Shown here piece after piece: positions 1 through 64,000 of a stretch of 64,000 nt of DNA. Position 1 is the first letter of the stretch; every line of letters begins with the position of its first letter. Position numbers and translations under genes: made by a program. A model generated the notes under the pieces. It ran no database searches. It worked only from the letters and a program-made list of their open reading frames with translations, and was not told where the DNA came from. This stretch comes from Cerasicoccus frondis (lineage in GTDB: Bacteria > Verrucomicrobiota > Verrucomicrobiia > Opitutales > Cerasicoccaceae), in contig NZ_JAVDPC010000003.1 in the NCBI RefSeq assembly GCF_031296915.1, positions 77,246 through 141,245 of the forward strand, in the 5' to 3' direction.

Positions 1-511
1 CCTTCGCTTGCTCATAGCGTTCCCAGAATACCTCATGGTGGAAATGGCAATTGGAAGGGAGGAACATCGGATCGTCGACCGGCCAGCAGGGGGTGGCGTT
101 CTTTGTGGTGCGGGCGTAGCAATGCCCGGCTTCACGAACGACGTCCGCTGTGGCCGCATCACAGTCGCCAAACGGATAAACGAAGCCATGGATCGGCTGC
201 TGAAACCAGTCCTGAAGGATCTTGCGCGCATCGACGACTTCGGCTCGCCAGTCGTCCAGCGGAATGCGGGTCGGCCAGGGGTGGCTCATGCTGTGGTTCG
301 CAATAGTGAAGCCGGCATACACATCGGTCAGCTCGCTCTTGGCCAGGCGTTGAATGCTCTTTCCCCATCTCTCATTGAAGCCGCCCTGGCGCTCCGCATG
401 GTGCGTTTGCGGGTTCAGGTTAAAGGACGCCTTGGCGGCATGCTTGCGGAGGATTTCGATGAGGCGGATGTCGTCATTGACGCCGTCATCCCAGCATTGG
501 ACAACTTTCAT
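1..511 (-). CDS. Polysaccharide deacetylase (NodB/CE4 family), 3' end runs off the window
   Basis: Reverse-strand translation from the ATG at 511 reads MKVVQCWDDGVNDD...ANHSMSHP...FGDCDAA, typical CE4 deacetylase motifs. The frame stays open to the window edge. The + strand ORF 8..541 in the track is its antisense shadow. Confidence 0.7.
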   Translation of the reverse strand, partial: MKVVQCWDDGVNDDIRLIEILRKHAAKASFNLNPQTHHAERQGGFNERWGKSIQRLAKSELTDVYAGFTIANHSMSHPWPTRIPLDDWRAEVVDARKILQDWFQQPIHGFVYPFGDCDAATADVVREAGHCYARTTKNATPCWPVDDPMFLPSNCHFHHEVFWERYEQAK

Positions 512-721
512 AGCGGTGATTTTTTGGGGGGAGTTATTTGAAAACACTCCCTTGAGATAAAGCTGCGGGCTGATCCGCATTTTGGCAAGGCCGCAGCAAT
601 CGTTAACTCAGCGGTGATCCAGTCTGCTGTTTGGTTGGCTAATTCATTGACGAAAAAGCGCCCTCCGCGTTTGGGCGGAAGGGCGCTTGGAAATACTTAA
701 TGCGGATCGCAGAAACGTCGC

Positions 722-1465
722 TTACTGCTGTTGTTTGCGGCGGCGATGCAGCACAACGCCACCAATGCAGACGAGACCTGTGGCCAGAGCGTAGGTGCTC
801 GGCTCGGGGATGACGGCCGTGATCTGCATTAGGTTCAGATAACCGAAATCTCCGTTGGTGCGGCCAAGGTTGAATACGACATTGCCACTGGCGTCCGGCG
901 TCACGTCGTTAAAGGTCAGCACGGTGTTGTCATTGAAGTTCTGCGTGCCGCTGCTGGAAATATTGGTCCCCGAAGTGGTCAGCGTGCCGTAGTTGGTGTT
1001 CGCGCCGATTGCTTCGTATTCGGTTTGGCGGGTCTGGGTGGAATTACGGGAGCCGAAAATGGTGAAGCTATACACGGTGTTGCTGTCCAAACCGGAAAGC
1101 GTGAAACTGCCTGAGCCGCTGAAGGGGATGTTGCCCTGCACATAGACGAAGTCGGATGTCGCAGCAGCCACATTTAAGTCTGCCGGGAGTAGAGGCAGGC
1201 CCGAAACTGAGCCATCGGAGTTGGCGCCATTGAAGGTGTTGGTGACTGTCAGGCTGACGCCACTGTTGGTGTTGGTGGTGTCGACCAGGTCAGCTAATGT
1301 GGTCGTCGTGTTGCTGACGGTGTTCCAGTAGTTGTCCGTTCCTGCATCGTAGAATGTGCCTTCTGTGCCGCCAAAATCGATGAGTATCGTGCTGGCGTGT
1401 AAGGCTGTGGAACTGGCGAGTATTAGCCCGGCAAGGCAAAGCGTCGAGGTGCTGGGGATTTTCAT
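722..1465 (-). CDS. PEP-CTERM sorting-domain secreted protein
   Basis: N-terminal signal peptide and a Ser/Thr/Asn-rich body. The C terminus is IPEPSTYALATGLVCIGGVVLHRRRK, i.e. a PEP motif, a TM helix and a basic tail. Confidence 0.85.
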   Translation of the reverse strand: MKIPSTSTLCLAGLILASSTALHASTILIDFGGTEGTFYDAGTDNYWNTVSNTTTTLADLVDTTNTNSGVSLTVTNTFNGANSDGSVSGLPLLPADLNVAAATSDFVYVQGNIPFSGSGSFTLSGLDSNTVYSFTIFGSRNSTQTRQTEYEAIGANTNYGTLTTSGTNISSSGTQNFNDNTVLTFNDVTPDASGNVVFNLGRTNGDFGYLNLMQITAVIPEPSTYALATGLVCIGGVVLHRRRKQQQ

Positions 1466-1694
1466 TGAGTTAGCTTATTTGGAATTAAACTGGGAATTAA
1501 GATTCGAGCACATATTGCCAATAACCTCTTTTTTTCTGAAGCAATACTATGGTGTTACTGTCACGGCTGCGTCTGCCTGGGGTCAGCCATTGGAATCTCT
1601 AACCGAGAACACCGGGCCGTAGGTCCTCCTAATGCCGCGTTTGATGAGGTTCACCTTGCAATGCGGTTTGAGTCCGGCGTGAATCAGTTTTTGG

Positions 1695-2672
1695 GTGAAA
1701 TTAATGAAAACGAAAATACTTGGTCGAACTGGAATTGAAGTCCCCATCGTTGGCTTGGGGACGGCGTTTCTGGGCATACCAACGCCCAACCAAGGCAGAT
1801 TCGAATACCGCGATGGGCCTTGCCAGGTGGACGTATCCCTCGGCGAGCAGACGGTGGCCGCAGCGCTGGATGCCGGCTATACCTTTTTCGACACCGCTGC
1901 GCTTTATGGGCGCACCAAGAGCGAAAGCATGATCGGCAAAGTCTTCCGACAAAAGCCCGAACAAGCCGCGCAATGCCTGGTGACGACGAAGGTGGGCCGC
2001 CACTACGGCAGCTGCGACTACAGCTTCGACGGCATCATTCGGCACGTGAATGAAGGCCTGGAGCGCCTGGGCCTGGAGCGCTTGGAAATCGTCTACATCC
2101 ACGACGCCATGGACCAACCCATGCGTGAAGTAATGGCGAAAAACGGGGCGCTGGGCGCACTCCGACATTTGCAGAAGACGGGCGTGGTGCGGTATGTCGG
2201 GACGGCGGCCAATAACCCGGCCACGAACATTGCGTATATCGAAAGCGGTGAGTTTGACGCTGCCGTGATCGCCGATTCCTACAGCTTGCTCAACCAACTC
2301 GCGGAGGAGCGTATTTTCCCCGCCGCTGAAAAACACAAGGTGGGGCTGGTTGTCGCGACTCCCTTGGAGCGTGGGTTACTGGCCACGGGGCCCTTGGATG
2401 AACTGATCTACCATGACCGCAATTTTAGTGTGGAGGTCATGAGACATGCCGCCCAAATCAAGCGCCTCTGCGATGACTACCGCGTGCCCATGGCGGCGGT
2501 GTCTCTACAGTGGGTGACGCGCCATCCGCTGGTCGCGACAACCGTTCCGGGCGCCCGCGTGCCCCAGGAAGCCGTCGAGAACTGGCGCGCGGCGGAAATC
2601 GAGATTCCCTCGGCGTTGTGGGCAGACCTAATGCCGCTTATCCAGAGCTGGGATCTGGGAATTCCCTATTGA
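1695..2672 (+). CDS. Aldo/keto reductase family oxidoreductase
   Basis: AKR-like motifs (GLGTAFLG, YGRTKSESMIG, IYIHD). The long antisense ORF 1701..2336 is rejected. Confidence 0.8.
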   Translation: MKLMKTKILGRTGIEVPIVGLGTAFLGIPTPNQGRFEYRDGPCQVDVSLGEQTVAAALDAGYTFFDTAALYGRTKSESMIGKVFRQKPEQAAQCLVTTKVGRHYGSCDYSFDGIIRHVNEGLERLGLERLEIVYIHDAMDQPMREVMAKNGALGALRHLQKTGVVRYVGTAANNPATNIAYIESGEFDAAVIADSYSLLNQLAEERIFPAAEKHKVGLVVATPLERGLLATGPLDELIYHDRNFSVEVMRHAAQIKRLCDDYRVPMAAVSLQWVTRHPLVATTVPGARVPQEAVENWRAAEIEIPSALWADLMPLIQSWDLGIPY

Positions 2673-2710
2673 ATCAACCAGGGCCAGCCTTGGCTATTGG
2701 CGGCCCTGGT

Positions 2711-5452
2711 TTACGGATTCGAGAAGACTCGCAGGAAGTAGGCGCGGAGGGTGTCGTTGGTAATCTCGAGCACCCGGGTCTCGGTGCCGTCTCCGTTGTC
2801 CGTGCTGCTGATCAGTGTGTAGTCGGTCTCCAGCACGAGCGTCTTCCATTCCTCCAGGTCGGCTGATCCCTCGTAGCCGATGGTGACGCCAGCGTCCGGG
2901 ATAAAGCGGGTATAGGTCACGCGAAACTGGCCATCGACATAACTAAACTCTGGCTCGACGCGGGCCAGCGCATCGTCCTGATTGGTGATGGTCAGCGCGG
3001 CGTAATTGCTGTAAGCAGTGCCGCCGTAGATGTTAGTCGTGTACGCGCGGAATTGGACCGTGCCGTTGGCGAGCGCCGTGATGAGTCCATCGCTGGAGAT
3101 ACTGGCTTCGTCGCCAACCATGACCCAGCTGACCTCGGTTTCGACTGCGTTTTCGGGGAGGATCGTCGCGGTCGCCTGCAGCGTGCCCGCGCGTTCGTCG
3201 ATGGTGGCTGTTTCCGGATCAATGCTGATGCTTGTCGCCGTCACCGGGCCAGCTTCCTGATTGTATACGTAGATGGTGTGGGTGTCAGTTGGGCCATCCA
3301 CGGATGTTACGCGAATAGTGGTGACCCCGTTTTGCAGGGCGGTGACCAGCCCATTGGAATCCACCGTGGCGACTGATGGATCAGACGACGTGTAGATCAT
3401 TGTCGGGTCGGTTGCATCGAGTGGGTAAAACGCCAGCTTGGTCTGTAGTGTCCCCAAATCCTCCCAGATCCAGGATGTTTTGCCCGACGAAGTAGTTACA
3501 TACAAATTGAGCGCCACGACTTCCGCATACTGGTTGCTCATCGTTACCGTGTGCGATGCGCTGACATCTGAGCCATCGGTGGCAGTCACCGTGACGGTGA
3601 CCGTACCATTGCCCTGTGAAGTCAGCACGCCATTGGCGTCGATGCTGGCGAAGCTGGAATTTTCCGTCCAGACGACTGCCTGATTCGTCGCGTTGGCTGG
3701 CGTGACGACGACATCGAAATCGATGCTCTGACCTAGCTCGTCGAGGGTATCCGTTAGCGGGGTAATCGTGAGCCCGGTGACGAGCTGCGTAACGGAGACT
3801 TCCAGGCTCGCGCTCACGCCGGAGCCGTCGGTTGCCGTGGCCGTAATGGTGGCGGTTCCAGCGCCAATTGCTTCGAGGAGCCCGGTCGCTGAGACCGTTG
3901 CAATGCCGTTGTCCGAGCTCGACCAAGTGACCTCCTGGTTGCTGGCGTTGACGGGGGAGGCGTCGGTATAAAGCTGCTCGGTGTCGCCAAAGGCGGTAAA
4001 GAACATCACACCCGGAGTGACCGCCAGCGACTCAATGGGAATCACGGGTCCCATGCCGTCCTGATTAGTCACTTCGATGGAAATTGTGTCCGCAACGCCG
4101 AGGCCGTAATTGGCCGTCGCCGTCACGATGACGGTTCCGTTGCCAACTGCGGTCAGGAGGCCGTCTGTATTAATCGTCGCTACGGTGTGATCATCAACGG
4201 TCCACACCACGGGTTGATCCGCCGTCTCGGCGGGCAGTAAATCGGCCGTGAGCGAAAGCGTTCCGTTGTCGACATCGATGCTGGTGGCGGAAGCTTGAAT
4301 TGTGACAGAACTCACTGGACGTTCGCCAACTTCGATTAAGCGAGGTTCACTGGGAAAGCCGTCATTGAAGCTTTGCCGAACACTAACGCTAACGGTCGAG
4401 GTATTGACCTCGTAGATCGTCCCCAATCCACTGCCCGATCCGCCATAGCGCGTTACTCCGAAGACCCGGCCCGCCCAAGTCGTCAGGAGTGAGCCGGTGG
4501 TGATATACGTGCCCGAGGAGGTGAAGCTATGCACAAAGTCCAGCGTTTCGGTGGTGGGATTGTAGCGGAGCACGCCGCCTTGACCATTGACGCCTCCAAT
4601 GGAGGCCTGGAGGTAGAGATTGCCATCGGGCCCCACGGCGAAGCCCTCTCCATGCCACGACTCGTAAGTATAATGTACTTTCTCACTGAAGGTGTCGGTA
4701 TCCAGGTCATACTCGAATAGCACGCCGTTGCCGTTGTCGCCGCTCCAGGTGGTGGAGCCGTAAATGCGCTGCCCAATCATGGCCAGGGTGGGGGTAGGGC
4801 TCCGACCGCCTACGGAGCCAAACGAGTGCAGGACGCGCCAGGTTTGAGTATCTAGATCATACTCATAGAGCACGCCCCTATCTTCGTCACCGCCACTGTA
4901 TGTCGTGCCGTAAATCAGATGATTGTTCACGAGAAGGAAGTTCGATTCGGTAAACGCGGTGCGTCCCTCCGCATTGGGATAGTCGTAAACCAGATCCAAT
5001 GAATGGGCCACGGGGTTGTAAGCGTAGAGCGAGCCGTTGCTCTCAATCGACATGACAATGAACCGGCCATCGGGAACTAGGAGTAGTTGTTGGCCAATGT
5101 AGATCTCCGGATGATGTTCGACCGAGAAAAGCTCGTATTGGGGATCATACGAGTAAATGACGCCAGCGCCATGCTCTCCGCCTTGAGCGGTAATCCCGTA
5201 AAGCTTGCCGTCGCTACCCTCGGTCAGGGCGCCGTTGGGCCACTCTCCCCGCAGTCCACCTTCAAAATGGTGCACTTTTTCGAAACTGCCGCCATCTGCC
5301 GCCATGCGAAAGATGTAGCCGTAGTTATGGTCGCCTCCGAGGTAGGAGGTTCCCCAGATCTCGGAGTATTGTGCGCGAGCCGCGCCAGCCGCGAAGACCA
5401 AGACGACAAAGAGCAGCAGTGTTTTAGAGTAGGAGGAAATCGAAATCCGCAT
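2711..5452 (-). CDS. Large secreted protein with N-terminal beta-propeller-like Gly-rich repeats and multiple Big_2 (bacterial Ig-like) domains
   Basis: Signal peptide MRISISSYSKTLLLFVVLVFAAGAARA. Repeated G-G-x-x-G-V-L/I-Y motifs (SBBP-like) are followed by about 6 repeats of the kind ...VTWSSSD.GIATVSATGLLEAIGAGTATITATA.DGSG.... Confidence 0.7.
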   Translation of the reverse strand: MRISISSYSKTLLLFVVLVFAAGAARAQYSEIWGTSYLGGDHNYGYIFRMAADGGSFEKVHHFEGGLRGEWPNGALTEGSDGKLYGITAQGGEHGAGVIYSYDPQYELFSVEHHPEIYIGQQLLLVPDGRFIVMSIESNGSLYAYNPVAHSLDLVYDYPNAEGRTAFTESNFLLVNNHLIYGTTYSGGDEDRGVLYEYDLDTQTWRVLHSFGSVGGRSPTPTLAMIGQRIYGSTTWSGDNGNGVLFEYDLDTDTFSEKVHYTYESWHGEGFAVGPDGNLYLQASIGGVNGQGGVLRYNPTTETLDFVHSFTSSGTYITTGSLLTTWAGRVFGVTRYGGSGSGLGTIYEVNTSTVSVSVRQSFNDGFPSEPRLIEVGERPVSSVTIQASATSIDVDNGTLSLTADLLPAETADQPVVWTVDDHTVATINTDGLLTAVGNGTVIVTATANYGLGVADTISIEVTNQDGMGPVIPIESLAVTPGVMFFTAFGDTEQLYTDASPVNASNQEVTWSSSDNGIATVSATGLLEAIGAGTATITATATDGSGVSASLEVSVTQLVTGLTITPLTDTLDELGQSIDFDVVVTPANATNQAVVWTENSSFASIDANGVLTSQGNGTVTVTVTATDGSDVSASHTVTMSNQYAEVVALNLYVTTSSGKTSWIWEDLGTLQTKLAFYPLDATDPTMIYTSSDPSVATVDSNGLVTALQNGVTTIRVTSVDGPTDTHTIYVYNQEAGPVTATSISIDPETATIDERAGTLQATATILPENAVETEVSWVMVGDEASISSDGLITALANGTVQFRAYTTNIYGGTAYSNYAALTITNQDDALARVEPEFSYVDGQFRVTYTRFIPDAGVTIGYEGSADLEEWKTLVLETDYTLISSTDNGDGTETRVLEITNDTLRAYFLRVFSNP

Positions 5453-6112
5453 GGCTGATGAGAATGTAACTATACCTAATGAAAAATTAATGAACGCTTA
5501 ATGTATTTTGAATTTTTGACCGGTTGCTTTGGAGGAAGGGGGGACTCAAGTTTATTGACGCTGGGCAAAATTGCCTCAGCAATTGGCTGCGTCATTGAGT
5601 CAGCGGCAGGGGGATTGCGGAAGCTAGCGCGCCCTGCTGCATATTCCCGAGCCGCCGACCGGCATGGCCGACCTCGGCGCGGTTACGCTTGGCGCCTTCG
5701 TGTTGCAACGCCGACGTAAGGGGGCGAGGGGGATAGGCGTTGGTTAAGACGCCCAGTTGTCGCGGAGTTTAAAGCTACGTCCAATAAGAAAGGTGGAGCC
5801 CGGTGTCCCGACCGGGCTTGTTCCATCCAGTTGACCAACTGAGAGGCAAAGCAAGCCTGCTCGGAACCGCCTCTTAGAAGAGCAGGACCAAGCTCCACCT
5901 CAGTTAGATCGTTAAGGAAACAAAGCCAAGACGGTTGGAACAGATGCGGGATCAGGTCTTGGGGGAATGTTTAAAATCTACGTTCTACCCTTTTTAGGTT
6001 CATCACCTCGAATCATCTTCATTTCATCAGAGACACTCACTCTTTTGGGATGGCGTAAAGAATGGATTCGTGAATGCGACGTGTTACATTAATCCGCCCA
6101 CAAATCACTGTA

Positions 6113-6922
6113 CTAACGGGTAGCGTATATATCATTCGCATAGATTAAACTTTGATTGCCAGACAAACGAACTAAGTTTTGGCGAAACTGAAGTCTACTG
6201 GCACTAGGATAGTTTTGCTTAAGGATGGACACATCCTCATTGAATCGGTCTGTCACCTTAAGGAAACCGCCAATAGCATAATATACATCCTTCTCAGAAA
6301 TTCGCATATCTCCAGTACGGACCTTTCTTGAGGTGGTAGTCTGATCATACTTCTGCCTAGCGGTTAGATTAAAAGAACCAATGTAAGCAACCTCACCACT
6401 CTGCACGTTGATTTGACCCTCAAATGCCAGACCTGGAAACATCAATTTTGAGGAAAGAAACGAATGGTTTAGGGGAACAAAGGCCCCTCCAGCATAAACT
6501 GTGGTTGATGCGTTGTACGTTCCAGTACATTCTAATCTGGCAATCCTGTAGCTCCCAACCGGCAACCCCTCAAAAGCAACAGTACCATATACCCTCCCGA
6601 TTTTGCTGATAGACTTAGAGTTTTTACTCTGGAATTTCTGCGATTTGACTAAAGAATCAAAAACCATAGTCCGATTAGTGGTGTCTTCTACAAGAACCAT
6701 CCTCACATTTCCTACATTAAGCACTGAGGCATCGGGTATTTCACCTTTTGACTCCCTGAGGGATACAATCAGTGAAAACATTACAGCGCCCGTAGATTTT
6801 CCAATCCCGACGTTAGTGATCTCTTGATTAACCTTTTTTTCAAATTGCTGACCAGCGCACCCTGATAAGATCGCGACTGCAGTAAAGCATATAGCCAGTA
6901 AGTTGGGATATTTTGAATTCAT
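6113..6922 (-). CDS. Lipoprotein of unknown function, in a low-GC islet
   Basis: The internal start MNSKYPNLLAICFTAVAILSGCAG has a lipobox (LSGC). ATG at 6922. The local DNA is AT-rich relative to the flanks. Confidence 0.55.
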   Translation of the reverse strand: MNSKYPNLLAICFTAVAILSGCAGQQFEKKVNQEITNVGIGKSTGAVMFSLIVSLRESKGEIPDASVLNVGNVRMVLVEDTTNRTMVFDSLVKSQKFQSKNSKSISKIGRVYGTVAFEGLPVGSYRIARLECTGTYNASTTVYAGGAFVPLNHSFLSSKLMFPGLAFEGQINVQSGEVAYIGSFNLTARQKYDQTTTSRKVRTGDMRISEKDVYYAIGGFLKVTDRFNEDVSILKQNYPSASRLQFRQNLVRLSGNQSLIYANDIYATR

Positions 6923-7236
6923 CTTTGAATGGATAATGATTAAAACCATACCCACATATGAATTCCGCCCCGAATCAATACTTTTCCGCAAATTGTGGTT
7001 GAATGCCATCGTGCCCTGATTGCCAGTGATCCGTAAGTTCCTCCGAACCGGTCTGAGCCCAGAGCAATCAAACGAAGACCCAAGGGATACCAGTTCCTCA
7101 CCAAGCCAAGAACACAGATGGTCGTAGCACCCTCCAGGAGGCCGAAATGAAAAACGATTGGGGACCAAATCTTAGCGCTATTCACGTTTGACCCCTTTTT
7201 AACCTACCTCTCCTTTTTCTCCGATCGCATTTAATT

Positions 7237-8106
7237 TTAGCATTCATAATCGCACTTACTGCATTTGCGCTGCTCTTCATATTCACTGTATGAAATGAAG
7301 CGCATATTCCCTTGTTGGCATTGGGGGCAATTATTCCGACCGATGAATTGGTAAAGCTGCTCCTCTGTGTATTCATCAGAATCAATCTGCTGCTTCAGTT
7401 CTCGTAATTCTACGCCTGATTTCTCTCCACTGTATGAGCCTATTAATACCTGGTTGTGGTATTGGTTATGCTCGTCGTCATCGTCTGCAAAACAGATTCT
7501 AGCTTTGGGGATGAAATGCAGCTGTTCCACAATCTTTTTAACCTGTTCAACAGTGAATCCTTCTCCCAAGGATACAGTGAAATTTTTTGGGGTGTAGGCT
7601 CCTTTTCCAAAGGTTTCATGGACTGGAATTTTATTTGCAGTAAATCGCATATGGATTTCTCTAAAGTGCTGCAATGTCTCATTCAATGCAACAGTTACTG
7701 TAGACCACTTAATTTCAACACTGCTTGATATTACTGGGATCTCCACAGGACTTCTCATGATTGCTTGCTGTAATTCCGCTAAATCCTCCCTAATTTTTGA
7801 TACTGATTCAGTGGTCACTTCTAACTTTGTAAAGCCTGTTTTAGATTCAATGTACTTGGAATAGTAAACATCTTCCTGCATTTCAGGTCTGAATTTGGTT
7901 TGAAGTAAAAAAATGGATATTAAGAAAGCAGGGACATTTGTTATACTGGCAATTACTAAAGTTGCTGGGATCCATGATGGATTCTCTATGTGTGCTGCAG
8001 CAGTAAGAAAACTTAAGTTCACTAATACTAGTCCGCACAGCCAAGCGGCCAAAAGCTGTATTGGTTTTGTGATTTTATGAGCGTCAATTTTGGGGCTATT
8101 ATCCAT
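7237..8106 (-). CDS. Membrane protein with two N-terminal TM helices and a C-terminal CxxC...CxxC zinc-ribbon, in a low-GC islet
   Basis: ATG at 8106. TM segments LLAAWLCGLVLVNLSFL and LVIASITNVPAFLISIFLL. C terminus CPQCQQGNMRFISYSEYEEQRKCSKCDYEC. AT-rich codon usage. Confidence 0.55.
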   Translation of the reverse strand: MDNSPKIDAHKITKPIQLLAAWLCGLVLVNLSFLTAAAHIENPSWIPATLVIASITNVPAFLISIFLLQTKFRPEMQEDVYYSKYIESKTGFTKLEVTTESVSKIREDLAELQQAIMRSPVEIPVISSSVEIKWSTVTVALNETLQHFREIHMRFTANKIPVHETFGKGAYTPKNFTVSLGEGFTVEQVKKIVEQLHFIPKARICFADDDDEHNQYHNQVLIGSYSGEKSGVELRELKQQIDSDEYTEEQLYQFIGRNNCPQCQQGNMRFISYSEYEEQRKCSKCDYEC

Positions 8107-8418
8107 TGTTTGAAGTAGGCTTGATAAATAAATCGAAGCATCTGTGAGGCAGCTGAATGTAGTTTCTTATAGAAAATCTGTACAATTCGTTTTCGTCAAT
8201 TTGAATTGAGTAACATGGTGATTCGTAATCATTCTAAGATTTATAGTATGTCATGTTAGAGGCGCCGTGAGAAGATGAGTCGCAAGGGTGTGTCAATGTG
8301 ACTCTGTTGGTGGCGATTTGTTTGTGCTTTATGATTTTGTAAGATGTTAGAATAAAGCAGTTTGTGAAATTGGGTTTCGTTTTTTCACTCTCGGCACGCA
8401 ACCTGCCCTTAGGTAGGC

Positions 8419-11037
8419 ATGAATATCGATTTTAACCGCTTTACCGAGAAGGCCCGTGAGGCCGTGATGGGGGCGCAGAATGATGCCCGCCATCGGAACC
8501 ACCAACAGATTGACGGGTGGCATTTGCTGCAGGCATTGCTGGAGCAAGAGGGGGGCATTGTCCCGAGCCTGCTCAACAAACTGGAGATTACGCCCAATGC
8601 CGTGAAGCTCGCTAACGAGCGCGAGCTCGACCGTTTGCCGTCCGTGACGGGCAGCACCAGCGCCAACAATGTCTACGTGACGCAGGCGCTGCAGGATGTC
8701 TTTACCTACGCCGAGAAGCAGGCGCAGAAGCTCAAGGACGAATACGTGTCCGTGGAGCATTTGCTGCTGGGCCTCGTCGCGAACAGGGACGACAAGTTGC
8801 GTGCGTTTTTTAAGTCCTTCAACCTGGACGAAAAGCGCGTGTTGGAAGCGCTCACGCAAGTGCGCGGCAACCAGCGCGTGACCTCGCAGAACCCGGAGTC
8901 GACCTACGAAGCCCTGGCAAAGTATGGGCAGGACCTCGTGGAGCTCGTCAAGCAAGGCAAGCTCGACCCGGTTATTGGGCGCGACGACGAGATTCGCCGC
9001 GTGATCCGTATTTTGTCCCGTAAGACGAAGAACAACCCGGTGCTCATCGGCGAGCCCGGCGTTGGCAAGACCGCCATCGTCGAAGGCCTCGCCCAGCGGA
9101 TTGTGCGTGGCGACGTGTCCGAGGGCTTGAAGGACAAGACCGTGTTTGCGCTCGACCTCGCGAGCCTCGTAGCTGGCGCGAAATATCGCGGCGAGTTCGA
9201 AGAACGTCTCAAGGCCGTGCTGAACGAAATCAAGTCCAGCGACGGCAAGGTGATCCTCTTCATCGACGAGCTCCACACGATTGTGGGCGCGGGCAAGACC
9301 GAAGGCGCGATGGACGCGGGCAACATGCTCAAGCCCATGCTGGCCCGCGGCGAGCTGCGCTGTATCGGCGCGACCACGCTCGACGAATACCGCAAGTATA
9401 TCGAGAAGGACGCCGCGCTGGAGCGCCGTTTCCAGACGGTTATGGTTGACCAGCCAACGGTCGAGGACACGATTTCGATCCTGCGCGGCCTGCGCGAACG
9501 TTTCGAAGTGCACCACGGCGTGCGCATTCAGGACGCCGCGCTGGTGCAGTCGGCGGTGCTGAGCCATCGTTACATCAGCGAGCGCTTTTTGCCAGACAAG
9601 GCCATTGACCTCGTCGACGAAGCCTGCGCGCAGATTCGCACGGAAATGGACTCCATGCCCGCCGAGCTCGACGGCCTCAACCGTCGCGTCATGCAGCTGG
9701 AGATCGAAGAGCAGGCCCTCAAGAAGGAGAAGGACGAAGCCTCAAAGCAGCGCCTCGAAACGCTGCGCAAGGAGCTGTCCGACATCCGCGAGAAGGCCAA
9801 TGCGCTGCGCGCCCGTTGGGAGGCTGAAAAGGCCGAGCTGGGCAAGGCGCAAAAGGTTCGCGAGGAGATTGACCAAGTGCGCCAGCAAATGGCTGAAGCC
9901 GAGCGGGTTTACGACCTGCAAAAGCTCGCCGAGCTGCGTCATGGCCGCCTGCCTCAGCTGGAGCAACAGCTAAAGGACCTCGAGGCCAAGGAGCACAAGC
10001 AAGTCGAGAAGGGAGACACCCTCGTGCGCGAGGAAGTTTCCCCGGAAGAAATCGCCGAGATTGTGGCGCGCTGGACGGGCATCCCGGTCACGCGTCTGGT
10101 CGAAGGCGAGCGCGACAAGCTGCTCAACTTGGAGAACGTTTTGCACGACCGCGTGGTCGGCCAAGACGAAGCGGTGACGCTCGTCAGCGAAGCAATCCTG
10201 CGTGCGCGTTCGGGGATTAAAGACCCGCGCCGGCCGATTGGTTCGTTCCTCTTTTTAGGACCGACGGGCGTCGGCAAGACCGAGCTCGCGAAGACCCTGG
10301 CGGAGTCGCTCTTTGACACCGAGGACAACATTGTGCGCATCGACATGAGCGAGTACATGGAGAAGCACAGCGTGGCTCGCCTGATCGGCGCGCCTCCGGG
10401 GTATGTCGGTTACGATGAGGGCGGTCAGCTGTCCGAAGCCGTGCGCCGCAAGCCGTATTCGGTGGTGCTGTTCGACGAAATCGAAAAGGCCCACCCGGAC
10501 GTCTTCAACGTGCTGCTTCAGATCCTCGACGACGGTCGCATCACCGACAGCCAGGGGCACGTGGTGAACTTTAAGAACACCGTGATCATCATGACCTCCA
10601 ACGTCGGCAGCCGCTACCTCATCGAGGGCGTCTCCGCGAACGAGATCCCTGAGAGCGTTCGTGAATCGGTGATGACAGAGCTGCGTGCAGGATTCCGTCC
10701 GGAATTTCTGAACCGCATCGACGACATCATCCTGTTCAAACCGCTCAAGCTGGAAGAGATCACGCGCATCGTGGACCTCCTCGTGGCCGACTTAAACAAG
10801 CGCCTCGAAGACCGCCGCGTCACGGTTACTTTGGATGACAAAGCTCGTGAGTGGGTTGCCGAGCGCGGCTACGATCCGGTCTATGGCGCCCGCCCGTTGA
10901 AGCGGTTCTTGCAGAAGCGCGTGGAGACGCAACTGGCCCGTAGCCTGATCGCCGGCGACATCGGCGAGGGCGACCAAGTCAGCTTCACGATCGAGGACAA
11001 CGAACTGCAGATGCAGCAGGTCCAAGCAGTTTCATAG
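8419..11037 (+). CDS. clpB: ATP-dependent chaperone ClpB
   Basis: Clp N domain, two AAA+ modules (GEPGVGKT; GPTGVGKTE), a long coiled-coil middle domain and 872 aa, consistent with ClpB. Confidence 0.95.
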
Positions 11038-11088
11038 TTAGTAGAATAGTCAGAGTAGAGAGACAAGTAGTAGCAGTATAAAGGAAGA

Positions 11089-11126
11089 GTCCCGGCCAGT
11101 TGGATGGCCGGGGCTCGTTTTTTTTG
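11089..11126 (+). terminator. Rho-independent terminator downstream of clpB
   Basis: CCCGGCC-AGTTGGAT-GGCCGGG stem-loop followed by a T8 run. Confidence 0.7.
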
Positions 11127-11365
11127 ATGCAGAATAAAATAAGTTGGCGCACTTTTTCATTAAAGGGCGAGTAATGTAGTAGCTGCATCCAAGCAGCGAG
11201 TAGTAGAAATAGTAGTAGCAAGGGGCCTCGCTCTTCACCTTGAGCGGGGCTCCTTATTTTTGACAGATCTTCCATCATGCCGCGATCCTGCTGAGCAACC
11301 GCTTTGGTTTTCAGTTGCATGTCGCTTGGGGCTAGGCTGTATCTTACTGCATACATCTCAAGTGT

Positions 11366-12064
11366 ATGAGTGAATTCCAGCAAACAACCGACAGCTACGA
11401 GGCTATGGTCCAGGAGGCCATTAACTTCAGTGGCCAGGATCACGATCACTTTACGCGGGTGAAGGCGCAGTGTTTGCTAGACATCACCCAGCGCCTGTTG
11501 GGGCCGGTTGCCGACCAGCACTTTCTGGACATCGGCTGTGGCATTGGCCTGACGGATGCGCATTTGTGCGAGCATGTGGGCCAGCTAACCGGAGTTGAAA
11601 TGCACCCGGATATCGTCGCCAAAGCGCAGGAGCGTAATCCCACGGCAACCTACTACGCCTATGACGGCTCACGTTTGCCGCTGGACGATGCATCCGTCGA
11701 TCTGGCTTTCACCATATGCGTGATGCATCACGTGCCACCGGCGCAGTGGAATCACTTTTGCGCGGAGGCATACCGCGTTGTCCGGCCCGGTGGCTTGTTT
11801 GTGGTGTTCGAGCACAACCCCTGGAATCCATTGACGCAGTGGGTCGTCTCTCGGGTTCCCTTTGACGCAGACGCGGTGTTGCTGAGCGCCTGGCGGACGC
11901 TTCAATTGCAGCGAAAGGCGGGTTTCTTTCCGTTGGAGCGTCGGCACATCCTCTTCACGCCTTGGGCAGGCAAATTATGGAGCCAAGTCGATAAGCTGCT
12001 TGGCCGGACGAACATCGGCGCCCAGTACTACGCCGCTGCCCGCAAGCCGGATTCGCCACGATGA
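11366..12064 (+). CDS. Class I SAM-dependent methyltransferase
   Basis: Motif I LDIGCGIGL. Its stop overlaps the next start (ATGA at 12061-12064). Confidence 0.8.
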   Translation: MSEFQQTTDSYEAMVQEAINFSGQDHDHFTRVKAQCLLDITQRLLGPVADQHFLDIGCGIGLTDAHLCEHVGQLTGVEMHPDIVAKAQERNPTATYYAYDGSRLPLDDASVDLAFTICVMHHVPPAQWNHFCAEAYRVVRPGGLFVVFEHNPWNPLTQWVVSRVPFDADAVLLSAWRTLQLQRKAGFFPLERRHILFTPWAGKLWSQVDKLLGRTNIGAQYYAAARKPDSPR

Positions 12065-13947
12065 AATCTCAGCGCTGGGCACTCATTGTCGGTCTATCCC
12101 TGACCGCGTTTTACCTAGTCCTGGTTTACCGATTCGGCTTTGTTGGCTGGATTGCCTGGGACGAGGGGGCGCTGGGCCAGATGGCCGAGCGCATCCACTT
12201 TGGCGAATTCCCGCACACCCACTACGACTGTATGTATACGGGCTTCCTGAGCATGCTGCATGCGGGGTGGTATTGGCTCTTTGGCATCGATTTATCGACT
12301 TTGCGCGGCTTTCTCTTTTTCACCAATTACGTATTTCTCGCGGCGTTTTACTGCCTGGCGCTGCGGCTGACTCAGCGCGTGAGCGCCGCCGGGATGGTGA
12401 CCCTCACCGCGATGTTGTGGGGGTGCATTCAATACCCGACGTCGATGCCAAGCTATCAGGTGACATTCCTCACCCTGGGCGTCGTGATGACGCTGATGCT
12501 TCACCATCGAACCGGGCTGGTGCGTTGGGCGCTGTTGGCGGGTTTTCTCTGCGCTCTAACCATCCTGATCAAAATCACCGGACTGTATCTGGTGATGGCG
12601 CTTGGCTATTACTGGATTTATGACAACCAGAACCGCGCTGCTCGGCAGGTCGGGTGGGGGAAATGGCAGTGGTCGACATTGACGCTGGGTATCTCGGCCT
12701 GTCTGCTGTTGCCGCCCCTGATGATCGGCAAGCTGGTTGCGCATCTTTGGCAATCGGGTGGGTTGGCTTATTTTATTTTGCCCTTTATCGGTCTGGCTGC
12801 GGTCATCATCGAGCGGGAATGTCGTCTTGGTCGCACAACGTTGCGCACGCGTGCAATGGACTTATTTCGCGTTCTGTGGCCTTATGCGGCGGGGCTGTTG
12901 ATTGGTTTGGCGCCGTTCATCCTTTTCTATGCCTCCATTGGTGGTTTGGGCGCGCTTTTACATGGGACTTTGATTGCGCCGTTTGCTCGGGTAGCGAGTC
13001 AAACGACGAGCTCTTCATACGGGTTAACGGCTTGGACACTGACCGCAGTCGCGGTCTGTGGCGCTTTGCTGTTCCCCCGACGATTGGCTGCGGGCATCGT
13101 GCTGTTGTGCGTAGCCTTGGGCGGTGCGTATGTCATGTTTTTCGAATCATCGCGCACGATGTTCTTTGCGCTGTGGACATCCGCGCCCTGGATGGCGCCC
13201 TTGGCGGGCTTGCTTCCGTTGGTGAGTCGGTGGACGATTCCCGCTGCCATGCGCAGTGAAAAAGCCGGCGCTCCCTATGGTGATTTTATCCTGCTGGTTG
13301 CCGGTTTGGCCAACGTCTCCCTGCTGCAATTTCCCTACGCGGTGCCGATCTACTACCTCTATGTGATTCCGTTGGTGATGCTGGTATGGCTGGCTTATTT
13401 GAGAATGCTGCCCGAGCCCACCAAGGCAGTGTATTTATTACAGCTGGGCTTGCCGGTGTTCTTCATTGCTTATGCACTGATTCATTTGGAAAAGGGGCCA
13501 CGCGCAAGTATGTGGATCAAGGATATTCCACTGCATCATGCGATCGAAACGCCGCGCTCAGGCATTGATGTTTCCGCCGCAGAATTTGTCATCTACCTTG
13601 AAGCCAGCCAATTGATTGAGAAGCTAGCCCCGGACGATGAGTACATCTATGCGTTTCCGGATTCGCCACATATCTATTTTCTGAACGGCAAACGCAACCC
13701 GACGCGCGCGCTCTTTGATTTACTGGGGCGAGGGGAGGAAGACTACGCCAGTGATGAAACGCTGGCTCTTTTGGAAGAGAAAAAAGTGAATTTGGTGATC
13801 ATCAACATTGGGGATACATTCTCGCCTCGTCCCAGCCGCGAGACCATCGATAAGCTTCAAGAGCGGTATCCCAACGCAACCTTGTCGCTCGACAAGCGGC
13901 TACTCTATCTGTGGCGCGATTCTCCAACAAGCGAGGCAACGCCTTGA
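12061..13947 (+). CDS. Polytopic membrane glycosyltransferase, GT-C fold (ArnT/PMT-like)
   Basis: More than 10 predicted TM helices. An early periplasmic-loop WDE motif (IAWDEGALG) is typical of GT39/GT83 enzymes. Translationally coupled to the upstream methyltransferase. Confidence 0.6.
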   Translation: MKSQRWALIVGLSLTAFYLVLVYRFGFVGWIAWDEGALGQMAERIHFGEFPHTHYDCMYTGFLSMLHAGWYWLFGIDLSTLRGFLFFTNYVFLAAFYCLALRLTQRVSAAGMVTLTAMLWGCIQYPTSMPSYQVTFLTLGVVMTLMLHHRTGLVRWALLAGFLCALTILIKITGLYLVMALGYYWIYDNQNRAARQVGWGKWQWSTLTLGISACLLLPPLMIGKLVAHLWQSGGLAYFILPFIGLAAVIIERECRLGRTTLRTRAMDLFRVLWPYAAGLLIGLAPFILFYASIGGLGALLHGTLIAPFARVASQTTSSSYGLTAWTLTAVAVCGALLFPRRLAAGIVLLCVALGGAYVMFFESSRTMFFALWTSAPWMAPLAGLLPLVSRWTIPAAMRSEKAGAPYGDFILLVAGLANVSLLQFPYAVPIYYLYVIPLVMLVWLAYLRMLPEPTKAVYLLQLGLPVFFIAYALIHLEKGPRASMWIKDIPLHHAIETPRSGIDVSAAEFVIYLEASQLIEKLAPDDEYIYAFPDSPHIYFLNGKRNPTRALFDLLGRGEEDYASDETLALLEEKKVNLVIINIGDTFSPRPSRETIDKLQERYPNATLSLDKRLLYLWRDSPTSEATP

Positions 13948-14895
13948 TCACGGATCGCGGAGAATTTTATCAATGAGGTAGCAGGGGCGTTGTTTCACCT
14001 CCATGTAAATGCGGCCGATGTATTCGCCGATCACGCCAAGGAACACCAATTGCACGCCTGCAAACAGGATGATGGCGTTGATCATCGCCGTGAATCCGCG
14101 CGGTGAGGAGTTAAAAAAGAGAAACGCGATTAAGGTGTAGGCTGCGTAGCAAACCGTTGGCGTCAGAATCGCCAAGCCGAGCAACATCGCTCCACGCAAG
14201 GGGGCGACCGTGAACGAAAATATGCCGTCCAAGGCCAAACGCACGAGCTTACGCAGCGTGTATTTGGTTTCGCCTTGCGCGCGCTCGGGCCGAGTGACAG
14301 GCAATGCTTTTTGCTTGTAGCCAACCCACGCCCGCAAACCTCGCAGATAGCGCTGCTGCTCTGGCATGGCGTTGAGCGCGTCCACTACGCGGCGGCTCAT
14401 CAGAGAAAAGTCACCCGAGTCCAGCGGGACTCTCGTGTTTGAAATGCTGGAAAAAATACGGTAATAAGCAAAGTAAGCCAACCGCAACCAAGGGGAAGCG
14501 ATGCGCCGCTCTCGGACTGCGTAAACAACATCATAGCCCGCGCGCCAGTGTTCGACGAATTGCCTGATCACTGATGGCTCGTCCTGCAAGTCGCCATCCA
14601 TCAGCACGAGGGCGTCACCGCGGGACAATTCCATCGCCGCTGTGAAGGCCACTTGTTGCCCATAGTTGCGAGACAGGGACACTGCCACAATGCGCGGATC
14701 TGCCTCATGGGCGGCCTGGATTTTCGCAAATGTCTGGTCGCGACTCCCGTCATCGACGAGGATTATCTCAAAGTCCGGCTCCAGCTCTGCGAGCACCTGC
14801 GTCAATTGCTCCAGTAATGCATCGATGGACGCTTCTTCATTATACAAGGCAATCCCAACTGACAGCGTGACGCGTTTAGCCATGCTGGGTAGCAT
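13948..14895 (-). CDS. GT2 polyprenyl-phosphate glycosyltransferase (ArnC/DPM1/GtrB-like)
   Basis: GT2 A-fold motifs (ALYNEE, ILVDDGSRD, DGDLQD) plus two C-terminal TM helices. Confidence 0.8.
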   Translation of the reverse strand: MLPSMAKRVTLSVGIALYNEEASIDALLEQLTQVLAELEPDFEIILVDDGSRDQTFAKIQAAHEADPRIVAVSLSRNYGQQVAFTAAMELSRGDALVLMDGDLQDEPSVIRQFVEHWRAGYDVVYAVRERRIASPWLRLAYFAYYRIFSSISNTRVPLDSGDFSLMSRRVVDALNAMPEQQRYLRGLRAWVGYKQKALPVTRPERAQGETKYTLRKLVRLALDGIFSFTVAPLRGAMLLGLAILTPTVCYAAYTLIAFLFFNSSPRGFTAMINAIILFAGVQLVFLGVIGEYIGRIYMEVKQRPCYLIDKILRDP

Positions 14896-15033
14896 TTAGT
14901 GGCGCCTGTTTTTCGCAATCAAGAAATCCATCTGAGATAGCGCGCTTAGCGACCAGTGTTTTACCTTTGTGGCCGGGCCGAGGCCCGTAAAGCGCGTCTT
15001 CCGGCGCCTGCATCGCGCCCATGAAATAGGCTT

Positions 15034-15211
15034 TTTAAACCACGAAGGACATGAAGCGCATGAAGCCAACCATCGTTTTTTAGATTTCACGCAAAGACCC
15101 AAAGACCCCAAGTTGCTTTAAGGCTGAATTTCTTGGGGTCTTTGGGGCTTTGCGTGAGTTTCAATTCGTTGCCTCTCTAACGTCGTGCGTTTCGTGTCCT
15201 TCGTGGTTAAA
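15034..15211. repeat. Nested inverted-repeat element (MITE-like or structured RNA) in the divergent GT2/nadA intergenic region
   Basis: Outer arms ~25 nt at 15034-15059 and 15187-15211 (TTTAAACCACGAAGGACATGAAGCGC versus its near-perfect reverse complement). Inner perfect 25-bp inverted repeat at 15088-15112 and 15132-15156 (CACGCAAAGACCCAAAGACCCCAAG). Confidence 0.6.
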
Positions 15212-15307
15212 TCACGTTTCGTTGGTTGGAGCCTCTCATGTTAAAAAATCCCTGTAACGAAGCCGGTATTTGACAAAACGGCGCCAATCCCAACTGTGTG
15301 CGGGATC

Positions 15308-16288
15308 ATGGCAGTCCTTGATTACGAACCCTTGGTCTTTAACCCGCGTCCGTCGGGCGATGCGCCGCTGTCCGCAATTCAGGAGGAAATCCTGGAACTG
15401 AAGCAAAAGCGCAATGCCGTCATCCTTGCGCACAATTACCAGATCGACGCCATACAGCAGGTGGCTGATTTTGTCGGCGACTCCTTGGGCCTGGCCTACC
15501 GGGCGGAAGAAGCTGACGCCGATGTGATCGTTTTTTGCGGCGTGCACTTCATGGCGGAGACCGCGAAAATCGTCAATCCGAGCAAGACGGTTCTCTTGCC
15601 GGAAATGGACGCTGGTTGCTCGCTTTCGGATAGCTGCCCTCCCGAAAAGCTCAAGGCTTACCAAGACGCCAATCCCAATCTCTACACCGTGGCGTATATC
15701 AATTGCTCAGCTGGCGTGAAGGCGCTGAGCGACGTTATCTGCACCAGTGGCAACGCCATGAAAATTGCAGACCGCATTCCGGCGGATCGCGAAATCCTCT
15801 TTGTGCCCGACCAGAATCTTGGCCAATGGGTCAGCAAGCAACTCGGCCGCCCCATGCGTCTGTGGCCCGGCAGTTGTTACGCCCACGTCCTGTTCACGAC
15901 ACGCGCCATTGAAAAGGTGAAGCTCAAGTTCCCGGGCGCTCCGGTGGTGGCGCACCCCGAGTGCGTTGAAGCCGTCCGTGATGTGGCGGACGAAGTTTGT
16001 TCGACCGAAAAGATGGTTGGTTTTTGCAAAAGCCATCCGTCGGAGACGATCATCGTTGTCACCGAAACCGGCATGATCCATCGCCTGCAGCGCGAGATCC
16101 CGGAAAAGACCTTCGTGGCTGGCCCCACCGACACCTGTGCCTGCAACGACTGTCGCTACATGAAGATGAACACGGTCGAAAAGCTCCGCGATTGCCTGCG
16201 GGACATGTCGCCCGAAATCACCATGGATGAAGCAGTTCGCAAAGCCGCCTACGCGCCGATTAAGCGCATGCTGGAGTGGTCGAAGTAG
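15308..16288 (+). CDS. nadA: Quinolinate synthase NadA
   Basis: NadA signatures (ILAHNYQ, VVFCGVHFMAETAKI, three conserved Cys regions). The track ORF starts at a GTG at 15296, but the ATG at 15308 is more plausible. Confidence 0.9.
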   Translation: MAVLDYEPLVFNPRPSGDAPLSAIQEEILELKQKRNAVILAHNYQIDAIQQVADFVGDSLGLAYRAEEADADVIVFCGVHFMAETAKIVNPSKTVLLPEMDAGCSLSDSCPPEKLKAYQDANPNLYTVAYINCSAGVKALSDVICTSGNAMKIADRIPADREILFVPDQNLGQWVSKQLGRPMRLWPGSCYAHVLFTTRAIEKVKLKFPGAPVVAHPECVEAVRDVADEVCSTEKMVGFCKSHPSETIIVVTETGMIHRLQREIPEKTFVAGPTDTCACNDCRYMKMNTVEKLRDCLRDMSPEITMDEAVRKAAYAPIKRMLEWSK

Positions 16289-16330
16289 GGGCGAGAATTT
16301 TGTTTTTCGAGCTCCGGGTGCTGCCGAGTG

Positions 16331-16801
16331 CTATTTCCTGGCCAGCTTGCAGATATAGTCGAACTCGGCCTTGGTGACGGGGTTGATTGACAGGCGGTTA
16401 CCGCGTTGGACGACGCGCATGTCGGCTAGCTTTTTCTCGGACTTTAGTTCGTCGAGCGTGACGGTGCGCGGAAAAGTGTCGACGTATTTGACCGGCACGC
16501 GGACCCAGCGTGGGTTCTCGGGCGAGGCTTTTTCGTCGTAGTAATTGCTCTTCTTGTCCCAGGCAAGGGGGTCTGGCTCGGGCTCTCCGGCGACTTCCGC
16601 AATGCCCACTACACCGGGCGGAGTGGTGTTCGAGTGATAGAACAAAATCTGATCGCCGATCTGCCATTCGTCGCGCATGAAGTTGCGCGCCTGATAATTG
16701 CGTATGCCGTCCCAGGGTTCCGTGCCGTTGGGGCAGTTTTTGAGGTCGTCGATCGAAAAGACGTCTGGTTCGGATTTGATCAGCCAATATTTGCGAGGCA
16801 T
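16331..16801 (-). CDS. EVE (PUA-like) domain protein
   Basis: MPRKYWLIKSEPDVFSIDDL... matches the EVE-domain N-terminal signature. ~155 aa. Confidence 0.8.
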   Translation of the reverse strand: MPRKYWLIKSEPDVFSIDDLKNCPNGTEPWDGIRNYQARNFMRDEWQIGDQILFYHSNTTPPGVVGIAEVAGEPEPDPLAWDKKSNYYDEKASPENPRWVRVPVKYVDTFPRTVTLDELKSEKKLADMRVVQRGNRLSINPVTKAEFDYICKLARK

Positions 16802-16833
16802 GGGAAGGATAAACGTTTTGGGTTAATGACGAG

Positions 16834-17049
16834 CTAGGCCTTGTCGGGGTTTTGGGCTTGGGCGGCGGTGACTTGAGTTTCTGCGGCTTGCAGATACTCC
16901 TCGACCACACGCTCAAGGTTTTCCGCGATCAGGGACGGAAATTCGGCGTCGCCAGCGCACAGGCGCACGAGGGCGGGGAACTGCTCTGCGGTGATCGTCA
17001 CTTGCAGCGTGCCCTGGTAACCGCGATTGGAAGTGGATTGTAGCTCCAT
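16834..17049 (-). CDS. Small hypothetical protein (71 aa) upstream of the EVE gene
   Basis: ORF only. No recognizable motif. Confidence 0.3.
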   Translation of the reverse strand: MELQSTSNRGYQGTLQVTITAEQFPALVRLCAGDAEFPSLIAENLERVVEEYLQAAETQVTAAQAQNPDKA

Positions 17050-17368
17050 GCTCGTGAGTTAAGGCGCTGAGCCGGGCTTTGCCAATTATGGAGTGGAAAA
17101 AAATGGCCGCCCACCTCGGGTGAGATGGACGGCGCTAGTTTCTACCCCAAAACGTCCCTTGCGGGACCTAACAAAAGAATATCACTACTCGGATAGGAAC
17201 GACACTCCGGTTCGTGAAAAGTTCCTGTAAAAAAAATGGTTATACCAACTCTAGTGGCACATGCTGGTTTTGAGCAAGATCGCTGAGCACGACAATTAGA
17301 GGGGGAGGCTGATTCGTATATTTTGGCCTTTGCATGGGCCGAAAATTCGGTTTTTCTCGCGAGTACTT

Positions 17369-18883
17369 ATGGGCAAAGCGAAAACAGCCATCACCCCGAC
17401 GCGGGCCGAAGATTACCCCGAGTGGTATCAGCAAGTGATCAAAGCCGCCGACATGGCGGAAAATTCGCCGGTGCGCGGCTGCATGGTCATCAAGCCGTGG
17501 GGGTATACCCTGTGGGAAAACATACAGCGCGTGCTGGATAACATGTTTAAGGCCACAGGTCACGTCAACGCCTACTTCCCGCTGTTCATCCCCAAGAGCT
17601 TCCTCGAGCGTGAGGCCAAGCACGTGGATGGCTTTGCCAAGGAATGCGCCGTGGTTACCCATTCACGCCTCGTGGATGACGGGCAGGGGGGCTTGAAGCC
17701 CGATGGTCAACTCGACGAACCCCTGATCGTGCGCCCGACTTCGGAAACGATCATTGGCGCGAGCTACGCCAAGTGGGTGCAGAGCTATCGCGATTTGCCG
17801 ATCATGATCAACCAGTGGGCCAACGTGGTTCGTTGGGAAATGCGCACGCGCTTGTTCCTGCGTACGGCGGAGTTTCTCTGGCAGGAGGGGCACACCGCGC
17901 ACGCCACCAGCGAGGAGGCCATGATCGAGACCCGCCAAATGCTCGACGTTTACGCCGACTTTGCCGAGAACTGGATGGCCATGCCGGTCATCAAGGGCGA
18001 GAAGACCGAAGGCGAGCGTTTTCCCGGCGCCGACCACACTTACTCGATTGAGGCCATGATGCAGGACCGCAAGGCGCTGCAGGCGGGCACGAGCCACTTC
18101 CTTGGCCAAAACTTCGCCAAGGGCTGCGGCATTCAATTCCTTTCCGAGCAGGGCCAACAGGAATACGCATGGACGACTTCCTGGGGCGTTTCGACGCGCC
18201 TCGTGGGGGGGCTGATCATGACGCATTCTGACGACGACGGTCTCGTGCTGCCGCCAAAGCTCGCGCCGAAGCAGGTCATTATTTTGCCCGTGTTGCATAA
18301 AGCGGACGACCCCGGCGCCATTCTCGAATATTGCAATGGCATCAAGCAGGAGCTCGAAGGCCAGCTCTTTGCCGGACGCGCCATCCAAGTGGAGATCGAC
18401 AAGCGCGACCTTCGCGGTGGCGACAAGCGCTGGGAGTGGGTCAAGAAGGGCGCGCCGATCATTTTGGAAGTCGGTCCCCGCGACATGGCCAACGACAGCG
18501 TTTTTGCGTTCCGCCGTGACACGAGCGAAAAGGCTGGCGTTGCCCGCGCTGAATTCTGCGCGACTGCGGTTGCCCGCCTGACGGAGATTCAGGATAACCT
18601 CTTGGCCCGCGCCAAGGCATTTCGGGAAGAAAACACCAAGGAAATCAATTCCAAGGACGAGTTCATCGACTTTTTCACGCCTTCCAATCCGGACAAGCCC
18701 GAGATCCATGGCGGCTTCGCGCTGGCTCACTGGGGGGGGACTGCCGAGGAAGAAGACGCGCTGGCCAAGGAATACAAGGTGACGATTCGCAATGTCCCGC
18801 TGCAAGGAGACCTTGAGCCTGGCGTTTGCCCTTTCACCGGCAATCCCAGTCCGCAGCGCGTGGTGTTCGCGAAGTCTTACTGA
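17369..18883 (+). CDS. proS: Proline--tRNA ligase (archaeal/eukaryotic-like type)
   Basis: Class II aaRS motifs and a ProRS-type anticodon-binding C-terminal domain. Likely starts at MGKAKTAITP (ATG at 17369). Confidence 0.9.
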   Translation: MGKAKTAITPTRAEDYPEWYQQVIKAADMAENSPVRGCMVIKPWGYTLWENIQRVLDNMFKATGHVNAYFPLFIPKSFLEREAKHVDGFAKECAVVTHSRLVDDGQGGLKPDGQLDEPLIVRPTSETIIGASYAKWVQSYRDLPIMINQWANVVRWEMRTRLFLRTAEFLWQEGHTAHATSEEAMIETRQMLDVYADFAENWMAMPVIKGEKTEGERFPGADHTYSIEAMMQDRKALQAGTSHFLGQNFAKGCGIQFLSEQGQQEYAWTTSWGVSTRLVGGLIMTHSDDDGLVLPPKLAPKQVIILPVLHKADDPGAILEYCNGIKQELEGQLFAGRAIQVEIDKRDLRGGDKRWEWVKKGAPIILEVGPRDMANDSVFAFRRDTSEKAGVARAEFCATAVARLTEIQDNLLARAKAFREENTKEINSKDEFIDFFTPSNPDKPEIHGGFALAHWGGTAEEEDALAKEYKVTIRNVPLQGDLEPGVCPFTGNPSPQRVVFAKSY

Positions 18884-19420
18884 GGCCAGTCCTCGGAGAT
18901 TCCTAATCGGAGGGGGCAATAAATCGGCTAATCCCGTGCTGAGGGGGGGGTAAATTCGCCGTGATTGCATATCAAAGAACACTACTGTAACTGCCCGCTC
19001 GCCGGGACGAGGCGCAGGTGGGGCGCAGGCGGCTCAGGGGCTGCCTACCGGAGCGGCGGATAACTCCGTTGCTCACACGTCGATGCTGCGCTGACCAGGC
19101 TGGCATAGGGCGTCGTGCAAAGAGTGGGTCGGGCAACGGTGGGCGTCGCGAGACTGGTTGCTGTCACCAAGCCAGTCCGCGAATGAGCCCGTTTGCCCGT
19201 CACGCAATGCACGCGATCCGAATGGCCCCGCATGGCGTCGACTGGGATACCTGCGTGGTGGTTGCTATGGCGGATGTTGGGGGGAGGGGGAGTTCATGGG
19301 TTTGGAGGTTCGAAGGTTCGAAAGTTTGGAGGTTTGAAAGTTGGGGAGGAGGGGGGATGTGGGTAGTGTGGGTAAGGTGTGTAATGTGGGTAAGTTGTGG
19401 GAGTTGAGTGGCGCAATTGG

Positions 19421-19551
19421 GTAGCATAGGCGTCTCGCCTGTGCCCCGATTTCCAACTGACTGAATACACCGGCTGGACACCAATGCGATGGGGATGCGT
19501 CTGTGTGCAGTTAGATGGGGTAGGGCACAGGCGGGACGCCTATGCTACGTC
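19421..19551. repeat. Inverted repeat (24 bp arms, 1 mismatch) in a long noncoding region
   Basis: AGCATAGGCGTCTCGCCTGTGCCC at 19424-19447 pairs with GGGCACAGGCGGGACGCCTATGCT at ~19521-19544. Confidence 0.55.
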
Positions 19552-19783
19552 CGGGAGGTAACGTACAAAGGGAAATAAAGTGATCAATAAGACACTAAGA
19601 TTTCAACGCCTGGTCGCAAACAAAAAGTGAACGCACGAGCATTTTATTAGTGAGTGGCTTTCACTAATAATCCGAGCTGGGAATCAACGACTTACGCACG
19701 CGAAAACCGTCGCTGCAGCTGTAGGCAGAGCATCTGAATCGCACTGCATTGGGCGATTCACCTTTTCGTAGAAAAACACTCTT

Positions 19784-20053
19784 TAGAGCACTTTTCATCT
19801 AGATTGGCCGAGTCAGGTGGGTTAGAGATTGGATGCAGCGCAAGGCGGCTTTGATTGAGCGGGCTGGAAGCCCGTGATTGAAATGCCAACGCCGCGAACT
19901 TCCAATCTGTCCCCAAGCCCTAAACCGAGTGCTTTTCCGCGCCAGCGTTGTTGGCTTTTCGCTCACAGGCTTCCAGCCTGCGACGCTTAAGCCGCCTTGC
20001 TGGACACGAAAAATCACTGCGGCCTGATCGGCCAATCTAGATGAAAAGTGCTC
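19784..20053. repeat. MITE-like element bounded by a perfect 27-bp inverted repeat
   Basis: AGAGCACTTTTCATCTAGATTGGCCGA at 19784-19810 and its exact reverse complement at 20027-20053. The interior carries a further inverted repeat (GCTGGAAGCC/GGCTTCCAGC). Confidence 0.6.
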
Positions 20054-20243
20054 TAGCCCCCGAGGGCTGTTCCGTTGACGCGACATTGCGCTTTGGGGCG
20101 CTTTCCGAGAGGTGATGGGCAAAATGAAACCGGCAATCCGAAGATTGCCGGTTCAAAGCTGCGTCGTCGCTGGCAAGGTGGTAAGGACTGGATCGGCTTT
20201 ACCTAACTAACGCAAGATGCCTGACGACGACGCTTGAAAGTGT

Positions 20244-20759
20244 TTAAGGGTATTCGGCGACCAAGTTTGCGGGTGCTTTGTCGCTGCGATAAAAAGAGTG
20301 TTTGCCGATGGTGCAGGTTGGCAACATGGTTTCGGTCCAATACGGAGTTTCGCCATTATCGGCGTGATAATGGTCGGCTCCGCCAGTGAGATCGGCGAGT
20401 TGACCCTTCTCCATGAGGATCACCATGTCGTAAGCGGCGCTGAAATTGGGGTCCTGCGTTGCGCGTTCGATAATGGGGCCATAATCCGGATTGCGAACGC
20501 CGGTTACGCTGTTGAGCGCCGTGAACTGCTTGGGGCGGCAGACGACGCCCATGACGCGGGTCAGGTCGCCATTGGCGCGGTTTTGAATGACGTTCAACAC
20601 AGCCTGCATGCCTTCGGGACCTTCAGAGGCTGCTTCCAGGACTAAGCACGATGCGACCACTAGGCGCTCATAGTGGGTAAGCTCCACCTCTGCAGCTTGA
20701 GCGCGGGAGGCCAAGAGCAGCAGTAAGCTACAACCAGTGATTCGCATTAAGTTCGTCAT
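20244..20759 (-). CDS. Cell wall hydrolase (SleB/Hydrolase_2 family), secreted
   Basis: Signal peptide, then VIQNRA...RVMGVVCRPKQF...NP, matching the SleB-like hydrolase domain. Confidence 0.7.
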   Translation of the reverse strand: MTNLMRITGCSLLLLLASRAQAAEVELTHYERLVVASCLVLEAASEGPEGMQAVLNVIQNRANGDLTRVMGVVCRPKQFTALNSVTGVRNPDYGPIIERATQDPNFSAAYDMVILMEKGQLADLTGGADHYHADNGETPYWTETMLPTCTIGKHSFYRSDKAPANLVAEYP

Positions 20760-20895
20760 TAACTACACAGTAAAGTTAGTAACAATTCGAGCGCTCAATA
20801 AGGCGATGTGCCTAATAGTTGTAAAGTCGATTCACTATACTGATTTTTAAACAGTACGTAAAATGCTGTTAATGAGTAGTTAAAAGATTTATAAA

Positions 20896-20921
20896 GTTAT
20901 TCACATTGCGATGTGAATAAC
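20896..20921. promoter_or_regulatory. Palindromic putative operator (GTTATTCACAT-N4-ATGTGAATAAC) with extra TGTGAAT half-sites upstream of the hydrolase gene
   Basis: An 11-bp perfect inverted repeat with a 4-bp spacer. Two further direct TGTGAAT copies lie at 20931-20950. Confidence 0.4.
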
Positions 20922-20952
20922 TTAAATGGCTGTGAATTAATTGTGAATGAAC

Positions 20953-20989
20953 AAAAAGGGCCCAGCTTTATATCAGCCGGGCCCTTAGG
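20953..20989 (-). terminator. Rho-independent terminator of dps
   Basis: On the minus strand: AAGGGCCC-loop-GGGCCCTT hairpin followed by TTTTT. Confidence 0.6.
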
Positions 20990-21010
20990 AAGAATTAGAT
21001 TATTTAGACC

Positions 21011-21484
21011 TTATTTAAGGTAGCTCTCAAGCATCCATACAGTCTTTTCATGAACCTGAATGCGCGCAATCATGAGGTCCTCAGTCTGGTCGTCGCCTTC
21101 GTCGCCAGCTAAATTACGAGCAGTGACCAAGTTTTTGATGGTTTGCTTATGCAGGGTGGCCAAATGGGAAACCATTTCCTTGTCGGTCGCATTCTCCTTG
21201 AGCTCTTCGTAGCCGGCCATTGCGGCGAGGTTGCCCAAACCACCGGGAGCATAAGAGCCGAGGGCGCGTATGCGTTCGGCAATTTCATCCACCGCAGCGA
21301 AAAGTTCGGTGTATTGCTCTTCAAACGCGGTGTGCAAGGCGAAGAAGCCTGGGCCTTCGACGTTCCAGTGACAGAGGTGCGTCTGTCCCATCAAGGCGTA
21401 GGTGTCCGCCACGATCTGGCGAAGCGCGTCGGAAACCGGGTTAGTCGATGTGGATTTCTTGGATTTCTTTTTTGCCATGACCAC
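21011..21484 (-). CDS. dps: Dps (DNA-binding ferritin-like protein)
   Basis: Ferritin-like ferroxidase residues in HW...E...D..AERI context. Length ~157 aa. Confidence 0.9.
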   Translation of the reverse strand: MVMAKKKSKKSTSTNPVSDALRQIVADTYALMGQTHLCHWNVEGPGFFALHTAFEEQYTELFAAVDEIAERIRALGSYAPGGLGNLAAMAGYEELKENATDKEMVSHLATLHKQTIKNLVTARNLAGDEGDDQTEDLMIARIQVHEKTVWMLESYLK

Positions 21485-21557
21485 AACTTATGGCGCCTGA
21501 TGAATTTCGCAAGTACGGCGCAGTCAATTCTTAATGAATTATCCCTGCTAATGGGCC

Positions 21558-22364
21558 TTACCAGCCCGCGGCAAGGTTGTACTCCTGACCCACATCGAGG
21601 GCAGGGTCAAAAACGTCGATTCGCAGGTTGTAGTTTCCGTTGCGCAAAGGCTCAAAATGGCGGTGCACGAGGTCCGGGCAATTACAGTCTTTGCTTAAGT
21701 GGGCCAGGCAGATGTGCCGCCAGCGGGGGCTGAGCGCCTCTGTTAGCAATTCGAACGCGGCGTCGTTGGATAAATGGCCATGTCTGCCACGGATGCGCTG
21801 CTTGGTGCTCCAAGGGCGTTTTTCGCAGCGTTCCAGGAGTTCGAGATCGTGGTTGGCCTCCAGGACAAGCAGGTCGCAATCGCGGATGCGCTCTTTTACT
21901 AGCTGCGGCGCGTAGCCCAGATCGGTTAGCCAGGCGAGTTTGCGAAATGGCGAAAACAGGCTCCCGTCGCCACACTCGAAAACGTAGCCCACCGGGTCGT
22001 GCGCGTCGTGAGGAATGGAAAATGGGTGAATCGTCAGATCTGCAAATTGAAAGCTGACGCCGGTTTCAAACAGGCCCCAGTTGACCTTGCGTTCGAGCTT
22101 GGCTTGCGCGGCGCGGGCCGTGTCGCGGTTGGCGAAGAACTTGATTTGCGGCAGGCGGCTCAGCCCACGCAGGCCAGCGGTGTGGTCGCCATGTTCGTGC
22201 GTCAGGAAAACCGCGTCGATGGACTCCAGTGATTCGCCAATTGCGGCCAGCTTGTCGCGGAGGCGCCGCCCGGAAAACCCGGCGTCAATCAGCACCTTGC
22301 ATTGCGGCGTTATCAGGAGCGCCGCGTTCCCCGAACTACTGCTGCCCAGTATGCGGAATCGCAT
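21558..22364 (-). CDS. MBL-fold metallo-hydrolase
   Basis: HEHGDH metal-binding motif and the overall beta-lactamase fold pattern. Confidence 0.8.
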   Translation of the reverse strand: MRFRILGSSSSGNAALLITPQCKVLIDAGFSGRRLRDKLAAIGESLESIDAVFLTHEHGDHTAGLRGLSRLPQIKFFANRDTARAAQAKLERKVNWGLFETGVSFQFADLTIHPFSIPHDAHDPVGYVFECGDGSLFSPFRKLAWLTDLGYAPQLVKERIRDCDLLVLEANHDLELLERCEKRPWSTKQRIRGRHGHLSNDAAFELLTEALSPRWRHICLAHLSKDCNCPDLVHRHFEPLRNGNYNLRIDVFDPALDVGQEYNLAAGW

Positions 22365-22437
22365 AGTAAGAGCATGAAAGCTGCCCGCTCGCGTTCAAGT
22401 CCGAATCTCCTCCGATGGGTTGATTCGTGTCCATCGG

Positions 22438-24129
22438 CTAGCTGGGGAGCTCTTGATCGGGCGGATTTTTCTTTCCGTTCTCAGCCGTTCGCTGCGATCG
22501 GAAAACGCCGGTTGCGTCGGAAAAGCCCTTTTGCACAGCGCCCGCCATGCGGCGTGTCGGCTGGAGGGCCACGGTATCCAGCATTTCCAACGGAAAATAA
22601 GCAAAGCGCCGCATGCCGACCATGTTGGATAATCCAAATATGCTGCTGCGGGCCGAGGCGTAGGCCTGGTTGAGGATTTCCTTTTCCTCGATCGTGCCTT
22701 CTTCCTCGATTTTAGAGAGAAAATGCAGCGCAAGCAGCCCCACGCAGGCCGCCAGGATGAAGACGAAATCCAGGCCGCCCAGAATCATCGCCGGGATGTC
22801 CACTACGCCCTCCGGGGCTCGGTAACTTGCGGTGATGCGGAACTCGCGTTCGTTGAAAAAGTCCGCCATCCAGCCGCCCAGGATCGGCGAACAGGTGGCT
22901 GCGAGGCCGGCGAGGGTGGCGTTGGTCGCGAGATAGGCCGTCGCTTGGCCCTTGGGCGCAAATTCCAGGGCAATGTTGGCTGTGCAGAGCATGAAGCCCG
23001 CCGTTGCAATGCCGCCCAGCACGTGGATCACGATCAGGATCGGGATGCTCCCCGCCCAGTGCTCCGGCATCGTCGTAAAGGGATACATGATGATCGTGGA
23101 GATAAAGATCGGGCAAGCAACCTGGAGGATCGCTTTGTTGCTGGTGCGGTCGGCCAGCATGCCCCAAAGCTTGAAAAACCACGCGTTGATGAGCTGGTTG
23201 AGGACAGCCAGGGCAACGACCACGCCAATGCTGATCTCGACTCGCTCCAGCATATAAACTGCGGCGAATGCGCCAGCCATGATGATCGCAAAATTCCAAG
23301 TGGCCGAAAAATACAGCAGCTTGCGAAAGCGCTTATCTTTCAAGGGTTCGACCATGATTTTCAGGAACGAGAGCCCTTTGCGTCTCTCCACCACGGGCTC
23401 AGGCACCCCTTTCAGTGACAGGGCGCCGATGATGCCAAAGATGCCGCCGATCACGAATACCGAGGCGTAGGCCATCGCATCATTATTGGTGGCTTTTTGC
23501 AGTTGGGCGACCACGACGCCGGCCACCACCATCAGCACGGCGCCAACCAGTGTTGCGATGGCCAGCCGCTTGCCAAAGAAGCTGCCGAATTGATCTTGCG
23601 GGATCAGGTCGCGCATCCAGGAGTTCATGGAGCAGCCCGCGATGGCGCTCAGGATGAAGAACATCGCCAGACAAAACAGAAAGGCCGGGACCGCGAGCTC
23701 GGGCGGCGCCAAAAACGGAATCGCGGCAATGCTTAAGAGGAAAATACGCCCGAGCGTCGCCGCGCCGATCACCAGCTTTTTACGTGAAGGAGTCCAGTTG
23801 ACGAGGAGGATTGCCGGAATTTGGACTACCTGGCTTAATGGCATGATTGCGGCCAAAATACCGATCACCAAATTGCTGGCGCCCAGCGCTAAGCCCATGC
23901 CAACGAGGAATGCCCCGCCGGTTATCACCGTCATGACGCGTGAGCAGATCGCGTCAACGATGAGCTTTTTCATCCCGCGCTCGAGTTCGTCGTCAACCGT
24001 CGACTCATCATCCGCCTCTATAGGCGTTGGCGCATCGGATGCCGCGTGCTGATGAGTGGGTTCCTGGGGGGATTCCGAAACTTCTTCGGGTGCTGATTTT
24101 TTGGTTTCGTCCGCGTTATGTTCGCTCAT
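22438..24129 (-). CDS. MFS-type transporter with an acidic N-terminal extension
   Basis: About 12 hydrophobic helices, typical of MFS. The N-terminal ~60 aa are acidic. Confidence 0.75.
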   Translation of the reverse strand: MSEHNADETKKSAPEEVSESPQEPTHQHAASDAPTPIEADDESTVDDELERGMKKLIVDAICSRVMTVITGGAFLVGMGLALGASNLVIGILAAIMPLSQVVQIPAILLVNWTPSRKKLVIGAATLGRIFLLSIAAIPFLAPPELAVPAFLFCLAMFFILSAIAGCSMNSWMRDLIPQDQFGSFFGKRLAIATLVGAVLMVVAGVVVAQLQKATNNDAMAYASVFVIGGIFGIIGALSLKGVPEPVVERRKGLSFLKIMVEPLKDKRFRKLLYFSATWNFAIIMAGAFAAVYMLERVEISIGVVVALAVLNQLINAWFFKLWGMLADRTSNKAILQVACPIFISTIIMYPFTTMPEHWAGSIPILIVIHVLGGIATAGFMLCTANIALEFAPKGQATAYLATNATLAGLAATCSPILGGWMADFFNEREFRITASYRAPEGVVDIPAMILGGLDFVFILAACVGLLALHFLSKIEEEGTIEEKEILNQAYASARSSIFGLSNMVGMRRFAYFPLEMLDTVALQPTRRMAGAVQKGFSDATGVFRSQRTAENGKKNPPDQELPS

Positions 24130-24207
24130 GCAGTTAGTGGTAAGTGCAGATAGTTTGCCAGTTTGGCGAATGCGCCAGATTTCTGAACCCGAACCAGAGT
24201 GCGTGGT

Positions 24208-24573
24208 TTAAGATTCCCGCTCGCGGCTAATGGCGACAGCGACTTCCCGGAAGTTGCCCGCAATGGGGGCGTTGGGCTTTTTCACTTCGACATCCACGCT
24301 TTGTATGATGGGGAAAATATCCAGAATTTGAGCCGCAATGTGCTCAGCGACGCGCTCGATTAAGTTGTGACTTTCCACCTCCACCACGGTGCGCACGATT
24401 TCAAAAACCTGGGCGTAGTTGACCGTGTGTTCGAGATCATCGCTCAGGCCCGCCGGGCGTAAATCGAGGTGCAGAGTCAGGTCGACATAGAATGGTTGAC
24501 CATCGCGCCTCTCAAAGTCCAGGCAGCCGTGGTAGCCATAAAACGCTAGGTCCCGCAGGTGGATTTTATCCAT
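24208..24573 (-). CDS. folB: Dihydroneopterin aldolase
   Basis: MDKIHLRDLAFYGYHG...EVKKP. ATG at 24573. The longer track ORF contains an unlikely N-terminal extension. Confidence 0.85.
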   Translation of the reverse strand: MDKIHLRDLAFYGYHGCLDFERRDGQPFYVDLTLHLDLRPAGLSDDLEHTVNYAQVFEIVRTVVEVESHNLIERVAEHIAAQILDIFPIIQSVDVEVKKPNAPIAGNFREVAVAISRERES

Positions 24574-25402
24574 GGCGATAAATGGCGTCCGCCATGCGAA
24601 TGGCGCGCAGGTTCGCCTGGACGTCATGGACGCGAATGATGTCAACGCCTTGCTGAACGCCGACGACGCTCGTTGCGATGGTGCCTTCGAGACGTTGGTC
24701 GACTTCGAGGTCCAGCGTTTTGCCAATGACAGATTTACGCGATGCGCCTAGCAGAATCGGAAAGCCAAGGCTGCGCAATTCGCCCAGACGCCGCATGAGC
24801 GTGAGGTTTTGCTCAACGCTTTTGCCAAAGCCGATGCCTGGGTCGAGCACGATATTTGCAGGGGCTACGCCAGCATCCGTTGCGATTTGCACGGATTTTT
24901 CCAGGAAGCGTTTCACTTCGTCTACAATGTCGCCGTCGTAATCGGCGCCCCGAGCATTGTGCATGAGAACCGCGCCGGCGCCGAACTCCGCCACCGTCGC
25001 AGCCATGTCTGGATCGTGTTGGAAGCCCCAAATGTCATTGATGATGTGCGCGCCAGCTTCGAGCGCCTTGCGCGCAACGGAGGCCTTGTAGGTGTCCACC
25101 GAGATGGGCGTTTCGAGCACTTCAAGTAAGGCTTCGAGAATGGGCAGCAGGCGCGCGATTTCCTCGTCGTCCGGGATTACTTCGGCGCCTGGTCGCGTTG
25201 ACTCTGCGCCGACATCGATCAAGTCTGCGCCTTCACGGATCATGGCCTGCGCTTGGCCCAAGGCGTTGATGGGCGATGCGAACTGCCCGCCATCGGAGAA
25301 AGAGTCGGGGGTTACATTGAGGATCCCCATGACGAAGGTGCGCGCGCCCCAAACCGGCGGCGTCCAGCGCTGTCTTATTAAATCAGGCATGTCCATGCTC
25401 AT
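24566..25402 (-). CDS. folP: Dihydropteroate synthase
   Basis: GILNVTPDSFSDGG pterin-binding signature. Start probably MSMDMPD at 25402. Overlaps folB by 8 nt. Confidence 0.85.
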   Translation of the reverse strand: MSMDMPDLIRQRWTPPVWGARTFVMGILNVTPDSFSDGGQFASPINALGQAQAMIREGADLIDVGAESTRPGAEVIPDDEEIARLLPILEALLEVLETPISVDTYKASVARKALEAGAHIINDIWGFQHDPDMAATVAEFGAGAVLMHNARGADYDGDIVDEVKRFLEKSVQIATDAGVAPANIVLDPGIGFGKSVEQNLTLMRRLGELRSLGFPILLGASRKSVIGKTLDLEVDQRLEGTIATSVVGVQQGVDIIRVHDVQANLRAIRMADAIYRHG

Positions 25403-26153
25403 TGTCGTGCCAGTGGTTGAGCGTCCAAGCGGAAATCGCGTGTACCGTGCCCGCCATGACCACACCCAGCATGGCCGCCAAGATGCACAGCGCCGCGACG
25501 CCAGCGTAATTCTGGGCGGCGTAGTATTCGCCTAAAAGCCTGCCTAAGCCGGGTTTGCTGGCGAGCAGACCAGATAGGTAGTCCGTTACCAGGGCAGCCA
25601 TTGGCGCGTAGATTGCGGCGCGCTTAATGGCTGTCATCAGTTGGGGAAGGGCATGCGGGAGGCGCAGCAGGGCGATTTCCTGCCAATAGCTGGCCCGGTA
25701 GGTCTTAAATAGGTCGAGAAGGGATTTATCCGTGGCCATGAGCGCGGGTGTCGCCACTGAAATGACCGGAAAAAAGCAGGCCGCAGTCGTCACCACCAGT
25801 AAGGTCATGAAGCTGGACAGTGGGCTGACTATGATCAGAGGCGCCAGGGCAATGATGGGCGCCATACGACCGATCATCATCCACGGAGCTAAGGCCAGGC
25901 GGAGGCCTTGATAGGTGACGAGTGCGATGGAGCAAAGAACGCCCAGCGCTGCGGCGAAGATGAAGCCGAGAAACATGGCGGCGGCGTCCACGCTTAACGC
26001 GGAGAATAAGGCCCCGCGATCCGCCCAAAAGGCATGGGCAGTGCTCAAGGGACTCGGCATGTGGGTGATCTCATTGGTCATCAAGGATAGGCACGCCCAG
26101 ATGATGATCGCGATCCCCGCAACTACGAATGGCAAAATAAACTTCACGCTCAT
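25383..26153 (-). CDS. ABC transporter permease (NitT/TauT family)
   Basis: Six TM helices and an EAA-like loop. Start codon overlaps the ATPase stop (ATGA). Confidence 0.8.
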   Translation of the reverse strand: MSVKFILPFVVAGIAIIIWACLSLMTNEITHMPSPLSTAHAFWADRGALFSALSVDAAAMFLGFIFAAALGVLCSIALVTYQGLRLALAPWMMIGRMAPIIALAPLIIVSPLSSFMTLLVVTTAACFFPVISVATPALMATDKSLLDLFKTYRASYWQEIALLRLPHALPQLMTAIKRAAIYAPMAALVTDYLSGLLASKPGLGRLLGEYYAAQNYAGVAALCILAAMLGVVMAGTVHAISAWTLNHWHDNEHGHA

Positions 26154-26920
26154 GCTTTTTTGGCGGCCTCCTGAACCTTGCTAAGGGCGTTACGGACTTG
26201 ATTGGACGCTTCCTGAAAGAGATCACTTTCACGCCAGGAGAGTTTTCGGGGGTAAGGTTCAGGCACGTCTATGATTTCAGCAATGCGACCAGGGTTCGAC
26301 GCCAAGACGATGACTTTATTGGCTAGAAAAACCGCTTCTGCTACCGAGTGAGTGACCAGGCAGCCCGTGAAGTGACGTTTCTGGCGCACTTTGAGCAGAT
26401 CGACGCAAAGCTTATTGCGTGTGATGGCGTCTAGTGCGGCAAAAGGCTCATCAAGCAGCAAACAATGGGGCTTGGTGATCAGCCCGCGAGCCAAGGCCGT
26501 GCGGACTTTCATGCCGGGAGTCAGTTGAAGCGGGAAGCGATTGCTGATATGGTTGATGTCCCACAGCTTGAGCACATCCTTCGTCTGCTCCGCAACTGCC
26601 TCCTTGTTTTCGCCGTGGAGGCGGAGGGGGAGGCCAACGTTACTTTCCGCCGTTCTCCAGGGCAGCAGCGCGTATTCCTGGAAGATAAATGACGTGCGCT
26701 GGTGGATATTTTCGTCGTTGGCGTGAGTAATTTGACCAGAAGATAGTGGGGTGAGGTCAGCAATTAAGCGCAAAATGGTGGATTTGCCGCAGCCACGAGG
26801 GCCAATGAAGGCAACAAAATCCTCGTTTTGGATATCTAAAGAGAAATTTTCCAAGACGGCGTTGCCGTTGGCATAACGTTTGCTAACGTTTTCAATTCGC
26901 AGTTGTGGCTCAGTCGTCAT
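26150..26920 (-). CDS. ABC transporter ATP-binding protein (NitT/TauT family)
   Basis: Walker A GPRGCGKST, signature motif and Walker B LLLDEPFAALD. Likely start MTTEPQL at 26920. Confidence 0.85.
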   Translation of the reverse strand: MTTEPQLRIENVSKRYANGNAVLENFSLDIQNEDFVAFIGPRGCGKSTILRLIADLTPLSSGQITHANDENIHQRTSFIFQEYALLPWRTAESNVGLPLRLHGENKEAVAEQTKDVLKLWDINHISNRFPLQLTPGMKVRTALARGLITKPHCLLLDEPFAALDAITRNKLCVDLLKVRQKRHFTGCLVTHSVAEAVFLANKVIVLASNPGRIAEIIDVPEPYPRKLSWRESDLFQEASNQVRNALSKVQEAAKKA

Positions 26921-27469
26921 TAGCGAACAGGATGCATAAGTTTCTGTGTAGCAGTCGGCAAGGCGTAACGGCGCGAACCTTAGCATTAGTTGTTCCCAAT
27001 GCAACGCTTAGGTGAAGATTCCCGAAATCACTTGATTTCGACCCGGGATTAACTTTCCTGCAACCACTTTTATGAAAAACACAACCATACAGTCCACCAC
27101 CACCGTCGTCAGAAACGCTGGCGCTGCGAAGCGCTTCTTTAGCGTGGCATGGCAGGTGACCCGACGTATGGGCGTCCTGTGTTGGGCGATCGCGGTTGCC
27201 GTAATCAATTTGGGAGACGCTTAGGCCATTCTGGCATTTGCGTTATTCGGCGGTTGACTCAAGAAGCCTGTTGGTTTCTAACAATATTTTTCACGAACAA
27301 TGATCACGCGACTCACAGTCATATTATGCCGACAGGGCAGTCATGAGGATTTCTCAAAGAATCCACAATGGATTGGCTATGGCTCCATGGGCCGAGGGCC
27401 GCGTGTGTCCACTGAACGACTAACGCATTTTTGCGATCGATAGAAGTTTACTACGAACACATTCGTTTG

Positions 27470-27503
27470 GCCCGGTTAGCTCAATCTGCTTCCGGGCTTT
27501 TTT
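27470..27503 (+). terminator. Orphan intrinsic terminator on the + strand (GCCCGG...CCGGGC + T6)
   Basis: Hairpin plus T-run with no annotated + strand gene upstream. Possible sRNA 3' end. Confidence 0.4.
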
Positions 27504-27612
27504 GTGCGCTGCTGATGGCGCTGACCTACCGCAACCGGTTAGTTAGCCGCCCGGGCGGAGCTTGAAATATTGATACATAAAAATAAAAAATAAAAAAATA
27601 TAATATTTAAAT

Positions 27613-27831
27613 TTGACAGAGCAATTAACTTCGGAAATTATTCCGAGCATCAACCAACTAAACGACATGCACCTGATTAACCACATACCAAACTGCTCCG
27701 AGCGACTCGGTGACTTAGGCATTAATACCGCCTATGGGTCACAGACGAGTTGGGCAGATTTTCGCCAAATGGCGAGAGGGTGCGCTTCACCCAAACCGCG
27801 AAAGAGCGGTTGTCGGTTTACTAAGGATTAA
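27613..27831 (+). CDS. Small hypothetical protein (72 aa) with a strong AT-rich promoter-like region upstream and an intrinsic terminator downstream
   Basis: Extremely AT-rich stretch at 27566-27612 (AAAAATAAAAAATAAAAAAATATAATATTTAAATTTGACA). ORF followed by the hairpin at 27861-27905. Confidence 0.35.
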   Translation: MTEQLTSEIIPSINQLNDMHLINHIPNCSERLGDLGINTAYGSQTSWADFRQMARGCASPKPRKSGCRFTKD

Positions 27832-27860
27832 CCGAAATGAGTTATCAAATAACCAGTGAA

Positions 27861-27905
27861 GCCCGAGTCGCCCTCCAATCAAGCACTCGGGCCTTTTTGT
27901 TTTTA
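27861..27905 (+). terminator. Intrinsic terminator (GCCCGAGT...ACTCGGGC + T-run)
   Basis: 8-bp stem followed by CTTTTTGTTTTT. Confidence 0.55.
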
Positions 27906-28100
27906 CAGCATTTAAAGCAACAGTTGAACGGCGCCCTGGCCGCCTTATGTCAGGTAGAACGTCTCGTAAATGGCGTCCAAACCGCGATACCGGCCACTCC
28001 CGGAAATCGCGAGAGGGGCGAAACAGCAGTGCTTTATCTATAAATCAAAGCTGGGCATCGCCCCAGCAATCGGACGCGAAACCGCGTCTTTTAAATTCAA

Positions 28101-28135
28101 CCGTCGGCGCGCTATGCCCGGCGGTTCACTTTTTT
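28101..28135 (+). terminator. Hairpin plus T-run immediately upstream of tRNA-Trp
   Basis: CCGTCGG...CCGGCGG stem followed by TTCACTTTTTT. Confidence 0.4.
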
Positions 28136-28140
28136 GCAAT

Positions 28141-28214
28141 AGGAAGGTGGTGTAACGACAACATGCGAGTCTCCAAAACTTGAGCCGAGGGTTTGACTCC
28201 TTCTCTTCCTGCCA
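28141..28214 (+). tRNA. tRNA-Trp (CCA)
   Basis: 74 nt. Acceptor AGGAAGG/TCTTCCT (one G-U). Anticodon arm CGAGT-CTCCAAA-ACTTG. T arm GAGGG-TTTGACT-CCTTC, with a T at the position of the usual T-loop C56. Encoded CCA. Confidence 0.6.
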
Positions 28215-28267
28215 CCAAAGCGCAGCTTTGGAAACTGGATGCTGTCGCATCCAACTTTCTCTTTTGT

Positions 28268-28343
28268 TCGGCGGTAGTTCAATTGGTAGAACCCCTCCCT
28301 GTTAAGGAGGCAGTTACAGGTTCGAAGCCTGTCCACCGAGCCA
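28268..28343 (+). tRNA. tRNA-Asn (GTT)
   Basis: Canonical cloverleaf. D arm GTTCAATTGGTAGAAC, anticodon loop CTGTTAA, T loop TTCGAAG, encoded CCA. Closely resembles bacterial tRNA-Asn. Confidence 0.8.
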
Positions 28344-28389
28344 CCAAGGCTTCGCCTTGGAACCGAGAAACTGCGTGTCTCATTTTTTC
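28344..28389 (+). repeat. tRNA-associated tandem-hairpin repeat, copy a
   Basis: CCAAGG-CTTCG-CCTTGG, then AACCGAG, then GAGAAAC-TGC-GTGTCTC, then ATTTTTT. Confidence 0.6.
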
Positions 28390-28443
28390 GCGCTTCGGCA
28401 TGCCTTCGGTCAGCCCTGTCCACCAATTTCATAAACGCCTGAG

Positions 28444-28505
28444 TGCATGATAAACGCGCCGCGTTTCTATAATTAACGAATGGCTGCTACTGAGATACAA
28501 TGATC
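28444..28505 (+). promoter_or_regulatory. Repeated promoter-like element, copy 1
   Basis: CATGATAAACG...TCTATAATTAACG...TACTGAGA, with a TATAAT -10-like hexamer. A near copy lies at 29973-30040. Confidence 0.4.
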
Positions 28506-28615
28506 TCCGAAGCCATCACTATTACCTTAAAGGGAAGATGCCGCCGTCTGTGTTGGAACACCAGGAAATGGCCCTCTGCTAGGATGCGGAGAAAACCAGA
28601 CGGCGGCGCAATTTT

Positions 28616-28653
28616 CCAAGGCAAGCCTTGGAACCGAGATGCTGCGCATCTCA
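28616..28653 (+). repeat. tRNA-associated tandem-hairpin repeat, copy b
   Basis: CCAAGG-CAAG-CCTTGG, AACCGAG, GAGATGC-TGC-GCATCTC, A. Sits immediately 5' of tRNA-Ser. Confidence 0.6.
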
Positions 28654-28661
28654 CATTCTAC

Positions 28662-28750
28662 AGAGGATGCTGCGTAGTGGGTTGCGACGCCGCTTGCTAA
28701 GCCGCCGATTCCCCGTGGGGAATGTGGTTCGATTCCACCGTCCTCTGCCA
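28662..28750 (+). tRNA. tRNA-Ser (GCT), class II
   Basis: 89 nt. Long variable arm TTCCC-CGTG-GGGAA. Anticodon loop TTGCTAA, with a C-C mismatch in the anticodon stem. Acceptor AGAGGAT/GTCCTCT. Encoded CCA. Confidence 0.6.
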
Positions 28751-28762
28751 ACTTTCTATTCT

Positions 28763-28838
28763 GGCCAAGTAGCCCAACGGCAGAGGCATCGGTCTTAAGA
28801 ACCGTAATGTGTGGGTTCGAATCCCTCCTTGGTTACCA
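28763..28838 (+). tRNA. tRNA with a Leu anticodon (TAA) but class I (short variable arm) architecture
   Basis: 76 nt. Anticodon arm TCGGT-CTTAAGA-ACCGT. T arm GTGGG-TTCGAAT-CCCTC. Discriminator A73. Encoded CCA. Confidence 0.5.
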
Positions 28839-28864
28839 ACTTTACGTTGCAACGAGATTGGATT

Positions 28865-28940
28865 GGGCGGGCATGTGCCATGGAGGCGACAGTGCTTTGC
28901 AAGCATCGTGCGGCGGGTTCGATTCCCGTACCGTCCACCA
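28865..28940 (+). tRNA. tRNA-Ala (TGC)
   Basis: Anticodon loop TTTGCAA. A G3-U70 wobble pair, the Ala identity element, is present. The D arm is poorly formed by eye. Encoded CCA. Confidence 0.6.
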
Positions 28941-28956
28941 ATTTTATTTACTGCAT

Positions 28957-29030
28957 GGTGATGTAGCTCAATGGCAGAGCAACCGGCCGATAACCGGTCG
29001 ACCCTGGTTCGATTCCCGGCATCACTACCA
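28957..29030 (+). tRNA. tRNA-Ile (GAT) with C33
   Basis: Canonical D arm GCTCAATGGCAGAGC. Perfect anticodon stem ACCGG/CCGGT with loop CCGATAA, so C where U33 is expected. Encoded CCA. Confidence 0.65.
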
Positions 29031-29084
29031 GCAGGGCTGGTCATAAATTCCGCGTACCGCAATCCGCGTACCGCAATTTCTTTT

Positions 29085-29157
29085 GCCTCCTTAGTTCAAT
29101 GGTAGAACAGCCGGTTTTGCCCGGTTGACCGTGGTTCGATTCCATGCGGGGGCGCCA
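29085..29157 (+). tRNA. tRNA-like gene with a 6-nt anticodon loop (TTTTGC); identity undetermined (Lys/Gln-like)
   Basis: Good acceptor, D arm (GTTCAATGGTAGAAC) and T arm. The anticodon stem CCGG/CCGG leaves only a 6-nt loop. Encoded CCA. Possibly a pseudogene. Confidence 0.4.
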
Positions 29158-29161
29158 ATTT

Positions 29162-29258
29162 CGTAGAGTGCGCGAGTATGGCTAAAGCGACTTGGCTTGG
29201 AACCAAGTGAATTGCCCCGTTGGCCGTTCCGTGGGTTCGAATCCCACCTCTGCGACCA
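29162..29258 (+). tRNA. Class II-like (long variable arm) tRNA carrying a UGG (Pro) anticodon
   Basis: 97 nt. Acceptor CGTAGAG/CTCTGCG. Leu-like D arm. Anticodon arm CTTGG-CTTGGAA-CCAAG. 23-nt variable arm with a hairpin. T arm GTGGG-TTCGAAT-CCCAC. A73. Encoded CCA. Confidence 0.4.
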
Positions 29259-29295
29259 AGTTTCTAAATATGCTTTGCATTGCAAAGCTTCTGAT

Positions 29296-29371
29296 GGGCT
29301 CATGGTGAAAGCGAAGATCATGCAAGGGCGCGAACCTTGCGTTGGAGGTTTGAGTCCTCCTGAGCCTACCA
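29296..29371 (+). tRNA. tRNA-Arg (GCG) with C33 and T-loop TTTGAGT
   Basis: Perfect anticodon stem CAAGG/CCTTG with loop GCGCGAA. Acceptor GGGCTCA/TGAGCCT. Encoded CCA. Confidence 0.55.
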
Positions 29372-29411
29372 GCAGGGCAATGCCCTGCACCCGAGATACT
29401 GGCGTATCTCA
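29369..29411 (+). repeat. tRNA-associated tandem-hairpin repeat, copy e (variant)
   Basis: CAGGGC-AAT-GCCCTG, ACCCGAG, GAGATAC-TGGC-GTATCTC, A, followed by a T-rich run. Confidence 0.5.
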
Positions 29412-29426
29412 TATTCTTTCTTAACT

Positions 29427-29504
29427 GCAGGTGCGTGGCCCAAGGGGCAGGGGCATCAGGTTGTGAGCCTGGGGAAGTGGGTTCGAATCCCACCCACCTG
29501 ACCA
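29427..29504 (+). tRNA. tRNA-His (GTG) with a G-1 extension
   Basis: Anticodon arm TCAGG-TTGTGAG-CCTGG. An extra 5' G precedes the acceptor stem. Encoded CCA. Confidence 0.6.
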
Positions 29505-29507
29505 CCG

Positions 29508-29547
29508 CCAAGGCTACGTCTTGGAACCGAGATGCTGCCGCATCTCA
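29508..29547 (+). repeat. tRNA-associated tandem-hairpin repeat, copy c
   Basis: CCAAG-GCTACGT-CTTGG, AACCGAG, GAGATGC-TGCC-GCATCTC, A. Confidence 0.6.
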
Positions 29548-29590
29548 TGGCTTCGCGATTAGTCATGCGCTCTTCGTAACTCCCTTTCAT

Positions 29591-29662
29591 CGCAGAGTAG
29601 CTCAACGGATAGAGCTCCGGTCTCATACGCCGGCGGTACGGGTTCGATTCCCGTCTCTGCAA
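29591..29662 (+). tRNA. tRNA-Met (CAT), initiator-like (C1-A72 mismatch), without an encoded CCA
   Basis: Acceptor CGCAGAG/CTCTGCA with the terminal C-A mismatch seen in bacterial tRNA-fMet. Anticodon arm CCGGT-CTCATAC-GCCGG. A73 is followed by CTG, not CCA. Confidence 0.6.
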
Positions 29663-29669
29663 CTGTTTC

Positions 29670-29744
29670 GGGTGCATCGTCCAGCGGCTAGGACAACGCA
29701 TTGTCTATGCGAAAACGCCGGTTCGATTCCGGCTGTGCCCGCCA
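29670..29744 (+). tRNA. tRNA-Asp (GTC)
   Basis: D arm GTCC-AGCGGCTA-GGAC. Anticodon loop TTGTCTA. T arm GCCGG-TTCGATT-CCGGC. Encoded CCA. Confidence 0.7.
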
Positions 29745-29752
29745 TTTTAATT

Positions 29753-29827
29753 TACGGGATAGTGTAGTCGGTAACACCGCAGATTTTGAATCTGCTATCG
29801 GAGGTTCAAACCCTTCTCCCGTAGCCA
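29753..29827 (+). tRNA. tRNA-Gln (TTG)
   Basis: Perfect acceptor TACGGGA/TCCCGTA, D arm GTGT/ACAC and anticodon arm GCAGA-TTTTGAA-TCTGC. Encoded CCA. Confidence 0.8.
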
Positions 29828-29865
29828 AAGCAAGCTTGGAACGGAGTTGCTGAGCATCTCATTTT
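29825..29865 (+). repeat. tRNA-associated tandem-hairpin repeat, copy d
   Basis: CCAAAG-CAAG-CTTGG, AACGGAG, GAGTTGC-TGA-GCATCTC, ATTTT. Confidence 0.55.
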
Positions 29866-29884
29866 GCCATCTCAATTTTTCTCT

Positions 29885-29960
29885 GGCGCTGAACCCCAAT
29901 GGCGAGGGCGCGGGCCTGCAAAGTCCGCTCTATCGGGTTCGAATCCCGGCGGCGCCTCCA
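29885..29960 (+). tRNA. tRNA-Cys (GCA)
   Basis: Anticodon arm CGGGC-CTGCAAA-GTCCG. Discriminator U73, the Cys identity element. Encoded CCA. Confidence 0.75.
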
Positions 29961-29972
29961 ATATTTCAGCGA

Positions 29973-30040
29973 CCATGATAAACGAAGTGCGATTCTGTAA
30001 TTAACCTCGTCCTTTCGAAATATTATACTGAGAGCATGAA
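29973..30040 (+). promoter_or_regulatory. Repeated promoter-like element, copy 2, at the start of a ~500-bp AT-rich spacer inside the tRNA array
   Basis: CATGATAAACG...TCTGTAATTAACC...TACTGAGA parallels copy 1. Confidence 0.35.
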
Positions 30041-30508
30041 ACATTCTAACTAAAATAAAGACTAAACAGCGTAACTAACGATCCGCCATGATATACAAAC
30101 TGTATTCAAAATTAGCTGATAATCCGGAAAAGATTTTAAAGGAGTTTAGGCTCAGAGTGAACTTTTCTGGAGACAGGTGATAAACTAATACACGAAATTA
30201 TGACATCGCCAATTATTGTAAGCGAAACGAGATATGATTCGTCTTCAGCGGGCTCAGACATGATCAGAATCGGGACCAGTCCATTCTTTTAAAACCCATC
30301 TCGTGGTATCATTCAATTCTCGGCTCATGAGTAATTTTTGCATTCCGCCAATCACATGAATTTCTGCGCGCTCAATCGAACGTTCGGTTAGCGCGCTCAT
30401 AACCCTTTCCACGTCGGTCGACGGCGGCGTCTTGCGTCCATTTTGATGGTCTTGCGATTCGCCGTTCCGTTTCAGGCAGTCTAAGCGACGTGAGAAACAT
30501 AGACATCT

Positions 30509-30583
30509 GAGGATATAGCTCAGTGGTAGAGCAGCTCGCCGTAAGCGAGTAAGTCGGCGGTTCGATTCCGCTTATCTTCGCCA
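30509..30583 (+). tRNA. tRNA with a Tyr anticodon (GTA), class I architecture and C33
   Basis: Canonical D arm GCTCAGTGGTAGAGC. Anticodon arm GCTCG-CCGTAAG-CGAGT. Short variable loop (bacterial tRNA-Tyr is normally class II). Encoded CCA. Confidence 0.5.
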
Positions 30584-30586
30584 AGA

Positions 30587-30658
30587 GAACTGTTAGCTCA
30601 GTTGGTAGAGCAGTGGATCGAAAATCCATTAGTCTCGGGTTCGATTCCCGAACAGCAA
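30587..30658 (+). tRNA. tRNA-Phe (GAA)-like with C33 and a degenerate 3' acceptor strand; abuts tRNA-Thr; probable pseudogene
   Basis: The body closely matches bacterial tRNA-Phe (AGCTCAGTTGGTAGAGC; anticodon loop TCGAAAA). The 3' strand ACAGCAA pairs with only 4 of 7 acceptor positions. No CCA. Confidence 0.45.
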
Positions 30659-30660
30659 TC

Positions 30661-30738
30661 GGAAAAGTAGTGCAGTCAGGTTAGCGCACTGGTCTTGTAA
30701 ACCAGAGGTCGAGGGTTCGAATCCCTCCTTATCCACCA
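30661..30738 (+). tRNA. tRNA-Thr (TGT)
   Basis: Anticodon arm CTGGT-CTTGTAA-ACCAG. T arm GAGGG-TTCGAAT-CCCTC. Encoded CCA. Confidence 0.75.
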
Positions 30739-31115
30739 AAGGAAGTCACGGTTAAGACTTAAAAAATGCCACTAGCATAGGGTGCTAGCAATGCCAGTAC
30801 GAGAGGAACGCAAAGCAAAAACAAAAGCCCAAGGGGAGCCTTGGCATTTCGTGAAAGCCCGGCGCGGATTGTTTAGCAATAGGCAGTTTCGCGCCAGCGC
30901 CGCGGCCGCTTGTGTCGGCGTGGATACCGGTTGCTACTTGACTGGGCAAGACGGCGGTGCATACCGCGCACGTTGGGTATGGATGCGATTGAGGCGAACC
31001 TGAGGCAGCTTCTTTCGTGGAAATACTCTGCGTTGCAAAGTATGCGCCAAAGTCGCGCTCAGCCAACTGGCTTCCTTAAGCGCGGACCCGCGAGTCCGCC
31101 GCGTGGCTGATCGAT

Positions 31116-32759
31116 TTGTCCAACTCCCCGCGGGCCCATTTTCTTTTTAACCTAAGTGCAGACGCATGGCTGAGCGTGACCCCGGAAGGTTACGGCTGCG
31201 TGCGTTGTGTGCTTCTTCTGAAACCTCAACCCAACACGAACATGATCCCGATCAAATATGTGAACATTCCGTATGAGCACTTTGGTCTCGTTTACCGTGA
31301 CGGACGTTTCGTGAAGCTGCTGAAGCCGGGTCGCACCTGGTACTTCGATCCACTCTGGCGAGTGTCCATCGGCAAGCTCTGGCAGGGCAAGCCGTGGATC
31401 GAAATGCCGGCGACGCAGCTGCGTCAGCTTCGCGAATCTCCCGCCATTCAAGAGCACGCAGCGTTCATAGACCTGAAGGATACGCAGCGCGCGCTCGTTT
31501 GGCTGGACGGCCGTTTCCACGGCATCCTCGAGCCGGGGCTCTACGCCTACTGGAAAACCGTCGTTGAAGTCCGCGTGGAAATCATGGATGTGCGCAACAT
31601 CCTGTTCCGCCACGACGAAGCCGACGTCATCCTCAAGACCGCTGTGGCCAAGCGTTACCTAGACGTTTACGAAACTGCCGAAAACCTCGGCAGCGTAGTT
31701 TACGTGGACGGACGCTTTCACGGCGTTTACGGTCCGGGAACCATTGGCTACTGGAAGAACGGTCTGACCGTTCGCCGTGAGTCCTTTGCGCTCCCGTGGC
31801 TACCGATGCACGACAACGAACTCGAAAAGCTCCGTGAAGACGGTCAGCTCGACGCGTTCGCATCCTTCGTCGATGTTCAGGACAACCAGCGCGCACTGGT
31901 GTGGTTTAACGGCCGCTTCCATTGCATTCTGGGGCCGGGCCTCTACGCCTACCTAAAGGAAGGGCATGAGGCCCGCGTCAACCTGATCGACGCGACGATG
32001 CCGCAGTTCATCTACGATGAGCTCGACGTCATCTTTAAGCACGCCGAGGCGCTTCGCCAGCTCGCGGTTTACGAAATCGGAGACAACGAGCAGGGCGTGC
32101 TTTACCAGGATGGGAAGTTCACTGAACTTCTCTCCCCGGGCCGCTACGCGTTCTGGAAGGATGTGGGCAACGTCCGCGTCCGCCAATACGATCTGCGTGA
32201 GCAAGTCCTCGACGTGAGCGGGCAGGAAATAATGACGGCAGACAAGGTAACCCTGCGTCTGAACGCCGTGCTGACCTACCGCATCGTCGATGTCCGCAAG
32301 GCAGCTGAAACCGTGAAGGACGCCGAACAGGCGCTCTACCGTGAGCTTCAACTGATCATCCGTGCGGAAGTCGGCGGCCGCACCCTCGACCAATTGCTGA
32401 CGGACAAGACTGCGGTGGCGCACGACGCCCTGAAGTCTATCCAGCAAAAGGCCGAAGGCTACGGTCTCGCAGTCAAGGGGCTGGGTATCCGCGATGTCAT
32501 CCTGCCGGGTGACATGAAGGAGCTCCTGAACCAAGTCATCGAAGCCGAAAAGGCCGCCCAAGCCAACGTCATCAAACGCCGCGAAGAAACGGCCGCCATG
32601 CGCAGCCAGCTCAACACGGCCAAGATGATCGAAGACAACCCGACGCTCCTGCGCCTGCGAGAGCTCGAGACGGTCGAAAAGATCGCTGAAAAGTCGAACC
32701 TGCAAATCTTCGTTGGGGATGGGCAGGGGCTCACCAAGAGCATTGTCAAACTAGTCTAA
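31116..32759 (+). CDS. SPFH/Band-7 domain protein with five N-terminal tandem ~35-aa repeats (DGRF...PG.YA.WK)
   Basis: C-terminal half carries an SPFH domain plus coiled coil (...VTLRLNAVLTYRIVD...IRDVILPGDMKE...). The N-terminal half has 5 repeats of Y.DGRFhg.L.PG.Y.YWK...VR. No TM helix found. An alternative start is at 31242 (MIPIKY). Confidence 0.65.
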   Translation: MSNSPRAHFLFNLSADAWLSVTPEGYGCVRCVLLLKPQPNTNMIPIKYVNIPYEHFGLVYRDGRFVKLLKPGRTWYFDPLWRVSIGKLWQGKPWIEMPATQLRQLRESPAIQEHAAFIDLKDTQRALVWLDGRFHGILEPGLYAYWKTVVEVRVEIMDVRNILFRHDEADVILKTAVAKRYLDVYETAENLGSVVYVDGRFHGVYGPGTIGYWKNGLTVRRESFALPWLPMHDNELEKLREDGQLDAFASFVDVQDNQRALVWFNGRFHCILGPGLYAYLKEGHEARVNLIDATMPQFIYDELDVIFKHAEALRQLAVYEIGDNEQGVLYQDGKFTELLSPGRYAFWKDVGNVRVRQYDLREQVLDVSGQEIMTADKVTLRLNAVLTYRIVDVRKAAETVKDAEQALYRELQLIIRAEVGGRTLDQLLTDKTAVAHDALKSIQQKAEGYGLAVKGLGIRDVILPGDMKELLNQVIEAEKAAQANVIKRREETAAMRSQLNTAKMIEDNPTLLRLRELETVEKIAEKSNLQIFVGDGQGLTKSIVKLV

Positions 32760-32810
32760 CTCAGTCCCGGAGGGCCAACGACTCCGGGGCTTTATTTTTC
32801 ATATAACGCC

Positions 32811-33173
32811 ATGCTTGAAATTTACACCGCAAAAATTAACTTTGTGGGGCAAAGTAATCGCCCCCTCATGTCGAAGAAAATCGTTGAAGATCTTGCCTGC
32901 TCGCTCTGCGGTCGCGCCACACCGGCTAAGCATGCCGAGAAACATCACCTAGTGCCGCGATCCAAGGGCGGGACGGACACCATTGATGTTTGCCGAAACT
33001 GCGGCGACCAGGTCCATAAGCTTTTTTCGAATAACGAACTTCGCGACGAATACAACACGCTGGAGAAGCTGCGAACCGCACCGGGAATGGAGAAATGGAT
33101 CCGCTGGGTGCGCAAGCAGGATAGCTTCACCTTCTCGATGAAGTCGCCCAAGGGCCGACGCTCGGACAAGTAG
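32811..33173 (+). CDS. Small HNH endonuclease
   Basis: CSLCG...HHLVPRSKGG...CRNCGDQVH fits the HNH zinc-finger nuclease pattern. Possible start at 32868. Confidence 0.7.
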   Translation: MLEIYTAKINFVGQSNRPLMSKKIVEDLACSLCGRATPAKHAEKHHLVPRSKGGTDTIDVCRNCGDQVHKLFSNNELRDEYNTLEKLRTAPGMEKWIRWVRKQDSFTFSMKSPKGRRSDK

Positions 33174-33275
33174 CCGCGGGCATTCATTTTTTAATCAATG
33201 CAGGTAGTCCATTTGCGGGCTGCCTGTTTTACTTTGCAATACAAAGCTTTACTGCGCTGGGAGGCGCACCTAGTT

Positions 33276-34274
33276 ATGAATACCGAAGAACTGCGCCTGA
33301 TTCGGGATTGTTTACCCGAGGGGCGCACCAAGTATTATTACTTCAAAGACGCTTATCTATTCCAGATACTCAAGTGGAAACTGGGCGAGGCGCAGGCCAC
33401 GGCTTCTTCGCTCAAACAACACGCGCAATGGCAACGCTTCGCCAAGAAGGAAGCCTTCGCGCGTTACCTGTCGAAGTGGCCCGATGGCTTGGTCGATGGC
33501 GAGCGCTTGGGCTACTATTGGCCGAGTGATCAGGAGGTGCATGCGTTCCGTTTAACATTGGGCGAGTGGGGGCAGGAGCCGAGCAATCAGAACGATTCCT
33601 GGTTTCAGACTTCGCGTTCCGGCTGGAACCTCGTGCTTCAGCTGAACTTTCCCGCCGAGCATGACCGCGAATACCGCAACCTGGTTGGTCCGGATGGAGG
33701 CAGCTACTTCGCGTGGACGTTTCACCCGGTGCGCGTGGGCCAGTTTAATACGCTGGCTTGGGCGCGTCTGGATATCGACCTTGATCGCGGCGTGGCCTTG
33801 ATTGAGGAAATTCAAACCGACTGGCTACGCGAGGCTGCGGATCAACGTAGTCACTTGGCTAAGGAACTGAAGCGCGGTCAGCTGAAGCTCGATGACCGCT
33901 GGTGGCAGTCCACCGTGGGGAACGTGATCAGCTACTTCGATCGCAACCTCGAGCCCTTGCTCGATGTGTGGGACGAGGCCATGTTGTCGGCGGCCCTGTG
34001 GTTCCTCTACAAGGAGCTCGGCGTTTCGCGGGTGTATTATCACACGTGGGAGTCGGGGCTGCTCTACAAGCAGTTGACGGAAGACAGCGCGCCGCCGCGT
34101 TCACTCTACACCAAGCTGCCGAAACGATTCGGTTTTGAAAAGGTGGAGATGGGCCCAAGTTTCCTCGACGAGGCGCAGAAGTCTCGCCGTTTCTGGAAGC
34201 GGCGCAAGGACAAGCGAACCACCGCAGCCTGGTGGCGTCTGGACCTGGAGCCCGCCATTCAATTCGCCAAATAG
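33276..34274 (+). CDS. Hypothetical protein (333 aa), unknown function
   Basis: ATG at 33276 is preceded by GGGAGG at an RBS-appropriate distance. No motif recognized. Confidence 0.5.
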   Translation: MNTEELRLIRDCLPEGRTKYYYFKDAYLFQILKWKLGEAQATASSLKQHAQWQRFAKKEAFARYLSKWPDGLVDGERLGYYWPSDQEVHAFRLTLGEWGQEPSNQNDSWFQTSRSGWNLVLQLNFPAEHDREYRNLVGPDGGSYFAWTFHPVRVGQFNTLAWARLDIDLDRGVALIEEIQTDWLREAADQRSHLAKELKRGQLKLDDRWWQSTVGNVISYFDRNLEPLLDVWDEAMLSAALWFLYKELGVSRVYYHTWESGLLYKQLTEDSAPPRSLYTKLPKRFGFEKVEMGPSFLDEAQKSRRFWKRRKDKRTTAAWWRLDLEPAIQFAK

Positions 34275-34295
34275 GCATAGTGAAAAGGGGAAAAG

Positions 34296-34335
34296 GGCGG
34301 CCCGGCCTTTTTGGTTGGCCGGGCCGCCTATCATT
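34296..34335. terminator. Bidirectional-looking terminator hairpin (12-bp perfect stem GGCGGCCCGGCC) with flanking T-run
   Basis: GGCGGCCCGGCC-TTTTTGGTT-GGCCGGGCCGCC followed by TATCATTTTT. Confidence 0.6.
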
Positions 34336-34503
34336 TTTAGCTGAAGGCATCCTCTCCGCATCCTGCGCCGTTCGACTGTTGCTGCCCAATTATTGCCGGG
34401 AGCATAAAAGCTGTTGAGTGGTTTGCTTCCATGGCAAAGCGCATTATAGCTTTGCGTGGACATGCATCGGTGTGTCATGGATTAATCCCTCTCCAGTCTT
34501 GTT

Positions 34504-35685
34504 ATGCATTATCGACGATTTGGCCGAACTGAAATTCAAATGCCCGTAATCACTGCCGGTGGCATGCGCTACCAACAGTCATGGGACGACATTCCTGCGG
34601 ACAAAATTAAGGCGGAGGAGCAGGAGCGCATCACGAGCTGCATCCACCGTGCACTCGAATTGGGAATTAACCACATCGAAACGGCGCGTGGCTATGGCAG
34701 TTCGGAAGTGCAGTTGAAGCGTGTATTCAAAGACATTCCACGCGAAAAATATATTTTGCAGAGCAAGGTGGCGCCGCAGGAAGACCCGAAGAAGTTTGAA
34801 GAGATTCTGGAAAATACCTTCGACCGATTGGGCTGTGAATATTTGGACCTGTTTGGCTTCCATGGCATCAACTTGGACAAAATTCTCGACTGGACCGTTC
34901 GCAAGGGCGGCTGCATGGAGGTCGCGCGTCGCTGGCAAAAAGACGGCCGCATCAAGCACATTGGTTTTTCCACCCACGCGCCTTGCGACGTCATCGTCCG
35001 CGCGGCCGAGACGGGTGAGTTCGATTACGTGAACCTGCACTGGTATTTCATCAACCAGACAAACTGGGCCGCTGTTGAGGCAGCGACCAAGCAGGACATG
35101 GGCGTCTTCATCATCAGCCCGAACGACAAGGGCGGTCAGCTTTTTAACCCGCCGCAGAAGCTGGTGGACTTGTGCGATCCGCTGACGCCGATGGGCTTCA
35201 ACACGCTTTTCTGCCTGCGTCGTCCGGAGGTGCACACGCTAAGCGTAGGCGTGGCGCAGCCGGATCAATTTGACCCGCAGATCGACGCGCTCGAACACTA
35301 CGACAACATCGATGCGACCATTGCGCCGATCGAGCAGCGGATCAACGACGCCATTGCCGCCGAGCTGGGCGCCGATTGGTGGCCGAGCTATGTCGAGGGT
35401 TTGCCGAGTTATTTAGACGCTCCGGGCGAAGTGAACCTGCAATACATTCTGCGGCTTTGGACGCTGGCCAAGGGCCTCGATATGGATGGCTACGGCAAAT
35501 ACCGCTATGGCATGCTTGGCAATGGCGACCACTGGATGGGTGGCCAGAAAGCAACCGACTTTAAAGACGAAGACGTCATCAATGCGGTCAATGGCCACCC
35601 GTTTGCCGAAAAAATTCCAGGGATCCTGCGCGAAGCACACGAAATGTTTAAGGGCGAGGAGCGTAAGCGCCTCTCCAGCGCTTAG
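34504..35685 (+). CDS. Aldo/keto reductase family protein
   Basis: GINHIETARGYGSSE and the overall AKR pattern. Confidence 0.8.
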   Translation: MHYRRFGRTEIQMPVITAGGMRYQQSWDDIPADKIKAEEQERITSCIHRALELGINHIETARGYGSSEVQLKRVFKDIPREKYILQSKVAPQEDPKKFEEILENTFDRLGCEYLDLFGFHGINLDKILDWTVRKGGCMEVARRWQKDGRIKHIGFSTHAPCDVIVRAAETGEFDYVNLHWYFINQTNWAAVEAATKQDMGVFIISPNDKGGQLFNPPQKLVDLCDPLTPMGFNTLFCLRRPEVHTLSVGVAQPDQFDPQIDALEHYDNIDATIAPIEQRINDAIAAELGADWWPSYVEGLPSYLDAPGEVNLQYILRLWTLAKGLDMDGYGKYRYGMLGNGDHWMGGQKATDFKDEDVINAVNGHPFAEKIPGILREAHEMFKGEERKRLSSA

Positions 35686-37109
35686 AAATTACTCCCATTG
35701 CTTTTGATCACATCTTGGTACCAGTAGTAGGAATCTTTGGGGGTGCGTTTGAGCGTTTCAAAGTCAATGTGAACTAAGCCGAAACGGTGATCGTAGCCTT
35801 CGGCCCATTCAAAGTTGTCCAGCATTGACCATTGGAAATACGCAGCGACATCGACGCCGTCTTGCGCGGCGCGACGCAGTTCCGAAAGGTAGCGCGTCAG
35901 AAAATCGATGCGGTGGTAGTCGTGGCATTTGCCATCGGTGTGCACCCAGTCTCCTCCGCTGAGTCCGTTTTCCAGAATTGCGATAGGCTTGCCGTAGCGC
36001 TCGTAGAAAGTGACAGGCGTCCAGTAGAGGCTGCCGGGCGTTACTGGCCAGTGGAAGTGCGTACGAGGCGAGCCAGGGCCGTAGTCGTCCGGTTCGCGGT
36101 AGGCGATTTGGCCTTGTTCATTGCGGTAATATTCCCGGCCTGAATTATAGGTGTTCAATCCGCTGAAATCCTGAGGCTGCTGAATGATCGCCATGTCGTC
36201 TTCCCAACCTTTGGGGAGGGAGCAGCCATGCAATTTCAGGTAGTTTTCTGGATACTTTCCAAAGAAAGCAGGGTCATTCCAGACTGCTGGTTGGAACGCC
36301 ATCACGCCTGTTTCAACATAATCGAATTGATCCTCCTTGGCCTTGGCGACGACCTCGGCATCGCTGGGATCTTCCACCAGATAAGCGCCATTAGCGGTCG
36401 CCCAACCGACTTGCGCATCCTCCACGTGTTCGCGAATCTTCAAGCAGGCTTTACCGTGGGCGAGCAGGGTGTTGTGAATCATGCGCACCAGGTCGGGACG
36501 TGGGTGCTTCATGCCGGGTGCATGTTCGCCCACCTCGTGGCCCAGGCCGATGAACATCTGTGGTTCATTATGGGTAATCCAGTGCTTCACACGGTCGCCG
36601 AGTGATTTGACCGCCACTTCAGTGTAGGCTTCGAACCAGTCAGGGCTTGCCGGATTCATCCAGCCGCCTTCATAGAAAAGGTCGAGGGGATAGTCCCAGT
36701 GGAAGAGGGTGACCCAGGGCGTTATATTGGCTTCTAGCAGGGTATCGATCAGACGGTTGTAGAAATCGAGGCCTGCTTGGTTAACTGCGCCTTTTCCAGA
36801 GGGCATGATGCGAGGCCAGCTCAATGAAAGACGATAGGCTTTCAAGCCCAGTTCACTCATCAATGCGACATCCTCGGGGTAGCGGTTGAAGTGGTCACAG
36901 GCGACATTGCCTGTGTCGCCGTGTTTGACCTTGCCTGGCCAACGGGCCATGCGATCCCAGACGGACGCGCCCTTACCATCGGCATTCCAGCCGCCTTCAA
37001 TTTGATAAGACGCCGTGGCGGCGCCCCAGATCATGTCGGGTTTAAAGCTCATGGGGTTAGGTATTGGTGAAGGTTGAGGTCGAACACAAGTGTAATGCGG
37101 ATGTTCCAC
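35682..37109 (-). CDS. GH1 beta-glucosidase
   Basis: Catalytic motifs ITHNEP (acid/base) and ILENG (nucleophile). ~475 aa. Confidence 0.9.
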   Translation of the reverse strand: MEHPHYTCVRPQPSPIPNPMSFKPDMIWGAATASYQIEGGWNADGKGASVWDRMARWPGKVKHGDTGNVACDHFNRYPEDVALMSELGLKAYRLSLSWPRIMPSGKGAVNQAGLDFYNRLIDTLLEANITPWVTLFHWDYPLDLFYEGGWMNPASPDWFEAYTEVAVKSLGDRVKHWITHNEPQMFIGLGHEVGEHAPGMKHPRPDLVRMIHNTLLAHGKACLKIREHVEDAQVGWATANGAYLVEDPSDAEVVAKAKEDQFDYVETGVMAFQPAVWNDPAFFGKYPENYLKLHGCSLPKGWEDDMAIIQQPQDFSGLNTYNSGREYYRNEQGQIAYREPDDYGPGSPRTHFHWPVTPGSLYWTPVTFYERYGKPIAILENGLSGGDWVHTDGKCHDYHRIDFLTRYLSELRRAAQDGVDVAAYFQWSMLDNFEWAEGYDHRFGLVHIDFETLKRTPKDSYYWYQDVIKSNGSNF

Positions 37110-37303
37110 CGAGACCTTATCTTCTGTTATAAGCGTGATGCGGGCGCTTAATTCTTGCTCGCAGCTGGCCTAAAGAGTCGGGGCAGCGGCGCTGTTGATA
37201 TCATCCAGTTGATTTTGTTTTTTCTGAAACAAATTGCAGTGGCGTCCAAAATAACGATTGTTTTGTTAGGCAGTTCTATGTTGTTAGTTATATCGTTCTA
37301 CTC

Positions 37304-38353
37304 ATGAAGACCAAACGCAGAGCTACTATTCGCGATGTCGCCCAGGCGTCAGGCTACTCCATCTACACGGTATCGTCTGTGCTTAACAACAAGGGCGACA
37401 TTAGTGAAGCGACCAGTGAGAAAGTCCGGCAGGTTGCGCGTGAATTGAACTACGACCTTTTGGGGAACGTTTCGGCGGCTCGGCGTATGACCACGCGCTC
37501 AATCGGCATCGTCCTGCCCGAGGCTGGTTGCATGCATGATGGATTTTACAACCGTGCTGTATCGACCTTTCGCGCCATCGCTTCCAACCGTGACTACGAT
37601 TGCAAACTGTTTGCGGAGGAAGATATCACGCGTCGCTTGGACCCCTCGAAGAGCGGTGGCATTTACTCGCTGGGTTGCAAAGGGTTGGTCGTGTTTTGCC
37701 CCAAAGGCGAATATAAGAACTACATCGATGAGCTGTTGCGCAATGGCGTGGCGGTCGGGTTAATTCGGCGCAAGAATCCGAAGTTGGACGGCTTGTATCA
37801 GGCGCTAGACAATGACGAGGCATCGATGCGGGTCTTGCTCAAGTATCTTTATGAGCAAGTTGGCAGCCGTCGCATGGTGATGATGTCCAATCGGAGCCGT
37901 TCCAAAGTCTTAAGTGCGCGTGAGAAAGCATTCGTCAAATTTACGGCAGAGCATCTGGCTGATGGCGACCACATGATCGCCATCGAAAATGATTTTGCTG
38001 AAGACGCGGCGACTCTGGATGCGTTTTTCGCATTTCTGCGTCAGTCCAAAGAATCAGGGCAGACGCCCGTGGTGTCATGCTGGTCAGATTCATCTGCGTC
38101 TCGGCTGATGACGCTCATGCACCGTAATGGTTTTCGGGTGCCGGAAGATGTCATGATCACCGGTTATGACAATGATCCGTACTCCAGCCATGCGGACATC
38201 ACCACCATGAGTATTCCAATCGAGGAGATGGTGACAGCTGCGTGCCGTTATCTTTTTGAGTACCGGGAAGAGGGGGATCTGCCAGAAGCCAAGACCCAGC
38301 GCTTTAAGCATGAGCTGGTGGTGCGAGGCAGCACGAACTTAATCGGCGCTTAG
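37304..38353 (+). CDS. LacI-family transcriptional regulator
   Basis: N-terminal HTH ATIRDVAQASGYSIYTVSSVLNN plus a periplasmic-binding-fold sugar-binding domain. Confidence 0.85.
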   Translation: MKTKRRATIRDVAQASGYSIYTVSSVLNNKGDISEATSEKVRQVARELNYDLLGNVSAARRMTTRSIGIVLPEAGCMHDGFYNRAVSTFRAIASNRDYDCKLFAEEDITRRLDPSKSGGIYSLGCKGLVVFCPKGEYKNYIDELLRNGVAVGLIRRKNPKLDGLYQALDNDEASMRVLLKYLYEQVGSRRMVMMSNRSRSKVLSAREKAFVKFTAEHLADGDHMIAIENDFAEDAATLDAFFAFLRQSKESGQTPVVSCWSDSSASRLMTLMHRNGFRVPEDVMITGYDNDPYSSHADITTMSIPIEEMVTAACRYLFEYREEGDLPEAKTQRFKHELVVRGSTNLIGA

Positions 38354-38361
38354 TGACGGCT

Positions 38362-38820
38362 TTAACGGGCGAGGTCGTTCAGCTTGAGCACTTTAATGCC
38401 GCTTGAAGTCAGGATGTCTGTAGCCATGTCGTTGTCTTCCAAGTGGAGGACGAGGCCGCACTTGCCCTGTGGGCGCATCAACATCGGATAGGTGTAGTGG
38501 ATGTTGATTTCGGTCTGGGTGAGGGCGCAGGTGACATTGCGGATATCCTGCTCGGACTCGAATTCGACGACCATGACTTCATTGAGCGAGAAGGAAAGTC
38601 CCTGTTCTTCAAAGAGCGACTTGGCTGCCTCCCAATAATCCGGAATCAGCCGGATAATTGCGCTGTCCGTCGTATCGACCGTGCATATGGAAAGGATGTG
38701 GATGTCATGCTGAGCTAACTGCATGATGATGTCGTTCAATCGACCGACTTTATTATCCGCAAAAATGGAGAATTGCCGGATATAGTCATCACCCGGGCTG
38801 CGCAGTACTTCGGCACTCAT
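38362..38820 (-). CDS. ACT-domain protein (tandem ACT)
   Basis: Two ACT-like beta-alpha-beta-beta-alpha-beta units. No catalytic domain. Confidence 0.55.
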   Translation of the reverse strand: MSAEVLRSPGDDYIRQFSIFADNKVGRLNDIIMQLAQHDIHILSICTVDTTDSAIIRLIPDYWEAAKSLFEEQGLSFSLNEVMVVEFESEQDIRNVTCALTQTEINIHYTYPMLMRPQGKCGLVLHLEDNDMATDILTSSGIKVLKLNDLAR

Positions 38821-38962
38821 AAGTTTATCTGTTTAAACAGCTTAAAGCAGATTTTAAAGCATAAAGTTTCAGGCGCGGAGAATCGCATGGCACTGACTAA
38901 GAATGAATCTATACGCCTTCAGTCCGCAACCAAGGACAGCCTTATTCACTCGAATCAGCTAG

Positions 38963-39475
38963 CTAACGAGCAAGCTTGAGGTCGACCATCAGGTCGCTGG
39001 CAATGGATTCCAATTCTTCCTGAATAGCGTTACGCGCATCTTCGTTTCCACCGCTGAGTCGCATTTTGGCGCGGAATAGTGGTGCGCCGGAGTCTGGCGC
39101 AGCTTCCGTGGAAGTCGCTAATTCTTCGATATTGACGCCAGCCACCGCCAGTGCGCGGCTGATCTTTTGCACGATGCCCGGCTGGTCGCTGCCAACCAAG
39201 TCCAGGCTGAAATACGGGCCGGAGGGGCTGGGCGCACGCTCTTCGATATGCATGGTCAGTTCCAGATCGGGAACTTCACGCAGGGCGTCGCACAACGCTG
39301 CGGCTTGCTCGGTTGCGACGTGCACTTCCAGCAGGCCAACGAAACGTTGGGCCAGGTGCGCCATGCGGCTTTGTTCCCAATTGCCGCCATTATCGGCGAT
39401 GACACGGGCGAGACGCTCCACCAGGCCGGGCTGGTCGCGTCCACTGAGGGTAAGAATCAACGAGGAGTGGCTCAT
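38963..39475 (-). CDS. ACT-domain regulatory protein (GcvR-like)
   Basis: Two ACT domains, LILTLSGRDQPGLV... and LDLVGSDQPGIV.... Confidence 0.55.
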   Translation of the reverse strand: MSHSSLILTLSGRDQPGLVERLARVIADNGGNWEQSRMAHLAQRFVGLLEVHVATEQAAALCDALREVPDLELTMHIEERAPSPSGPYFSLDLVGSDQPGIVQKISRALAVAGVNIEELATSTEAAPDSGAPLFRAKMRLSGGNEDARNAIQEELESIASDLMVDLKLAR

Positions 39476-39487
39476 GGTTTGATGGGA

Positions 39488-39680
39488 AAGGAAAAAGGAA
39501 AAAGATTAAAGGAAAAAGTGGCGTGGAGGTGGTTTAGAGTGGCGAGCCTTTTGGCGCTTTCCAAACCAAACCCCACCAAGCATAGCGTAGCGCCCGAAGG
39601 CTACGCGCTCCATATCGCAAATTTGTTCAAGGGCCATGACTCCACGCCACTTTTTCCTTTAATCTTTTTCCTTTTTCCTC
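39488..39680. repeat. Long perfect inverted repeat (41-bp arms, ~111-bp spacer), MITE-like, in a divergent intergenic region
   Basis: Left arm AAGGAAAAAGGAAAAAGATTAAAGGAAAAAGTGGCGTGGAG. The right arm is its exact reverse complement. An inner 7-bp hairpin GCGTAGC/GCTACGC lies in the spacer. Confidence 0.65.
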
Positions 39681-39765
39681 CCGCGCCACGGCGCGGGCTC
39701 TCATTAAACTTTTTCATGCAAATTTGACGATCTGGTAGCATAATTGCTCTTGCTGGGCGATTGTC

Positions 39766-40773
39766 TTGCCAAGTGCGCCGATTTTGGCGTCTTTTTTATT
39801 CTCCAAGCTGATGGTTCCGACCAAACATCCATTTCCGTTCGATCCAACGTATGGCTACACGTTGGAGACTTTGTTGGAGATCACGCCTCCGCCGGAGCCT
39901 GAAGGTTTCGTCGAGTTCTGGAAGGGCGCTTATGAGCAAGCCATGAAGGTTCAGCCCAAAGCGAGCGTCGTCGATACTGGCGTCACTGAGAACGGTTGGC
40001 GCTTATTTGACGTCTATTATACATCCACCAATGGTCAGAAGATCGGCGGTTGGATGGTGGTTCCGGCCAAAGGCAAGGTGCGGCGCGGCTTCGTGGTTGG
40101 CCATGGCTATGGCGGGCGGGGCAATGGCGATACGCATTACCCGCTGGACGAATCGGCGGTTATTTTTCCGTGCATGCGGGGGCAATGGTCGCGCAGCATG
40201 AGCCCGCCGATCTCCCACGAGGCGCGATGGCACGTGCTCCACGATATCGACAAGCGAGATCGCTATGTGATTCGCGGTTGCGTGGAGGATACGTGGATCG
40301 CCGTTACGGTTCTGCTAAATCTCTACCCACAAATCGCTGGGCACATTGGTTACTTGGGCGGCAGTTTTGGCGGTGGTCTGGGCGCCTTGGCTTTGCCTTG
40401 GGACGACCGTATCAGCAAGGCGCACTTACGGGTGCCGACTTTTGGCCATCATCCGATTCGCCTGCAATGCCCAGGGCAGGGGAGTGGCGAGTCCGTGCGG
40501 AATTTCGTCAAGAAATACCCGGGCGTCGCCGAAAAGACTTTGCCATACTACGATGCGGCCATTGCCGCGACGCACATTAAGATTCCGACGCATTCCGCCT
40601 GCGCGCTCTTTGATCCCAATGTGTGCCCGCCTGGCCAATTTGCAGTCTACAACGCGCTCGCCGGCCCTAAGGCGCTTTATGTCCAGGACGCTGGCCACTT
40701 TGCCTACCCACAGGAGGCTAAGCAGAGCCAGGAAATCATGGATGAAATTTGCGCATTCTTCAAAGACCTTTAA
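39766..40773 (+). CDS. Acetyl xylan esterase / cephalosporin-C deacetylase family (CE7-like) alpha/beta hydrolase
   Basis: GGSFGGG nucleophile-elbow context and the AXE1-like N-terminal region. Confidence 0.65.
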   Translation: MPSAPILASFLFSKLMVPTKHPFPFDPTYGYTLETLLEITPPPEPEGFVEFWKGAYEQAMKVQPKASVVDTGVTENGWRLFDVYYTSTNGQKIGGWMVVPAKGKVRRGFVVGHGYGGRGNGDTHYPLDESAVIFPCMRGQWSRSMSPPISHEARWHVLHDIDKRDRYVIRGCVEDTWIAVTVLLNLYPQIAGHIGYLGGSFGGGLGALALPWDDRISKAHLRVPTFGHHPIRLQCPGQGSGESVRNFVKKYPGVAEKTLPYYDAAIAATHIKIPTHSACALFDPNVCPPGQFAVYNALAGPKALYVQDAGHFAYPQEAKQSQEIMDEICAFFKDL

Positions 40774-40812
40774 CCATTCTAAACCGACCACCACCTGACC
40801 ACCACACTGCGA

Positions 40813-41649
40813 ATGAAAACAACTGCCAAGGCGCCAAAACCAAAAGCAGCTTCCCGCGCCAAGCGGGCCAAGGCTCCTACTAAAAAAGCTGAGCCTGAAA
40901 TGATCGATACACGCCCCGAGATAAAGCGTGAATATCACAAGTGGCTCAGCCCGCGCCTGGAGCGTGACATGGAGTTGCTCGTGTTTGGCCACTCCGGAAC
41001 CAAGATCCTCATGTTCCCAACGGCCGGCGGCACGTTTTACCAATACGAAGACCTGCGCATCATCGACCGTTTGCGCGACAAAATCGCCGCTGGCCACGTG
41101 CAGGTTTACTGCTTGGACTCGATTGACGGCGAGAGCTTCTACTGCTGGTGGGCGGAACCGCGCGGGCGCATTGAGCGCCACATGAAGTATGAGCAATACA
41201 TTCTCGAGGAGGTGTTTCCGCTCATGGAATACAATTCTCCCGGCGCGCCGGTAATCTCCTTTGGCTGTAGCCTGGGCGCCTACCATGCCACCAACATTGC
41301 GCTGCGCCACCCGCATCTGTTCTGCAAACTGTGCTCATTCAGCGGTCGTTTCGACCTGACGACGCACATGAACGGGTTCCGTGATCTCTTCGATGGCTAC
41401 TACGACCAGGATGTCTATTATCACACGCCAGCGCACTTCATTCCCAACTTACGCGATCACAACGTGCTCGAAGCCATGCGCCGCATGGACATCCAGATCG
41501 TGATTGGTCGTGAGGACGCTTTTTACCGGCATAATGTCGACTTCAGCACCAGCCTCCGCCGCAAGGGCATCCCGCACAAGCTACACACATGGAACGAAGA
41601 AGCCCACCGTGGCTACTACTGGCGCCGCATGACAAGCGCCTACGTATAA
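40813..41649 (+). CDS. Putative esterase (esterase D/PF00756-like) with a Lys/Ala/Pro-rich N-terminus
   Basis: GCSLGAYHA nucleophile motif and an FSGRFD region. Confidence 0.7.
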   Translation: MKTTAKAPKPKAASRAKRAKAPTKKAEPEMIDTRPEIKREYHKWLSPRLERDMELLVFGHSGTKILMFPTAGGTFYQYEDLRIIDRLRDKIAAGHVQVYCLDSIDGESFYCWWAEPRGRIERHMKYEQYILEEVFPLMEYNSPGAPVISFGCSLGAYHATNIALRHPHLFCKLCSFSGRFDLTTHMNGFRDLFDGYYDQDVYYHTPAHFIPNLRDHNVLEAMRRMDIQIVIGREDAFYRHNVDFSTSLRRKGIPHKLHTWNEEAHRGYYWRRMTSAYV

Positions 41650-41758
41650 GTTGCGCCTCGCCGGAGGCGGGATGCTTGTTGTGGCATTTTGGTGAACTTG
41701 GTGAGACTGCATCACCTGCCTTGGCTCAGGGCTTGATGCGAAACGAAGTTATCGCTAG

Positions 41759-42316
41759 ATGATTCCTATGACTGAACGGCAAGCACAGTTGGAAAAACTC
41801 TGGCAAAGACACATCGACACCGAGTTTACAGAAAAAGATGAAACTGCGGCCGTCGATACCATGGTGGCAGACTGCTACGTGAACCATGTGCCGGTTATCA
41901 CTGGCGGTGTGGGGCGAGAGCACGTGGAGTATTTTTACGGCAAATATTTTATTCCGAACATGCCGGACGACGTAGAGCTCGTTCCCGTTTCACGGACCAT
42001 TGGAGACAATAGTCTGGCTGATGAATTTATCTTCAAGTGTACGCATTCGGTCCGCATGGATTGGCTGTTGCCCGGAGTCGAGGCAACGGGCAAAAAAATC
42101 GAATTGGCCAAGGTGGTTATTATTCAGTTTGAGGGAGACAAGCTGGTCAGCGAGCATATTTATTGGGATCATGCGTCCCTGCTCGTACAGGTGGGCTTGC
42201 TCGATCCGAACTTGTTGCCGACGGCCGGGGCTGAATGTGCACGTAAGGTGTTGGATCCGTATTCTGTGCCCTCAAATGCGCTCATTAGACGCTATGTTGA
42301 CGATCCTAAGATTTAA
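41759..42316 (+). CDS. SnoaL-like / NTF2-fold protein
   Basis: Size and motif pattern only. Weak. Confidence 0.4.
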   Translation: MIPMTERQAQLEKLWQRHIDTEFTEKDETAAVDTMVADCYVNHVPVITGGVGREHVEYFYGKYFIPNMPDDVELVPVSRTIGDNSLADEFIFKCTHSVRMDWLLPGVEATGKKIELAKVVIIQFEGDKLVSEHIYWDHASLLVQVGLLDPNLLPTAGAECARKVLDPYSVPSNALIRRYVDDPKI

Positions 42317-42321
42317 ACTCG

Positions 42322-43107
42322 ATGCCTCACGATAATTGGTCTGCCTCAGAATACGCGGACGCTTCCTCCCTGCAATGGCGGCACGCGATGGAGGCGTTGC
42401 GTTTCATCGAGTTCAAGCCGGATGCCGCCATCTTGGACATCGGTTGTGGCGATGGGAAAATCACGCGTTGGGTCGCGGAGCAGGTTCCGCAGGGGCAGGT
42501 TGTTGGCACGGATTTAACTGCTGACATGGTGCGCTTTGCGAATAAGCGGCACGCGGGGGTTCCCAATCTTTGCTTCGAGCAAATGAGCGGTGAAGCGCTG
42601 ACTTTCGACGCCGCATTCGACCACGTCATTTCCTTCAGTTGCTTTCACTGGATGCGGGATCAGCCAGCTGTTTGGGCTGGAGTCCACCGTGCGCTGAAAC
42701 CGGGAGGCAAGGCGTTGGTTGGGTTTCAGGCGAATCAAGAACACTTCTGGACGACGGTTGAGGCAGTTGTGAATTCAGCTAAATGGCGCTCCAGCTTTGA
42801 CGATTTTTCTGATCCCTACAACCACTTCACACTCAGTGAGATGCGAAGTTATATTGAAGGTTCCGGACTGTTCCTGAAACGCATTGAGGAAATCCACGCG
42901 CTTGATGAATGGCCTTCGCGTGAGCATCTATTTCAATTCCTGCTGAGCTGGGTTCCGCAAATTCGACATTTGCAAGGCGCTGAACGTCAGGACTTTGCCC
43001 AGGAAGTTCTGGATCGTTATTTGGAGTCCATCGATCCGGAGATGCGGCGGCGTCACGCGATGCGGATGCGGCGATTTATCATCGTGGCGGAGAAGGCGCT
43101 CCAGTAG
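42322..43107 (+). CDS. Class I SAM-dependent methyltransferase (trans-aconitate methyltransferase-like)
   Basis: Motif I LDIGCGDGKIT. Confidence 0.75.
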   Translation: MPHDNWSASEYADASSLQWRHAMEALRFIEFKPDAAILDIGCGDGKITRWVAEQVPQGQVVGTDLTADMVRFANKRHAGVPNLCFEQMSGEALTFDAAFDHVISFSCFHWMRDQPAVWAGVHRALKPGGKALVGFQANQEHFWTTVEAVVNSAKWRSSFDDFSDPYNHFTLSEMRSYIEGSGLFLKRIEEIHALDEWPSREHLFQFLLSWVPQIRHLQGAERQDFAQEVLDRYLESIDPEMRRRHAMRMRRFIIVAEKALQ

Positions 43108-43109
43108 CG

Positions 43110-43709
43110 TCAGTTGCCGTTTTGCATTTCCATAATCAGGACTGGATATGGCATTGGGCGAAACAGTCTCGGGTATTCGTAGACCGTTACATCGGAAAAG
43201 ACGGTGCGGGCTAATGCTTCAAAATCCTCACGTGGGCGAACAAACTTGCCACGGTCCATATTGAGAAACGTTTTTTCCAGCCAGGACTCTGACGCGAGGT
43301 GACAGCCGTCGAGCGTGAACATCTTTGCGCCTGGCTTGAGGGCCTTCGCTCCCACGCTCAGCAGGCCGAGCACCTGATCGTCTGGCAGGTGGTGAAGCAC
43401 GCCCGTGCTATGAACGACATCAAATTGCCCGGCTTCTAAAAAGTTTTCAGTCGTGAGTATTTTACAGGTATACTGCCCTGGTTGCTCGCGATTGGCCTGC
43501 TCGATATACGCTTCGGACGGATCGTAACCATGGTAATCAACGTCGGGGAAGAAACTGCGCATGGCGCCGGTGCCGCAACCGATATCGAGCACCCGCTGTC
43601 CAGGCTGAGGCCGCACATGTTCGCGAATGAAGTGCTCGCGCGCCCGCGTGCCGCCTGCTACCTGCTGAAACCAATCATAGACCTTCGGTATTTCGAGCAA
43701 TTTCTTCAT
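43110..43709 (-). CDS. Class I SAM-dependent methyltransferase
   Basis: Motif I VLDIGCGTGAM. Confidence 0.75.
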   Translation of the reverse strand: MKKLLEIPKVYDWFQQVAGGTRAREHFIREHVRPQPGQRVLDIGCGTGAMRSFFPDVDYHGYDPSEAYIEQANREQPGQYTCKILTTENFLEAGQFDVVHSTGVLHHLPDDQVLGLLSVGAKALKPGAKMFTLDGCHLASESWLEKTFLNMDRGKFVRPREDFEALARTVFSDVTVYEYPRLFRPMPYPVLIMEMQNGN

Positions 43710-43921
43710 TATAAAGTGCTCAGATGTTTCGCCGCTTAAGTGGATACGTCAACGGGGAATTCTCTCTTCTTAGCCACCCATTGCGCGTGACCGTTTACTG
43801 CTGCCGATTGAGGGCTGTGATTCAGATGAAGTTGTGAAATGCGCATTCTGGGGAGTGAAAATCGTAGCTTGCCCCTCACGCCTCGACTGCCACACTGGCT
43901 CGTTTTCAAATTTCTCGAGCC

Positions 43922-46975
<3,054 letters not shown>

Positions 46976-47144
46976 TTTACGCAGAGAAATTTAGCCGCGG
47001 ATGCACGCGGATAAACACGGATGCCATCAGCACGGAGCTGGTGGCGTTTGTTTTTTGTATAAGGGCTAAGTCTGCGAGCTCATCGCGTATGCGTCGCTTA
47101 GGCATGGACGCTGCCAGATCAGAGCATGCTCAGCTCCGCGTCAA

Positions 47145-47244
47145 TTCCTCGGCGAGGAACTGCCAGTTCCTCGGTTAGGAATCGCCAGTTCCTCGGCGAG
47201 GAGTAGCCAGTTCCTGGGCGAGGAATCGTTAGATCCTCGGGCAG
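47145..47244. repeat. Tandem array (~4.5 copies) of a 22-bp unit, each containing the palindrome TTCCTCG-GC-GAGGAA
   Basis: Units TTCCTCGGCGAGGAACTGCCAG, TTCCTCGGTTAGGAATCGCCAG, TTCCTCGGCGAGGAGTAGCCAG, TTCCTGGGCGAGGAATCGTTAG and a partial fifth. Sits in the convergent intergenic region after valS. Confidence 0.7.
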
Positions 47245-47259
47245 ACTCAGGTAGATGCT

Positions 47260-48480
47260 TTAACTATCTTCAACAGGGGCCCAGGTAAGCGAGCAAAACA
47301 AGACGGCGTCGCCGAAGAGGAAGCCGGTAAAATATTCTGGGTCGATTTTCACGCCTTGCCAGAACCAGCCGCCTGCCATGGCGCTTAGGTCCATGTATTG
47401 CGCCATCATGAGGAGCGGTTCGCGAAAGGCAAATTGCTGGCAGAGGCGGTCGGCTATTTCGGTGTTCTCTGTTGCGAGAGCTGCGCCAATCGCCATGCCC
47501 GTGGCGCTCAAACCCATATCCATCACGATTGGGCCGGAGTCATTGTCTTCCCAGCCGGCGACTCCCTGCGGGTACTCGTCGAAACCGTAGAAATTGCCGA
47601 CTTTGCGCTCCATTGAACGACGGACATTGGAGAACAACTCTTGGGCGGCTGGTGGATCGACTTGGGCGATTAGTTGGACGCGCATCATCAAATCACAACT
47701 GCGGGGTGGCTTGGGTTCGGTCGGATCGCCAAAGCCCGCAATGCTGTAGGGGAGTTGAGTCGCGGAGTCTGTGGCATTGGCGTCAATCCACGCTTGATGT
47801 CTAGTCCAGAGAGTGTCGACGGAGACGTCGGGCGTCAGTTGAGGCGCCAAGCGTAAGCCGAGTAAGCTCAAGACTGTGTCGGAATTCCAGGCATAGGTTG
47901 GGTAGGAGCGGATAGGGCCGCCCTTCGCCTCCTGCAACGCATTCGCCAGTAGTCGATTTACATGCCTGTGGCATTGATCGAGGTCTGGATCCGAGCCACC
48001 TGCACGGTGATATAGGCCGAGTGCAATTGACACGGTGCTGAGCGTCGTTGCCTGGCGTTGGTAGTCCTCCAGGTTCAGTAAATTTTCACCCGGCGCTTTA
48101 ACTATCTTCGCCGCGATGGGGAGTCCGTGCTTTAAGTATTTTTGTGCGTGTTCCAAGTGTAGACGCTGGTTCGCTGGGTCACTGACCGCAAGTTGAGTGA
48201 ACGCTATCGCGGGCAGGAAATACGGGTAAAGGTGACCTTCAGGAAAAATGCCACACTCTCGGTCTAGTCGCTGCTGGTAGGCGCGGGGAGTCGTGCTCCA
48301 GCGGGCGAAGTTACGCTGCATGAGGTCAATGGCTCGTTTACGCTGTTGGGCGCCATTGACTGTTTCCAGACTTGGCAGGGATGGGAAGGCCGTCGCTGGG
48401 TTTTCGGCGCAGAGCAGATTGGTCAAAACCAGGAGAAGGCAAAAGGGCGGAAACAGGCGCATGAGATGAAATGGTGTCAC
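47260..48480 (-). CDS. Secreted hypothetical protein
   Basis: Signal peptide MTPFHLMRLFPPFCLLLVLTNLLCA. No motif recognized. Confidence 0.5.
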   Translation of the reverse strand: MTPFHLMRLFPPFCLLLVLTNLLCAENPATAFPSLPSLETVNGAQQRKRAIDLMQRNFARWSTTPRAYQQRLDRECGIFPEGHLYPYFLPAIAFTQLAVSDPANQRLHLEHAQKYLKHGLPIAAKIVKAPGENLLNLEDYQRQATTLSTVSIALGLYHRAGGSDPDLDQCHRHVNRLLANALQEAKGGPIRSYPTYAWNSDTVLSLLGLRLAPQLTPDVSVDTLWTRHQAWIDANATDSATQLPYSIAGFGDPTEPKPPRSCDLMMRVQLIAQVDPPAAQELFSNVRRSMERKVGNFYGFDEYPQGVAGWEDNDSGPIVMDMGLSATGMAIGAALATENTEIADRLCQQFAFREPLLMMAQYMDLSAMAGGWFWQGVKIDPEYFTGFLFGDAVLFCSLTWAPVEDS

Positions 48481-48553
48481 TAACTAGACTTTAGCGACAA
48501 TTCGTTGTTCCCAAGGTTTGCCAAAGGGGATTGTTTCGATCTAGCCTATCTCC

Positions 48554-51500
48554 ATGATCCGAGGGATTTTAGGGAATCCAGGCGCAAGCTGCTGGCGTTT
48601 GTGGTTTTCGGTGGCGGCTATTCTGCTGTTGGCCGGATGGCCTGAGCGTGTGCGTGGGCAGGAAGCAGCCGTGGTCGAAGCGGTGGCGCAAGCTGTCGAT
48701 CAGCCGTCTACCGATGAGTCCACGGATGATTCTGAAGAGGTGGACACCATCGTCAGCAGTGACGCGAACGAGCTCACGATTGATGACTTGAAGCAGCAGT
48801 TGGATAAGCTGCCTGCTCCGACGAAGGATGCGCCCGCGACTCGCGAATACAACGATTTGCAGTCTGCTCTGGACCAGCTCAACCAGGAAAAAGACTGGCA
48901 GGATAAGCTGGCCAAGCTCAAGCAAAGCATGGCTGCCAAGACCAGCTATGACTCAGACTTGGCCAAGGCGAAGCAAGACGCGGATTCGCTGAAAAGCACG
49001 CCTTTGCCTGAGACGTCGGAAGACAGCGAAAATGCGCTCAAGGCGCTGGCCCCTCAATTGGACGAGGTCAACGAGCGAGTGAAGGATTTAAGCGGTTTGT
49101 TATCCAATGCGCCGCAGCGTCGGCTGGAGCAGACTCAGCGCCTCAATGCGCTGAAGTCAGAAATGAATGATCTGAAAACTTCGGCGCAAGGCACGGATAC
49201 AGCGGCGATCCTGGCCAAGGCCAAACTACAATCCGCCAGCGCGGAATCGGATTTTCTGGATTTATCCATTGCCTCGACTGACGCGCGAAAGAGCTCCTTG
49301 TCGATGGAATTGGAGATCGCCAAGACGCGTCAGGCGTCCCTCAAGGAACGCAATGACTTGCTGTCAGCTAACCTGAAAAAGCTACGCGCCGCCGACTTGA
49401 AAAAACAAGAGGCCGCCATGCGGGAATCTGCACGCAAGGCCGCCATGCAGTCACCTGCTCTGCAGGCGCTGGCCGCGAGAAATGAAGACCTGCTCCAGCG
49501 CCGCAAGGATCTGAATCAGTACCTCAATCAAATTGGGCATCGTTATGAGCATTATCAGGAGCAATCCGAGTGGATCAAAAAGCAGCTTTCGGAGATTCAG
49601 GAGCGGGTCAGCATTTCAGGTTTCTCACAAACAGCGGCTACGATCATGCTCAAGGAACTTCGCCGTTTGCCGCACGTTAAGGAGTTGGAAGACGAGCAGG
49701 ATGAGTTGGAAGAAGAAGTCCGCGCCACACAGTTGGAGCTTTATGATCTGCCTCAAGATTTGAACGACTCTCTGAGCGCAGAGCAGCAGTTTGTCGCATT
49801 GGGCATTGAACTGACAAAGGACGAGCTCGCCTGGGTCAAAGAACACGAAGACCTGGATGTGCAGCAGCAGCTCTTGCAGCAAAGTCGGGAAATTGTCTCC
49901 GGTCTGCGCAAAGACGCCAACGCCTACTTCGAGGCATTGCTGGCGACGGACTCGGAGATACTGGCCACGATGCAGGCAACAGATGATTTCCGCAGTTATG
50001 CTTCCGAGAATATCCTGTGGATACCCAGTCGCGACGTCATGTCCACCAAGGACGTGACGTCCTTGCCCGGTTTGGTTGGCACGGCCCTGGATGAGTTTAC
50101 CTCACTGCTGGATGTTGTCGTGAAGGGGCCCGTTCTACGGACGGTCGCCTTCGTCCTCATTCTCGGGTTATTGACGACGCTGACTCGCTACTGGGTGAAG
50201 GTCACGCAGGTGGAGCGTCAGTTGCCAGCGAGCATTGATAAGATCGGGCGGACGCTGCGTCTTGTCGTGTTCGAAGTGTTTGTGGCGTTGCTGCCGATGA
50301 CGGTGCTCTATCTCTTGGCATGGGTGCTGGATGATCCCCAGCTCAATGGGAGCCTGTCATCCGCATTGGAATTCACCGCGCACACCGTGGCGACGGCGAC
50401 GTTTTTCCTGACGCTGCTTTACCGCATTACGCGCATCAACGGCCTTGGGCAGAATCATCTGCGCTGGCCGCGTTTTGTCTGTGTGCGGATCAACATGGCG
50501 GTGAAGCGCTTCCTCGTTCCGGCGCTGCTATGTGCCTTTGTGTCGATCTTACTGGATAACTACGCGCAGTTTATCGACACGATTTCCGGCACCCGGATTG
50601 TGCTCCTGCCGTCTTTTATATTGTCGTTGCTGGCCTTGCACACCGTCTTTTCTCCCAAGTATGGCATTCTCTCCAAAGGCGACACCGTTTGGACGCGGAC
50701 ACCGTCGCTGCGTTGGGGGCTGTATTTATTTTTGATGTCCTGGCAGCTGTTCCTGTGCACGCTGGTGGTGAGTGGTTACATGCTGGGGGCTGTGATGCTG
50801 TGGGGGCACACCTTCCGAACTTTGTGGTTGCTGGCTCTGGTGTTCATCCTGAAGGGGCTGGTGGAGCTTTACCTGGAGATCCAGCAGTTCAATGCGCACA
50901 AACAAGAGCGGGCGGAGCTGGCTTCCGGTCAACTGGCCGCAGCGCAGGAGAAATTTGATTTCGAGCTGGATGACTCGATGAAGCAGGTCATCAGCTTTGT
51001 CCAGTGGATGTTCATTTTGTTGGGAGTCAGCGCGATTTGGGCGGATGCCTTTCCCTCAATGCGCAAGCTGGGCTCACACCCGCTGATAACCTTTCATGAC
51101 GAACCGTTTTTGACGCTGGGGCAGGGGGGGATGCTCGTATTGTGCGTCGTGACAACGGTCATGCTCGCGCGCAGTTTGCCGCGGCTTTTTGAGATCATCA
51201 TTCTGCGCCGCATTGCGTCGATTGACCCCGGTAGCAGGCATGCGTTTTCCACGCTGATCGCCTACCTGGTTGTGGTCATTGGCGTGATCTGGGCCAGTCA
51301 AATTTTGCTGATTGAGTGGGGAAATATTCAATGGCTCGTTGCGGCGATATCAGTGGGGCTGGGATTCGGAATGCAGGAGATTTTCGGCAATCTCGTGGCG
51401 GGGATTATCCTGTTATTTGAACGCCCGATCCGTGTGGGTGATATCATCACGATCGGCCAGACAACAGGTAAGGTGACGCGCATTCAAATGCGTGGCACCA

Positions 51501-51919
51501 CCATCATGGAGTGGGATCGGCGGGAGTTGATTGTGCCCAACAAGGAATTCGTCACTGGGCAACTGACGAACTGGACGTTGAGCGATACGCTGACGCGTCT
51601 GACGCTGAATGTCGGCGTGGCCTACGGGTCGGAAATCACCAAGGTGAAGGAGCTTTTACTTGAAGTCATCCGCAAGGACCCTCGTGTGCTGGAAGACCCG
51701 GCGCCAGCAGCTTTTTTCAAGCAGTTTGGCGAGAGCTCATTGGACTTTCTGGCTTTCGCTTACCTGGGAACACTGGATGACCGCCTTGGCGTCACCAGTG
51801 ATCTTCAGCAGGGAATTTACGAGGCGCTGAGTGCTGCAGACATTAAGATTCCATTGCCTCAGCGGGACATTCATATCGTTGATGGACCGGTAGATTGGCC
51901 AAGCAAGAAAACAGGGTAA
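48554..51919 (+). CDS. MscK/KefA-like mechanosensitive channel (MscS family with a long periplasmic coiled-coil N-terminus)
   Basis: Signal peptide, ~450-aa coiled coil, about 11 TM helices, and a C-terminal MscS core (GNLVAGIILLFERPIRVGD...). Confidence 0.85.
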   Translation: MIRGILGNPGASCWRLWFSVAAILLLAGWPERVRGQEAAVVEAVAQAVDQPSTDESTDDSEEVDTIVSSDANELTIDDLKQQLDKLPAPTKDAPATREYNDLQSALDQLNQEKDWQDKLAKLKQSMAAKTSYDSDLAKAKQDADSLKSTPLPETSEDSENALKALAPQLDEVNERVKDLSGLLSNAPQRRLEQTQRLNALKSEMNDLKTSAQGTDTAAILAKAKLQSASAESDFLDLSIASTDARKSSLSMELEIAKTRQASLKERNDLLSANLKKLRAADLKKQEAAMRESARKAAMQSPALQALAARNEDLLQRRKDLNQYLNQIGHRYEHYQEQSEWIKKQLSEIQERVSISGFSQTAATIMLKELRRLPHVKELEDEQDELEEEVRATQLELYDLPQDLNDSLSAEQQFVALGIELTKDELAWVKEHEDLDVQQQLLQQSREIVSGLRKDANAYFEALLATDSEILATMQATDDFRSYASENILWIPSRDVMSTKDVTSLPGLVGTALDEFTSLLDVVVKGPVLRTVAFVLILGLLTTLTRYWVKVTQVERQLPASIDKIGRTLRLVVFEVFVALLPMTVLYLLAWVLDDPQLNGSLSSALEFTAHTVATATFFLTLLYRITRINGLGQNHLRWPRFVCVRINMAVKRFLVPALLCAFVSILLDNYAQFIDTISGTRIVLLPSFILSLLALHTVFSPKYGILSKGDTVWTRTPSLRWGLYLFLMSWQLFLCTLVVSGYMLGAVMLWGHTFRTLWLLALVFILKGLVELYLEIQQFNAHKQERAELASGQLAAAQEKFDFELDDSMKQVISFVQWMFILLGVSAIWADAFPSMRKLGSHPLITFHDEPFLTLGQGGMLVLCVVTTVMLARSLPRLFEIIILRRIASIDPGSRHAFSTLIAYLVVVIGVIWASQILLIEWGNIQWLVAAISVGLGFGMQEIFGNLVAGIILLFERPIRVGDIITIGQTTGKVTRIQMRGTTIMEWDRRELIVPNKEFVTGQLTNWTLSDTLTRLTLNVGVAYGSEITKVKELLLEVIRKDPRVLEDPAPAAFFKQFGESSLDFLAFAYLGTLDDRLGVTSDLQQGIYEALSAADIKIPLPQRDIHIVDGPVDWPSKKTG

Positions 51920-52009
51920 AAGCTCAATGCAGCTTGCGGTTTCCCCCAAAATGGCTTTTCGTTTTTTTAACTAGAAGCTTTAACAAATTAGCTTTACTTC
52001 AGAACTGCT

Positions 52010-52399
52010 ATGTCGAGTACCCACTCCGCCCTGATCGTCGATGATGAAGGCCACTTGCGCACAATGCTGCGCACATTACTGAAACGCATGGGCATCACCA
52101 AGCTCTACGAAGCCAGCAATGGCCAGGAAGCTTGTGAAGTCTATCGCACGAATACACCCACGATGGTCTTGATGGATGTGAACATGCCAGGTATGAATGG
52201 GATTGAGACTTTGCAGGAATTGCGCCGAACGGACCCGGACGCCGTGGTGGTCATGATGACATCCATGACTTCACGTAAGATGGTGGAGGCAAGCATCGAC
52301 TCCGGCGCCGCTCACTTCATCCGTAAAGATACCCCCATGAAAGAAATCGAATCCATTATTCGCGATATCCTGGCTTCGTGCGAAGGGAGTGGCGCATGA
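52010..52399 (+). CDS. Single-domain response regulator (CheY-like receiver)
   Basis: LIVDDE...D(55)...K pattern. 129 aa. Confidence 0.85.
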   Translation: MSSTHSALIVDDEGHLRTMLRTLLKRMGITKLYEASNGQEACEVYRTNTPTMVLMDVNMPGMNGIETLQELRRTDPDAVVVMMTSMTSRKMVEASIDSGAAHFIRKDTPMKEIESIIRDILASCEGSGA

Positions 52400-54249
52400 G
52401 TGACGGTTCACTTGCCCCCTCGCAAAAGCTCTACTCGTTGGCTGAACTCTCCGCAAGTGTTGAGCGAGAGCGTCGGCAATCTGCTTTTGCAGACGAGCAG
52501 GTGGATCAACTGGAAATTAATCGCCTTTTTGCGGCTCGTCGCGGTCGCACCAAAACCAGGCCCGCGCCGCCCGTTCAAGCAGAGACCAAGCTGGAGCCTG
52601 AAGCGGAAAAGTTGCTGACGGAAGCATTGGAGTCTGGCGACGTTTTCATGCTGGATCGTCTCGTTGAGGATAAGTTGATTCCCAAGGGCGTCGCATGTCG
52701 AAAATGGAGCCAGCAGGTCGGCTACCCGCACGTTGATCCGTTCCAAAGCATTGTCACGCCGGAAGCGATTGCCAGCGTCCCCTTGGAGATTGCGAGTAAG
52801 GCCTCGACGTTGCCTCTCTATGTTTTTGATAATGTGCTTACGGTCGCCATGGCGACGCCTGACGATGTGGCGCTGGTCAAGCGTCTGGGCGCCATTACGG
52901 ACCTGGAGATTAGCCCGGTCTTTTCTTTGCCAGCGGATATCAAGGCGGGCATCGCCATCCACTATGCGCCCAATGAGAGCATCGAGAAAAGCATTGAGGC
53001 ATTTGAGCAGGTGCATGGCAACATTGAGCAAGCGCTCGAAAGTATGGGTGAGCAGGAAGCAGCTGACGCCAAGCCCATTGCCGGGATCCTCGACGCCGTG
53101 CTCCACTTGGCTATTCGCGAGCGCGCATCGGACATCCACCTGGAGCCTTTTGAGGTTGGCGTGCGCATTCGCCTGCGTATCGACGGCAAGCTGCACGAGA
53201 TGCGGTATTACTCACACGCCGTGCATCGCGCAGTGGCGGCTCGCCTGCGGGTGCTGTGCAAGGTGAATGTCGCGGAGTCGCGTTTCCCGCAGGACGGTCG
53301 TTTTTCCATGCCACTGGGGTCCGGTGTGGCTAATTTTCGTATCTCTATTCGTCCCGTAGCCCGCGGGAGTAATGTGGTGATCCGCATATTAGGTTCATCG
53401 GGGCGTCGCCGTTTGATGTCGCTGGACAGTATGTTGATTTCGTCCGACATCCTCACGCCGTACCAGCAAGTCATCAAAAGTCCAAACGGCTTGATCTTCG
53501 TGACCGGTCCCACTGGCTCGGGTAAGACATCGCTGCTCTATGCGTCACTCGAATGCATCAACAACGGCGAGATCAACATCACCACGATTGAAGACCCAAT
53601 CGAAGTGGAAATCCCCGGGATTGCGCAAAGCCAGGTGAATTCCCACATCGATCTGACGTTTCCGCTCTTGTTGCGCTCGATGCTGCGACAAGACCCGGAC
53701 GTCATTCTGGTGGGCGAAATTCGTGACCTCGAAACAGCGCGCATCGCGACCGAAGCCGCTTTGACGGGGCACTTGGTCTTTGCGACTTTGCACACCAATA
53801 ACGCGATTCAAGCGGTTGTGCGGTTGATTGAAATTGGCATTGAACCCTACATGGTGGCTCCGTCGATCAATGCGGTGGTTGCCCAGCGTCTCGCGCCCCG
53901 GCTGAACCCGCGTTACCGTGAGCCCTATGTGCCGTCTTCCACTGTGCTGAACGAGTTTTTCCACGATTGGATGGATGTGCCGGACTTCACGTTCTACCGC
54001 CCGCGCAATGATGCGGACGGCGCGCGTTTTGGCTTCCAGGGGCGTATCTCCTTCCATGAAATCGCAATAGTGAATGACCGGATGCGTTCGCTCATCGGGG
54101 CGAACGCCGGCACGATGGAGCTCCGTGAAGCCGCCGAAGAAATGGGCTATCGTCCCCTCCGCTACGACGGTCTGAAGAAGGCGCTCCTTGGTCTAACCAC
54201 CATAGAAGATATTGCCCGCGCCACCCCACAGGAATGGCAAAGCAGTTAA
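52396..54249 (+). CDS. GspE/PilB-family secretion ATPase
   Basis: GSPII_E N-terminal domain, Walker A VTGPTGSGKTS, Asp box, Walker B and His box (ATLHTNNA). Start overlaps the response-regulator stop (ATGA at 52396-52399). Confidence 0.85.
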   Translation: MSDGSLAPSQKLYSLAELSASVERERRQSAFADEQVDQLEINRLFAARRGRTKTRPAPPVQAETKLEPEAEKLLTEALESGDVFMLDRLVEDKLIPKGVACRKWSQQVGYPHVDPFQSIVTPEAIASVPLEIASKASTLPLYVFDNVLTVAMATPDDVALVKRLGAITDLEISPVFSLPADIKAGIAIHYAPNESIEKSIEAFEQVHGNIEQALESMGEQEAADAKPIAGILDAVLHLAIRERASDIHLEPFEVGVRIRLRIDGKLHEMRYYSHAVHRAVAARLRVLCKVNVAESRFPQDGRFSMPLGSGVANFRISIRPVARGSNVVIRILGSSGRRRLMSLDSMLISSDILTPYQQVIKSPNGLIFVTGPTGSGKTSLLYASLECINNGEINITTIEDPIEVEIPGIAQSQVNSHIDLTFPLLLRSMLRQDPDVILVGEIRDLETARIATEAALTGHLVFATLHTNNAIQAVVRLIEIGIEPYMVAPSINAVVAQRLAPRLNPRYREPYVPSSTVLNEFFHDWMDVPDFTFYRPRNDADGARFGFQGRISFHEIAIVNDRMRSLIGANAGTMELREAAEEMGYRPLRYDGLKKALLGLTTIEDIARATPQEWQSS

Positions 54250-57200
54250 AGCTGTTCGTAAATGTAGCCGTTTGGCCCAGCAGGTAATTCGAGCTCTAGG
54301 CTATTGTTAAAGTTACCGGGGCCTTTCGCTGCCTTTACGCGGCTCCACTTGCCTGGAACCTCAATTGACAGTTTGCCGCCAGGGCTTGTCGCGCTGGTGT
54401 CGATATAAAGTCGCTTGCCGGTTATCCGGAGGCAGACTGGCATGTCAGCTTTAATGCTGACATGCTCCCACTTTGCTTCCCCCGGAGCGCCCAGCGCCAG
54501 CCATTGCTCGCCTTTGCGAAGTTTAACGGAACCGGCTGTTCCATTGAAGCTGACTTGGTCCAGGCTTGAGCGTTCGGCTTTATCCGAGAGGAATACGTAG
54601 TCTTCACCTGATTGGTGGCTGACATGAATGATGTGTTGGTCGTCGTTGACGTCGAATTTGGGCGATGCGTCATCAGGAAGCTTGGGGAAGAGCGCGACGA
54701 AGTAAGCGCCATCGTCGGGACGTTGCAGGTGGAAAACGTCCTGATACTGGGTTTGTTTGCGGTCAATCTGGTCGTTGCCGCCATAGCGCAGTGTGTTGCG
54801 GGGCGTATTGTTGGGAGATGCGACGAAATACTCCAAATTGACGCCAAACTGACCGTGCGCCGTAAAGCGATTGGTATCGGGTAATGGGCGGGTAGGCAAA
54901 ATTTGCTCCCCTCCTAGTTTGCTGGAAGTTTCTTCTCCTGTGGGGGTGATGCCGTTTGAGAGCGTCCAGAATTGCCAGGCAGTGGGCTCCCCTCCGCTCG
55001 TCGTGTCGCGAACAACCAGGTAGGCTGGCGTGGTAGGGGCAGAATCTTCACGAATGAAGGCGACTTGGCGGTCGACGGTGAGCTTGTCCGACCGGGCTTT
55101 TTTCAGCTTTGGGTATTGAGGTAGATGGGGAGGGAGCCAGTTTCGCTCGTCGGGTTTTATGTTGGTGCGCACGGTGCGGGCGTAGTCCATCCCGGGCAGT
55201 GTGGCAAAGGCGCTGAAGTCAGTGCTGGTGTAGTAACCGAAGGGGCTCCCTTTATCGCCCGGTTGATAATTGCGCGCCAATTGAACGCCCTCGCTGAGTA
55301 GCTCATGCCTTTCTTTGGTGCCAGTAAACAAGGTGAAGCAAGTGCTGATCGGTTTGCCGAGGGCATACCACTGGGCGATGTCCGTCACGCTGGGCGCCCA
55401 GATATCCAGATTGCGGATGGAGTCGACGCCAGCCAGGAAATTCACGAAGCTTTCCTTAGGCGTGTTAAAGCCCGCTCGAAAGACGACCCCGAAGTCTGGG
55501 AATTGCTCGCTATGCCATTCGGGCGCTTGCTGTGGGAGAGTCTTGTCGACGTAATAATATCGGAATCCGCCCAGCCGGTAATCTCCAAGGTAACTGGTGT
55601 AGTTTGTCTGCGCCCACAACCACTGTAATTTAGCAGAAAGTTCGGGGTCGGCTTGTGCATACATGCGGGCGGCAATTCCGATCGTCGACATTTTCTCACT
55701 GGAGACTCCACGGCCATAATTAGCGGTGACGCGGACGCCGCCTTTTTCTGGATTCGGCGGGGTATAGAGCTTCGCAAAATAAGTGATCAGGCGCTTCAGC
55801 CGTGGATCATTGGTGAAATCCCGGTAGCCAGCGCGTTGGGACGCAATCGTGAAGCTGACAATCGCTTCCAGACTTACGTTGCCGTAGTGCGAACCTTCGG
55901 GGACCCACTCGCCGCCGGGGCCTACTTCATGGTCGAGCCAATGATCCAGCCAGTCCGCAGCATAGTTCGCCCATTGCTCGGACATCGGATGGTCGCGAAG
56001 CACACAGGCCACGACGCCCAGTGTGAGGATGTAAGAGCAGTGCATATTGGGGTTGCCTGAGCCGTACCCGCGCTCACTGGACCAGCACATCGGGTCAGCG
56101 AGCAGGTAACCCAGATACGCCATTTGCGCGCGCATGATGCGACGTTCGTCCTTGCTGATCCAGTCTGAGTCAATCAGCGCATCATACATGCCAGCGACGC
56201 CAATCGCTTTGCGCATGACATCGTAATTGCCAAGCAATCCAAGCTGATCACTGAGTTTCTTGACCACTCGCTTCACTTGGGAATCTTTTGAATTAGAATT
56301 GAGGGACAGGACCAGCGCCGCCCAGTCGGAGTGTTGAACTTGGATTTCTTTCTGCTTTTTCGCAACTTCGTCTGCATCGAGGAAGAGCAGGGGATGTTGA
56401 TCGCTTTCCTGCCATTCCAGGGTCATGGCCTGAATCTCCTCCAGCTCACGGCCAATGACTGGCTGTCCGTTTGCGACAGCCCATTCGCGTACGCCCGTGG
56501 AGCAAGGCGCGGTTAGCTCGATGCCGCCATCTGTAGCGTAGTTGACGGGCATACCGCTTGCCTGCCAGCCAGCCCACATTTTCTCGATCATAGGCAGACT
56601 CCAATCTTCCTGGCCATAGTAGGTTTGCATGGCGACGGGTTTGACCCAGTCTCCGGGCATTCGCGAAAACAGCGCTAATTGCTCTTTGCCATTATCGAAA
56701 TCCAATCGCCAGGGATTCTGCGGGAACAATGCTAAGAGGCTGGTCTTCGGACTGAGCTGAATTTGATTATTTTGGAGCGAAGCAACGTTGATTTTTTTAT
56801 CACTGCGCGCCCACTGGCCATAACCCTTTGGTTGAATCACTGTGGGCGCGCCTTGGATGGCTGGCAGATTAAAAATAACTTTCGTCTCCGGGTAATTCCC
56901 ACTGACTGCCATGCGCCAGTAAACCGTGTTGTCACCCGCAATGATGGTGGCGGTAAACGAGGCGTAGGAACCATCTTGGAATTGGTAGCTGGTGCGCACT
57001 TTGGCGAAAACCGAACCACTCGCGATCACCTGACTTTGCCAGCTTTGAATGGGGCCAGGATTCGACCAGATGCTAGTCTTCGACAAGGTTCCTTCCTTAA
57101 AACGGAGTCCCAGCAGGGGGGGCGGGGGGGAGTCGGAGCCTTGTCCAAGTGGAAATTTCGCACTTAGCTCCTTGGTGCTGATTTCAACGCTCGCTCCACT

Positions 57201-57503
57201 TTCGTTGATGAGAAGGTCGGGTTTCGCGATATTGCCTGATGCCTGCTCTAGGTTGTAAGTTGCCGAATCATAAGGCTTAAGCGGGCTGGTGATGAACCAA
57301 ACCACATCGCCTTCTTGTTGATGAGAAATAGGGCTCCCTGTATATGCTATCTGAAATCTATCTGGCGCGTCCGCAGGGAGGTTAACGTGAACCAATTCAG
57401 GACCGTAGTTCCGGCCGAGTAGCTCTTCTATTTTAAAGTCTGCTTGTGCACATTGCAGGCTTAGAAGCAGAAGGATAAGGGATCGGAGGAGTTGATAGCG
57501 CAT
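54246..57503 (-). CDS. Large secreted protein, possibly heparinase II/III-like polysaccharide lyase (uncertain)
   Basis: Signal peptide MRYQLLRSLILLLLSLQCAQA. 1085 aa. The alpha/alpha-toroid-like middle region is only weakly suggested. Confidence 0.35.
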   Translation of the reverse strand: MRYQLLRSLILLLLSLQCAQADFKIEELLGRNYGPELVHVNLPADAPDRFQIAYTGSPISHQQEGDVVWFITSPLKPYDSATYNLEQASGNIAKPDLLINESGASVEISTKELSAKFPLGQGSDSPPPPLLGLRFKEGTLSKTSIWSNPGPIQSWQSQVIASGSVFAKVRTSYQFQDGSYASFTATIIAGDNTVYWRMAVSGNYPETKVIFNLPAIQGAPTVIQPKGYGQWARSDKKINVASLQNNQIQLSPKTSLLALFPQNPWRLDFDNGKEQLALFSRMPGDWVKPVAMQTYYGQEDWSLPMIEKMWAGWQASGMPVNYATDGGIELTAPCSTGVREWAVANGQPVIGRELEEIQAMTLEWQESDQHPLLFLDADEVAKKQKEIQVQHSDWAALVLSLNSNSKDSQVKRVVKKLSDQLGLLGNYDVMRKAIGVAGMYDALIDSDWISKDERRIMRAQMAYLGYLLADPMCWSSERGYGSGNPNMHCSYILTLGVVACVLRDHPMSEQWANYAADWLDHWLDHEVGPGGEWVPEGSHYGNVSLEAIVSFTIASQRAGYRDFTNDPRLKRLITYFAKLYTPPNPEKGGVRVTANYGRGVSSEKMSTIGIAARMYAQADPELSAKLQWLWAQTNYTSYLGDYRLGGFRYYYVDKTLPQQAPEWHSEQFPDFGVVFRAGFNTPKESFVNFLAGVDSIRNLDIWAPSVTDIAQWYALGKPISTCFTLFTGTKERHELLSEGVQLARNYQPGDKGSPFGYYTSTDFSAFATLPGMDYARTVRTNIKPDERNWLPPHLPQYPKLKKARSDKLTVDRQVAFIREDSAPTTPAYLVVRDTTSGGEPTAWQFWTLSNGITPTGEETSSKLGGEQILPTRPLPDTNRFTAHGQFGVNLEYFVASPNNTPRNTLRYGGNDQIDRKQTQYQDVFHLQRPDDGAYFVALFPKLPDDASPKFDVNDDQHIIHVSHQSGEDYVFLSDKAERSSLDQVSFNGTAGSVKLRKGEQWLALGAPGEAKWEHVSIKADMPVCLRITGKRLYIDTSATSPGGKLSIEVPGKWSRVKAAKGPGNFNNSLELELPAGPNGYIYEQL

Positions 57504-57553
57504 GAAATTTTTCTTTAAAGTGCGCCCCTGGGAACGATGGCTGAGCTTGGTCG

Positions 57554-59104
57554 TTAGCTACTTGGCTGCTCTTTGACCACCTTGTCCAGGAACTGGTAGA
57601 GCGTCTGGTCGATGTCTACCTGCTCGGGCGCATTCACGCCAATGAGCAGAAGCTGATTCGTAAGCATGCTGTTCTCGTCGATCCGCTCCCAGAAATTCTC
57701 GTAGGTCATGCGCCATTTCTGCGACCAAGAGCCTTTTGCTTGCTCATAGAATTGGTCGTATTTCTCAGTGCTGACGGGCAGCATCATGCTGCGGTAAACT
57801 GCAATCCTTTGGGCGCTAATTGGGTTCAGGAATTCATAGTCTTCGTAAACAATGTCGCTCCATGATCCCTTCATGTTTTGGACTTCGACTTTCTTTGTTT
57901 GCTCAAGTCCATTAACCGTGCCCATGCAGACTTCTGGCGTGTGGGCATTGGCCCGCATGAGAGGATAACCATCCTCCCAGGACACAAAGTAGTAGGTCAC
58001 CAGGCTGTTGTTGATGAGGAACTGGCCACTGAGAACTTCATCGGTTTCATAAATGTCCTTTACCAGGTCATTTACTTTCAACTGGCGATGCCAAGGGAGC
58101 TGCCTGAGTTGAGATTCATCAATACGCCAGGCTTTCGCCTTTGTCATTGCTGGTATGTCATACCATTGCCAACGGAATAACTCTACGCCGACATACGCGA
58201 TTAACAACAGGGTGGAGAGCGGTAGGCAAATACCGGGGAGTTTGGCGGCTGGAGCGGTTTTGGCTGTTTGTTTTTTGGGTCCTGCTTTGGGCTCAATGAT
58301 GAGGAACGCAATAAAGACCAGTGACAGGCCAATAACGAAAGTAATGGCTCCTGTGTTGTCATGCCATCGGTCATAGGCTTCCTTGCCTTCAATGCCGGTT
58401 ATCCAGCCTAAGGCAAGAGCGCGAATGGCATTCTGGATAAACGAGGCGATCATGCCCGCCACTAAGAGCGCAATGCGTCGAGGGAGCGAAAATTTGCCGT
58501 ATTCGCCCAAGAAGAGAGTCGTCACCAGCAGGAACTGCAGTGACCGGATTCCGCTGCAAGCTTCAGCCACTTCAACAACTGCATCACCAATGGAAATCTG
58601 TATGCCTTGCACCATCGCTGGGATGCCTAGTAGCTGGAGAGACACCGTGACAATGTGAGCGATGTGGCCCGTCAACCAGTCGCTCACGCCTAACTCGATG
58701 CGGCCAGGCCATGGAATGCACGCGAGGAAAAATAGAATCGGAAATGCATAGTGGCGCGTATAACGGCCTCCTCCCCAAGCTAATCCCCAGAAGAGCGTGA
58801 AGCCTGCGAGACAGAACCCTTCCGTCCAACTAAGCATGTGCCAGGAGCTCATTGTTTCCCACAGCACTCGTAGAACGGCGAAACCGATGAAACAGAATGC
58901 AGCAGGGATGAGCCAAGCCTTGGAGCCTCCCTCGGGGGTTGGCTCATCTTCGCCCCGCGTCCATATCAGGAATAGACTGAGCACTGGAATGCCCCAGCCA
59001 TAGAAGTAATGGGAATCGGGATCCCAGAATTCGTGAAGTTGATAATAAAATGCGAACTGTAAAGCTAGAGGGAGTAGCCAGATTTTTAATGAGGTCGCAT
59101 TCAT
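57554..59104 (-). CDS. Exosortase (XrtA-like) fused to a C-terminal EpsI-like domain
   Basis: Eight TM helices with the conserved exosortase motifs including EACSGIRS, then a ~200-aa soluble C-terminal domain. Confidence 0.75.
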   Translation of the reverse strand: MNATSLKIWLLPLALQFAFYYQLHEFWDPDSHYFYGWGIPVLSLFLIWTRGEDEPTPEGGSKAWLIPAAFCFIGFAVLRVLWETMSSWHMLSWTEGFCLAGFTLFWGLAWGGGRYTRHYAFPILFFLACIPWPGRIELGVSDWLTGHIAHIVTVSLQLLGIPAMVQGIQISIGDAVVEVAEACSGIRSLQFLLVTTLFLGEYGKFSLPRRIALLVAGMIASFIQNAIRALALGWITGIEGKEAYDRWHDNTGAITFVIGLSLVFIAFLIIEPKAGPKKQTAKTAPAAKLPGICLPLSTLLLIAYVGVELFRWQWYDIPAMTKAKAWRIDESQLRQLPWHRQLKVNDLVKDIYETDEVLSGQFLINNSLVTYYFVSWEDGYPLMRANAHTPEVCMGTVNGLEQTKKVEVQNMKGSWSDIVYEDYEFLNPISAQRIAVYRSMMLPVSTEKYDQFYEQAKGSWSQKWRMTYENFWERIDENSMLTNQLLLIGVNAPEQVDIDQTLYQFLDKVVKEQPSS

Positions 59105-59230
59105 CCTTAAGTCAATTTCGAGTAGTTTGCTTCAACCTGCTGCAGATTTTGGTCAGGAGCAAGCATGCACTGAAGTTTGATCCGCATGGTGAAGCCGACG
59201 AACATCCAGGCTTTGAATTGGTTTATGAGG

Positions 59231-61345
59231 CTACAAAGCAGCGGATTCCTTCGCTAGTGCATTGCGAAGATCACGCTCAGTTTTTAAAGGTAATTCACTT
59301 TCACTCGGCAGGAAAGTCGTGTCGCCAGTGATGTAAGCGTACATTAGCTTTTGCTGCGGATTGAGGGAATCACTCGGAGGAGGGAGCTCGGCGTTGATAG
59401 ACTTGGCGATCTCTTTTTCATTACACTTTGCATAGACGTAAGCCAAGGTTCGGTATGCGGTGACATTTTTTGGGTATTCCCCAATCAGTCGCTCGAGGCG
59501 CGTGCGGCAGTAAGCTAGGTCTTTGTCATTAATTGCCTGTAAGTAGATCGTGAAATTGAGCAATTCGGGGCGCTTGCTGAAGCGCTCTGGCTGGATCTGC
59601 CGCAGTAGGATGCCGAGCTCATTTTCGAGCCCAAGCTGATAGGTGAGGATTAAGTAGCGCTCCGCAGCGAGAATGGGGCTTTCTGGTCGGCCAAACAACT
59701 CACGGTAGAAGGCGTGTTGATGGCGAGGTTCAGTATGCTTGACCAGAAGATAGTGGATGTAGTCCCAATCATTGGCGTTAGAGTTTTCGAGACTCTGTAG
59801 GAGGCGCACGGAGAATTCCTTATCGTCATGACGCTCATGGGCGATCATCGCCTGCCAGAAACGGCGCATTGCAGAGTTAATGGGCAAGGGGCGCTCTTTG
59901 TCGAAATCGAGCATTTTCTCGGCTTTATCAAGGTTGGCGTTTTCCGAGAGAATAAGCCACTCAAGATAAGCAAGCGCGTACGTCCCATTGAGGTATACTT
60001 GATCTTCAGTAATCAACTGGTCACGGCCGTAATATATGTCGTAGCGGCTGAGAACTTCGAGTGCATCTGGGATTTCCTTAGGACCATATTCCGCAATGAT
60101 AGCCTCAAATGCCTCTTTCTGTGGTAGGTCGCCAATGAAGGCTGAGAGTCCATTGGCAGCAATGCGGTCTTCTTTTGTGGCCTCCGGGTGCATTATGATG
60201 ATTTCCCTTAGCTGGAGGGTGGTGAAAGGCAAATCTTTGCGGGCAGACCGTGGAAGGCTTAGGGTCAACTTCGCTAATTCCAGCCCTACCGCATCGCTTT
60301 GTTCCAACTCGCTTTTCAAGGTGGAAATCGCCGAGTTTTTCAGTTTTTCATTCTGTGCTCCGATGCCGTATTCAACGTATACGCGGTGCGCCAGTGCGCT
60401 TCGGCTGTCCCCTTCAACCATTTTGATCGATTTAGACATCGCGTCCTCATACTTGTCTTGACGCAAAAGTAGCTCCAACTCCATGTCTGCTGATGTCAGA
60501 CTGGCCGGGTAGCGTGTTCGCATGATGGATAGGTATTTGGCGCCGAGTCCGAGTTGTCCGAAGTTAATCGAGTGCTCGACAACCTGCGCAAGTGAATCGG
60601 GGTCGTAATCCTTGCTCTTTGCGACTTTTTCCGCCCACCAAGTCGTATTCGGGTGACGGAGTTTATCGGCTAAATCCAGCGTTTGCTCTAAGGTCTCCTG
60701 GCTATCTGGTTCGAGGAGTGAGGCTGATCTGGATTTTTCGTAAGCCAGTCTGAGTTGTTCGCGATCACGGAGTGACTGGGCTTCTTCTTTCAAGGTGGCG
60801 GCGCGCCACAGCTTAACTTGTTGAAAGAGCAGTGGGCTGGTCAACAGACCTAGTGCGAGTGAGCAAAAAATGATACCGTAAGCCGTGCGTAGATATACGT
60901 TTTTCTTTTTCCATTCCTTGTAGAGCTTCTTGGGGAAGTCCACCAAGAACTCGAGTACGGTCAGGTAGAGCTCCCATAATTCCAGAACCAGCTCTCGAGG
61001 AGTCATTTTTCGCACCTTTTTGAACCAAGTGCGCACACTTTTTGAGGTTCGTTGGGGGAGGGTGCGTATCCATTTGGCTAAATCGGTAATTTTTAGCCTA
61101 AACTTCTTTGGCGCTTTTGAAATTGAGCGATTGAGCTTGCGAGCATTTTTCTTGCGCTGTTGCTCACGGATTTTTTGTTCGATTGGCCTGCTCAGGCGCC
61201 ATTTGCGGAGACTGCTTCTTTGCAGTTTCCACCATTTTTTCAGTCTATTCTTTTGCCGTTTTGCCCCTTGGGTGCGTAAATAATAGAGCTCGTCGAGCTT
61301 CTGCTTGATCCAAGATGGTCTTTTATTTTTTCGACGCGACTTCAT
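59231..61345 (-). CDS. Hypothetical protein: highly basic N-terminal ~150 aa, one TM helix, TPR-like helical C-terminal domain
   Basis: N terminus MKSRRKNKRPSWIKQK...(Lys/Arg-rich). TM helix YGIIFCSLALGLLTSPLLF. Lower GC than the neighbours. Confidence 0.45.
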   Translation of the reverse strand: MKSRRKNKRPSWIKQKLDELYYLRTQGAKRQKNRLKKWWKLQRSSLRKWRLSRPIEQKIREQQRKKNARKLNRSISKAPKKFRLKITDLAKWIRTLPQRTSKSVRTWFKKVRKMTPRELVLELWELYLTVLEFLVDFPKKLYKEWKKKNVYLRTAYGIIFCSLALGLLTSPLLFQQVKLWRAATLKEEAQSLRDREQLRLAYEKSRSASLLEPDSQETLEQTLDLADKLRHPNTTWWAEKVAKSKDYDPDSLAQVVEHSINFGQLGLGAKYLSIMRTRYPASLTSADMELELLLRQDKYEDAMSKSIKMVEGDSRSALAHRVYVEYGIGAQNEKLKNSAISTLKSELEQSDAVGLELAKLTLSLPRSARKDLPFTTLQLREIIIMHPEATKEDRIAANGLSAFIGDLPQKEAFEAIIAEYGPKEIPDALEVLSRYDIYYGRDQLITEDQVYLNGTYALAYLEWLILSENANLDKAEKMLDFDKERPLPINSAMRRFWQAMIAHERHDDKEFSVRLLQSLENSNANDWDYIHYLLVKHTEPRHQHAFYRELFGRPESPILAAERYLILTYQLGLENELGILLRQIQPERFSKRPELLNFTIYLQAINDKDLAYCRTRLERLIGEYPKNVTAYRTLAYVYAKCNEKEIAKSINAELPPPSDSLNPQQKLMYAYITGDTTFLPSESELPLKTERDLRNALAKESAAL

Positions 61346-61472
61346 CGAGTATATACTCTGATACCGGAGCCAGCCTTGGGGGGCTTGACTCGCAAGGCAA
61401 GTTCATGTAGTCAAAAAAGAAGCCTGCGGCTTTCAAGTTGCCGCAGGCTCAGTGAAATTTGTGCTTTAGAAG

Positions 61473-62276
61473 TTAGGCTTCAATTTCTTGAGTCGCCTTC
61501 TTTTGCTTACGGCGACGATAGATGAGGAATGCGCCCAAGCCGATAACCGATGCTCCAGCCATGTAGGTTGCAGGCTCAGGAATCGCGACCAGTTCACCTT
61601 CCAGTGTGCCTAAGTCACCACCAACAAAGGATGCTCCTACCGGAGTACCACTGTTAACAGCCACCAGATACATCGTATAGCTTTCGGTGTCTGGACCGTA
61701 AAGATTGCCAATGGTGCCGAAGGTGCCAACGAGGTCAAAGCTCAAGTCAAAGGCGCCATTGGCCGATGGGACTGTCAGATAAATGTATTCATTGGCGCTG
61801 TTCGCAAGGACAATACCGGCCAAATTGTTTCCGGTGCCTGAAATTGAGTATGTCGTTGCCTTAAAAGCGTAGCCTAATGGAGCACCATTACCTGGATCAG
61901 GTATATTCAGGCTCTGGATCGTGAATTGACCGATACCGGTGTTATTGAGTGCGAGTGCTGCAGATGTAGGAGATAAAGCACTTACTGAGCCGCCACTGTA
62001 GCCAGCGCCAACACCAGGCGTCATGCCCACGAAAGGAGAGCCATCTTGCTGAATCGTCATACCAACGCCAGGATAGAAGAATGGATTGGTATTAGAAATG
62101 ACCTGTACATTGCCGCCTGAAAAATCTACAGGAGCGAAACCGGTCGTTTCGTCGATTGGTGCGTCTGTGAAGACGAATTCAAGTATTTTGGCCGCATTCA
62201 TCGATGTAGTAACACCAATCGATAATGCAGCGATTCCGAGCAGTTTGTATGGTGAGTAGCGCATAATTAGATTCAT
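61473..62276 (-). CDS. PEP-CTERM sorting-domain protein
   Basis: Signal peptide. C terminus AIPEPATYMAGASVIGLGAFLIYRRRKQKK. Confidence 0.85.
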   Translation of the reverse strand: MNLIMRYSPYKLLGIAALSIGVTTSMNAAKILEFVFTDAPIDETTGFAPVDFSGGNVQVISNTNPFFYPGVGMTIQQDGSPFVGMTPGVGAGYSGGSVSALSPTSAALALNNTGIGQFTIQSLNIPDPGNGAPLGYAFKATTYSISGTGNNLAGIVLANSANEYIYLTVPSANGAFDLSFDLVGTFGTIGNLYGPDTESYTMYLVAVNSGTPVGASFVGGDLGTLEGELVAIPEPATYMAGASVIGLGAFLIYRRRKQKKATQEIEA

Positions 62277-62322
62277 AGTAACTTTATACCCATTTGTGTA
62301 AAGCCAATTTTAGACAATTCTT

Positions 62323-64000
62323 TTAAAGTGCGAGTGCTGCGAGTGCTTCGTCTCGTAGCTGTTTCTCCTCTGGTAATAAAGCCTCGGGTTTGATTGAGGT
62401 TAGCATGCTTTGGGCAATCTCTTTATTTCCTAACTTAATTTCTATCAACGCATTCAGGAGTGTAACGTCAGGCTGTGACCTAAGCCAGGAGGGGACGCCT
62501 GCCAAACGCTGCTCAGCAGCTTGGTAGTCTCCGGAGAGGTATAGGACAAAGGCAATTGTGGCGTTTAGCTCCGGCGCCTCCAGATTTTCCTGCAGTTCGA
62601 TTAAGGTGGCCAGTTGGTCGGCGTCTTTGTTTCCGAGTAAGTTATTGAAATAGAAGTAATTGTTGATGTAGGTGGGATTGTTTGGGAATGCCTCACGCAG
62701 GTCTTTTGAGATTTTCAATGCCTTCGAGGTGTCATTCAGGTGCAAGGCCACTGTGAATTGCTCTCTTTTCAGATTGGCCGCCAGGAGGGGGTTAGATGCG
62801 AGTGCGATGGCATTTTCATAAGCTTGATTAGATAGGTTCCACCAACCTTGGCCTCCTGCCATTCGCGCTAATATCATCATGGAATCAGCTTCCTCAGCTT
62901 CCAGCGTGAGATTGAATGTATTCTGCCAGTCCTGCTTGGAGAGGGTTCGGGTGTCACGTAGTTGGAAGTAGAGTTCAAAGGTCGCTGTTTGCGGTTTCGA
63001 AGCAGAAGAATGTTCAGCAGCCAGAAGATCTTTAAGTTTATTAAAGTCTTGGTTCTGCAGCGCGGTGTAGTATTGCAACTCCCAGAGTTCCTTGGACTCA
63101 GGTATATCATACTGACTGAGTATGGCGTCCGCGTGTTTGGGCTGATTGATGTCAAGCAGCCACTTGCCAACCGCGAGTGGATTTTGCTGGGCTTCGGTTG
63201 CAATGGTCTGGGTGATGATTGATTCGGGGGCGGTTTCGCCAAGCAAGATCATCTGTGTTGCAGCCAATAGTCGTGAGTGAATCGTGCTGTGTGGATGGTT
63301 GTTCAGTTCTTCGATTAGCCATTTCCGCTCTTCGGGAAAGAGTTTGATCTCTGGTCGTGAACTGAGCATTTCCAAGGCAAGTAGCCCGACTTTAGCCTTC
63401 GAGCGGCTAGCCTCTTTTAGCGCAGATTTTGCCTCTATCCAATTGATTACTCGCGACTGCATTAGTAGTATTTGGGCGCGAGTGAACTGGGCGTCCGCGT
63501 TGTTTGGGTCGATATTGAGTACTAAGCCCAGCTCATCAATTGCCGAAACGAGATCGCCGCTTTGAGTGTGATAGCGAACTCGAAGTAGCATGAAGCTCGT
63601 TTCCCCACTCATGCTAGGGGCCATTTTTTCAATGATTTGATTAGCCTGCTCCAATCGGTTCAAGTCCAGGCAGAGTTCTAAATATGTTAGAGAGCTCTCT
63701 TTGAATTGAGTGGATTGAGGGTCTTCTATCAGGGGCTCCAGGGCGGCGAGGGCTGCCTCTGGATCATCTTTCATGGTCGCTTTTGCATAAAGCAGTGAAT
63801 TGTCGCGAGAAGTTGGCTGGAGGAATTTTAGACGCTTGATGTGAGGCAGCGCCTCTTGATTTTGCTTCTCCTGAAGTGCGCGATCGGCCATCTGGTGCTC
63901 ATAGCTAACCCATTTCTTGTAGCCCCAGAAACAGATGAGAGCTGTTGCTAGGATAAGCAGTGTAACTCCGAGCCAAACTGGTGGCTTCTTTGCAAATGAT
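62323..64000 (-). CDS. TPR-repeat protein (PrsT-like partner of the exosortase system); N-terminus runs past the window end
   Basis: Multiple TPR-like helical repeats. The reading frame stays open upstream of the ATG at 63891 through a TM segment (PVWLGVTLLILATALICFWGY) to the window edge. Confidence 0.5.
   Translation of the reverse strand, partial: SFAKKPPVWLGVTLLILATALICFWGYKKWVSYEHQMADRALQEKQNQEALPHIKRLKFLQPTSRDNSLLYAKATMKDDPEAALAALEPLIEDPQSTQFKESSLTYLELCLDLNRLEQANQIIEKMAPSMSGETSFMLLRVRYHTQSGDLVSAIDELGLVLNIDPNNADAQFTRAQILLMQSRVINWIEAKSALKEASRSKAKVGLLALEMLSSRPEIKLFPEERKWLIEELNNHPHSTIHSRLLAATQMILLGETAPESIITQTIATEAQQNPLAVGKWLLDINQPKHADAILSQYDIPESKELWELQYYTALQNQDFNKLKDLLAAEHSSASKPQTATFELYFQLRDTRTLSKQDWQNTFNLTLEAEEADSMMILARMAGGQGWWNLSNQAYENAIALASNPLLAANLKREQFTVALHLNDTSKALKISKDLREAFPNNPTYINNYFYFNNLLGNKDADQLATLIELQENLEAPELNATIAFVLYLSGDYQAAEQRLAGVPSWLRSQPDVTLLNALIEIKLGNKEIAQSMLTSIKPEALLPEEKQLRDEALAALAL

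Follow-up and report, generated by a model that had tools for sequence, protein, structure and literature searches.

Elongator tRNAs are treated as invariantly carrying U at position 33, and a dense tRNA array in Cerasicoccus frondis raises the question of why four of its genes, read as Ile-GAU, Arg-GCG, "Tyr"-GUA and "Phe"-GAA, have C there instead. We analyzed the whole 64-kb stretch of DNA that contains this array (hereafter, the window), together with related loci in other genomes. The features discussed below are listed in Table 1.

Genomic context and organization of the array

The window is chromosomal C. frondis DNA, and the array is flanked by housekeeping genes (folP, an ABC transporter, ClpB, ValRS and ProRS). 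A phage or prophage origin was considered and ruled out on the basis of these flanks and of phage matches that amount only to generic tRNA similarity; the leader RNA and the long-arm Pro gene had no match in IMG/VR. A conserved unit, consisting of a structured leader, a variable tRNA array, the terminal genes X, Y and Z and then a slipin gene, was found in ten Puniceicoccaceae genomes, among which its outer flanks vary. Within this family of Verrucomicrobiota the array has been passed on vertically as a chromosomal operon.

In C. frondis the array comprises 17 tRNA genes in 2.6 kb (~6.5 per kb). The 14 genes of its variable part are, in order, Trp, Asn, Ser, Leu(UAA, no long arm), Ala, Ile(GAU, C33), a Lys-like gene with a 6-nt loop, Pro(UGG, long variable arm), Arg(GCG, C33), His, Met/Ile2(CAU), Asp, Gln and Cys. 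The arrays of C. maritimus and C. fimbriatus have 10 genes each and differ in content from that of C. frondis; ten of the 17 C. frondis genes are absent from the sister-species arrays, so these ten at least should be dispensable or duplicated elsewhere. Judged by gene content (17 genes here, 10 in each of two congeners), the array thus appears to be partly dispensable. Anticodon changes among its regular members are synonymous (UGU/CGU, UGG/CGG, UAA/CAG, GCG/ACG), which suggests that selection maintains their decoding function. The array also shows signs of slack, with many stem mismatches, a 6-nt loop and genes without CCA, and the 6-nt-loop gene at 29085-29157 is clearly a damaged member.

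Several non-coding elements accompany the tRNA genes. The terminator-like hairpin preceding the leader is conserved, and its stem covaries (GCCCAAG/CUUGGGC in locus L009). The candidate leader RNA has a core of GGUnAAACGUCnnGUAAAnGGCGUCCAAACC, a variable hairpin and GAGAGGGGCGAAAC, all enclosed by an outer helix UAAAGCA/UGCUUUA; RNAalifold found six pairs with double compensatory changes, and no Rfam family matches it. Within a 550-nt gap of the array lies a 58-nt core with 96.6% identity to positions 8502-8559 of L003, compared with only 72% for the flanking proteins; it was also found in L001 and L014. Another element (pre-X), with double changes at two pairs, immediately precedes the terminal tRNA-like genes in every case. 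It has only the short GUGUUCCG motif in common with a Pontiellaceae rtc locus, and homology between the two is therefore uncertain. No sigma-54 promoter motif was found in the Puniceicoccaceae units.

Table 1. Features of the array and its downstream genes in the C. frondis window
Feature	Position	Strand	Evidence
Terminator-like hairpin (GCCCGAG...CUCGGGC) and T-run, immediately 5' of leader	27860..27904	+	alignments
Structured leader RNA candidate, conserved	27913..28036	+	upstream of array in all ten genomes
Variable part of array, 14 tRNA genes	28141..29960	+	ARAGORN, Rfam
tRNA-Ile(GAU), loop CCGAUAA 28987-28993, C33 at 28988	28957..29030	+	ARAGORN, Rfam
tRNA-Arg(GCG), loop GCGCGAA 29328-29334, G32 and C33 at 29329	29296..29371	+	ARAGORN, Rfam
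58-nt ultra-conserved core	30227..30284	.	alignment
Pre-X element: GUCGRCGGC, covarying helix, GUUCCG, then CAGRCnUUCUAA	30416..30489	+	alignments
X, called Tyr(GUA), loop CCGUAAG 30539-30545, C33 at 30540	30509..30583	+	ARAGORN, Rfam, folding
Y, called Phe(GAA), loop UCGAAAA 30618-30624, C33 at 30619	30587..30658	+	ARAGORN, Rfam, alignment
Z, last array gene, Thr(UGU)	30661..30738	+	ARAGORN
Slipin (SPFH/Band 7) gene, 505 aa	31242..32759	+	Pfam Band_7
Small HNH endonuclease, HlpB-like	32811..33173	+	Pfam HNH_5, 29.4 bits (cut-off 27.5)
P332, conserved protein with GNAT-like fold	33276..34274	+	

C33 in four recognizable cloverleaves

The initial annotation had assigned C33 by hand folding, in loops closed by well-paired 5-bp stems. 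ARAGORN and the Rfam tRNA covariance model returned the same register, with C at position 33 in all four genes; the 5-bp stems are present in each (Ile ACCGG/CCGGU, Arg CAAGG/CCUUG, X GCUCG/CGAGU, Y GUGGA/UCCAU), and none of the automated folds shifts a U into position 33. The "Tyr" loop, previously placed at 30532-30538, lies 7 nt further downstream, at 30539-30545. Minimum-free-energy folding merely extends the stem in some genes (C32-G38 in Tyr, U32-A38 in Phe) and gives a shifted 6-bp alternative stem in Ile. C33 is not a sequencing error, since other, independent genomes have identical C33 loops: C. maritimus has those of Arg and Phe, and C. fimbriatus has that of Phe.

All four genes are recognized as cloverleaves by the Rfam model RF00005 (threshold 29 bits), scoring 61.1 (Ile), 41.9 (Arg), 62.2 (X) and 53.0 bits (Y), and the C33 genes are no more degenerate by this model than their U33 neighbours (means of 54.6 and 53.8 bits). 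With scores of 42-62 bits, well over the threshold, intact stems, and conservation of Arg and Y across species, it is very improbable that the C33 genes are dead copies in the course of being lost, even though the unstable array content and damaged members, such as the 6-nt-loop gene and an X/Y chimera in C. maritimus, would suit such decay.

The four genes are not of one kind. Ile and Arg have bodies appropriate to their class, with acceptor stems of 7 bp and a 3' CCA that is encoded or can be added; the Arg gene lacks GG in its D-loop and has U at position 56. The two sister species lack the block 28738-29271 and with it any orthologue of Ile, whose closest relative is a His gene of L005 that likewise has C33 and is 75% identical in the body. 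The C. maritimus Arg gene has the same loop, with a compensatory double change of G26-C44 to A-U beside it, and the L003 orthologue combines a 98% identical body with a wholly different anticodon arm (CUACGAA). For X and Y, the labels "Tyr" and "Phe" refer to the anticodon only.

Terminal tRNA-like genes

X does not have the long variable arm of bacterial tRNA-Tyr (its variable region is 5 nt), and its C32 and G38 can pair, leaving a 5-nt loop. The loops of its orthologues are CAGUCAG (with A33), GCAUUGC, GCAAGAC, GCAUCAC, the 6-nt GUCCGC, AUCAUAA and GUACGAA. The acceptor stem of Y is reduced to ACUGU/ACAG(U), with 1-72 and 2-71 unpaired and no encoded CCA, and its orthologues have eight different anticodons, among them GAA, UAU (with G33), CUG, CAA, ACG and CAU. 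In C. maritimus, X and Y are fused and the acceptor stem cannot form. The last gene, Z, is elsewhere Thr(CGU), Phe, Leu(AAG), an Ile-like gene or Pro(AGG). X and Y are not ordinary decoders: the 5-nt loop of X and the switching anticodons of Y suggest that decoding is unimportant for them.

X/Y/Z, or Y alone, are always located directly upstream of slipin, even in L012, which lacks the remainder of the array. This position, the acceptor-less tRNA-like element that precedes slipin-rtcA-rtcB in L037, and the anticodon differences between genera would be consistent with cis-acting modules instead of free-standing tRNAs, i.e., RNase P/Z processing or stability signals at the 5' end of the slipin mRNA, in which only the cloverleaf shape is selected and the loops are therefore free to vary. 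We consider this improbable. Within Cerasicoccus the loop and stem of Y are perfectly conserved, and better conserved than its body, which is unexpected under pure shape selection; moreover, such modules would account for only two of the four C33 genes, leaving C33 in Ile, Arg, His and Lys unexplained.

Frequency and conservation of non-U33 loops

Nine phage tRNA arrays from IMG/VR (117 unique tRNAs) and the Anabaena L-array (24 tRNAs) were used as controls. Four of the 16 seven-nucleotide loops in the C. frondis window have no U33, compared with 0/117 in the phage arrays (Fisher p = 1.5e-4). Across the Puniceicoccaceae arrays the count is 15/95, against 0/141 in the controls (p = 5.8e-7). Position 33 is mostly C in these cases, A33 and G33 being seen once each; the L036 array contains zero non-U33 genes, and the only two non-array tRNAs seen in the related loci are canonical. 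Non-U33 loops have arisen independently at least seven times (Ile, Arg, two His lineages, Lys, X and Y). The earlier suggestion that U33 loss in this array is recurrent rather than plain drift agrees with its enrichment over both the phage arrays and the Anabaena L-array. C33 is one of several rule-breaking features, along with A33/G33, 6-nt loops, 32-38 Watson-Crick pairs and switched tRNA classes. The C33-bearing isoacceptor varies between lineages, so that no one target is common to them.

In at least one case, Y, C33 is kept by purifying selection. The 17-nt anticodon arm of Y is identical in three Cerasicoccus species, in which 70 of 243 four-fold sites of slipin differ (28.8%), and the chance of an unchanged arm under neutrality is P about 0.003.

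The main rival explanation is relaxed constraint, according to which the array encodes redundant working tRNAs that have repeatedly drifted from U to C, C33 itself having no function. As housekeeping copies would bear the load, selection for optimal decoding would be weak, and U-to-C, the mildest violation of U33, could be fixed. Yeast tRNA-Phe and tRNA-Tyr with U33 replaced reportedly keep partial activity (Dix et al. 1986; Bare et al. 1983). The shifts in array gene content between close species, the frequent stem mismatches, 6-nt loops, missing CCA and X/Y fusion, and the predominance of C among the non-U33 cases are all in line with such drift, as is the fact that C33 works with the ribosome in eukaryotic initiator tRNAs (PMC5041475). 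However, other supernumerary and fast-evolving arrays have no non-U33 genes (phage 0/117, Anabaena 0/24), the Y arm including C33 is frozen despite 29% synonymous divergence, a compensatory change has occurred beside the Arg loop, and the C33 genes are not more degenerate than their U33 neighbours. We regard relaxed constraint as a serious possibility, but as less likely than not.

Slipin, P332 and RNA-repair neighbourhoods

Slipin (94% identical between C. frondis and C. fimbriatus) is the sole protein gene that adjoins the array in all loci, the other flanks being different. The HNH gene downstream of it, which is conserved in L001 and L002, also matches NCBIfam HlpB at 69 bits, under the cut-off of that model. 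P332 belongs to a family of about 900 members and follows slipin in three loci. In other bacteria, homologues of these genes occur in RNA-repair loci: rtcR, a sigma-54 promoter, an acceptor-less tRNA-like gene and slipin homologue-rtcA-rtcB in L037; slipin...P332-RtcB in L025; two tRNA-like genes-Band_7-P332-DinB-RtcB in L039; and RtcB-P332 in L038. RtcB, RtcA and RtcR were not found within the 64-kb C. frondis window. Rtc operons are known to be induced by tRNA halves arising from anticodon-loop cuts (PMC7790460).

It had been proposed at the outset that C33 might protect against host anticodon nucleases. A search of about 45 ORFs scanned in the 64-kb window revealed no such nuclease. The link to nucleases is circumstantially strengthened by the attachment of the operon to genes that are found elsewhere in RtcB/RtcA/RtcR loci. 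Because relatives show the same loss of U33 and the operon is tied to RNA-damage-response genes, the loss looks like a maintained trait.

The GNAT fold class includes aminoacyl-tRNA transferases and tRNA acetyltransferases, and poor anticodon loops could alternatively serve to keep some array members off the ribosome, as aminoacyl donors or as substrates of a transferase, which might be P332 working with slipin at the membrane. Staphylococcal non-proteinogenic tRNA-Gly and the Fem and MprF enzymes offer an analogy. Such non-ribosomal tRNAs would fit the GNAT-like fold of P332, its position after slipin in three loci, and the apparent unimportance of decoding for X, with its 5-nt loop, and Y, with its switching anticodons. 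We give them little probability: C. fimbriatus and a number of further array loci have no P332, the protein is most strongly associated with RtcB and not with the tRNAs, and the absence of CCA and of a normal acceptor stem in Y argues against aminoacylation.

Proposed explanation and its significance

The reading that we favour, tentatively and with somewhat less than even confidence, is a spare and decoy tRNA set for times of anticodon-loop damage. The Puniceicoccaceae have inherited a putatively supernumerary tRNA operon together with a slipin gene whose neighbourhood (slipin/HNH/P332) lies inside RtcB/RtcA/RtcR RNA-repair loci in other bacteria. One part of the operon would provide variable spare tRNAs that keep their amino-acid identity, including Ile-GAU and Arg-GCG, and the other the fixed terminal X and Y, whose loops are non-canonical or switch anticodons. 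When toxin, defence or stress RNases attack anticodon loops, replacement decoding may fall to the regular members, while X and Y may act as tRNA mimics, i.e., decoys or competitive inhibitors; the initial annotation had raised decoy or tRNA-like RNAs as one option, which fits X and Y well. The anatomy of the operon, the enrichment of non-U33 loops, their conservation and the gene linkage are observed directly, and from them we infer that the array is expressed, that its RNAs would resist one or another nuclease, and that they have such spare or decoy roles. Several observations weigh against this reading: the window has no RtcB, RtcA or RtcR gene and, among the ORFs scanned, no anticodon nuclease; the Puniceicoccaceae units have no sigma-54 promoter; the C33-bearing isoacceptor changes from lineage to lineage; the array shows the signs of slack described above, including the X/Y fusion of C. 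maritimus; and the L036 array has U33 throughout.

Under the spare-and-decoy reading, C33 would set these loops apart from housekeeping tRNAs at the U-turn nucleotide, which loop-directed enzymes read. TGT needs U33 for queuosine. U33C abolishes t6A37 formation by E. coli TsaBCDE (PMC8887486). CdiA-CT EC536 cleaves tRNA-Ile(GAU) between positions 32 and 33 (PMC11724271). For K. lactis gamma-toxin, the one toxin for which a test of U33C was found, the change has no effect and gives no protection (PMC2275089), which weighs against the spare-and-decoy reading.

A broader idea, which we regard as possible but rather unlikely, is that there are widespread, undescribed RNA-damage loci (Band-7/slipin plus P332, often with RtcB/RtcA) that carry their own atypical tRNAs or mimics, U33 loss being an adaptive signature. 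In the Puniceicoccaceae such a locus would then have expanded to a complete spare tRNA operon that has a structured leader RNA of its own, and the non-U33 RNAs would escape recognition by anticodon-loop nucleases, by modification enzymes that depend on U33, or by enzymes of both kinds.

A natural bacterial system in which U33 has been lost repeatedly and then apparently kept would be a direct probe of the in vivo need for U33 in decoding, in t6A and queuosine modification and in nuclease recognition. The locus also ties supernumerary tRNA arrays to RtcB-type repair neighbourhoods in a second phylum, and exposes three unannotated conserved elements (the structured leader RNA, the X/Y/Z tRNA-like genes and the P332 family) that are testable in cultivable Cerasicoccus species. 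If the spare-and-decoy idea is true, bacteria would be using on their own behalf a trick that phages deploy against tRNA-cutting defences.

Comparison with known systems

The closest counterparts are the L-arrays, defined by Tran et al. as at least 20 tRNA genes at at least 2 per kb (PMC4758250) and exemplified by the trn operon of Anabaena PCC 7120 (Santamaria-Gomez et al. 2021, PMC8421152; Tran et al. 2016, PMC4758250). The C. frondis array exceeds this density, and its 17 genes fall just short in number; Verrucomicrobia are among the phyla listed as L-array holders (PMC8421152, PMC4758250). L-array tRNAs are co-regulated with rtcB and have been proposed to act as an RNase sponge, and cyanobacterial L-arrays are also flanked by HNH genes (PMC8421152). 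Both kinds of array are dense polycistronic clusters that cover most amino acids, are extra to the housekeeping set (here putatively), turn over rapidly in content, contain Leu tRNAs without a long variable arm, and have an HNH neighbour and, in relatives, an rtcB neighbour (here beside homologous slipin or P332 genes in L025, L037, L038 and L039). In contrast to L-arrays, which reach up to 43 genes, lie on mobile elements and spread horizontally from a shared ancestry, Puniceicoccaceae arrays have 7-17 genes, are inherited vertically at one locus upstream of slipin, and possess their own structured leader and terminal tRNA-like genes. Their resemblance in sequence to the Anabaena array is limited to generic tRNA similarity (58-70%), and 16% of Puniceicoccaceae array genes have no U33, compared with 0/24 in Anabaena.

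Phage tRNAs bear loop mutations predicted to evade anticodon nucleases (PMC10264068). Those of mycobacteriophage C1 and T5 (PMC10264068, PMC11464382, PMC11555353) are, as here, extra copies with anticodon loops and stems unlike those of the cell's main tRNAs on a tRNA-like body, and the proposed logic is the same, i.e., insensitivity to loop-cutting enzymes. However, the present array is encoded by the bacterium, and the known phage changes are located in the nuclease recognition site, not at U33.

The operon-encoded tRNA mimic YrlA is not cut by an anticodon nuclease and has been proposed to be a competitive inhibitor (PMC7790460). Like YrlA/Y RNA in Salmonella rsr-yrlBA-rtcBA, X, Y and the L037 and L039 genes are tRNA-like RNAs, and these systems fit the pattern of such RNAs in or beside an RtcB-type locus; unlike YrlA, X and Y retain the anticodon arm, and RtcB is not adjacent in C. 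frondis. No Ro60 (Rsr/TROVE) match was found among the window ORFs scanned, no Ro-binding helix was seen, and Rfam Y-RNA families matched neither the array RNAs nor the L037/L039 tRNA-like genes.

Natural exceptions to U33 include eukaryotic initiator tRNA-Met (C33) and Candida tRNA-Ser(CAG) (G33) (PMC5041475, PMC8887486). As in the present genes, C33 or G33 occurs there in an otherwise normal cloverleaf, and C33 alters which modification enzymes act on the loop; in Candida tRNA-Ser(CAG), the loss of U33 is coupled to a shifted anticodon identity, as in X and Y. Those exceptions are single, deeply conserved and special-purpose, whereas here many bacterial elongator-type genes that differ in specificity have lost U33 independently within one operon.

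C33 in four tRNA genes of the array

ARAGORN identified 17 tRNA genes on the plus strand of the window (28141-30738). The anticodon register was taken from the ARAGORN structures and the Rfam tRNA covariance model, which agree for all four genes flagged as carrying C at position 33: Ile-GAU, Arg-GCG, X (a tRNA-like gene called as Tyr) and Y (one called as Phe). These genes score 42-62 bits with the covariance model, against a threshold of 29. Both programs upheld the C33 that the initial annotation had read in the Ile-GAT, Arg-GCG, Tyr-GTA and Phe-GAA loops, and the covariance-model folding proposed there left the register unshifted, with C at 33 in all four. The loop coordinates given by hand were exact for Ile, Arg and Phe, but 7 nt too low for Tyr (30532-30538). 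A register shift placing U at position 33 is ruled out, since neither covariance-model nor thermodynamic folding yields U33; under free-energy folding the only differences are an extra C32-G38 pair ('Tyr') or U32-A38 pair ('Phe') and, for Ile, a shifted alternative helix.

Positions of the array features and related elements
Feature	Window	Related loci	Sequence or context
Hairpin with T-run	27860-27904
Leader	27913-28036	L001 7323-7439; L003 7702-7818; L005 8068-8168; L009 4371-4477; L012 3617-3733; L014 2248-2364; L024 4595-4700; L025 3597-3706; L036 about 3450-3560
Trp	28141-28214
Leu	28763-28838
Ile-GAU, loop	28987-28993 (C33, 28988)		stem ACCGG/CCGGU, loop CCGAUAA
Lys-like	29085-29157
'Pro', long variable arm	29162-29258	L005 8960-9056; L009 5107-5204
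Arg-GCG	29296-29371; loop 29328-29334 (C33, 29329)		stem CAAGG/CCUUG, loop GCGCGAA
'Met(CAU)'	29591-29663
58-nt segment	30227-30284	L003 8502-8559	within the array's 550-nt gap
pre-X	30416-30489		GUCGRCGGC, covarying helix, GUUCCG, then CAGRCnUUCUAA; in every case immediately 5' of the terminal tRNA-like genes
X ('Tyr')	30509-30583; loop 30539-30545 (C33, 30540)		stem GCUCG/CGAGU, loop CCGUAAG
Y ('Phe')	30587-30658; loop 30618-30624 (C33, 30619)		stem GUGGA/UCCAU, loop UCGAAAA
X/Y fusion		L014 4124-4195	C. maritimus
Double-hairpin spacer, about 45 nt	28212-28245; 28341-28386; 28612-28657; 29369-29410; 29505-29545; 29835-29865		CCAAGGCnnnGCCUUGG AAC CGAGAUGCUGCGCAUCUC
P332	33276-34274	L025 8708-9694; L036 6247-7236; L038 7001-7999; L039 7001-7948
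Atypical tRNA-like genes, other phyla		L037 4543-4737; L039 5521-5704	5' of Band_7-(P332)-RtcA/RtcB operons

A conserved leader-array-slipin unit

Nine further independent arrays were obtained via contigs with slipin homologues and one genome-wide DNA pattern scan. They belong to C. maritimus (L014, about 95% nucleotide identity to the window), C. fimbriatus (L001), Puniceicoccus vermicola (L024) and six MAG lineages (L003, L005, L009, L012, L025 and L036). All arrays have a common gene order: a terminator-like hairpin, a structured RNA candidate (leader), a variable tRNA run, a conserved element termed pre-X, two or three terminal tRNA-like genes, and slipin, an SPFH/Band 7 protein gene that in the window shows 94% identity to C. 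fimbriatus slipin. Since the outer flanks vary between genomes, the conserved unit is the leader-array-slipin block. Array content is fluid between Cerasicoccus species (17 tRNA genes in C. frondis, 10 in C. maritimus and 10 in C. fimbriatus, in differing sets), so that at least 10 of the 17 C. frondis genes must be dispensable or duplicated elsewhere.

A phage origin was rejected: the array belongs to the Verrucomicrobiota family Puniceicoccaceae and is flanked by chromosomal genes (folP, ABC transporter, ClpB, ProRS, ValRS, MscK and glycosidases). One protein encoded nearby has 100% identity to a Cerasicoccus frondis protein. BLAST of 50,697 phage genomes with the array turned up nothing beyond generic tRNA similarity, and the leader and long-arm Pro gene had no match in IMG/VR. 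In metagenomes the leader pattern had no match, and a looser pattern gave nine chance matches, all without tRNAs. Elsewhere in the window, a low-GC island (6001-8000, 42% vs about 55%), whose minus-strand ORFs at 6113-7168 and 7237-8106 have no family matches, may have been horizontally acquired.

The leader lies 5' of every array and comprises about 125 nt, in which long invariant blocks are combined with a hairpin of variable length and two or more covarying helices. It matches no Rfam family and may be a riboswitch-like or protein-binding candidate controlling the tRNA operon. A leader-peptide attenuator 5' of it seems unlikely: the SD-ATG near 27837 is conserved, but the frame is not kept across species and no stop precedes the hairpin. 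The pre-X element has just a short GUGUUCCG motif in common with the Pontiellaceae rtc leader. The 58-nt segment is 96.6% identical to its L003 counterpart, against about 72% for proteins of these genomes; a minus-strand ORF was discarded because it meets a stop after 6 codons and conservation is too high for coding. The double-hairpin spacer, with six copies, each 3' of tRNA genes, appears to be Cerasicoccus-specific and may serve as a processing or termination signal.

Loss of U33 across the array family

Loss of U33 characterises the array family as a whole. Among the 95 unique seven-nucleotide loops of the ten arrays, 15 are non-U33 (13 C, one A and one G), and two further genes have 6-nt anticodon loops. 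Processed alike, nine IMG/VR phage tRNA arrays yielded 0/117 non-U33 loops and the experimentally studied Anabaena L-array 0/24 (Fisher's test, p = 5.8e-7 for the array family versus controls and p = 1.5e-4 for the window alone). The phage control set arose from a search for Y-like 5' halves in phages; what it recovered were ordinary Lys, Val and Leu tRNAs with full acceptors. The two non-array tRNAs seen in related loci are both canonical.

The losses are independent of one another, having occurred in Ile (C. frondis), Arg (the frondis-maritimus clade, with U33 in four outgroups), two unrelated His lineages (L003 and L005), Lys (L009), Y (C in Cerasicoccus, G in L005) and X (most lineages). 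G34 is found in 12 of the 13 C33 genes, the exception being Lys of L009. The C33 anomaly is real, heritable and statistically clear. In our literature search, no description of recurrent C33 in bacterial elongator-type genes came up; the natural non-U33 tRNAs cited in the reviews consulted are only eukaryotic initiators (C33) and Candida tRNA-Ser(CAG) (G33) (PMC5041475).

Atypical array members

X and Y, two of the four C33 genes, are not ordinary tRNAs. X does not have the long variable arm of bacterial tRNA-Tyr, and its C32 and G38 can pair to leave a 5-nt loop; a G-C or C-G pair at 32-38 occurs in five X genes versus 0/117 phage-array control tRNAs. Loops of X orthologues read CAGUCAG (A33), GCAUUGC, GCAAGAC, GCAUCAC, GUCCGC (6 nt), AUCAUAA and GUACGAA. 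Y has a conserved body (ACUGUUAGCUCAG...GAACAGU), an acceptor of just 4-6 pairs, no CCA, and anticodons that differ by genus (GAA, UAU, CUG, CAA, ACG and CAU). Given these atypical bodies and shifting anticodons, the labels Tyr and Phe denote the present triplet only. For these two genes, such structures fit the earlier suggestion of decoy or regulatory tRNA-like RNAs. In C. maritimus, a deletion between common D-arm sequences has fused X and Y into a chimera that keeps the C33 loop of Y and whose acceptor arms cannot pair. The terminal genes X, Y and Z are closely packed 5' of slipin; as a lesser alternative, which covers X and Y only, these two could be cis-acting processing modules for slipin mRNA.

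Several other members are unusual. The long-arm 'Pro' tRNA (97-98 nt, anticodon UGG or CGG, Tyr/Leu-like D-arm) is conserved across genera, and the array Leu tRNAs, likewise conserved between genera, have no long arm, as is the case for all four Anabaena L-array Leu tRNAs. Arg and Trp have a D-loop without G18G19 and U for C at position 56, so the G19-C56 elbow pair is lost on both sides; this oddity is kept across genera. The Arg body is 96-98% conserved in L003 and L014. Between the window and L003, Arg identity is 98% outside the anticodon arm, and inside it 4/10 stem and 4/7 loop positions match. Cassette-like exchange of the anticodon arm has taken place in some array genes. The anticodon loop of the Lys-like tRNA is 6 nt long (UUUUGC), apparently through loss of one base from the UUUUUGC loop of its L003 orthologue. 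'Met(CAU)' has a C1xA72 mismatch and no CCA, and because its L005 orthologue has GAU (Ile), the gene may encode tRNA-Ile2 of the lysidine type and not tRNA-Met.

Drift or selection

The main rival explanation, which we regard as rather unlikely, is that redundant genes tolerate drift to the mildest U33 substitution. This accounts for the array's general untidiness, but leaves U33 retention in other supernumerary arrays and the frozen Y arm unaccounted for. Of 243 four-fold degenerate slipin sites, 70 (28.8%) differ between C. frondis and C. fimbriatus. The 17-nt Y anticodon arm, including C33, is identical in three Cerasicoccus species whose Y bodies differ by 9-13%; by the slipin yardstick, zero change over 17 neutral sites has a probability of about 0.003. 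The Arg loop is unchanged in C. maritimus, and the adjoining pair is altered on both sides (G26-C44 to A-U). Anticodon changes between genera in ordinary array members keep the amino acid (UGU/CGU, UGG/CGG, UAA/CAG and GCG/ACG), so these members behave like selected decoders; their loop positions 32, 33, 37 and 38 vary. With mean tRNA-model scores of 54.6 bits, versus 53.8 bits for U33 neighbours, the C33 genes are no more degenerate than the latter. That they are dead genes is a lesser alternative. The initial judgement that neutral drift is unlikely stands in part: the enrichment over controls, the frozen Y arm and the Arg double change favour it, whereas many single stem mismatches, the one-base loop deletion of the Lys-like gene, genes without CCA and the X/Y fusion point to slack instead.

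RNA-repair neighbourhoods and proposed role

The C33 array unit sits in a suggestive, largely undescribed gene context. A Puniceicoccaceae MAG (L025) has the array, slipin, a 415-aa protein, P332 and RtcB. A Pontiellaceae MAG from another phylum (L037) has a divergent rtcR, a sigma-54 promoter (TGGCACGTTCCTAGCA), a tRNA-like element without acceptor arms (Rfam 54.7 bits, model positions 7-64), slipin, RtcA and RtcB; no sigma-54 promoter was found in the Puniceicoccaceae units, the Pontiellaceae locus alone having one. Tunicatimonas pelagia (Bacteroidota, L039) has two tRNA-like genes, each with a conserved 21-nt T-loop insertion, Band_7, P332, DinB and RtcB, and a gammaproteobacterium (L038) has RtcB and P332. 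The P332 family (about 900 'hypothetical' proteins, no Pfam domain) repeatedly adjoins RtcB and Band_7 genes in four phyla, and is confidently predicted to have a GNAT-like fold; a lesser alternative is that the array supplies non-ribosomal tRNAs dedicated to a transferase such as P332.

Related arrangements have been described. The Pseudomonas aeruginosa rtc locus contains an embedded SPFH gene (PMC13086221). tRNA halves from anticodon-loop cleavage act as inducers of Rtc operons, and the Salmonella operon encodes the tRNA mimic YrlA, which is uncut by the nuclease and was proposed as a competitive inhibitor (PMC7790460). Cyanobacterial L-arrays frequently show linkage to, and joint regulation with, rtcB and an HNH gene, and their tRNAs were suggested to be pool replenishers or toxin-RNase sponges (PMC8421152).

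The best-supported reading, which we put forward tentatively, is a lineage-specific spare tRNA operon of an RNA-damage-response neighbourhood, in which the regular members would be replacement decoders and X and Y tRNA mimics. Anatomy, enrichment, conservation and gene linkage are observed; every further step is one that we infer. C33 changes the nucleotide that forms the U-turn and is also read by loop-directed enzymes. Queuosine would be missing from X and the C33 His genes, as TGT requires U33-G34-U35. In E. coli, no t6A37 is formed when U33 is replaced by C (PMC8887486), which would leave the Ile-GAU gene and Lys of L009 hypomodified. The cleavage site of a contact-dependent toxin in tRNA-Ile(GAU) falls precisely between positions 32 and 33 (PMC11724271). 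Against the nuclease idea, however, gamma-toxin is not blocked by U33C (PMC2275089), and the C33-carrying isoacceptor shifts between lineages. The search for anticodon nucleases suggested initially returned none among about 45 ORFs of the window, nor any defence genes (PADLOC and Pfam), and the window has no Rtc genes, which also counts against this idea.

Comparison with known systems

The unit resembles L-arrays in organisation and probable role, but does not reach their formal cut-off of 20 genes and shows no trace of horizontal spread. Shared ancestry with the Anabaena L-array was rejected, there being neither isoacceptor-specific similarity nor sequence homology. The unit would work like phage nuclease-escape tRNAs, with the difference that it is not phage-encoded. 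Although they are without a Ro partner, X and Y would work in the same manner as YrlA-type mimics.
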